The notes beneath the pieces were generated by a model that worked only from the letters and a program-made list of their open reading frames with translations, was not told the DNA's origin and ran no database searches. The position numbers were made by a program, and so were the translations under genes. A stretch of DNA of 64,000 nt from Macrostomum lignano (Eukaryota): assembly GCA_002269645.1 (NCBI GenBank), contig NIVC01002889.1, forward strand, positions 67,680-131,679, read 5' to 3'. Shown piece by piece: positions 1-64,000 of this stretch (its first letter is position 1; the number at the start of each line of letters is the position of its first letter).

Positions 1-690
1 GTAGCTCTCGTTTGCTGAGTAGTCCAAGAACACCTGCATCTCCGTATAGATCACCTTGCTGGCGTACTCCGGCCTGATGTTGTACATGTAACAGTTCAGA
101 TGGTCGGGGTGGTCGATGCGCCGCCACTCTCCGATCTCGTGACAAAGGATGTGGCCGACCGGCGGCTCTTCGTTGGGTTTGAGGACCACGGCGAAGCACT
201 TGGTGACCAGCTGGTTGATGCTGTGGCCCAGCTCCGTGTAGTTGAAGTCCTTGTCGGGCAGGTTGTACCAATAGTGCAGGTGATTCAGCAGGCTGTTCTT
301 GTACGGGTCCATGGTGCCGTTGCTGGTGGCCGAGATCAGCCTGAGCAGGGCGCGCCAGTACTGCCTGGGCGTTGGCCAGCCGCGCTCCCTGATAACCTCC
401 CGGCCCCGCCGAGACAGCGGGTTCTGATTGCACAGCGTGAAGCTCGGGAACGTGGCGCTTTGGTCCAGCCGACTTTTCGGCTGCTGAATGGTGTCGAACT
501 GCAGGTACTGGCGCACGATCTCGTGCAGGTTGACCAGGCAGCCGATGAACAGGCCGGAGACGCAGACCAGCCACATGATTCTGATCCAGCCTTTGGCGCG
601 GACAATCTGCGGAATGCCCCGCAGCGAGGTGCGCATAGCAAAGCTGACAAAGATCTGGCGCATGCCGCCCGGCCGCCTGGCCTGACCCAT
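1..690 (-). CDS. DEG/ENaC (amiloride-sensitive) channel subunit, 5' part; continues beyond window start
   Basis: Hand translation from ATG at 690 (in-frame TGA just upstream): MGQARRPGGMRQIFVSFAMRTSLRGIPQIVRAKGWIRIMWLVCVSGLFIGCLVNLHEIVRQYLQF...SATFPSFTLCNQNP, i.e. pre-TM1, TM1 and the FPxxTxCNxNP signature. Open to base 1, so absent from the ORF track. Confidence 0.9.
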   Translation of the reverse strand, partial: MGQARRPGGMRQIFVSFAMRTSLRGIPQIVRAKGWIRIMWLVCVSGLFIGCLVNLHEIVRQYLQFDTIQQPKSRLDQSATFPSFTLCNQNPLSRRGREVIRERGWPTPRQYWRALLRLISATSNGTMDPYKNSLLNHLHYWYNLPDKDFNYTELGHSINQLVTKCFAVVLKPNEEPPVGHILCHEIGEWRRIDHPDHLNCYMYNIRPEYASKVIYTEMQVFLDYSANESY

Positions 691-3600
691 GACTGCTCAA
701 TCTGCGGCTCGATTCCACCTCGGTCCGCTGTCTGTGGGATTTGAACTCAGTTTCTTAGCCTTGAGAATGAGCTCCCTTCCAGCCAATCAGGAGGAACCGG
801 GGGTTCCCCTGTCACAGCTGCTCAAGTTTCTGCTCAGCCTCTCTCAGTCCTGCGCGCAGTTCGGAAACTTCACAACGTTCCATTTAGATTCAAATCAATT
901 GATCTTTGATGAGTGATTGGGGAATACAAATATCCCTCATCATGCTTATTCGCCCTCACTAAACTATATATTATAGTTACTGGTGATTCAAGATACCCCC
1001 TAAAAATTAGCATGATTAATTTTACTTTTATAGCTGTACAAGTCTAAAGCCTTTTCGTCGGTAACTACATGTACAGGTTTTTACGGTTATTCGATCAGGC
1101 AGTCGCGTACTTTTAATATAGTTAATTAAAAAATTCAACTGCCGTTTTAGTAGCGTTTCTTGTTAATTAATACGTCAACGTACGTAATTAATACTAATAC
1201 GCCAATTAGAATGTCTACCACATGTGCTTCTTGCATCAGCTCTGACTCCGTTGGAAACTGGCCTTCACCCAGGCGGGGCTTCTGGACCTTCAACAGGTGG
1301 CACCAGGTGACTGTGAATTTCTCCGATGTCTCTGATCAAGAGAGAGTGGGCAAGCCCTCAACATCTGGATATCCAGACGCGATCATTTTTTTTCAAGATA
1401 TTAAATTCGTTTAAAATAGTGCCTAAAGTGTTTAAATGTACTTTAAGACTGTTTAGCGCTGGAGCTCTGCAGTTTCTATTTTATAATAAACAGGTTTGAG
1501 CAGTTGTTTACTCAAGGTATTTTCGATGCTAAAATTATCTTGCAAAAAACATGCATTACGCCCAGCTAGCGAAGCAGCGGCCTCTCAGCAGCTCGGAAGC
1601 AGAGAAGTCCGGAAGCAGTTCTCCCCTCTCTTCGATGAAGTTTTATGCAATACTTTGACTAGGAGGAAACTACATGCCTCTATAGTCCCCTGAGCTGCAT
1701 CCAGCGAAATAAATCAAGTATTTATGGCTAAGTAAAGACACAGAAAAACTTTTCTCTTAAATTATTGCAGAGGATGCGGTCATTCAGACAGCGAATGCGA
1801 TGCCTATATTCAGCTCGCAGATATTTGCTCTTTGCTGCATACGAGTCTACTATAGCTTCTAAGGGTCATTGGTTTTATTGCAGGCCTTCCATTGGGAAAG
1901 ACTGTCATCAAAGCTACGCTCCTTACTAGGTTTACTTTGAGCGAGTTTTAACGTATAACTTAGAATAATTCTAGCTCAATCTCTACGACCCGTATTCGCC
2001 ATGCTCATGTATTTTTAAGCATTATACTTTCAGTCTCCGCCAGTCTGCTAGTTCAAGGACTTCTCATCGGCTCTCAAAAAAACACATGGACATCTGAGTA
2101 TTACCACAAGGACCACTATAGGAATTAGGACGCCTAGCTATTTGGATAATGCCTATATGCAATTAATGATTTTGAGATCTGGAGAACTACTCGATCTCTA
2201 TTGCCAATAAAAACACACACTTTGGTGATGGGTAGCAGAATTCGAGCTTGGGCAGATTTCTAAAAAAGGCCGCTTCGATTCAGCGCGTATCTTATATATG
2301 GCCCCGTAGCCTTTTCTCAGACTTTTTTATGCAATTTGCGTCACAAACCGCGGCTCTGAGTTGAATTAGAGCTACCAATGGTTTCTGGGTGGAAAATACG
2401 ACGTAAAAACGTGTTGCTGAGTGTACGAGCGTAGTTTGTCACATTAATTTTACTTTTTTAATGCATTTTTGCCTGGCTATGCATTAAGAAACAGGAAAGA
2501 AAGGCCGTGGGAGCCTTTATACAAATTGTCACACTTTATACACGTAAGATAGATAACGTCACACGTCTTAGACACGTTAGATAGATCACTTCACACGTTA
2601 GATATGTAGGTAGAAAATGCTTATATGAATTTCTCTTCTGCCCACGGTTGGCGATAGATTTGAACAGCATAAAATGATTTCGGATTCCTAAATCCACTAA
2701 AATATTCCACACGTACGTATGGGGATCTGTGCAGCATGCGGGAGGCCGCTGGATGCTCCAGCTGAAATAGTCTCTTTTTCTGCCTGGCATTCACATTCAC
2801 TGAATTATTGATTTATTCAGCTACATCAAAAGGCGTCAATGACGCGCGCATCAAAAGCAACAATTTCAGCATCTGCTCGTCATCTAATACTGTAAATTCA
2901 TGCCGTTTAATTGACATTTTCTGTCTCGTACATGTATTAATTCGCATCCTCGCTAGATCGAGCTCTTTAACAGTTCCTTCCTTGCCCACGACTATCAACG
3001 TTCGATGATAGCAAAATACCTTTAGATATAAGTTGAAAGAACCCCATTAGAATTTCAAAGCCATAATGTTCTTCAGTAGGAACTTGTGGATTTTTTATAC
3101 ATGTCGTTCTAAAATTGAAGAAAAGAGCTGATTGGCTTGATACATACTTACGATAGAATCATTTCAGGTACGAGTATAGCAGACTTGTTTCTGTTTTGGG
3201 CCTGATACGCCCAAGCAATGCTACCTTAATTCTGGCAGTAGATTAAATTATTTCACTGATTTGTCGCTAGGCGGCCGAAACTAGCGCATATGCTTTGGGC
3301 CATAGAGAAACCGAATGGTAAGATGCATTAATCCAACACAAACAAGTGTAGATTGCAAAAACCGCTACGAGGATCAATAAGAGCTATGAAAAATTCAAGT
3401 CATATCAAAAGATGAACATTTTGGGTCTGCCTCATTGATAAATAAAACCATGATCTGAAAAATTAAAACCTCCATTCTCCGTAATGTCTTTTTCGGTAAA
3501 GCCTGCCTTCTAAAATTTCCAAGAAACATAGTTTTCCGTCCTAGAGTTAGTCTTGGTACGCGAGGACGGTGTAGCTAGATTGAGTTATAGTACGAATAAA

Positions 3601-4809
3601 AAGTTCATTGCGCGGAATCATATTAGGATTTTTTCAAAACTTACTATATTCGTCGTTTTGTTTCCTTCTTCCTTCACATCCTTTCTATTCAGTTTTAGCA
3701 TTTTCTTTTTTTGTTATACATATTATATTTACACTACCGACACAAATTTAACAGTAAAAATGACGCATATTTCTTTGCATACTTCAAAATAAAACTTGTT
3801 GTGAGGCTGACGATAGCCGACGTTAAATAAAACGAAAGGCTAAGCATTCTTTTCTAGCCATGTAAAATCACGAAAATTGGATTCACTTAAAAGATGTCGT
3901 CACAAGTAGTTACTTCAATCAATGTGAGTGTAATAATTTTCTCACTTGTCTTGTATTGATCTTTGAATTACTACTTCCTACTAGTTTTATTCCTAATTAC
4001 TGAAATCTGTTAACAATGCAACTTTTATATTTTACAGTAAAGATAAATGAACGAAGATCAATCAATTAGTTAGTCAATCGTTTTGTAAAGTTTTGATGCG
4101 TTAAAGTTTCTTTCGCTTACGAGCTTGTATATTAGCTATAATTTTTAGATGTGGAAATCATTTTTAATTTCAATTTCTAAGCATGATGTGCATTTATTTT
4201 TTGGCACCTGCTCTAGCTTTTTTGAACAATAAAAGTGTTCAAAGTTTTTAGCAGTTAAAATCACATCAATTTTAATTTCAGATTCAAAGGAATGAGTGTC
4301 TGGTATAAACATTAGCTATATTTCTTTGAAAATTTTGAAACTGCTACTTGGATAACCAGAGATTATATTTTAAAAATGAAGAAATTTTTAGTTTTCTGAA
4401 TCACAGATTCTCAGTTCATTATAATGCATTTATTCGAATATAGTTGAATTATTTAGTCTGAATAAACTTGTATTTTATTATTTGTGCCTGGCCCTGAAAT
4501 TATACTTTGAAGCTACTATAAAAAATTATTCTTTTTTAAGATGAAAGTATCTTGTCACTTCTTTTGCCTTTTATCAAGATACTTACCTTTATTTTAGGAA
4601 CAAAATACTGCGTAAAAATTAAAACAAAAATTGTATTTTTTTAGCTGTCTTGAATAAAAATCCGTTAGAAAATTAACGATGTGCTCAATCTGGGATGTGT
4701 TTGAACAGAAAATAAACTCATGGAGGATTTGAGAATCCAGAAAGCTACGTCACTACACTGTTAGTATATCTGCTATATTCATGTTTCAATCAAACCATCA
4801 CAAACCGCA

Positions 4810-5812
4810 ATGCCAATCGTCCAGCTCGATTTGTTCAACCCGTCGCCGGAGCAGCAGAGCAGAGCCCGAATCGCCTACGCCATCAACGTGTTCGACGTGC
4901 TGCCCCTGCCAGCCCTGCTAGTCGTGGTGTTCCTCGCCTACTCCATCGTGCTGCTGCTGTTCCGCTTCCTGGCCTATCGGGTTGTCAGCGAAGCCGGCGA
5001 GCCGAGCAGCGAGCCCAGCGGGCCGGGGCCTCTCCGCTCCTGCTGCCTTTGCTGCCTGTCCTGCGCCGACGCCTGCGACTGCTGCGACAGTCGGGGCACC
5101 GTGGCCGGCTGCTTGAACGGCGTCTGTCCGCACAGGCGCAGCGGCGTCAAGTACTCGGATGTCATGCTCTGCCACACTTGCGGGGTGAGCACGGACTGAT
5201 TGAGGCGAAACCTTTAACTGCTTCATCCCACCATTAGACACTTTAGTACTTGACCTCACCTGACACCCCGATACCTCATATGACACTCCGATACCTCATC
5301 TGACGCTCCGATACCTCATCTGACAGCCGAATACCTCATCTGACACCCCGATACCTCATTTGACACCCGAATACCTCACCTGACACCCCGATACCTCATA
5401 TGACACTCCGATACCTCATCTGACGCTCCGATACCTCATCTGACAGCCGAATACCTCACCTGACACCCCGATACCTCATTTGACACCCGAATACCTCACC
5501 TGACACCCCAATACCTCCTCTGACATCCCAATACCTCATCTGACATCCCCATACCTCATCTGACACCCGAATACCTCACCTGACACCCCGATACCTCATC
5601 TGACACCCGAATACCTTATCTAACATCCCAATACCTCATCTGACACCCAATACCTCATCTGACACCCCAATACCTCATCTGACACCCAAATTCAGCGTTC
5701 CACCGTCGACTGCTGCGACGCAGACTGCGATGATTGCCTTTGCTTCTGCTTCGAGTGCAAGTTCCGGCCTCGGGGCCAGGCGCTGCTGGGCAGGCAGGAG
5801 CCGCTGGACTGA
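4810..5812 (+). CDS. Two-exon single-pass membrane protein with Cys-rich C-terminal region (about 163 aa), family not recognised
   Basis: Exon 1 4810-5184 (donor GGG|GTGAGC), exon 2 5696-5812 (TTCAG|CGT) join in phase 0: ...CHTCG-RSTVDCCDADCDDCLCFCFECKFRPRGQALLGRQEPLD*. One hydrophobic stretch (VLPLPALLVVVFLAYSIVLLLF), GC-rich codons. Confidence 0.75.
5255..5690. repeat. About 20-bp intronic minisatellite (ACCTCATCTGACACCCCGAT)
   Basis: About 21 slightly variable copies filling the intron of the Cys-rich gene. Confidence 0.95.
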
Positions 5813-6234
5813 TTGACCTTCAGATGACCTTCCAATTGACTGAAGACCATTTATACACTGTAAACACTGGTTGATTTATTGAACTTCATTCACTCTAGTT
5901 ACTCTTGCATTATTACAATCTGTCATAAGTGTGCAATATTTTAACTTTCTCTACATTCTACTTTAAGTAGTGCAAAAAACACTTTTATTCTAATAGAAAA
6001 TGCTGGTCATATTTAATTCGCTGGATCAATGCTGTGAGTTAATTTTTTGATGAATTGAGAATTCAAATTTTCATAATACCAAGATGGTTGTTCGTATAAA
6101 ACTTACTTTTGATGATTTTACTTGATCCATTGTGCACCCAATCTTACATGTAAGTCCTAATGGTAAAGTCTCTGCAATTATATCCTACACTGATGTTCCC
6201 TGGTATCGGCAGTGGGCGTTTATTTGTCTGTTTT

Positions 6235-6533
6235 AGGTGGGTGTTTATTTGTCTGATTCGGTTAGGTGTTTATTTGTCTGATTCGGTTAGGTGTTTATTT
6301 GTCTGATTCGGTTAGGTGTTTATTTGTCTGATTCGGTTAGGTGTTTATTTGTCTGATTCGGTTAGGTGTTTATTTGTCTGATTCGGTTAGGTGTTTATTT
6401 GTCTGATTCGGTTAGGTGTTTATTTGTCTGATTCGGTTAGGTGTTTATTTGTCTGATTCGGTTAGGTGTTTATTTGTCTGATTCGGTTAGGTGTTTATTT
6501 GTCTGATTCGGTTAGGTGTTTATTTGTCTGATT
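6235..6533. repeat. 25-bp tandem repeat (GTGTTTATTTGTCTGATTCGGTTAG)
   Basis: About 12 near-identical copies, no spacers. Confidence 0.95.
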
Positions 6534-7096
6534 GGGGTGGGGGTTTTCAGTAGAATCAAGTAAATCATCTCAAAGTACATTCATTGATCTGTTGTAATGC
6601 AATAAAACTCGGTTGCCCAGCAACTTACGAGCTAAATAAATCATAAATAATTTATATAATAAAATCACACGATTGGTAAATCTGGCGTCCTTCTGCTTTA
6701 GCTTTTTTCCATGCCACGTCATCAGCGCAGATTCGAACTGCTCGATTCGAGACGCCGCAGACTGTCGGATTTTGCAGCAGTTAAAGAATTTCCAGGTCTT
6801 GAGATGCAAGCGCACTGTAACGTCTGAGCTCAAAAGACATTGCAGTACATTCCACTTCAATCAGGAAACATCAGGCCCGACGTCTGGACGGAGCAAATTG
6901 AAGGCTTCGAATAAACTGATGAAGCAGCATTTTAGTTAAATATCGCGCCCAATTACCCGACCCACCACCGTCTGGCCCGCGCTATGTTCGACCTCAGGAG
7001 CCGATCAGCCTTTTTGCTGTCCTCCGCGTCGCCCGCGTCTTCTCCCTAAACAGCTTTCCTTCTGAGTTCGGAATTAAAAAGCTCTCTCTCTGCTCT

Positions 7097-8127
<1,031 letters not shown>

Positions 8128-8619
8128 TTTATTTGTGAGAACAGTATCTATGCGCGTTCAGCCCCCGTGAAAACCTTGCCAAACGCTGCTTTCAAGATAG
8201 CAGTTGAGAACATTTGGATGAGCCTGTCAGTTAAGAGAGGCCACACCGCCATCCACTCGTGTTTTTTACCAGCCATAGCTAATATTTTTTTCGGGAAAAT
8301 CGTGGAATTTTCCATTTGCAGCGAAATTATACGCCCGAGGCTTCATGAGCTCTTTGACAGTGACTACTTAAGTCATGCAGGTAACCCGGCGGCTCACTCA
8401 TTACACCTGCCAAGCACTGCTACTCACAACTGGCCATAATTGACGCGTGGCTGACCGACACCTAGCTTCGTTTGGCAGCTGAGTACTCGTAAAACAAAAG
8501 CTTCAACTAAAAAAATTTTTCTCGCTATCATTTGGGCCGAGAATTTTTGAATAAAGGGAAAAGAGTTCATCCAGTTTGAGACTGCTGCAATTATGCAAAT
8601 AAACCATGAGTTCCAATCT

Positions 8620-9050
8620 AATCTCACCGCTTCTACTCTCCTCTCCACCAATCCAATCTCAGTGCTATCACTCTCCTCTTCACCAATATAATCTGACTGC
8701 TTTCACTCTCCTCTCCACCAATCTAATCTCACTGCTTTCACTCTCCTCTTCACCAATCTAATCTCAGTGCTATCACTCTCCACTTCACCAATCTAATTTG
8801 ACTGCTTCCATTCTCCTCCCCACCAATCTAATCTCAGTGCTATCACTCTCCACTCCACCAATCTAATCTGACTGCTTCCATTCTCCTCCCCACCAATCTA
8901 ATCTCACTGCTTTCACTCTCCTCTCCACCAATCTAATCTCAGTGCTATCACTCTCCACTCCACCAATCTAATCTGACTGCTTCCATTCTCCCCACCAATC
9001 TAATCTCACTGCTTCTAGTCTCATCTTCACCAATCTAATCTGACTACTTC
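8620..9050. repeat. About 35-bp degenerate minisatellite (CACCAATCTAATCTCACTGCTTTCACTCTCCTCT)
   Basis: About 12 variable copies anchored on CACCAATCTAATCT. Confidence 0.9.
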
Positions 9051-9848
9051 CGCTATCTGCTCTCCTTTCCATAGCAGACTTTCAAAAAATGCTTTCGAAC
9101 TTTTAAAGATATTAATGAATTATAATTGAAATATTGATACCTTGTTATTTACGTAATTGTCTTAATAAATGTTATCACCGAATACTGCATGACATTAAAT
9201 AAAGAATGCGGTTTTAGATACTGTGTATGAATTTGAAATAGAAAGTTCACTCAATTTTTTGCCAAACGAAAAGTTTTGATCGAAAACTACAAAGGTGTTT
9301 GAAAGAATCCTATTTTTCCTGTTTTAGACAGTACACAGAATCAGTGAATCAGAGAACTAAGCTAAATTCCGCTAACTAAAAATTTGTACACGCGTGTAGG
9401 ATATTGGGTAATATACGTAGAATATAGTCAATTTTCACTGTAGCATTGGAAGATTGTTTAGTAAGGATACAACTAAACAACTGCGCATTGTAATTTTTTC
9501 CATATGATTCACAGTTATTTCACGCTTATATAAAGCTAAGGAGGGTGGATAGATAATAAACGCCGGAATGGGGCCATGTGATGAAATTTGTACGTGTAGT
9601 AAATGTACATTTGAGAGAAACTGTGTAGAACACCATTGTATCTTGGTATTTGTAATAATGAATAAACAACACTCAAAATAAATAGAGAACTTAGTGGGTA
9701 ATAGTTCCGCCCTCAGCCAATAGACATCGCTGGAGGGAGGTAGGAGGTGTTACTTATGTTGCCACAGCCAATGAGAGAGGTCGCTCAGGATAGGGTGTGG
9801 CTAGCGTGGCCTTGCAGCCAATGAGAGGTCGCTTAGGATAGGGTGCGG

Positions 9849-11058
9849 CTAGCGTGGCCCCGGTCTGTAACCCTCGTCCTCGAAATTGTGTTTCACGCGG
9901 AACTCGTACCTCTGCTTCTGCGTCTCGTACTTCTCCAGCTTCTCCTCGATGTCGTCCTCCTCGGACTCGCTATCCGCCATGCCAATCAGGGTGGCCGCCA
10001 TGACGCCGGCGCACTTGGAGCGTTTTTTGTGCACAACCCAGCGCTCTTTGTCGCTGCAGTGGCAGCCGCAACGGCAGTAAGCTTGTCGTCGATGGTAATT
10101 TGGAACGTATGGAGGCAGAGAACTTGCTGGGGAATATAGTGTGGAGCGTGTAGTGCAATAGTAGAATAGAGAGTGGTTAATTCATATTTTTAACTTTCAA
10201 TGATTAAACTGTAAAGTATGATTAAAATAAAATCAAAAGTAAACAGCGACCATTCTGAAAATCTTTCAGTCAACGCTGGACTCCGCCACTGCACTTACCA
10301 AAGCTGTGTGCGTTTTATGCAGCTTAGTGTCTGTCTGCCTGTCTCACTGACTATTGAGTTATCGATTGGGCACCCCATGCGCCCACCAACCCATCTGTCA
10401 CCCCATGCGCCCACCACCCAATCTGTCACCCCATGCGCCCACCACCCCATCTGTCACCCCATGCACCCACCACCCCATCTGTCACCCCATGCGCCCACCA
10501 CCCCATCTGTCACCCCATGCGCCCACCACCCCATCTGTCACCCCATGCGCCCACTATCCCATCTGTCACTGGAACCCATGCGCCCACAACCCTTTCACTC
10601 CATGCGCCCACCATCCCATCTGTCACCCCATGCATCCAACAACCCATCTTGCACCACATGCGCCTCGACACTCCAGCAGACATCGCGAGGTTTAATTACT
10701 ATATATTGCGAATTGCTTTCATCTGTTTTCAATATATCAAAGCTAAACTATCGCCTGCCCTGTTTTGCCACATTGTCTTGCTCAGTTAAACTCTAAATGA
10801 CGCAACAATACGACCTATATTCTGATTAGATTCCAGTTCACAAATCGCCAACTCACAATTTTTCCTAACACACGCCGACGACGCTGGCTGCTCCGCTTGC
10901 AGCTCGTCGACGGCAGCAGCAACGGCTGCCGCCGACGACTCAGGAGAGTCGCCACAGCCGCCGCCGCCGCCGTCGCTACTGATGCTGCTGTTGTTGCTCT
11001 TCCTCAGGCGGTCTCGCCGAAGTCTACGAGTAGACTGAGCACTGCTGCTGTCCGACAT
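9849..11058 (-). CDS. Putative two-exon orphan protein (about 150 aa)
   Basis: GC-rich 5' segment MSDSSSAQSTRRLRRDRLRK...EQPASS (11058 to about 10873) and a GC-rich 3' segment open from about 10130: SLPPYVPNYHRRQAYCRCGCHCSDKERWVVHKKRSKCAGVMAATLIGMADSESEEDDIEEKLEKYETQKQRYEFRVKHNFEDEGYRPGPR*. A phase-2 join GC|GTGTGT...AAG|T is possible but splice sites are weak; no family recognised. Confidence 0.4.
10370..10660. repeat. Minisatellite of CCCCATGCGCCCACCA / CCCCATCTGTCA units
   Basis: Tandem copies visible; source of the 10218, 10354 and 10433 low-complexity ORFs. Confidence 0.9.
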
Positions 11059-11544
11059 TCAGCTAAGGAGCGTTTGAGAAGTGCTAAACTGACCAGCTGT
11101 GCCTGTCTTCTCTCAACAGTTGCTCTGCTCTGCTCTGCTCTGCTCTCGCTGTTTTTGTAAGCAGAGAACGCAAATAAAGTAGGGGGGGGGGGTAGTTGAG
11201 CTCGCACACGAGAGCTTCGAACACAATAGGGGGAGGGACTGCACCGTATGAGCGTTGAGAAGAAAGTGGAGGCGGAGAGCCAGCCTGCTCTCTCACCCGC
11301 CTCGTTATATGTGCTCAAAATTTGGCAATTACTTTTCTTCATAGCTTTTATGATATGCTAGTGGCCCTATTCTCGAGGTCGAAGACGGGAAGTTCTGGCG
11401 CACTCTGAGTCATGACATAAAAACAGACTCGCTGCGCTGCCACTACTAGAGTAGTGCAGAAGCAACTCGAATTCTTCCCTATTTGGCTGATACGGCTTGA
11501 GCCCTGCTTTTTTGTGTCAGGTGTCACTTGACAGTGTCATGTCA

Positions 11545-11800
11545 TAGTCATGTGTTTTGTGACATTTGGCATGACACTGCATCATGTCAGTCATGTCAGT
11601 CATGAGTCATGTCAGTCATGTGAGTCATGTCAGTCATGCCAGTCATGTGAGTCATGTGAGTCATGTGAGTCATGTCAATCAAGTCAGTCATGTCAGTCGT
11701 GTGAGTCATGTCAGTCATGTCAGTCATGTCAGTCATGTCAGTCATGTCAGTCATGTCGGTCATGTCGGTCATGTCAGTCATGTCAGTCATGTCAGTCATG
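11545..11800. repeat. 9-bp repeat (GTCATGTCA)n
   Basis: Direct reading. Confidence 0.95.
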
Positions 11801-12224
11801 TATTAGGTCAGAATAATGTAACATTCATGTCATCTTCATTTCTTTGCAGTCAAACAACTGCAGAAGAGAAAATTTGAACGGGAGAAAATTCTCCTCAACT
11901 CCTCACGCAGGGCTCAGATTCCCAAGCGAAGGACTTGGCGGAATGAGAAACCAAAAACACGCGAGCTTCCGAGCAAAGCTCAAAGCTCGATAGACGAATA
12001 GCATCTGCCATTGCTTTTCTACCTCTGACTCCACCCGACTCTGCGCTGCTCAGTTTTTAGGGGGGGAGGGGGCGGATGACGCCATCTTTGTAGAAAACTC
12101 ATCGGCTCTGAGTCTGACTCGACACGGGGCGGCTGTCCCGCTCATGTGGCTTCTTGATGGGGCCTTGAGCTGTCTTTTGTGCTAGCCGCAGCATATTTTA
12201 ATTGCAGCGAATTTTAGCAAGTTC

Positions 12225-13015
12225 TCTATCGAATCTCTATCCGATCTCTATCGAATCTCTATCCGATCTCTATCGAATCTCTATCCGATCTCTATCCTAT
12301 CTCTATCCGATCTCTATCGAATCTCTATCCGATCTCTATCCTATCTCTATCCGATCTCTATCGAATCTCTATCCGATCTCTATCCTATCTCTATCCGATC
12401 TCTATCGAATCTCTATCCGATCTCTATCCTATCTCTATCCGATCTCTATCCTATCTCTATCCGATCTCTATCGAATCTCTATCCGATCTCTATCCTATCT
12501 CTATCCGATCTCTATCGAATCTCTATCCGATCTCTATCCTATCTCTATCCGATCTCTATCGAATCTCTATCCGATCTCTATCCGATCTTTATCCGATCTC
12601 TATCCAATATCTTTCCGATATATATCCGATATATATCCGATCTCTATCCAATCTCTATCGAATCTTTATCCGATCTCTATCCGATATCTATCCAATTTCT
12701 ATCCAATCTCTAGCCGATCTCTATCCAATCTCTATCCAATCTCTATCCGATATCTATCCAATCTCTAGCCGATCTCTATTCAATCTCTATCCAATTTCTA
12801 TCCAATCTCTATCCAATTTCTATCCAATCTCTAGCCGATCTCTATTCAATCTCTATCCAATCTCTATCCAATCTCTATCCAATCTCTATCCGATATCTAT
12901 CCAATCTCTATCCAATCTCTAGCCGATCTCTATTCAATCTCTATCCAATCTCTATCCAATCTCTATCCAATCTCTATCCAAACTCTATCCAATCTCTAGC
13001 CGATATCTATCCAAT
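12225..13015. repeat. 11-bp repeat (ATCTCTATCCG and variants)
   Basis: Direct reading; drifts from CCGA to CCAA variants left to right. Confidence 0.95.
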
Positions 13016-13629
13016 ACTATAATAAATCCTGTCATTCGGCAAAAACTCGTCCCGTTCTCGTCCTTATCAAAAGTTCCCAACTGAAAGCCGTAATCAACAG
13101 TGAAAGATTCCAAGCGTTGCTAGTGAAAAATCTCAAGTAAGTACATTTCTTTGAGAAATAGGACTCTCCATTGCTTTCTTGGCTCTCTTGCCTCAAGCGA
13201 CACCCTGCAGCTGGGCTGCACTTTTGGCTACTGGCACCCGGCAACAATCCGGATGACACAGCGGCCTTCATTTCCTGCTCGTTTCCTTGTATTCGAAAGC
13301 TCGAAATGTAGAATCTTACATGCATGGCTTACGCTTAGTGTAATGTTGAAAGTTTTCTTATAAAAAGTACATTTGCACTCTGTTGACAGCCTAACGGGTG
13401 TCCCAAAAAGGTGAAATTTTAAACCAAAACTGTGCAAGACTATCTGCTCTTGGTTCCTAGCAACCGCAAATGCTGCTGAGAGTCAACATTCATAAGATTT
13501 GCTTCCCGCAGTTCTTATTTCAATTCATGAGAAACATCATCGCCATTGAAAGAATGAGTGAATGCCACAGACAAGAGGCTTATTTCTTATTTCGATTGAT
13601 TTCGAATGATTCGAACTTGGCGTGAGTTG

Positions 13630-24982: not shown

Positions 24983-26153
24983 CTCCCTAGTGACTGTCTG
25001 CCTGTATTTGAAAGTCCTGCCACTTTTCCAATGATTATTTTACAAGAACTAACACTTGCTTGGACAAAAAAGCTCACATGAACTTTTCGTCTCCATGCCA
25101 ATTCAGAGGTGGCAGCGCATTGAGCTTGATCTCATTAAATCCATTTGGCTCGATCGCCCTAGTCTAGGCTTCCCACCCTGCCAACCTTCAATTCGTTTTA
25201 ATCTCGGATTTCAGCGGCAGAGGGAAGCGCACATTTTAATCTCTTTTTATATAAAAAATATTCTAACAGTTTGGCAGATTTTTCCTGCCGAAATCTATTT
25301 TTTTTTCAGGCAAATACGCTGCAGAAACGGACAGAGTTCAGAATGCATTCGGTGAAGGTAGGAGCCGGTTAAAATCAATGTCCCATATTGGTTAGCTGAC
25401 TGTGTGCAGCAGGAGAGAAGGAGCCGCGGTACGGTAAGGCATGGGAGCGACAGTCAGCTGCGGCCATGGAGTACGGAACTTGAAATCTGGCTGGAGGGAT
25501 TGCCTGGTTGCCACGCGGAACTGCGTGCTGCGCTACCCCCTGAGGAAGAGGCACAACTCTTTCCTTCCGCTCTCCCTCCCTCCCTCTCCCTCTCTTTCCC
25601 GTTTTTAACGGCCAGCAAATTGGGAAGCGACAGTTCAGTGATAGGGCCAGCCAGCTAGAGGTAAAAAATGTTAAATCAACTGCGCAAGAATCATATGGTT
25701 CCGTATTTCGCTGTGGCAAACCTCTCGACTCGCCTGTCCGCCTCCTTGACTTCGGGCAGCTGCACTGATCTGGCCTGAGGCAGACTGGGCGCCGCTCTCC
25801 CTCAACTCCCTCGATTCCTCCCACCCACCCCTTCTGCAACACACACACACGCACGCACACACACTAGCTAAGCCGAATCCCAAAAGTCACAGATCCCACC
25901 CACTTTTCCGCGGACACTTTGCCTACTTACACACGTTTCTATCCTCGGGGACTTCGGCTCCTCTCTCGCATTCAGCGCCACATAGCAGCAGTTTCATCCC
26001 ATCGCTTCCCCAGCAGGACTTGCTTAGGAAAATTTGAAGCTGCTGCTGGACGGACGTCCAATGCTCTTCGAGCGATGCGGAGCGCTCCTTCAGTAGGGCA
26101 GCCTCGCTTGTTCTAGAATAGTAGAGTAGCCAGAAAAAGGCCAACCGGCTTCG

Positions 26154-29100
26154 ATGACGAACGCGTCGGCAGTCGTTTTTGGGTGCGCCATCATCAGCTC
26201 TCTGCTCCTGCTGCTCCGACCAGCTTCCGGTGAAATTCGTAAGTCTGGGACCCCCCCCGCAAACAAAACCAGCACCTTTCTGAGCCTTCCCGACGTAACA
26301 AAAGTCGTCAAGCACTTGAGAGGCTGAATCGGGGACCTTTGAAAGAATGAAAGACTTTTGATACGGTGAGGGACTTTTGGTACGGACCTTCGACAGCTAC
26401 AGTGAAGAACATTCGGGGACTTTGTTGCGATGCAAAAAATGGGAACTTTACTTCTAGAAATTTTCGTTAGGGCTCTTTGTCTGTGCTGTTCGAGGTGAAT
26501 GTGCATTTTTAATATCCCATACGTTTCTACGCAACCCAGCCACCATCGGCGATGACGAAGTGAAGCTGGTGAACCTGCTGTTCGAGCACAAAGGCTACAA
26601 CAGGCTGATCAGGCCAGTGGCCGATTTGAACCAAACTGTGCAGGTGGACTTTGGACTGGCGATGGTGCAGCTCATCAATGTGGTTCGTGTGGGCCTGTGT
26701 TTATGCAGCTTTCATGCAGCTTTTTGTAGCTCGTGCGTGTAGGAAATGGTTGACTATTTGATGTAGGTCTGACGTGGCTTTGACGATCATTTCATGTAGG
26801 GTTGATTCAGGTAGAGTTGATGCAGGTAGGGTTGATGCAGGTAGGGTTGATGCAGGTAGGGCTGATGCAGGTAGGGTTGATGCAGGTAGGGTTGATGCAG
26901 GTAGGGTTGATGCAGGTAGGGCTGATGCAGGTAGGATTGATGCAGGTAGGGCTGATGCAGGTAGGATTGATGCAGGTAGGGTTGATGCAGGTAGGGTTGA
27001 TGCAGGTAGGGTTGATGCAGGTAGGGTTGATGCAGGTAGGGCTGATGCAGGTAGGATTGATGCAGGTAGGGCTGATGCAGGTAGGATTGATGCAGGTAGG
27101 GTTGGTGCAGGTAGGATTGATGCAGGTAGGGCTGATGCAGGTAGGGTTGATGCAGGTAGGGTTGATGCAGGTAGGGTTGATGCAGGTAGGGTTGATGCAG
27201 GTAGGGTTGATGCAGGTAGGATTGATGCAGGTAGGGTTGATGCAGGTAGGGTTGATGCAGGTAGGATTGATGCAGGTAGGGTTGGTGCAGGTAGGGTTAA
27301 TGCAGGTAGGGTTGATGAAGAAAAGATTGGAGTAGGTTTTTGTTTTGAAGTAGGTCTGATGTGAAATGGATTCAAATTAGATGCTTTTTAAATGAAGGAA
27401 TGATTGGGTTTTGGTGCTCGAGCCTAGGTCTAATTTAAGTTAGCAAATTTCGATTTCTTCTTGTTGCCTCGCCATAACTCTTGCTACAGTCGCGCGTTAC
27501 ACTTTTACAATTGCAGGAAGAGAAGGCCCAGATTCTGAAGAGTAACGTCTGGCTTAGAATGGTAAGGCATTGGGGGGGGGGCTGTAGCCCAGTGGTCCAG
27601 CGCGGCGCTCTGAAGTGCCAGCGGCCCAGGCTCGATTCCAGGCTCGGCAGTCGCATTATTTGGGGCTGAATTGGAATCTCGGCTTGGCTCTGCTTGTGCA
27701 GTTAACTGTAATGCAGGCCAACCCCCCAGGCACAGTGAAGTGTACATGCCTAACGATAAATAAAGCTAGGGCCGCTGTACACTCCTGTGTGAGTGTGTGC
27801 CTGTGCGTATGACTGCGTACGTATCCGCGCGCTTGTGTGCCTGCTCAGGGGAGTCGGCGGAATGGGCAGCAATGCCTCTCTCCGGTTGTGTGACAATTTC
27901 GCTTAAAGTGCACACAGCCCCTGCCCCTAACTAAACTAACTAATGGTAAGGCATTCAAGTCCATAACCAACTAACTTTCGATTTTGGTGAGAACATTTTT
28001 TGCTAAACTGACTGGCACGAGCCATCCTTAAAGTCGATTTGTAAAAACTTAAAGCATTCCCAGTATTTATAATTCAATTTTGACTCTCTCAGATGTGGAA
28101 CGACTATCAGCTGCGCTGGGATCCGGCAGACTTTGGCGGAATTCAAGTGATCAGACTCAACCCGGACAAGATATGGAGGCCGGATATTGTTCTGTATAAT
28201 AAGTAAGAGCTATACGAGTATATCGTATGAAGAGCCAATATTACTAACTCATTTACGAGCCTATCAGCGCTCTATAAGCTCTAATGAACCAAGCTAGCAG
28301 AAAATAGTAAAAATCCTAGAAAATATTTTTATAATCCACACTCAGTAATAGTCAAAACCGCTACCCTACCTGAGTGAGTGAGTTACGTCACTTGCCGGTT
28401 GAGGTGAGAAAGAAGTCGCCTCTCACGGTAGGGTGGCGGTTTTAACTGTTACTGAGTGTATTTGTTAGAAAATACGCTTTAGAGATTAGTAAACTGAGCT
28501 AGTCTGTTTCCCGGGGGGGGCGGCTGTGGGTGCTGCTGCAACTTCTACATGGTAACAAACGCAGTTACGTTCATTCCAATGAGTAAAAGTACAAGTACAA
28601 GTACAAGTACAAGTACAAGTATAAGTATAAGTGTGCAAGTACAAGTACAAGTACAAGTACAAATACAAGAAAAAGTACAAGTACAAGTACAAGTACAAGT
28701 ACAAGTACAAGTACAAGTACAAGTACAACGATATCACATGTCTTTTTTGGTCGCTTTTAGAAAATTGAAAATATAAACCTTTTACTACGATTTTTGAGGG
28801 GTTACCGAGTTTTACACGTTGAAAACAAAGTATTGTATTTGTTGAGACTGTGTCTTATGGGGGCTTATTGAATCGGTTCAACCCACGGGGGCCGTGGCAC
28901 AGTGGTCACAAATTGGAATCTCGGCTTTCCTCTCCTGTGCGTATGAGTGAGTGTGTGCCTGTGCGTATGAGTGCGTACGTATCTGCGCGCTTGTGTGCCT
29001 GCTCAGGGGAGTCGGCGGAATCGGCAGTAATGCCTCTCGCCGGTTGTGTGACAATGTCGCTTGAAGTTCGCCAGGGTGCACACAGCCCCTGTCTCTGATG

Positions 29101-32100
29101 AATGACATCATATTGATAAACACGTTCACCCCGCATGTGGCAGCGCCGACGGCCGCTACGAGGTCTCCTGGGAGCCGAACGCGCTGATATTCAGCACCGG
29201 CACGGTGCTGTGGATCCCGCCGGCCATCTACCAGAGCTCCTGCACCATCCACGTCAGGTACTTTCCCTTCGACCAACAGGAGTGCGAGATGAAGTTCGGC
29301 AGTTGGACTTTCGACGCAACGCAGGTAGAAAGAAACGTTTAGCTGTATTGAAAAATGAAAAAAGTATCAAGGGGAAAGAGATGAAACAGATTCTTCAGTT
29401 GCTAGGGCTGCCCAAGTGGCGGAGCGGTGTGAGTGATGACGCGCCCAGCAACAGGCGGGAAAGTGCAGGGACTTCCCTGTCCTGGCCAGCTGCTGCCCGG
29501 CTGATCGATGGCAATCGAAAAGCGGCTGCAGGGATCGATTAGTGACAGTCGGGGCAGGCTTGGGACACTGCAGAGCACAGCTCTCACGCGGCCGGCATGT
29601 TTGCTGAGGAATCGGAATGAGCAACCAAATTAGCGCGGAGTTGGGTATTCTTGCACTCTGCCGCTGGCCTCTGTGCGAGTCTTTTAATTGTGCCCAGCTG
29701 GAGATTTTAGACTCGTGGAGTGCCCCAAATTATGGGTTCTCTTCAAGCACCATAGTTTTGATGCGAAAGTGGCATTGAGTCTGAGCTTAAATCCTAAGCT
29801 TAAGGCTTGAATCCCGGGAGCTCACAGATAGAGAGCACATGGACAACTTAAGTAAGGTATCGAAGGGACGCATGATTGAGCGCGCATTTTGAAACTGCTC
29901 CACGTGACACAAGCGCGAATTTCAACTGCTTGACTCTGGAGCAAGAGCGCATCTGAATACAACTTGAGCTCGAGTGATTTATGGCGTAGATGTTTTATGG
30001 GTATCTTGATGATTTAGCCCCTCCCCTCAAGTGAGCGCAGTTCAAGTGTATACAGAATATTCTCGAGGCTACGGGTCTAACGTATGAGGCTAGATAGGAG
30101 GGTCGCTAGTCAGGCAGGTGATGTACATCTTTTGAAGTCCTAAATGTGCGATGAGTACCTACAATTGTCTGCGCGCTTCTGCCCGTGCGCGCTTATGTCG
30201 AATATTGTAAAAAATACACATGCGCGCTTATTCTGCCCTCCCGCATCTAACGCCCATCCATCCCATCCCTCAACAGGTAGTGCTCGGGCTGTACGAGAAC
30301 TCTCGCGTTGTGGACCTGAACGACTATTGGCGTTCCGGCTCCTGGGACATCATCGACTGTCCGGGCAACATTAGCATCATCGAGAAGGCCGGCCAGCCGC
30401 CGCAGACGATGATCATCTACAAGCTGTCCATCCGGCGGAAGACCCTCTTCTACACTGTCAACCTCATCATTCCCTGCGTACTCATCTCTTTCCTCAGCGT
30501 GTGCGTATTCTACCTGCCGGCCGACGCTGGCGAGAAGATGACCCTGTGCATCTCCATCCTGCTGGCCCTGGTCGTGTTCCTGCTGCTGGTCAGCAAGATG
30601 CTGCCGCCGACCTCAATCTCGATCCCCTTGATATCCAAGTTCCTGCTGTTCACATTCATTATGAACATCTTCACCATCGTGTTCACCGTGATCATCATCA
30701 ACTGGAACTTCCGTACGCCGAGGACGCACAAGATGCCTCGCTGGGTGCGCGGCTTATTTCTGAAATTTCTGCCCAGGCTGCTGCTGATGAAGCGGCCGGA
30801 GCACATCGACCAGGAGGAGCGGCGCGAGCTCAGCATGGACAAGCTGGGCGAAGGCGGCGGCGGCGACGGCGGCTGCCATCAAAGGCGACTCCGCGGCGGC
30901 ATCAGCAGCGGTGCTGTCCGGGTCTGCGGCAATGGCGATGCAGCGAGAACTGCGAGCAGCGCCGGCGATGAGGAAGTCTCTGACCCCGAGGAGGCTGAAG
31001 ACGAGCCGGATGGAGACAGCGAGGTAGAGACTGGTGAGACGCGGCGGCGAGGGCGACGGCGAGGTCTAGCCGGGCTGGAGGTGACGCCGGAGCTCCGCAG
31101 AGCCATCGCAGCCATCAACTTCATCTCTACGCACCTGCGCGTTGAGGACGAATACAAGAGGGTTCGTTTTTTTTCTACTGCTTCTTGTGTAGAAGAGGTC
31201 GAGGTTGAGTTGTGCTCAAATGTCTGGATCAGCCTTTTACTATCAGCTCCATTTTTATTCGAAAGCAGAGCAGCTCAGCGGTAAACGCGTCCGACCCTCG
31301 AGCAACGACCCCTGGTTCGAATCCGTGCGCGGTCACATTCATTTGGGGCAATTGTGCACGGAAATTGGCCGGGGGTTGTCGTGCGATTCACAGCCATGAG
31401 GGCCAATCCCCATAGAGTCGATTAGAAAGCCAGGGCCGCTGTGCACCCTGTGTGAGCGCGTGTATGAGTGCGCGTCTGAGTACAGTATTGGGGCGCTTGC
31501 ATGTGCTCAGGGGTCAGCGGAATGGGCAGAACTGCCTCGGTGTGTGAGATGATGTTGCCGAAAGAACATCCGTTTGAAATCACTTTTTGAAAAATTATTT
31601 TTTATCTTTCGCATCTTGTCAGTTGTCAATTTTATTAACAGAATTGCTTCATTTTCAAACATTTTTTCATCAGTTTCCGTCATTTTCATAAATATGCTTA
31701 TCATTTACCATCTTTCATAATCTGATAATCACTAGCTACTGTATCTTTTACTTGCCTTATGGCTTTATTTGATCAATAATTACTAACTAGTAATCATATG
31801 TCTTTTTTCATTTTTTATTTACCATCGATTGTTCATTCCTTATTATTTACGATTTATGATTTGCGATATGTGCATTATGATTTGTGATTTATGAGTTATG
31901 ATTTATGGTGTATGCTTTGTGCTTTTTGATTTGTGATTTTTGGGTTATTATTTGTGATTTGTGATTTGTTATTTGGATTTATGATTTAGATTCATGAGTT
32001 ATGATTTGTGATTTATGAGTTATGATTTATGATCTATGCTTTGTGCTTTTTGATTTGTGATTTGTGATTTGTGGGTTATGCTTTGTGCTTTTTGATTTGT

Positions 32101-32593
32101 GATTTGTGATTTGTGGGTTATGATTTGTGATTTATGAGTTATGATTTATAATCGATGCTTTGTGCTTTTTGATTTTTGATTTGTGATTTGTGGGTTATGC
32201 TTTGTGCTTTTTGATTTTTGATTTGTGATTTGTGGGTTATGCTTTGTGCTTTTTGATTAGTGGTCTGTGATTTGGATTAATGATTTAGATTCATAATTTA
32301 TGATTTGTGATTTGGATTTATGATTTTTGATTCACTATTTATTATGCATGCTTTATAATTAAAAATGTTATGATTAATGATTTATTATTCAATCCGCGCT
32401 CCGAAACTGCCAGGTGCTGCAAGACTGGAAGTACGTGGCCTCGGTGATCGATCGCATTCAGCTGGTGATCTTCAGCTCGGTGACTCTGGTCGGCACAATC
32501 GCCATTCTGCTCAACGCGCCTTTCATACTGGAATTTGTCGACCAGGGCGCCATCATTGAGAAGCTGATAGCGGCGCAGAAGGCCGAGTCCTGA
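26154..32593 (+). CDS. Nicotinic acetylcholine receptor, non-alpha (beta-1-like) subunit, 7 exons
   Basis: Exons 26154-26238, 26540-26682, 27517-27561, 28093-28202, 29144-29324, 30277-31161, 32414-32593; all GT-AG and phase-compatible. [26 protein letters not shown], Cys-loop [27 protein letters not shown] before TM2, [13 protein letters not shown]4; no vicinal YxCC in loop C. Confidence 0.96.
26808..27317. repeat. 15-bp minisatellite (GTTGATGCAGGTAGG), about 34 copies, nAChR intron 2
   Basis: Direct reading. Confidence 0.97.
27580..27920 (+). mobile_element. SINE family A, near full length with tRNA-like head
   Basis: A-box TAGCCCAGTGG, B-box-like GGCTCGATTCC, then the shared core and tail (GTGCACACAGCCCCTG); in nAChR intron 3. 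Confidence 0.75.
28338..28459. other. 122-bp inverted-repeat hairpin (MITE-like) in nAChR intron 4
   Basis: Arms ACACTCAGTAATAGTCAAAACCGCTACCCTACC (28338-28370) and GGTAGGGTGGCGGTTTTAACTGTTACTGAGTGT (28427-28459): 33 bp with 3 mismatches. Confidence 0.75.
28583..28727. repeat. (AAGTAC)n hexamer repeat
   Basis: Direct reading. Confidence 0.95.
28885..29095 (+). mobile_element. SINE family A, internally deleted copy
   Basis: Tail nearly identical to 27800-27920 (GCGTACGTATC.GCGCGCTTGTGTGCCTGCTCAGGGGAGTCGGCGGAAT); start GGGGCCGTGGCACAGTGG. Confidence 0.7.
31265..31565 (+). mobile_element. SINE family A with tRNA-like head
   Basis: A-box-like CAGCTCAGCGG, B-box GGTTCGAATCC, shared core GATTAGAAAGCCAGGGCCGCTGTGCACCCTGTGTGAG; nAChR intron 6. 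Confidence 0.75.
31850..32330. repeat. Degenerate (TTTGTGA)n / (TTATGA)n repeat, nAChR intron 6
   Basis: Direct reading. Confidence 0.9.
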
Positions 32594-32918
32594 GTTAAGG
32601 TGTTAATTTAGGCCAAACGGCTGATCCATGTACTGTGAGTACAAGCCTAATTCAAGTTTCATTTGAAATGTGCACCAATTGCCTCTGACACGCTTAAGCT
32701 GAGTAGTGTAGCTAGCTATATTTAATTAGCTAGAAGTGCTTTTGCGGCTTAAAAAGCCTCTTGCACAAATGTACATCATGTTTATAGCTATTTGCGCAAA
32801 TAATTTGTACTCTTTTTGCACTCAATCATATTGCTGGGCACCCAAACTTGCAATTTATAGTCACAGAGTATTGTCAAAGGCTGAGGGCCTAGCATAGCTC
32901 AAAAAGGCGACTTTGACG

Positions 32919-33190
32919 CAAGGACTACTCAAGTACAAGGACGGGAAACAACGTTTCTCAGAAAAAGTTAGGGAGGCTGGTTTTCGCCGAAAAATACACT
33001 ATGGAGATTTCATTTTCATTTTTTCAGCACAAGTTTCATTTTGTTATTGCTTTCTATAAGAGGAAAACCCAATTTTCATCTTTTGATATGTTGTGCCTTT
33101 CTTATAGCTCTATTGATAATTTGATATTTATAAAACCAGTCTCCTTAACATTTTCTAAGAGACGTACTTCCCGTCCTTGAGTAGTCCTTG
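32919..33190. mobile_element. hAT-like MITE, about 272 bp
   Basis: About 60-bp imperfect TIRs starting CAAGGACTACTCAAG / CTTGAGTAGTCCTTG; flanks CTTTGACG (32911-32918) and CTTTGATA (33191-33198) look like a decayed 8-bp TSD. Confidence 0.65.
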
Positions 33191-34131
33191 CTTTGATAAA
33201 GCTCATCAACTCGTTTATAATATAAATTACAAGTTTGGATGTCCAATCCTTGGCTCGCTGGTTTCTCGGTCAGAAACGTTGCGTGTTGTCTATGGCCAAA
33301 CCCGAGTTAGCTTTATTCTTAGCTTAGGGTAAACTACTTGAAGTAGCTTAAACTCGAGTACATTAAAGAGTTAGGAAGCGGTCTCATGAAGTCTTCAAAT
33401 TTTGCAGCGATTTTGTCCCTCAATAATTACTTTTTCGAATGCATTCTACTCCGCATGCAATTGTGCTCTAGCTGTCCTCAACTCCTCACACAGCTAATTT
33501 GAGAATTGTTGCAATTGTTTTGCTGCATTTCTAAATATGCGAACTTTGTCCAAATCAAAATCTGATTCAAAAGTGCTAAAAACAGTGCGTTCAAAAATTT
33601 CAGATTATGTTTCTAATATTTTATATTGTCATTAGCTTATTATATAAAGTGCTGTTTCTGATAGCTCCGCAATAATAAGTATCTTGTTTCCATGGCACCA
33701 TATATTCGAACTAGGCTTGAAAAGTACACGTTAATAATTTGGCATCGCTATAAGACCTGGATTTTTCACCTGTTGATAGAGACTTGTGCCAAGAATGTGT
33801 TGGCATTATTTTGTTGAAAAATAAAAGTGCACGATAGAATTCGATCGAGTGCTTTATGTTCAAGATCAAAGCACCTCGTAAATTATAATTGGTTCAGGTG
33901 AAACCGGTATACAGGATATGTAATGCTGTCACCAATAAAGTTAACAATTTTTCTCAATGATTTCCAGCAGCCTTGACGGTACGACAGTTATAGAAATGAT
34001 TTAAGGAATCATGCAGAAGTTTGTTTCTACAAAGAAGCAAACAAATAACACAGGGAATCACAGGTGATCACAGGGGATCACAATAAAGCCACAATAATTC
34101 ACTGACAAAGGTGAGCTTACACCCGGAAGTG

Positions 34132-35798
<1,667 letters not shown>

Positions 35799-36569
35799 TG
35801 GGGTAATTCTTAACAAAAATTTGGCTTCTTAACAATAGAAAACAACTTGGCTCTGCTGTTAATTTATATACACAGGTCGGTGAACAACAACAATAATAAT
35901 AAAAGGCGACTGTCGGTACAAGATTAAACAAACCAGATTAAACCTGTTCTGGCGGCAACGGAATCGGCTGCATAACTGCAAATCCATGGCTGTAACTCCG
36001 TCACGTGTGGCGCGCACCTGCATGGAAATTGATAAGATATTCCTGTGCTTACTGGCTTGCTTGCATTGTGAGAAAATTCACAATGAGCGTTGATTTTATT
36101 AAACAACATTGTATGGAACTTTTATCAGTTCCAGTGAGCTCAGTTTTAGAGATTTGCTCACAGCCGAACCGAAATGAGCTTGTTGAGTAGTTCCCGACGC
36201 CCCGAGGCTCGCGCTAAGAACGAAGATTGATTAAATAATTTCAATTGCATCCCCTATTAGTACAATAAGTAGAAGTGGTGACCTTCCCCGAGACAATTTT
36301 GCTTTGAGTTTCTATCCGCCAAGTTTTGCGACAAATTTCTAGATCGCAGCATTCGTTACCGTCCAGATCGTATACAACGTTTTTAATGGCAAGGTCGGAT
36401 ATTAGGCTCTCTCTTAGTCACTGGTGCAGTGACTAGGTTACAGCCTGTCTGTCAACTTGCCTTTCATTTAGCATTAGAAACTGTCACAGAACGTGCCACG
36501 TATAAAAAGTTGCGGACTCTCGAGAAGCCAAATCCGCTGCATTATTTTTATGCGGTTCATTTTACTATA

Positions 36570-36883
36570 TATAGCTTTTTGCGTTCAATTTAAGATCGCG
36601 CTGAGTTGAAATAACAATTTAACTGACAGACAGATCGCAGGATGGATCGAACAGCGATCAAAGATGAAACGTCTCTAACATGAACAAAGGCAAAGTCTAT
36701 GGTTCTCAAATTGAACGCTAATTTTCTTAAATTGAACGCAAAAACGGTTTTGGCCCACAGCAGCACCCCCATTTTTTACCATAGACATCTCTGCCAGCCG
36801 CCACTTGCAGCCAATGTGGCCATGCTCACTTCAAATTCTTAAATTGAGTGCAAATTTTATGAACTTGAACGCAAAAAGCTATA
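36570..36883. mobile_element. Tc1/mariner-type MITE, about 310 bp
   Basis: Perfect 20-bp inverted repeat ATATAGCTTTTTGCGTTCAA (36569-36588) / TTGAACGCAAAAAGCTATAT (36865-36884), interpretable as TIR plus TA duplication; internal TTGAACGC sub-repeats. Confidence 0.65.
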
Positions 36884-38235
36884 TTAATCGCTGTGCGCCC
36901 GAGGATTTGCCATTGACGCCCGCAAAGCATGGGCATTACTGTTATTATAGTTAGACTAGGCGTGTTGAAACGGGGAGAAACGCACGGCATCTCGCCCGCT
37001 GCAATAATCTATGGCCAACTTCAATAAGTAAAAAAACTCGTATGCATATAAGTATCTAGTTAATTTTTCTACAACTTAAAGTAAAGCTTAGTGCTGCTTA
37101 ACAATTCTTAGTATCAGTTACTATTTTTTCAATTCGCAAAATAAGGAGTTTTGGCCATAGACAATTTTTGGATTTCATTATTTCTTTCTTTGTCTTGTGT
37201 GCCGGTGTGGGGGGGGCTCAGCGCCCCCTTGACCCCGCTTTCTTCTGACTTTGCCATAGACATTTTCAGCGGGCCGTGAAACCGACTGAATGCATTGGAG
37301 TAAATGGGATTTTACCATAGACAGTCTCAGCGGCCCGTGAAACGCGGTTTCACGCCCGCTAACTATAACACTAATATGGATGGGCCGCATCGGGCAGAAA
37401 CGAGCTAACACTCCTCGGCGCTATTGTGCCATAGACGCAGATCAAGGCTGCGAGAGAAGGAATGGAAGAGCGGGTGCAGGAGCTAAGTTTCAACCATGGA
37501 CACTTCCATTTGATGAAAACGAAGCTTTTCACGCAGCACTGCAGTCTATAGAAACAAAAGTTGCAGCACAGTATAAAAGAGATTGAACCAGCAATTTTTC
37601 TGGCATTAAATTAAAGTTTTGACTTAAAATTTCGTTCGATTCATGCGAGTTTGACTGTAGTCCACGCTCGTACGGTTTTTATGGGATTGATTAAGCGCCT
37701 GCCGGGCAAAAGGTTATTGTGCAATTATACAATATCGATGCTTCTTTAGGTTCAACAATTAAATTACAGATTTGCCAGCTCGTACACCTCTGCAAGATGC
37801 GCACTGTCTCCGACTAGATGTCCAGTGCACTAATCTTTGGGTGCGCATCTCTCAAAGATGACAGTGACAGTGCGCATCTCTCTGCAAGATGCGCACTGCA
37901 TCTTGCAGAGAGATGGATAGATGGTAAAACCACAGTCCCTGTGGGTTTTACAATCCATCAGCTGGATCGCGATTCGCTAAAACACAGGCGCGAGAGAGCA
38001 TATTAATGCGCTTTTAGCCTAACTTGTCAAATGTACACTGCCTACCAAACTCTGCGATTCTGTATAGGTACAAGCTCTGCGTCCAAGTTCTGTCTGTCTG
38101 TATCTCTCTCTCCCCCTATCCTTTCTTTGCTCAGTAATGCGTGACCCTGCAGATAGTAGGCAAAAATAGAGAGAAAGCGCGAATCGTCGGAGAAGCATTT
38201 GAAAGCCACCAGTAGAGCTTCCCAGAGTGCCCGAG

Positions 38236-39153
38236 ATGGAGCCAGTACTGGACGCCAGCGGCCAGCCCATCAGCGGCATCGTCCACACGCCGGATGCTGA
38301 GGGTGTCACGGTGAAGAATCGCCTATGGCGCGGCTACTACGTGTCGGACTTTCCCGAGGCCGAGGTGCGCATGGACAGGCTGTGCGAGTTCAGCCCCAGG
38401 CCCGACGACGTGTTCATCTACGCTTATTTAAAGTGCGGCACCCACTGGCTGCACGAGATCTGTCACTTCCTGCTGACTGGCCAGGCCGAGGTCCGGCCGC
38501 AACCCAAGGAGCTGGCCATGGTTGAGGCGGCCGACCTTGAAGATTTAGATAAGATCCCATCGCCTCGAGTGCTCAATTGTCACATGCGCTGCTCAATCCT
38601 GCCGCAGCGGCTGGTCGCTGGCAACAAAATTATCTACGTTGTGCGCAATCCCAAGGACACGGCCGTCTCGCTGTACCATCACGTGGCGGGCATAGACGAC
38701 TACGAGTACAAGGGAAGCTTCAAAGGGTTCCTGGGCCTGTTCGAGAACGGCACCATGGACGCTGGGTCTTGGTTCAGTCATACCCGAGACTTCCTGACCG
38801 CCATGGCCCGAGAAGGCGGCGGCAACATCCTCATGGTGGAGTTCGAGCGGCTGAAACGGGACCCGGAGTCTCAGATCCGGCGCATCGCCAGGTTCCTGCT
38901 CGACATAGACATCTCGGACAGTCTGCTGACCGCCATCTGCGAGAAGGTGTCCTTCAAGAGCATGCAGAAAGCGCGCAGCAACGATTTCAAAGAGTTCTTC
39001 AACGAGCGGGCCAGCCAACACGGCTTCTACCGCAAGGGAGAGGTCGGCGATTGGAGAAACTACTTTGATGAGGAGTCCAGCCTCCGCATTGATCGTCTGT
39101 GCGCCGAGGCTCTGGCCGGCTTTGAGAACCTCTATCAGCCCATTTACGAGTGA
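38236..39153 (+). CDS. Cytosolic sulfotransferase (SULT1-like), intronless, 305 aa
   Basis: PAPS-binding motifs YLKCGTHW, VRNPKDTAVSLYHH and RKGEVGDWRNYF; first ATG at 38236. Confidence 0.96.
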   Translation: MEPVLDASGQPISGIVHTPDAEGVTVKNRLWRGYYVSDFPEAEVRMDRLCEFSPRPDDVFIYAYLKCGTHWLHEICHFLLTGQAEVRPQPKELAMVEAADLEDLDKIPSPRVLNCHMRCSILPQRLVAGNKIIYVVRNPKDTAVSLYHHVAGIDDYEYKGSFKGFLGLFENGTMDAGSWFSHTRDFLTAMAREGGGNILMVEFERLKRDPESQIRRIARFLLDIDISDSLLTAICEKVSFKSMQKARSNDFKEFFNERASQHGFYRKGEVGDWRNYFDEESSLRIDRLCAEALAGFENLYQPIYE

Positions 39154-40162
39154 CAGAGGCTAATTTTATGAACACTAACTTCCCTTTGCTCGAATTTTAG
39201 TAATAACAAAATAATTATTGAATCATTGAACGCATTAAAGAAATGCTTGTCTTAGAAATATCATCGCAAGGAATTAAACTTTTCTTCGGTACTATACTTC
39301 AGTCATTTAACAACATTTGTCTCTGCCTGTGCCAACTATTCTAAATAATTGATGGCAGCAAGCCACATGGGACTGGTCGAGTTGCCACTCATTACCTGGC
39401 ATCAGCTGAGAGTGCTCAAACTTCACGTCTAGCATGGCCGAGTAGGTAATTAATTTAGACAGACAATTCAGCCGTCATTGTTAAAACTCGCTTGCGCAGA
39501 AAAAAGGAAAAAATAAGAACTATTAACAAATTAAGCAAGGCCTAAACTTATCAATATCTGTTTGCTTTCGAACCACCTGCCAAGGCGGAGTTTTCCTTTT
39601 TCGTGGGAAAATTTCTCAGTGAGATCCTTCGAGTCAGGCCGAGAGTTCATTTGCACTTTTATTTCCAAGCAAGCTGCAGTTGCGTGCGTTTCCTGGGAAG
39701 AGAAGAGGGAATAGATAAGGCTACAATTCGAAATAGCTACAACTTCTGTGAATACAAACCGTTGAGAACCGCTTAAGACTGGCTGACTGAATCATCTATA
39801 AACAGTGTTGCTGTTGGTTTCTCCATAGCAACTATCGGCAGAACCTTCGTACGTAAAAATTATTGAATTGTATAACTATATATGAAATTCAAAACTAGGA
39901 AGATCTAATTTTATTTCTATATCGCAACTGCTCAACAGAACCACTTTTTATCAAGGGCTTCTTCTATAAGAGTTACAAAAGTAGAATTACAGTAAAAAGT
40001 TTATATAAACCTATTAGACAAAGAAATTCGCAACTTCCTAAAGTTTTGGCACTATAATACTTGGCTCCTAAAGCTATGCTATACAAAAATAATGTTATTA
40101 CTACTCAAATGTACTTCAAACTACAAAGCAAGTCTGTGTCTGTTTGTTAGTCTGACACTGAA

Positions 40163-40939
40163 TCAGCGCTGCGCTTGCAGGTTGTCCCTGCACACTTCGT
40201 CCCAGTCGGGCCACACGGCCGCTTTCACTCTGTCAGCGTAGTCGCTCAGATTCCTGGCCCTCTCCATGATGAAGCTCTTGTGCGGGTAGTCAATGGGCAG
40301 GTAAAGAATCTGAGCCAGGTGAGCGAACGCGCTGGCGTCCACGGTGGACAGCTGGTCTCCCAGCATGTACTTCTTGTTGCCAAGTAGCACGGACAGAGCC
40401 AGGAGGTCGTCGCAGCCGATCTGGTAGATCTCCTCAGGCGAGTTCCTGCCGATCCCGTGCTCAGTCAGCCTGCGCTTCGACAGCGTAGGCATGAACGCAG
40501 TGAACATCTTCGCCTGCCAGGCGGGCAGGAACTCCATCAGCGCGATGGTCTCACGGATTCGCTCCACGTAGCGGTAGTAGGCGTAGGAGAAAACAGTCCG
40601 ATTGTCCAGCACCACGGAGATCACCCTGCCCAGGGCCTGCTGCTCAGCGTTGAGCTCGTCAGCTTTGTCGAATTCCTTAGTTAAGAACTGGATGATCAGG
40701 GTGGACTCGTTGTACTCCTTGCCGTTGTACTCAATGAAAGGAATCTGACCTTTGGAGCTGCTGTTCTCAAGCGCCCTGATGGTTTTGTGCGGAATCTGCT
40801 TGATGCGCAGCCAGGTCTCCAGTTTGAGCCCGAACGGGGACGCCGAGACGCAGGTCCGCAGGCTGGGAAAGTTGAACGCGTACACCATGCCTTCGTCGAA
40901 GTTTTCAACCTTCAATTTGCTCGAACTGCTGCCTCCCAT
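40163..40939 (-). CDS. Failed-axon-connections (FAX)/metaxin-like GST-fold protein, intronless, 258 aa
   Basis: SPFGLKLETWLR, KGQIPFIEYNG, ESTLII, LSVLLGNKKYMLGDQLSTVDASAFAHLAQI; N-terminal MGGSSSS is a myristoylation-type start. Confidence 0.92.
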   Translation of the reverse strand: MGGSSSSKLKVENFDEGMVYAFNFPSLRTCVSASPFGLKLETWLRIKQIPHKTIRALENSSSKGQIPFIEYNGKEYNESTLIIQFLTKEFDKADELNAEQQALGRVISVVLDNRTVFSYAYYRYVERIRETIALMEFLPAWQAKMFTAFMPTLSKRRLTEHGIGRNSPEEIYQIGCDDLLALSVLLGNKKYMLGDQLSTVDASAFAHLAQILYLPIDYPHKSFIMERARNLSDYADRVKAAVWPDWDEVCRDNLQAQR

Positions 40940-42306
40940 GCCTGTAGTTGATTGGAGATAATTTGCTGCTTAGACAATTCTACTGAGCGGTTTGGATTGT
41001 CAACTCTGCTTCAGTCTCTGCTCTTAGCCTTCTCTTTTTTTCTGCCTCTGTCGCACTACCAGCCACTCTTGGGGCAGGCAAAAGCATTTAGTTCATAGAA
41101 AACTGTATAGCCAGGCAAATTCTAAAAAATCTATGCATTTCGTTTCACACCGCAAGGTCTGACCTCGTTTGAGAGTGCGCTAAGGCCTCGCTGATAGCAT
41201 GTACACTAACGATGAGAACAACATACTTACAATTGTCTGTCCCTAGCGTGAGAGACACCTGAGAGAATAATTTCGTTCTCACCGCAACAGATTAGACCAT
41301 AATTCGAGCCGTAAATTGTCTGATAAATTTCTTTTCAAATTTCTCAGGCTCATGTCTGGTTAAAGAGATATTTGAGAACTTTTGCTCTACTTTGAATTGC
41401 ATATTTACTGCTAATAAATGGATATTTTTTTCAAATATGATTACATCAATAATTTTAGTTTATTTACGGGGAGGCAACAAAGAAAAGAAAAAAATGTTTG
41501 AATAAACAACGATTACATGTAGCTTATGGCCTTCATGTATAGTCATCTGTTTAAAGCAAAAAGTATTTTCCCTGAAAACTTGATATCTAGCCTATGAGAC
41601 ATCAGCACCCAGCGAGCTTTTGGCATCAAAGCCGTGGCTTAACCCTGACTCTCCCATTGATGCTTGGCCTACCTACCAACAACTCCCAATTGACTGCTTC
41701 AATTTTCGTTTACGGAGCTTTATCCAGGCATGCTCCAGGTCACCTTCGTTCCAAAATATTCCCCCATCCTTTTAGAACTCAGTAGTGGTAGGTAACTTCT
41801 CCGAGTTGTTTAACACACTTTTGAGCGGCCATTATTTCACACTTTTAAGTTTGATTTGATTGGATGAGAGATGGGGTGGGTGAACTGATCGGTCACTTGG
41901 GCAGAGAGTATGATGTACATTGGTTACACTTGGCGAGGGACAGCTGAATTGACAATCAGATAAGATAATTGGCGACTCCATAACTTAGTACGAGTAATAA
42001 ATTTATAATTAGCTTAATAAAATCCGAGCAGTCGCTGAATGGTGCAATAATTACCGCTTGGACTTGTCATTGTGTCTGGATAAAAGTTCTTCGCAATGTC
42101 TATCCAACTCAGATTTACACGTACGTACCTAGTTGTACTCTACCGGGCAAAGAGTCGGCCTGACTTTATTGCGCAACCCAGCTGGTGAGGGTTGAGATAG
42201 AAATGAAAAGGGAGACCTAGTCTGCGATTCAACTAGTGTCTTGAGTGACAGGTGCAGGACAACTACAGTACATCTGACTGAAGCCAGAGAGCCGACAAGC
42301 CGACAC

Positions 42307-45271
42307 ATGCCATCGAACTCGTTCCCGTTGATCCGCCTGCCGCGCTACTGCCTGAACAACTGGCAGCTGGTGACCGCCGCCATCCTGCTGCTGTTGGCCA
42401 ACATCGGCATGTCGATGTGGGCCTTCATTGAATGCAGCAACTTCGACAAGCTGCTGCTGGCCGCCAAGATGACCGGCCGGCCGCTGAACCTGGACTGCAG
42501 CATCGTGCTGGTGTTTGTGCTGCGCAAGACTTTCTCAGCTTGCCGGCGATGGCGAATCAGCCGACTGCTGCCCATTGAGCAGAGCATTCGCTTGCACAGC
42601 CTCACCGGCTGCCTCATCTGCGTGCTCGGGCTGGCGCACTCGCTTGTGCACATCGTCCGCACCGGCCTGCTGCTGTCTAGCGGCGGCCTGGCCTGCTCAC
42701 CGGTCGCCGCCTACCTGGGCACCTGTCTGCGCATTGGCTGGGTTGGCTGGGCGGCCTCGCCAACCGGAGTGGCCCTGCTTGTCATCAGCCTAATCATTGC
42801 AGCCACGGCTAATCCAGCGGTTCGGTCGCGACTGTTCAAGACATTTCAGTATGCTCACCTGCTCTACTATCCTTTTCTGGTGCTGTGCATTCTGCATGCC
42901 AGGTGAGTGCCTTGCAAATATCTTTTAGTAGCTAAGCAAGCTAAAATATGCTACCAGCGATTTTCAAGAATGCATTTAATAATTAACACTAAAAGTTACT
43001 AGTTCCTTAAAAAATAATGTCTACCTACCCAATCCAGTCTACTCAACCCTGTCTACTCAATCAGTCTACTCAACCCAGTCTGCTCAACCCTGTCTACTCA
43101 ACCCAGTCTGCTCAACCCTGTCTACTCAACTCAGTCTACTCAAGCCTGTCTATTCAACCCAGCCTACTCAACCCTGCCTACTCAACCCTTTCTACTCAAC
43201 CCTGTCTATTCAACCCAGTCTACTCAACCCTGCCTACTCAACCCTTTCTACTCAACCCTGTCTATTCAACCCAGTCCACTCAACCCAGTCTACTCAACCC
43301 TGTCTATTCAACCCAGTATACTCAACCCTGTCTATTCAACCCAGTCCACTCAACCCAGTCTACTCAACCCTGTCTATTCAACCCAGTCCACTCAACCCAG
43401 TCTACTCAACCCTGTCTATTCAACCCAGTCCACTCAACCCAGTATACTCAACCCAGTCTACTCAACCCAGTCTACTCAACCCTCCCTACCCAACCCTGTT
43501 TTCCTTGCACTGTCTATTCAACACCATCTGCCCTAGCCCTCTCCCCGTCACTCCACAGATACTACTGGCTGTTCGCTCTGATCCCACTGAGCATGCTCCT
43601 GCTAGAGCAGCTGCTGGGAGCAAGGCCAGTCCACGAGCTCCTGCACGGCAAGTTCACTATCGAGGCCGTGAACTTTCATGCGCCCCGTCACGATGAGAGC
43701 ACCCAAGTAGTGGAGCTGGTGATGCGAACGGAGCGCCGAGTCGCCTTCAGCCCGGGTGCCTACGTGTACATCAACCTGCCCGCGGTGTCCCACTTTGAGT
43801 TCCACCCGTTCACCATCAGCAGCCCGCCGGAGCGATGCGACGCAATCACAGTACACATCCAGGCTGTGGGCCCTTGGACAAGGCGACTGTACGACCACTT
43901 TCGAGCGATGGCGGAGGCCAAGCAGCCCGAAGCTGGGCGCGTCACGGTGGCGACTAAGCGACATCCGACTGCAGGCGAAGACTATGACTCGCTGGTGGTC
44001 TGCGAGAGAGTCTTTGTTGAAGGACCGTACGAGGTTCGAGATAAGATTATTTTTCTGATCTTACGAGTATTCACAGAATGCCATTAAAACACCAGCCTTA
44101 ACAACCCCTCTGAGATCCTGGCTGTGAATGTACACTGCATGCTCCCAATCAGCGTCAACCCCTCTGAGACCCTGGCTGTGAATGTACACTGCACGCTCCC
44201 AATCAACCTCAACAACCTCTCTGAGACCCTGGCTGTGAATGTACACTGCATGCTCCCAATCAACCTCAACAACCCCTCTGAGACCCTGGCTGTGAATGTA
44301 CACTGCATGCTCCCAATCAACGTCAACCCCTCTTGAGACCCTGGCTGTGAATGTACACTGCATGCTCCCAATCAACGTCGACCCCTCTGAGACCCTGGCT
44401 GTGAATGTAAACTGCATGCTCCCAATCAGCGTGAACCCCTCTGAGACCCTGGCTGTGAATGTACACTGCACGCTCCCAATCAACCTCAACAACCTCTTTG
44501 AGACCCTGGCTGTGAATGTACACTGCATGCTCCCAATCAGCGTCAAACCCTCTGAGACCCTGGCTGTGAATGTACACTGCACGCTCCCAATCAGCGTGAA
44601 CCCCTTTGAGACCCTGGTTGTGAATGTACACTGCATGCTCCCAATCAACGTCGACCCCTCTGAGACCCTGGTTGTGAATGTACACTGCATGCTCCCAATC
44701 AGCGTCAACCCCTCTGAGACCCTGGCTGTGAATGTACACTGCACGCTCCCAATCAACCTCAACAACCCCTAAAACCGCGGCCCACGTAAACCACTTTTGC
44801 AACCCAAAGGTGCACACGAAGCCGTCCTGGAGCCACAAGCACGTGATCATGGTGTCCGCCGGTATCGGAGTCACCCCGTACGCCTCCATCCTGCGCAGCC
44901 TGGTGCACCGGCGCGCCGAACAGGACAGCCAGGTGCGCTGCCGGCGAGTTGACTTCGTGTGGGTTGCCCGCAGTCTCAACGGCTTTCGCTGGTTCGCCGA
45001 CCTCCTACAGGAGCTGGAGGCCGACAACGCTGACTGGCTGAAGATGCACCTGTTTCTGACCCGGGTCAAGCCAGATTCGGCCACCCGCGAGCTCAATCTG
45101 AGTCACGTGACTTACAATCGGCCCGATTGGACCGAGCTACTCGGCAAGCTGTCTGACACCATGCCAGACTGCCGCTCCTGGGTTTACACCTGCGCCTCGC
45201 CTCTGCTGGCCGACTGCGTTGCCAACGCCTGCTGGAGCCTGCTGCTCCCGCATCGGACGCACAGCTTCTGA
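42307..45271 (+). CDS. NADPH oxidase / ferric-reductase-like protein (NOX5-like core), three exons, about 510 aa
   Basis: Exons 42307-42902, 43559-44033, 44810-45271 (phases 2 and 0 join). Heme His pairs HSLTGCLICVLGLAH and HLLYYPFLVLCILH; FAD motif HPFTISS; VGPWT; EGPY; SAGIGVTPYASIL; start codon inferred. Confidence 0.9.
43020..43500. repeat. About 14-bp minisatellite (CTACTCAACCCAGT / CTATTCAACCC), NOX intron 1
   Basis: Direct reading; explains the low-complexity N-half of ORF 43017-44087. Confidence 0.92.
44095..44770. repeat. 53-56-bp minisatellite (CCCTCTGAGACCCTGGCTGTGAATGTACACTGCATGCTCCCAATCA...), NOX intron 2
   Basis: About 12 copies. Confidence 0.95.
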
Positions 45272-45679
45272 TGAACTTTCGGAGTTGGTTGCTAGGCAAC
45301 GAAATAATCGCGTCTTATCTCCCTCTTACATTTAAAATCAATCGTATTGCAGTATTTTTATTCCAGAAAGTGTCTAAGCATACTTTTTTATCTACAATAC
45401 GGTTGTTTCACTGAGAATACAGAGAAATTCTCAAAGGTACACACAGAGCATGATGACGCTCCGTACTACACTACTCAGTAGCATCATAGAACGCAAAACA
45501 TTTCGTATTGCAAAGAATGTTTGACATGGCATTTTTAATCCTAGAATAAAAAATATATGTTAGCAACTTTCATTCTGTTCCATTGATTTCATTTTGACAG
45601 TCGCAGATCGACCAGCTTTATCGTAGGCTTGGCTTACGAAATGCCAGTCAAATAAGCAAACCCAGTCAATTGATTAATT

Positions 45680-45795
45680 TGACTCCCTCGGATCAATGTC
45701 CCCGGGTTCGAACCCGTGCGCGGCCACACGACTCACGATTCCCGCCCACGAGTGCCAACACCCCCAAGGCACAGAGTGTACACCCGGTGTGAGCG
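45680..45795 (+). mobile_element. SINE family A fragment
   Basis: B-box GGTTCGAACCC followed by GTGCGCGG (as at 31315) and CCCCCAAGGCACAGAGTGTACAC core. Confidence 0.6.
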
Positions 45796-46539
45796 AGAAA
45801 ACAAAAAATCAAATCTGTTGAACCGCAAACAAATGCATATAATAACAATATAATATTAAATTGACAGGTGCGACTACTCTAACTCGGTTATAATTACGAT
45901 AATTAATTCTGCACGCAAATCAAATCTGATCTTTTTCTTACTTAAGCTATTTCTCGGATGGAATTCGGCCGAGAGACGAACAACAGTCGGATTAAAACGA
46001 TCGGTAAAACATAACGATACGACTGACACGGTACAGAGGATAGGGGGTGCAGATAGTGAAGAAGCTGAACGAGCTGAGCCAGCATTTCCTATCTCTCTAA
46101 CTCCATCCATAGTTGCTGGGGGGACGCCTGCAGATGAATATTACGTAGGCTATCTCTCTTCCCCTCAGGTGTACAAAGCGCGCGCAAGCAGGCACACAGC
46201 ACAGCTACATAAGCACAATATGCACACATAGAATTGAATTAATACATAAAAATTACATCATACGATCGTAGAGTTAGCACATCACTGTATACACCAAAGT
46301 GCAAACAAACTATAGGAAATCTTCTGTTTAGAGAAACAAAATAGAGAATATTGATGAAATTTGAACAAAAATTAATATGACGGCGGAGGTGGCGAAGCTA
46401 AAACAGATCATCACAACAATTACATATCGAATAATAATTGGGGATGGTGCGGTCCTAATGCTTTTGCTTGCGAAGATATATGGGTTGCTGTACTCGTAGT
46501 TCAATCTGCAAATTCTATTAGACAGTCTAAATCCAATTC

Positions 46540-47543
46540 TCAGGGGTGATTGAGATGATTCTCAGGAGTGATTGAGATGATTCTCAGGGGTGATTGAGAT
46601 GATTCTCAGGGGTGATTGAGATGATTCTCAGGAGTGACTGAGATGATTCTCAGGGTGATTGAGATGATTCTCAGGGGTGATTGAGATGATTCTCAGGTGT
46701 GATTGAGATGATTCTCATGGGTGATTGAGATGATTCTCAGGGGTGATTGAGATGATTCTCAGGGGTGATTGAGATGATTCTCAGGAGTGATTGAGATGAT
46801 TCTCAGGGTGATTGAGATGATTCTCAGGGGTTATTGAGATAATTCTCAGGGGTGATTGAGATGATTTTTGGGGGTGATTGAGATGGTTCTCAGGGGTTAT
46901 TGAGATGATTAGGGGTGATTGAGATGATTCTCAGGAGTGATTGAGATGATTCTCAGGGGTGATTGAGATGGTTCTCAGGAGTGATTGAGATGATTCTCAG
47001 GGGTGATTGAGATGATTCTCAGGAGTGATTGAGATGATTATCAGGGGTGATTAAGATGATTATCAGGGGTGATTGAGATGATTCTCAGTAGTGATTGAGA
47101 TGATTCTCAGGGGTGATTGAGATGATTCTCAGGAGTGATTGAGATGATTCTCAGGGTGATTGAGATGATTCTCAGGGGTTATTGAGATAATTCTCAGGGG
47201 TGATTGAGATGATTTTTGGGGGTGATTGAGATGGTTCTCAGGGGTTATTGAGATGATTAGGGGTGATTGAGATGATTCTCAGGAGTGATTGAGATGATTC
47301 TCAGGGGTGATTGAGATGGTTCTCAGGAGTGATTGAGATGATTCTCAGGGGTGATTGAGATGATTCTCAGGAGTGATTGAGATGATTATCAGGGGTGATT
47401 GAGATGATTATCAGGGGTGATTGAGATGATTATCAGGGGTGATTGAGATGATTATCAGGAGTGATTGAGATGGTTATCAGGAGTGATTGAGATGATTATC
47501 AGGGGTGATTGAGATGATTCTCAGGAGTGATTGAGATGATTCT
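46540..47543. repeat. 22-bp minisatellite (GATTGAGATGATTCTCAGGGGT), about 45 copies
   Basis: Direct reading. Confidence 0.95.
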
Positions 47544-48237
47544 GCCGACTGGCTAGGGAGGTTCTCAGGAGTGGTTCAGGAGATTCCCGAGGTGTCATGG
47601 CGTCAACCATAAATAACCAAACTGCCAGGCCTCATAAAAATTGTTAATCTCCCTTGAAATCGCAAAACAAATGTGAAGAAGCGCACGTTCCACAGCAGAA
47701 AAGTTAGAAGGCTGGATCAAGCAAATACGTAGAGGTGAACTAAGAGTTGCAGTGCTAGGGCCAGTGAGGGGCAGGAAAACAACCGCAAAAGGATCAGAAA
47801 TGAAAGTACAGGAGAGCCAATATATGCCGGAGAAATTGAGGACAGCCACTTACCAAAATAAGCACAACGGCAAGTAATAAAACAAAGCTTGAAAATGTAC
47901 GGACAAAGACTTTGTGGTGCGAATTTGCGTTGCATCAAAAATGAAAAACCAGATTAACTTTAATTTGCTTTAATTTTCTTGAAAGATAAGCATCGTTGAA
48001 CTTAGATCCGAGTCTGCTGCGGGTGCACGACGCTTAAAAGCATACGACTTACGAGCATATAGAAGAAACGGATGCACTGTGAACGGGCCGACTAAATTAA
48101 ATAGCAAACAAACAATAGGTCTCTTGATTCGCTTTCAAATTTCCTGGCTAAGCTAAAAAATCACCTTGCATACACAGCACAGGATGACGGTCAAGGGCAG
48201 AGAATATAATATACAACAGCTATAACCATCGGGGAGA

Positions 48238-48605
48238 AGGGGAGCTTGTGTGCAGGGAGCTTGTTTGCAGGGAGCTTGTGTGCAGGGGGCTTGTGTGCAG
48301 GGAGCTTGTATGCAGGGAGCTTGTGTGCAGGGGGCTTGTGTGCAGGGAGCTTGTGTGCGGCTTGTGTGCAGGGAGCTTGTATGCAGGGAGCTTGTGTGCA
48401 GGGAGCTTGTATGCAGGGAGCTTGTAAGCAGGGAGCTTGTATGCAGGGAGCTTTTATGCAGGGAGCTTGTATGCAGGGAGCTTGTGTGCAAAGAATATGT
48501 GGCAGGAACTTGTGTACAGGGAGCTTGTATGCAGGGAGCTTGTATGCAGGGAGCTTGTGTGCAGGGAGCTTGTGTGCAGGGAGCTTGTGTGCAGGGAGCT
48601 TTGGT
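48238..48605. repeat. 15-bp repeat (CAGGGAGCTTGTGTG) downstream of the Akt stop codon
   Basis: Direct reading. Confidence 0.93.
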
Positions 48606-48728
48606 GCATAGGCTTGCTATTGTTGCAGATTCGGTCCAATCCATACACAGTGGCGGCACACTGCGCGCCCTCTGTATTTCTATATTAAAATAAAATATAC
48701 AACTCCGTTAGTGATCAGGTAGAGAGCC

Positions 48729-51700
48729 TCAGTGATCACCCATGCTAGTAGAGCTCATATAGGAGCTGAGCGAGGTGCGCGAGCCGTAGAAGCTGAACTT
48801 TTCAAAGTTCGGCCCGTCCGTTGGCCAACGAGTGCCGCTGGCGCTAACGGGGCCGGGCGCCGCAGGCGGGGTGAGCTGCACCGGCTCGCGCAGGAACTCG
48901 TCCGGTATGTACCTGGTGTCGCAGGCGTCGCGAACTTCCGGTTTCCACGGCGGTGGGATCTCCTTTTTAGTGAGCTTCACCCAGTCTATGCCGGCGAAGA
49001 ACGGGTGCCGCATGACGTCTACGGCGTCCAGGGTGGAGCCGCCGAGCCGCCTGGAGGGCTCTTTGATGAGCAGGCGGGCCAGGAAGTCCTGCGCCTGGCT
49101 GCTGAGATTGGCGGGAATTCTAACGCTGTCGTTCATGATTAGCTCGAATAGGATCTCGTGATCGCGCGAGTAGAAGGGCAGCCGGCCGCACATCATCTCG
49201 TAGGAGACGACGCCGAGGCCCCACCAGTCCACGCTGCGGCCGTAGTCATTCTCGTCTGCAGGAGGTTGACGCGCGGGAGTTAGTATCTCACCTGCTACTG
49301 GTGTGAGATCTAATTCGATTGGGGCTTGGGTGGGGTCTGAAGGAAGATCCGGGTTGACCTCTCGTACTCAGTAGGTAATACTCAAGATAATTGAGATCTT
49401 ATATTTATAAGACTGCCTGATCCTAGGTGAGATCTCATGGGAAGATGCAATCACCTGGGATGAGATCTCATGGAAGATGCAATGATCTGGGATGAGATCT
49501 CATGGGAAGTTGCAATGATCTGGGGTGAAATATCATGAGAGATGCAATGATCTGGTAAGATCTCATGAGAAGTTGCAATGATCTGAGGTAAGATCCCATG
49601 GGAGAAGCAATGATCTTGGGTGAAATTCTATGGGAGATACAGTAATCTGGGGTGAGATCCCATGGGAGATAAAATGATTTGGGGCGAGATCCTATGGGAG
49701 AAGCAATGATCCAGGGTGAGATCTCATGGGGAGATGAAATAATCTGGGTGAGATCTCATGGGAGATAAAATGATCTGGGTGAGATCTAAGAGGGATATTG
49801 AATGATATAGAGAGACTTATAATTCACCAATCTTAAAAGCCGCATGAAAGGTCCTAAGTTTGCAAATCTAAAACAGATCGCAGAGGACAATCACCGAGAA
49901 TCTCCGGAGCCAGGTACTCAGGCGTGCCGCAGAAGGTTTTAGTCATAACGCCGTACTGCATTTCCTCCTTGCATAGGCCGAAATCGGCAATGCGAATGTG
50001 GCCCATCTCGTCTAGGAGAAGATTCTCCAGCTTCAGATCTCTGTAGACAATGTTCATGTCGTGCAGGTAGCCAATAGCTGTGACAATCTCGGCTGCGTAG
50101 AAACGGGTTCGCTCCTCTGAGAATACGCGATCATGCAACAGGTGAAAGTACAGCTCGCCGCCGTTAACATACTCCATGACGAAGCAGAGCCGGTCCTCAG
50201 TTTGGAATGAATATTTTAGCTGGGTGAGGAACGGGTGCCGGCACGTCTGCAGGACTCGATTCTCCGTCATGGTGTGGATCACCTCGTCCTTCTGCAAGGC
50301 GGGTCCGGAGTGGAAAAGGGGTCGCGTATTGAGTACTTTAATATTAGACAGATAGGTCTCATGGGATGGAAATCATGTATATCAGTATGAGCTACAGATA
50401 GAACTCATGTACCTCAGTATGAGCTACAGATAGAACTCATGTACCTCAGTATGAGCTACAGATAAAACTCATGTGCCTCAGTATGAGCTACAGATAGAAC
50501 TCATGTACCTCAGTATGAGCTACAGATAGAACTCATGTACCTCAGTATGAGCTACAGATAAAACTCATGTACCTCAGTATGAGCTACAGATAAAACTCAT
50601 GTACCTCAGTATGAGCTACAGATAGAACTCATGTACCTCAGTATGAGCTACAGATAAAACTCATGTACCTCAGTATGAGCTACAGATAAAACTCATGTAC
50701 CTCAGTATGAGCTACAGATAAAACTCATGTGCCTCAGTATGAGCTACAGATAGAACTCATGTACCTCAGTATGAGCTACAGATAGAACTCATGTACCTCA
50801 GTATGAGCTACAGATAGAACTCATGTGCCTCAGTATGAGCTACAGATAGAACTCATGTACCTCAGTATGAGCTACAGATAGAACTCATGTACCTCAGTAT
50901 GAGCTACAGATAGAACTCATGTACCTCAGTATGAGCTACAGATAGAACTCATGTACCTCAGTATGAGCTACAGATAGAACTCATGTGCCTCAGTATGAGC
51001 TACAGATAGAACTCATGTACCTCAGTATGAGCTACAGATAGAACTCATGTACCTCAGTATGAGCTACAGATAAAACTCATGTACCTCAGTATGAGCTACA
51101 GATAAAACTCATGTACCTCAGTATGAGCTACAGATAAAACTCATGTACCTCAGTATGAGCTACAGATAGAACTCATGTACCTCAGTATGAGCTACAGATA
51201 GAACTCATGTACCTCAGTATGAGCTACAGATAGAACTCATGTACCTCAGTATGAGCTACAGATAGAACTCATGTACCTCAGTATGAGCTACAGATAGAAC
51301 TCATGTACCTCAGTATGAGCTACAGATAGAACTCATGTACCTCAGTATGAGCTACAGATAGAACTCATGTACCTCAGTATGAGCTACAGATAGAACTCAT
51401 GTACCTCAGTATGAGCTACAGATAGAACTCATGTACCTCAGTATGAGCTACAGATAGAACTCATGTACCTCAGTATGAGCTACAGATAGAACTCATGTAC
51501 CTCAGTATGAGCTACAGATAGAACTCATGTACCTCAGTATGAGCTACAGATAGAACTCATGTACCTCAGTATGAGCTACAGATAGAACTCATGTACCTCA
51601 GTATGAGCTACAGATAGAACTCATGTACCTCAGTATGAGCTACAGATAGAACTCATGTACCTCAGTATGAGCTACAGATAGAACTCATGTACCTCAGTAT

Positions 51701-54626
51701 GAGCTACAGATAGAACTCATGTACCTCAGTATGAGCTACAGATAGAACTCATGTACCTCAGTATGAGCTACAGATAGAACTCATGTACCTCAGTATGAGC
51801 TACAGATAGAACTCATGTACCTCAGTATGAGCTACAGATAGAACTCATGTACCTCAGTATGAGCTACAGATAGAACTCATGTACCTCAGTATGAGCTACA
51901 GATAGAACTCATGTACCTCAGTATGAGCTACAGATAGAACTCATGTACCTCAGTATGAGCTACAGATAGAACTCATGTACCTCAGTATGAGCTACAGATA
52001 GAACTCATGTACCTCAGTATGAGCTACAGATAGAACTCATGTACCTCAGTATGAGCTACAGATAGAACTCATGTACCTCAGTATGAGCTACAGATAGAAC
52101 TCATGTACCTCAGTATGAGCTACAAATAGAACTTCAGGGATACATAATGTACTTTTAACGCTTTGCAACAAGCCATTTTGCTCAGAAATTCTGCTCATTT
52201 GTTGCACATTACAGCTTGAGAGCTTGCATTATTCTACATAAACGCGTCTCTCAAAACTGATCCATGGAAATGATAAAAATGGCATTGCCACCAGCACAGG
52301 CCAGCAGATTCGCATTACAATGTGCGCACACAATACAATAAAACAACTCATCTTGGATGATTGTACATTCTTTGTCATCATCTGTAGCGCCTGCATCCGG
52401 GTTGCTTTCAATCTCCCTCACTCCCCTCCACTCTATCCTCTGCCCAAGTCACGTGTGGCGTACAATGCGCCTCTGGACAATGCCTGTCGTTTAGTAAGCT
52501 TTGTTTCAATCCATGGAATCCACCCATTAGTCTAAAAGTCTTGCTGTTTTATTTTCCAGGAAATTCAGATTCCGCAAAGTTTATCAAATGCGCTAAATTT
52601 AACGTTTACAAATATTCAAATTCTCATTTGAATGGAATTTTCTCATCTAATTTTCTATTACCCAATTTCTTAAAACTCAGATTCTATGAACTTGTTTAGA
52701 ATCTCAGAGATTGACTCCAGAATCTCTAAAGTTCAGAATTCCTGAAGTTCAGACTCCCACAAGTTAAGAATTCCTGAAGTTCAGAATCTCTACAGTTCAG
52801 AATACCTGGAGTTCAGAATCTCTACAGTTCAGAATCCCTGAAGTTCAGAATCCCTGAAGTTCAGAATCCCTAAAGTTCAGAATCCCTGAAGTTCAGAATC
52901 CCTGAAGTTCAGAATCCCTGAAGTTCAGAATCCCTAAAGTTCAGAATCCCTGAAGTTCAGAATCCCTGAAGTTCAGAATCCCTAAAGTTCAGAATCCCTG
53001 AAGTTCAGAATCCTTGAAGTTCAGAATCCCTGAAGTTCAGAATCCCTGAAGTTCAGAATCCCTGAAGTTCAGAATCCCTGAAGTTCAGAATCCCTAAAGT
53101 TCAGAATCCCTGAAGTTCAGAATCCCTGAAGTTCAGAATCCCTAAAGTTCAGAATCCCTGAAGTTCAGAATCCCTAAAGTTCAGAATTCCTGAAGTTCAG
53201 ACTCCCACAAGTTAAGAATTCCTGAAGTTCAGAATCTCTACAGTTCAGAATACCTGGAGTTCAGAATCCCTAAAGTTCAGAATCCCTGAAGTTCAGAATC
53301 CTTGAAGTTCAGAATCCCTGAAGTTCAGAATCCCTAAAGTTCAGAATCCCTGAAATTCAGACTCCCACAAGTTAAGAATTCCTGAAGTTCAGAATCTCTA
53401 AAGTTCAGAATCCCTGAAGTTCAGAATCCCTAAATTTCAGAATCCCTGAAGTTCATAGAGCAATTGTTCTATACAATTAGATTCACTGAAAAGTACATAA
53501 TAAAGACAATAAGCGGCACCAACCTCGATCAGCACACTTTTCTTCAGAATCTTGATGGCGAACAAATTGCTTGACGCCTTCTCCCGGCACAGCACCACCT
53601 TGCCGAAGGTGCCCATGCCCAGCACCTTCAGCATCTCGAAGTCCGACAGGCTAACCTTGTTCCTGGGTCTGCGCGAAATTCAACGGAAAGTGTAATGTAA
53701 AATTCAATGCAATTATAGAATCTCTATAAACCTTTTGCCATAAAATTTTATCATAAAATTAATGCAACTAAAAATTCTCACAAGTTCATATCTAACAATG
53801 CCTTTATTAATAACTTGCTGACTCCCTCACAGCAAACTCCCTCACTGCAAGCTCCCTCACTGCATCTAGCTGACTCCCTCACTGCAAACTCCCTCACTGG
53901 CTATCTAGCAGCCCCAATCTACACGGGAACTCACAGTTCTGGCGGCTCCACAGCATCTGACGCGGTGCTAACAGTGGCCGGACACTCTCCAGACGACTTG
54001 TGCATATTAGTGACATTAACAATTGCGTTCACCCAGGCCTCGCGCTCGGCGTTAGTCTCAACGTAAAACATTCGATCAACAATATTGGTGCCCTGCAGGC
54101 CTCGAAGCAGAAATGTGAATGGCTTTGGCGTATCCATGAACAGAGCTTTGGAATTTTTAACAGTGAAATTGTTCAGCGGCTGTAGGTACTCTTTCTGAGT
54201 CTTTGGCTTCACTTTATAGCCAAAGAATGTGCCATCCTGGTACAGTATGAAGTAGCGACGCCGCCAGTTTTTAATGTGCTCGCCGCGTTTCATGAGGTAG
54301 CCTTCCTTAATTAGCGACTTGGAGATTGGAATGCGACTAGGCAGCGGCTCGTGCGGCATGCTGCAGGCCTGGCTAGGGGCTTCGTGAAACAGCTGCATGT
54401 GCTGGTTCATGTAGTTCAGGCTGGGCACTTCGTTTGGCGGCGGCCTCTGACCGCCGAAGTACTGCGACACCAATGTCGACACCGAGTCCATTGGAGAGCA
54501 GTTCGCCTGCTCACCGCCGGGAGGAAGGTGCAGCTGCTGCTGGGCGGCTGACGACTGCGGCGATTCGCCACAGTCAGGATTTTCAATTTCCATATCCATA
54601 TCGCCGTCTTCGTTGCGCTGTTCCAT
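48729..54626 (-). CDS. AKT: RAC serine/threonine kinase Akt/PKB, four exons, about 586 aa
   Basis: Exons 54626-53935 (PH domain [20 protein letters not shown]), 53668-53524 ([16 protein letters not shown]), 50291-49895 ([24 protein letters not shown]), 49255-48729 (DWWG, FEKFSF hydrophobic motif). All phases join. Confidence 0.97.
49430..49795. repeat. Degenerate about 30-bp repeat (GAGATCTCATGGGAGATGCAATGATCTGGGT), Akt intron 3
   Basis: About 12 diverged copies. Confidence 0.85.
50385..52135. repeat. 32-bp minisatellite (TCATGTACCTCAGTATGAGCTACAGATAGAAC), about 54 copies, Akt intron 2
   Basis: Near-perfect head-to-tail array without spacers. Confidence 0.98.
52730..53455. repeat. 16-bp minisatellite (GAAGTTCAGAATCCCT), Akt intron 2
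   Basis: About 45 copies. Confidence 0.95.
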
Positions 54627-54669
54627 GCATGCAGTTACACGGCGCTTTAGTCGATTAGTAGAAGGGCTA

Positions 54670-54730
54670 AGCCCCAAGGCAGACACAGTGTGTGTACATC
54701 AGGGCCCGCTGTACATCTTGCGTGAGCATT
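54670..54730 (+). mobile_element. SINE family A core fragment upstream of Akt ATG
   Basis: CCCCAAGGCAGACACAGTGTGTGTACATCAGGGCCCGCTGTACATC resembles the family core. Confidence 0.5.
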
Positions 54731-56109
54731 CCTCAGGAAAAAAACTCACAACGCTTAAGTATCAGTTTTCATACAACCTGAAGCTGCATTACCCAACCCA
54801 ACTCTACCTACAGCTGAAGTACTTTGCTCTGCTACAGGCATAGCTTTGATGTATTGTATTTTCTAATCTATCTAATATATTTAATTTTAAACGCTTAAGA
54901 AAAACATTTCAAATAGTAACTCAGAGCAACTGTCACCTTAGCGCGTGCTTATAAAATATACTAATATTACCCAATATAGAAGCCTAGAAATGGTAACTCA
55001 CTGTCAGGCTTGAATATTTAATTTCGAGCAAAAACTACTCGGATTTGTTGACTGCCAGTCATCACGCGCCTTCGCCTGATAAAAAGCTTCCCCCTCAAGC
55101 CCTGACCTCTTCTTAGCTTTCTTATCAAATCGGTGCAGCGCACCAATGCACAGCTAGTGCAAGCCTATGAAGGCATCGCACTCGCTGCAATAACAATCCT
55201 AACTTTACAAGCTAAGGACATTGTACCCTATGAAAGGCAGCGAAAAAAGGTAAACACAAACACAAAAGTTTGCTCTAGTTTTCCCGCAGACTGACTCGGC
55301 ATTAGCCGCTAAAAAGGAAGTCGGACGGCGAGCTGACACAGCGATACAGTGTAGAGTTATCGAAGCCCTAGGCAGCATCCCCCCTAGCTTGCTGGCTAAA
55401 GAAGAGGAAATGAAAAGGAGGCAAGCAGCAGAGGCCAGTGACGCAAATAGAAACCTTTTTGAATGAAACCCTAACAAGGAAGCCGGGCCGGGAGCAGCGG
55501 AGTAGCAAAACGCGAGCTAGAGAGAGAAAGAAGGCAGAGCGGCGGATTCAAGTAGCACAGATTGAAGGAAGACAGATATATTAATAACGGTTTGCCTATG
55601 CAATACAGCCCACAACAGTAATAGCAATTATAAGGTAAAAACTAATGACAGGGAAGAACGTACTGATGGAGGGCCGCGGAAAATCCTAATGTTCATAATT
55701 AATGCAAAGCGTTTAGATTAATATTTTTAAGCCCTAAGTCTCGCTCGCAGTTTAATGAATACAGAAACTACATATGCAGATAGGGGTTTCTGAGTTCACA
55801 GCGAAGTGTAAACACAAGTGATTACCCAAGCACCACTGACTGACTGGGTTAAAGCACGAAAACACCTAGGCTAAGAGATTGCAAACTAAGAAAGGTCCCG
55901 CACGTGACAGCTTGACTGAGCGCATAAGCAGAAACTGCTATGCTTTGACCTTCAAAGCACATCGTTACATAATGAAGTCGTAACTGAAGCCTCAATCGAT
56001 TTTCATGATTTAGCAGGCCACAGGTAACAAATAGCAGGTAAAGGCACCAAAGTAACAATATACTGACGCATTAACAAAACGGATTTTTTCACACAAACAC
56101 AACTAAAAC

Positions 56110-56570
56110 TTACTGCCTGAATTCCGCACAAACACGAACTAAAACTGCCTCAATTCCGCACAAACACGAACTAAAACTGCCTCAATTCCGCACAAATACG
56201 AACTAAAACTGCCTCAATTCCGCACAAACACGAACTAAAACTGCCTCAATTCCGCACAAACACGAACTAAACCTGCCTCAATTCCGCACAAACACGAACT
56301 AAAGCTGCCTCAATTCCGCACAAACACGAACTAAAGCTGCCTCAATTCCGCACAAACACGAACTAAAACTGCCTCAATTCCGCACAAACACGAACTAAAC
56401 CTGCCTCAATTCCGCACAAACACGAACTAAACCTGCCTCAATTCCGCACAAACACGAACTAAAACTGCCTCAATTCCGCACAAACACGAACTAAACCTGC
56501 CTCAATTCCGCACAAACACGAACTAAAACTGACTGAATTCCACACAAACACGAACTAAAACTGCCTAGAT
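56110..56570. repeat. 32-bp minisatellite (AATTCCGCACAAACACGAACTAAAACTGCCTC), about 14 copies
   Basis: Direct reading. Confidence 0.95.
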
Positions 56571-58923
56571 TCTGCCCAGTTCGCACACAATATCAGTCTA
56601 TAAATTCTAGTAAAAAATTTTACGTCAATAAGGACATTGTCACAACTCACATACTGACTATTGCAGGAAAGAGACGCGTCAGACAAAATTAGATGTAGCT
56701 ATACTTGATGAATACACAGACAGACACGATATAATCCAAATCCAGCGGGGTGAATTCCGCGGGATTAAGCACGGGGAACACACATATATAGGCATATACG
56801 GGAGATGGAAACCGTATAAAACGGCACAAGGGAGGGGGGATTGACAGTTCTAAGCATGGCTTTATGCAGAAATCCCAACAGCCAATGAGAATGAAAGGAC
56901 ACTTTGACATTAAATTCAAACTACTAGACTGGCTGATGTTTGAGCAGGCTGGGTGAGACAGAGTTCAGCCAGATGGATTTAGATGAGGAGAAAGCGAAAA
57001 AGAAAAGTAAAACTCTTCTCGTGCCCGCGCGCTGCAGCCGGGGTCAGAGAAATCCCGAACAGCGCGGCGCCGCACTTTCTTGCCTCCTCCCGAAAGAACA
57101 AGCTCGTTGGCCAATGAGCGATCAGGTGATTAGCTGTGATTAGCAGAATCTGAATTCTGAGCATTCCGAGACTTGACTAGCCTCCTGTTTGCGTGCGAGT
57201 TGAGCACAACGAATGCAAAACCATCCGACCCTTCTCCCCAGAAGGAACAAGCTTAGCCGGCCTAAGTTGATTTACACTAGGCTCAGTGGAGATGAAGCCA
57301 GCTGAGCTCACTTCAGTAACAGAGGCTGAGCATTGTAATCAAAGCCGAAATAATTTTGCAGATTTCAATAAGAGCAAGCTCTAATGATTCTGCAATGCAG
57401 AAACAGAAGAACCATGGCATACATGGGGGCACTCCATCGAATTGAGATAAATTTACCTTTCATATTATTTTATATTTGATAATGGATTAAACCATACTTT
57501 AAACTTTGGCATCCTGAATTCCTACCCAGATGCCTAATTGAAACTCTGTTTTTCCAAGCTGTGAACAGAGTCCACACACTCTGCAACTTTCATGGGTCAG
57601 AGAGGCTTAGGTAGAGAAGTGTGAAAAGTAGATATTCCAGCCATTTTCAATTGGGCATCCTGAATTAAGACCTAGGATGCCAAATAGAACTACAATTCTA
57701 ATATCAAAAAACATAACAGATAAAAAACAATACTAATACTCACTACAATCTAATTTTTCTTTGAAAGAAAGAGCAAAAAGCTCATCTAAATCATAAAAAT
57801 ATTGTCAACCTAATTTGATATCAAATGCCCCAAGCCTTGGCTTTAAGTTAAGACTCCTCTGTTTGCTTTTTTTCAATAATCCAATGTGATAAGAAAACTG
57901 ATGAATAAAGGGCAAAATATGAGTATATTATATATTTTTGCCTTTAACATCCCTTCTTAAATTCATTTAAATTGTATTAATCAAGTATACTTTTACTTTT
58001 TATATATAACTGATAATATTCTTAGAGTAAAATCATACAGGGTATAAATTAAATAGAAAGCCAAAAAGAGACAGAGCAGCCAGTTTCTTTATTGAGTTTA
58101 ATAACTAATACTATTTCTTCTTTAACTAATTAAATTTACTTTGAACCTTTTGGCAGTCTTTAAAATAGACTCATTTCCTTAGATTGAGAAAAGTCCAAGC
58201 ATTAATAGAATTAGTAGCCATTTAGAAAAAGAAATATCCTAGCCTATTAATCTAAAGAAATTGTTTCAAGCAATACAAACCTCTTAGAACTATGACACTC
58301 TGATCTTAGGAATGCCCAAAGAGAAAGAAATCCCTTATAAGATAAACAGTGCTATACAATATAACTACTTAGGCTAGACTCCTGCGCTAGGGGCCTACTC
58401 AATAGATAATCCATATGTTACCAATAAACAATGCATGCACTACCAGTAATGTATATACATTGTGCATATTGTGATGGTGTCAAATTCTGTTTGTCCAATA
58501 CTTTATGGATTATTTAAACTTAACATATAATAGATATGTGATTTTTCAATATAATCTTAATTAATTAACCTGATCTATTCTAATCTAATCTAATCAATAC
58601 TTGAGTTTGTTTTAATTGTATCTCAAAAGTGAACTATTTTGAAGCATAATTATTGTCTCTTTTTACCCTCTACTCTGCTCTCTATGCAGGCACTAGCATT
58701 GTCTTGTGACCAATCATATGCTACAGTCTCTATTGCAAAAAACTCAATCTATTACATGCTAGACTAAAGGCCCTTCATTATATTACACATTTAACAACTA
58801 CAGAAGCCTGTCCCTTTCAACTGTAAATTGACTGTCAATTAAATAAAAATAAAAATATTCTTATATATTCTTAGCAAAAGCATACTTTATGACTATACTA
58901 CTTTTCACCTTGTCACATTTTAA

Positions 58924-58972
58924 TGGAGGTCCCACCAAGACTCAAACTTGGGTTGCAGGATTCAAAGTCCTA
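58924..58972 (-). pseudogene. 5'-truncated tRNA-Gln(TTG) pseudogene with encoded CCA
   Basis: Minus strand: TAGGA CTTTGAA TCCTG CAAC CCAAG TTTGAGT CTTGG TGGGACC T CCA = anticodon arm (TTG), variable loop, T arm, 3' acceptor strand, discriminator and CCA. No matching 5' acceptor strand or D arm; T loop TTC is mutated to TTT. Confidence 0.8.
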
Positions 58973-61708
58973 AGTCACCTCATCACAATATACCCTTTCT
59001 TGTTCAACTTTAACAAATCTGCAATGCAATTTAGACAACTTGACATTCATTTTGATCATCAATTTTTATACTTTTAGTTAGACTTTTAAATTAAACAAAG
59101 CCAGTTCTTCATTGAGAGTACTTTGTCTATGGTCTAAATTCAAGTTTTGGGGCAAAGCTCACATTCAATTTCAACAACTCTAATTCAATTTAGACATGCT
59201 AATCTGAGCCCTTTAGACTTTTGCTTCCTGTCAGCTGTCTCCGACCTTGAGAAAGAAAAGAATTGGAGACTAATGTATATTCTGTAAGAAAGGCTGGCCT
59301 CATCCTAAAACCTTCAATAACAGTATGCATGAACATAATAGAACAGAGAAAAATTCAATGTTGAAATTGAATGGGAAAAGGTGTAATTTAAGCTATATAT
59401 GATATACTATTAAAAATATAAAACCTGAGTAACAACTTTTGGAGATCAATTTTGTAAGATCAATTTTAGAAAGTAGCTCGTAGAACAATCATACCAGCAA
59501 ACTTGTAACAATTTGGCATCAGTAGTAGATTTAAAAGAGCAGAGAAACCCTATAACATAACTATTTGCAACTCATATTGTTGCTCTTGCAATAATGAAGT
59601 ATATTTGTTAATAGTCTTAGTGCAATACCAAATATAAAAAGAATATATTGTAACAAATTCTAAAAGAAAGAAAATTGGCTTGATTTATTCTTGATTTTCA
59701 TCTTGTTGGAAAGTTGGTGCTATTAGCACAATTTTTGATAGACATTAATATATAAAAATAGATAAAAATTTGACAAACATTCATCTTTATATCATCTTCA
59801 TCTTTGTTAGACTAAAAGAAAAAAGTTAGAGCAAAAAATTAGATAACTTATCAATTTCTTAAAAAACATAATAACAACTCCAACTTTCACTCAATATAAC
59901 TCCAATTTTCAATTATATATAATATGTATAAATATGACAATGTATGTTTGTCCAATTTTATCAATATTCATCTACACAAGTCAGACCAATTACATAACTA
60001 TTGCTTAACACTGAAGGCTCAATATTAATGCAAAAATGCATATAGTTAATGTAGATAGGCAAAGTACTGCACTATGGAATATTACCACTGTGTTAATGAT
60101 TCAATACTAATGCTAACTAGCATTGTACCCTATTCTTTACCCTATAAATAAGCTGCTTTTTGGTGTAAGACAACAAGACAATATAATATTAGATAAGAAT
60201 GAAGCTTCCCACATTTGGCTACTTCCTTCCAGTGTTTCTGAGTTAAAAAGAATTGAATTGGGATACTTCTTGGACTATTAGACAGTTTTTATAGAAACAT
60301 CAATGCTTCTGGACAGAAGCAGCAAAGAAGCAGACCATTTTTTCAGCGGGTAAAAGATAGGCCTATAAAGCCCTAAAACATATACCTAATGATACACACA
60401 CTGCAGTGCAAAAGTATTCATTTATAATCATAAAGCAACATGTCAATATAATACTTAGCAATAAATTAATTTGCCATAAAAGCATAAAACCATGAAGCAT
60501 TAATCCTTTTTACATTGCTTGGGAATTCAAGAACCAGTCCATAGTCTTGTGGAGGCCTTTTTTGGAGAAAATTCCCTGCATGCATAGGCTTCTGAACATC
60601 TGCACCATATACAGCATGGCTCAAAGCCATTTCTACCATGTAGCCACATACTTAGTGTGGATAGCGAACTATACACTGCTCCACAGTATGCAAGATGGTG
60701 CAACTCATAAATCACAACCAATTTACAAATTCACAAAACTAAATGAACACTCTTGTTAACAAAATTTTGTTTTCCTAATAATTTTTTACTGAATATTTAT
60801 CTATATTTTGCAGCAAATTTGTTTTGATTGTTATAATTTTAATAAATACAGTTTTTTTCAAGTTTAATTTTTTAAAATTATTACTCTTTTAATAGAATTT
60901 TTCAAGTAAACACAAAACATCAATCTTAACAAAATAACAAAAAACTGATGTTATGAAGCACTTTCTGTCACTAAAATGACAAAACTCACCAAATCTTTTA
61001 ATTTTCTTCTTCAAAAAAGTTGTGTATCTATCATAAAAACAACATGTAACTGTAAAAACTATTTGTCATAAAATAAAAGGCACTGGTTGCAACTGCAAAA
61101 AAGGTCCTTTATTGTTGCAACACCTTATAGGCCCTTTTTGTAAAACATGACTGCTAACTAAATGCAATTTCCATGGTGGCCAAAAAATGTTCCCACATGG
61201 CCTGCACATTTACAAGACTATGGGAACCAATATATAAATATATTAATTAAACCAGAGCCAATTGATTAGTTTGCTGTCTGTATCAACAATTATCTAGGAT
61301 ACCAAAAAAGCCCCAGACAATGGAGGCTAATAATTAAGTGAATAATGGAAAGGCAAGAATGAAAGTCTAAGATGTGGCAAAAAAGGCAGCTATGACAAAG
61401 GCTTCTATCTACAAAGGCCCTTAATGCAGGGCCATAGTGGCATAGATTGTGACCATTACTCTGGTGGGCTATAGGAGGCCTACTAATATATAAAGCATTG
61501 TAGCTATCAATGCATTGTCTATGTAAGTCCATTAGCTTATTGAAATATGATTTTAAAAAGGCCAATAAATATAAACATAACAGAATATAGACATGAAAAG
61601 ATTTATTCTTTAGATACTATTCCAGAATATGGAAATCAAGGAAATTGTTAATAGAAAATTGTATCAATATTGCACTAAACTTCAACTAACTTTTCTCTAA
61701 CATATATG

Positions 61709-61878
61709 CGCAACCTTGGAAATCACTTAGCCATTTCTATTGGCAACACACACACACACACATGTAAGTCACTATTGGCTAAGAGCAATCACGTGATTAC
61801 TATTTTGTCCAATAGCAACTTACATATATATGTTGCCAATAGAAATGGCCAGTAGATCCCTAGGTTGCATCCAAGCAT
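61709..61878. other. About 170-bp imperfect palindrome with central AATCACGTGATT
   Basis: GCCATTTCTATTGGCAACA (61730-61748) pairs perfectly with TGTTGCCAATAGAAATGGC (61831-61849); inner ATGTAAGT/ACTTACAT and TATTGG/CCAATA and outer GCAACCT/AGGTTGC also pair. Confidence 0.75.
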
Positions 61879-64000
61879 GGTGCAAACTATTAGAGTTAGG
61901 TCCCAATGGGCTCTCTTTGTAGTATATACCAAGCCCTATTTGGCTAACTTTTTGTACAAAGAAAAAGTTAAAATAATCATCTAGGCCTACAGCTTTTAAA
62001 AGTAAAACTAGTCAGTTTCAGTTAAACAATGAATGTCAATAATTATTATCCAAAAGAATAATAATAAGTTTGAAAATATATATAATAAGGCACATTTTTT
62101 TCTAGAAATGTTTAATTTTTATTGCTAAATTGAATTCCCACCAAAAAAACATTTTAAAACATGATCATTTGTTTAAATATGTTATTTGTTCTACTTAGGT
62201 GAATTTTGTTTTAATTATGTAATCAATTTTGTTATGAATAGAGTTTTGTTTTCATTGTGATTGGTCAGCCAATGGAGTATTATTCAAGTAGTATAAATAA
62301 AAGCTAAATAAATACTAGAATACTTCAACCTTGGAAGTTACCCTACTAGTTAATCTTTATTTGGTTCAAACTAAAACTGAATAGTCTTTTGTCTTAAGTT
62401 ATTTGAGGAATATTAAATTAATGATTGTTGAATGAAACATGATTGTGGGTTAGAAGAGCCATGTTGGATAGAATAAGGGCATTTTGCTAGCTAAATAAGC
62501 ATTTTGCAATAAAAAGAGAAAGGCAGATTGCCCAGATAAGGTGGAATTCCCCAGGAATAAGTAAACTGTTACAATTGAAATACAGGATGTATTGCTAAAA
62601 GTTGGAAATGACAGTATAAAAGCTAGAAACCCTTGGTCATTAATAATACTATATTGGACTATATAACTTAATAATTAGTAGTCAGCAATGTCTTGCCACT
62701 TAGGCACTGATGCTACTAGGGTAACTTGTACTGATAATAGCCATATATGTATATCTCTAGGATAGGACAATTAGACCTAGTACAAATTGGTGGCTAGTCC
62801 AACTAGTAGGAGTTAGATAGGGAAGACCATAGTCCAGATCATGCTAGGTGTACACCTAAACAAAAGTTTATATTTACAAATGAATGCTAAAAAAATGCAG
62901 TACACACCTATCTTAAAACTCTGCAATGTTGCAACAATAAATGACCTTTTTACGTTGTGACAATAAATGACTTTTTTCATTGTGTAATAGATTCTTTTTG
63001 ACATAATTTGATTAATTTTCCTATCTTTTCAGAGATACAATTTATAATAGAAAATTGATATATGCAAAGATTTGTTTAAAAGCCTTATTACAAGCTTAAA
63101 AACCAGAAAGCATGAAATTTTGGCTTAAAATAAACTTTTTTTCATGATTTTTCTACTTTACAATAACTCTTATGCATGATTCTATAAAGTGCATGCTAGG
63201 TGTATTTTCTTAGGAATGATGCATACCAACTGTGCAAAGCCAAAGCCAATGCACGCCTAAATTTTTAGGCATTTACTAGATTATTCAGAGTATAGAGGGA
63301 AGAAATAGGTCTATAATAACTTAGAGTCAGTGATGAAATTTTAATAATTAGAGAAAAGTTTTGCTTTACATATATATAAAAGAGGGAAATGTATATTCAC
63401 TTATTAAAATTTAAATTTAAATTAAATTTACTTATTTAAAAATAAGTAAATTGATAAAAAAAGCATTAAACAATTTGGTAATTTTGACTAGAGAAAAAAT
63501 TAAAAAATTTAAATTTCATGCAAAATAAAGCTATGTTCAAAGTCTTTCTAGATAAAACTAAGCCTGTGGTACAAAGAAAAAAGCTGAAGGCTATTACCAA
63601 AAGCCTCTTTAGCTTTTATATGTAGGCCTAGGCCCTAGCCTAGCCTAGCGTAGCCTAAGTAGGTTATTAGATAGATATTCATAGAAAAAATTACAATACC
63701 TAGTTAAAATTCAGCGGGTTGTGCAAGTATGATCTTAGTGAAATAGATGTATATATTCGACCTATACTAGGTCTACACAACCTGAGAAATGAGAATGAGA
63801 TCATCTGTATCAGTTCTAACTTATGGTTCTATACAATACACTAATGTCGTAATGACAATTTGGAATGAAAAAGGCTATAAACTCAGTCATCAAAAGCTAG
63901 GCCTACATAAGGATAGTGGTATTAGCTAAGTTGAATAAGACTTTATAGATGACCTAAAGAAGGCTTAATAGACAAATGAAAATAAAAGACTAGATAGATT

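Follow-up and report, generated by a model that had tools for sequence, protein, structure and literature searches.

In the homology-triggered repeat-induced point mutation (RIP) of ascomycetes, which is tied to the sexual cycle, repeats are made AT-rich by C>T changes on both strands, with a gain of TpA and with CpA as the dominant context. Previous studies have reported transposon-targeted CpG methylation without gene-body methylation in nematodes that keep DNMTs and in fungi, and the genome-wide methylation patterns of flatworms were unknown as of a 2022 review (PMC9246332). According to PMC8857917, cnidarians and other invertebrates methylate transposable elements (TEs) alongside gene bodies, with a preference for intragenic TEs. 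In mammals, DNMT3B places non-CpG methylation at CAG (bioRxiv 10.1101/2020.04.27.064386); its motif is TACAGG (PMC11564873), and its residue K777 is described as reading CAG. Our literature search, with most subscription papers outside it, returned neither a flatworm methylome map nor an invertebrate germline CAG signature.

In the present study, we analysed a window of 64,000 nucleotides of Macrostomum lignano DNA, which ends where contig C2889 ends, and focused on its last part (57,440-64,000, the domain). As in nematodes with DNMTs and in fungi (PMC9246332), CpG decay was restricted to repeats, genes were spared, and the predicted global methylation level is low. The case differs from those systems in that the organism is a flatworm, the methylation is read from a record of substitutions, and kb-scale, sharply edged AT-rich islands take in their neighbours and carry a CAG signal. 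Transposons as targets and a genome-defence reading are shared with the TE methylation described in PMC8857917, but the three genes tested here and the flanks had no CpG decay.

The domain contained 13 CpG where its local base composition predicts 150.6 (o/e 0.086, GC 30.3%). More than 90% of the CG pairs were gone from these 6.5 kb, via C-to-T changes, and GpC, CpA and TpG were all at or above expectation. Both observations agreed with a preliminary description of this DNA, which had placed the near-disappearance of CpG at about 57.44 kb. The changepoint on the left was located at 57,261 (range 57,229-57,497). The right edge was fuzzier, at about 63,600-64,190 in window-equivalent coordinates taken from copy C1856; the island may extend about 0.2 kb beyond the window end, and the overall length is about 6.2-6.9 kb. 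The statement that CpG is plentiful elsewhere held for the non-tandem remainder of the window (o/e 0.89; 1,981 CpG in 40,723 bases) but not for the tandem arrays at 14-15 kb and 51-52 kb, which also lack CpG owing to their repeat unit. AT-richness does not explain the loss, because the stretch at 3,001-5,000 (GC 34%) kept an o/e of 1.02-1.04, and of 90 AT-rich bins of 500 bp each from the rest of the window, 33 had an o/e of at least 0.7 (27 were below 0.2). The domain had also been described as free of intact genes and tandem arrays, and this was borne out: the longest ORF was 108 aa, none of the 15 ORFs of at least 60 aa in L013:1-8200 matched Pfam, which led us to reject a hidden gene, and the only tandem repeats were two overlapping two-copy repeats of 25-26 bp. 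The supposition that the domain is an exception in the genome failed, since islands of this class were common. A sample of 400 kb held 19 of them, which made up 11% of its non-tandem DNA, and non-island DNA had an o/e of 0.90. The domain is the largest of the class but is otherwise a typical representative.

The one large repeat or foreign element proposed earlier gave way to a mosaic: at least eight small native repeat pieces form a nest in the domain, which is located upstream of the Akt gene (Table 1). Dispersed families A-H matched 3,519 of its 6,561 bases (54%), and about 46% had no assigned paralogue; the leftmost stretch, 57,440-58,466, represents either ancient host sequence or a repeat too eroded to be recognised. 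Among the repeats listed, no matching ends of a single big element were found, and this candidate was rejected. Family A showed the features of an LTR, namely its terminal dinucleotides, a primer-binding site, paired copies (two lie 1.4 kb apart in L038) and a short target duplication (4-5 bp at the solo copies L006 and L009); no gag/pol domain was found in 13 ORFs scanned from the family A loci L036, L038 and L039. In the tRNA-Gln copy behind it, all four CpG had changed by transition and there were two other changes, so the tRNA fragment cited earlier in support of a methylation mechanism was real and did support it. This piece scored 24 bits in Rfam, below the cut-off of 29 and alongside three chance-level matches; ARAGORN predicted no tRNA anywhere in the window, and a DNA search with the eroded sequence as the query returned only the self-match. 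A pattern search for tRNA-Gln retrieved seven intact genes. Family B is probably Tc1/mariner-like, as its relatives L044/L045 contain a DDE_3-like ORF that narrowly misses the Pfam cut-off (E 2-4e-6). Segment D, split by an insert of about 700 bp, had just one other locus, found as four near-identical contig copies. Family F, with short TIRs, an intact 8-bp target duplication (62,819-62,826/63,296-63,303), no coding capacity and a high copy number, has the characters of a hAT-type MITE and would be hAT-like, on our assumption that an 8-bp duplication marks that group. Among 62 ORFs from the paralogue loci, the Pfam matches were only DDE_3 (two), RVT_1 (one) and an unrelated TBCC exon (one).

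Table 1. Features of the CpG-erased island and of the adjoining Akt gene (window coordinates).
Feature	Position	Strand	Remarks
First coding exon (PH domain), Akt/RAC kinase gene	53935..54633	-	Adjoining gene, outside island
CpG-rich stretch with CCAAT-like motifs, candidate Akt promoter	56570..57260	-	Adjoins left edge
CpG-erased AT-rich island	57260..64000		Also in C1856, C2876, C1497
Eroded sequence, no assigned paralogue	57440..58466		One 62-bp match only
Family A, LTR-like repeat	58470..58917	+	TG...CA ends; 0 CpG
tRNA-Gln(TTG) copy, 3' 44 nt + CCA	58924..58970	-	At primer-binding position behind LTR
Family B, end of inverted-repeat DNA transposon	58987..59358	+	Full element about 2 kb
Family C, dispersed repeat piece	59659..60068		
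Segment D, first part	60325..60538		
Family G, dispersed repeat, about 200 bp	60861..61073		Within the insert splitting D
Segment D, second part	61239..61697		0 CpG here, 38-40 at other locus
Family E, palindromic MITE-like element, about 180 bp	61700..61882		Very high copy
Family H, older dispersed repeat	62060..62755		68-79% to relatives
Family F, MITE, about 470-500 bp	62827..63295	+	Imperfect terminal inverted repeats

Comparison with intact relatives revealed that CpG was lost in place, copy by copy, after insertion, through C>T changes on both strands; strand-biased editing of a retroelement was excluded by the involvement of both. Across 31 paralogue alignments, in which sites are shared, 13 of 280 aligned CpG were kept and 232 had become CA, TG or TA; counted as distinct window sites, 5 of 149 were kept and 122 had changed in this way. 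GC has fallen to 30% in the domain, whose aligned relatives stand at about 38%. A three-way test gave C>T at 39/43 CpG in the domain and at 9/45 in control copies, which thus lose some CpG too. CpC equalled the controls (9/81 vs 5/51), and T>C changes and transversions were similar in both. The spectrum was therefore biased toward CpG transitions, as the preliminary description had anticipated. Both TG and CA occurred at 21 of 25 CpG columns among 11 erased copies of family F, indicating that decay was independent among copies. A young clade of six F copies was half-decayed, and one old copy, L134, had escaped; simple youth of the CpG-rich F copies is true for the six but fails for L134. The nine CpG-rich copies of family A (7-18 CpG across the aligned part) all lay in CpG-rich flanks, and the four erased ones all lay in erased flanks. 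This correlation was absent for families B, C, E (rho 0.07, n=17) and F (rho 0.05, n=30 including duplicate contigs), and CpG-rich F copies also occurred in CpG-poor flanks.

The decay was not confined to CpG. In the three-way test, C>T affected 40/154 CpA sites compared with 6/124 in controls, an excess that persisted without segment D (19/86, P=3e-4), and the contexts were ordered CpG > CpA > CpT > CpC; for CpT, the excess stems from segment D, where both references represent a single locus. In three further erased copies of family A, no excess specific to CpA was seen (CpA 7/58 vs CpT 8/64 and CpC 3/16). Across the islands, CAG was the most depleted non-CpG context: the 19 islands had a median TAG/CAG index of 1.39 (window 1.50), and 32 AT-rich controls had one of 0.74 (P=2e-6). 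As a measure of composition, not of methyl calls, the product/substrate ratio relative to AT-rich controls was 2.05 for CAG, 1.12 for CAC, 1.10 for CAA and 1.16 for CAT. Inside the domain alone, CAG did not differ significantly from other CpA (16/307 vs 44/1,341, P=0.13). The top contexts across islands, ACAG and CAGG, agreed with the DNMT3B motif TACAGG (PMC11564873). These results suggested that the repeat-directed methylation probably also marked CAG sites.

The genes examined showed another pattern. CpG o/e was 1.07 in the Akt exons, 1.01-1.07 in the DNMT1 pieces and 0.95-1.10 in the DNMT3 pieces, and no CpG decay was detected in these three genes or in about 34 kb of aligned flank. Gene-body methylation is thus likely absent or slight, as judged from three genes and that flank. 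DNMT1 (C866) comprised DNMT1-RFD, BAH and MTase pieces, and DNMT3 (C2545), a single gene in three contig copies, comprised ADD_DNMT3 and MTase pieces. When the DNMT3 TRD loop was aligned to DNMT3B chains, a lysine stood in register at the K777 position in 3/3 contig copies, and the position of N779 was a cysteine. The likeness to mammalian DNMT3B therefore includes CpG > CpA, G favoured at +1, ACAG and CAGG on top and this lysine; the differences are that we observed heritable substitutions in an invertebrate instead of methylomes, the cysteine, and the single DNMT3 gene. No bisulfite-like conversion pattern was present in any of the eight sequencing runs inspected, out of 24, and X16 and X17 (library types unrecorded) had no C>T/G>A excess.

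Taken together, we propose, with a probability of roughly 80%, that a native transposon nest was eroded of CpG in place, likely by dense germline DNMT3/DNMT1 methylation, with genes and flanks largely spared. DNMT3 and DNMT1 would keep transposon islands densely methylated in the germline, and deamination of 5mC would produce the C>T changes seen on the two strands. Islands may be seeded by MITE families, E and F among them, or may attract these elements, and methylation would cover neighbours such as the LTR, the tRNA copy and segment D. A DNMT3 with the DNMT3B-like lysine in its target-recognition loop could cause the CAG signal, and the candidate Akt promoter could set the sharp left edge; the presumed RNA runs gave patchy, low cover on either side of that edge, too little to map where Akt transcription starts. 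Methylation here likely serves silencing, and the erosion by mutation would be a side effect. The idea of local methylation and deamination in a mostly unmethylated genome, already put forward in the preliminary description, agreed with the CpG-transition bias, the AT-rich DNA that keeps CpG and a non-chimeric junction; the 5mC itself we infer.

It is a serious though weaker contender that CpG was lost by 5mC deamination while the CpA/CAG excess came from repair-associated mutagenesis near T:G mismatches or from a general bias toward AT in islands of low recombination. As a variant of the proposed explanation, it is equally likely where CpG is concerned. The higher divergence of the domain across all classes of change, transversions included, would fit it, as would the erased copies without CpA preference and the non-significant contrast of CAG with CAH within the domain; however, the excess is ordered by context with CpC at the control level, and a general bias would not pick out ACAG/CAGG or make CAG stand out in 19 islands. 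A RIP-like process, in which a methyltransferase-dependent, homology-triggered C>T burst strikes repeats in place of a gradual deamination of stably methylated cytosines, seems improbable. Repeats turned AT-rich by changes on both strands, raised CpA>TpA and a gain of TpA (TpA/ApT 0.99) are common to RIP and the domain. Unlike in ascomycetes, CpG dominated (91% vs 26% at CpA), and the CpA/TpG substrate was not depleted, with (CA+TG)/(AC+GT) at 1.36 in the domain and 1.32 outside, judged by the customary RIP index thresholds. Decay also looked gradual, the young F copies being half-decayed as a clock would give, and many high-copy repeats were untouched. The 12 PF00145 matches, with only the best candidates scored, all lay in the DNMT1, DNMT3 and DNMT2 loci and included no RID/Masc1-type methyltransferase.

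Explanations from outside the native genome fared worse. One large element, or DNA acquired from a foreign, CpG-poor donor and eroded before arrival, could account for the sharp left edge and for the lack of paralogues at 57,440-58,466 and the right end. For the family-assigned half of the domain it is refuted by native families whose other copies keep CpG; moreover, the eroded pieces include a tRNA-Gln copy that comes from the host itself, family F carries its own target duplication, and no inverted repeat pairing the edges was among the 25 longest listed. Overall, we consider it very improbable. The odds are negligible for an assembly chimera with contaminant DNA of a methylated animal, a chimeric join at 57.4 kb having been a concern of the preliminary description. 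Although the domain sits at a contig end, the left join was the same in C2889, C1856 and C1497, the last two have CpG-rich flanks on either side of the island, and contigs of runs X1, X2 and X3 (three studies, one of which may be the assembly's own source) spanned 57,440 at flat depth, that is, in three of the four runs checked.

If 5mC deamination in transposon islands is the correct explanation, the sequence record predicts where flatworm methylation lies, in those islands and not in genes, and such TE targeting would bear on which of the two, TE or gene-body methylation, came first in animal evolution. If true, a CAG signature in the germline would mean that non-CpG methylation shapes an invertebrate genome and is tied to one DNMT3 residue. 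More tentatively, with odds that we put slightly short of even, the usual invertebrate methylome may be inverted here, with no gene-body methylation and with thousands of kb-scale transposon islands that a DNMT3B-like enzyme methylates in stem or germ cells, at a density high enough for non-CpG methylation at CAG to leave a heritable mutation signature. The animal would then have a slow, RIP-like eraser of repeats and a genome split into a 46%-GC CpG-rich compartment and 30%-GC CpG deserts.

Finally, C1856 and C1497 were compared with each other. Their divergence was 3.1% inside the domain and 1.2% outside; transversions, too, were more frequent in the domain than outside (1.0% vs 0.57%), and relaxed constraint or noise in the alignment may therefore account for some of the acceleration. 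Outside the domain, C/T differences affected 59 of 3,518 CpG-bearing sites (1.7%), a share that does not exceed that of other contexts. Inside it, YA contexts differed about three times more often than did YT/YC (P=4e-7); for the sequence outside, this contrast gave P=0.10.

The preliminary description had claimed that CpG is sharply erased from about 57.44 kb and retained in AT-rich DNA elsewhere in the window, and both points were confirmed. Between 57,440 and the end of the window, 13 CpG were observed against approximately 151 expected (o/e 0.086, GC 30%), and the o/e of the non-tandem remainder of the window was 0.89. The stretch at 3-5 kb was AT-rich (GC 34%), yet its o/e was approximately 1.0; among 90 AT-rich bins outside the domain, o/e was below 0.2 in 27 and at least 0.7 in 33. 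The left edge was sharp (57,229-57,497). The window's contig, C2889, terminates at the window end, and the domain copies on two other contigs, C1856 and the diverged C1497, were flanked on both sides by CpG-rich DNA; the right edge was softer (approximately 63,600-64,190), giving a domain of 6.2-6.9 kb. Contigs from three of the four runs compared spanned the left edge at flat depth, and the fourth run (X11) had a gap there. An assembly chimera was ruled out by these bridging contigs and the CpG-rich flanks of the two copies.

The domain had also been read as one large repeat or foreign element. Searches of the own genome contradicted this, since the domain split into dispersed native repeats covering at least 54% of it, a lower bound because the best 40 candidates were scored per search. 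No paralogue of the domain's first kilobase or of its right end was among these best 40 candidates. The tRNA-Gln copy at the primer site is longer than the approximately 15 nt found in two relatives (L038 and L039), as if reverse transcription had continued far into the tRNA-Gln primer. Compared with the window, C1497 was without 58,404-59,015 and 61,018-61,117; the former absence is a deletion, because the LTR, the tRNA piece and the beginning of family B lie within that stretch. The MITE F of C1497 carried an insert of approximately 300 bp with only 3 CpG.

Native repeats identified within the CpG-erased domain
Feature	Position	Description
Family A		LTR-like repeat with TG...CA ends; tRNA-Gln copy behind
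tRNA-Gln copy	58,924-58,970	3' 44 nt plus CCA, at primer position after LTR
Family B		End of inverted-repeat transposon; relatives carry DDE_3-like ORF
Families C, G, H		Dispersed repeats
Segment D		Interrupted by 700-bp insert
Element E		Palindromic, MITE-like
MITE F		8-bp target duplication intact

The paralogue mutation spectrum was biased toward CpG transitions, as had been predicted. In 31 selected alignments, which share sites, the relatives carried 280 CpG, of which 13 were kept in the domain and 232 had become CA, TG or TA; when each window site was counted once, 5/149 were kept. Where two CpG-rich references agreed, C>T changes in the window copies affected 39/43 CpG, 40/154 CpA, 24/132 CpT and 9/81 CpC, compared with 9/45, 6/124, 3/94 and 5/51 in control copies, and T>C and transversion rates were alike in both. 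The two references of segment D are copies of one locus; with D left out, the counts were 15/16 for CpG and 19/86 for CpA (P=3e-4 vs control), and CpT fell to 7/71. C>T changes occurred on both strands. The tRNA fragment supported the mechanism as proposed earlier: against seven intact genes, 6/44 positions differed, four of which were all four of its CpGs.

Family F comprised 18 copies (30 loci minus 13 duplicate-flank loci, plus the window copy). Among its 11 erased copies, 21/25 CpG columns held TG as well as CA; therefore, each erased copy decayed independently after insertion. Six younger copies were half-decayed, and one old copy escaped: L134 (G000:C1759:33,789-34,309), of the old subfamily, retained 28 CpG compared with 1-7 in its siblings and is a natural control for what shields a copy from methylation. 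Erasure of family A tracked location (nine rich copies in rich flanks, four erased in erased flanks). Erasure of E and F did not track flank CpG, and both rich and erased F copies lay in CpG-poor flanks. These MITEs may seed islands or land in them; the data fit either, because their erasure is independent of location.

Between C1856 and C1497, 151/4,839 sites differed inside the domain (3.1%) and 423/34,314 outside (1.2%). Outside, CpG was no more mutable than other contexts (59/3,518); inside, 10/26 CpG-bearing sites differed, and a part of these may represent newly gained CpG. C/T differences before A were approximately 3 times those before T or C inside (P=4e-7), and this ratio was 1.3 outside (P=0.10). 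Transversions were also higher inside (1.0% vs 0.57%), so deamination does not account for the whole speed-up.

In eight arbitrary 50-kb blocks of large contigs, a two-state model identified 19 islands, 0.6-3.3 kb long and spread over seven of the blocks. They made up 11% of the non-tandem DNA (29,510 of 257,715 bases); their GC was 30% and their CpG o/e 0.09, compared with 46% and 0.90 outside. The window's island was approximately twice the size of the largest. Fetched repeat loci, a set biased to the window's families, matched 16% of island DNA and 3% of other DNA (a fivefold difference); for matches between blocks, the figures were 7% and 3%. Exon pieces of Akt, DNMT1 and DNMT3 had CpG o/e 0.95-1.10, and these three genes gave no sign of gene-body methylation.

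Three loci for cytosine methyltransferases were present in the genome, and each occurred on three contigs: DNMT1 (RFD and BAH domains), DNMT3 (ADD domain) and DNMT2. According to a review (PMC9246332), DNMT1 and DNMT3 were lost in parasitic flatworms and Schmidtea and kept in some free-living flatworms, so the host is probably a free-living flatworm. Among the product/substrate ratios raised in islands, TAG/CAG ranked second to CG (2.05; CAA, CAC and CAT 1.10-1.16), peaking in ACAG and CAGG. The per-island index had a median of 1.39, and 32 AT-rich controls one of 0.74 (P=2e-6). Human DNMT3B favours G at +1 in non-CpG methylation via K777, N779A modestly lowers CpG specificity and retains this preference (bioRxiv 10.1101/2020.04.27.064386), and its motif is TACAGG (PMC11564873). 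In all three DNMT3 copies here, the residue equivalent to K777 is K and that equivalent to N779 is C. CAG showed no significant excess over other CpA in the domain alone (P=0.13), and three other erased A copies showed no CpA preference. We cautiously favor non-CpG methylation as the source of the CpA/CAG excess.

The domain is a nest of native repeats that decayed in place, copy by copy, through C>T; the context order of these changes, the size of the island class and the presence of the enzymes are established. Deamination of 5mC on transposon islands is the reading we prefer, with a probability of about 0.8. Repeats would pile up into a nest, which DNMT3 would densely methylate in cells giving rise to the germline; DNMT1 would maintain CpG methylation, and 5mC would deaminate as the nest drifts toward 30% GC. 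The left edge may be kept in place by a CpG-rich candidate promoter (56.6-57.3 kb), where H3K4 methylation would exclude the ADD domain. RIP of ascomycetes has a similar end result, but the sequence contexts of the changes here do not fit RIP. The proposed process resembles transposon-targeted methylation in nematodes and fungi (PMC9246332) and in cnidarians (PMC8857917). CpG decay in methylated transposons is an established phenomenon, and islands like this locus are very numerous. As far as our searches of an incompletely covered literature show, two features are apparently new: the inferred flatworm layout, in which islands but not genes are methylated, and the heritable trace at CAG.

For most loci, including the domain, all three DNMT genes and segment D, the assembly contained three or four contig copies that were almost identical, which suggests that chromosomes are duplicated or that haplotypes were left uncollapsed. 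A segment of approximately 13 kb adjoining the DNMT2 locus (L107-L108, G000:C33:109,000-122,000) had GC 57-70% and CpG o/e near 1.0. In window 1-56,570, introns and spacers were dense with minisatellites, and Tandem Repeats Finder gave 46 rows in the window (periods 3-273). The Akt/RAC kinase gene left of the domain lies on the minus strand, with flatworm proteins as best matches. In two runs presumed to be RNA, its transcript starts with an 18-nt piece missing from the locus (54,628-54,633), which resembles a spliced leader, the pattern being as expected from trans-splicing. The 18-mer had 140 exact copies elsewhere in the genome. Many of them formed pairs on the same strand, spaced by 6.7-7.9 kb, an arrangement suggesting that a mobile element carries a leader copy in its terminal repeats. 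At the likely trans-splice acceptor, the AG present in C1856 and C1497 is missing from the window, where the sequence instead resembles the leader's 3' end; this absence is probably an assembly or polishing artefact.
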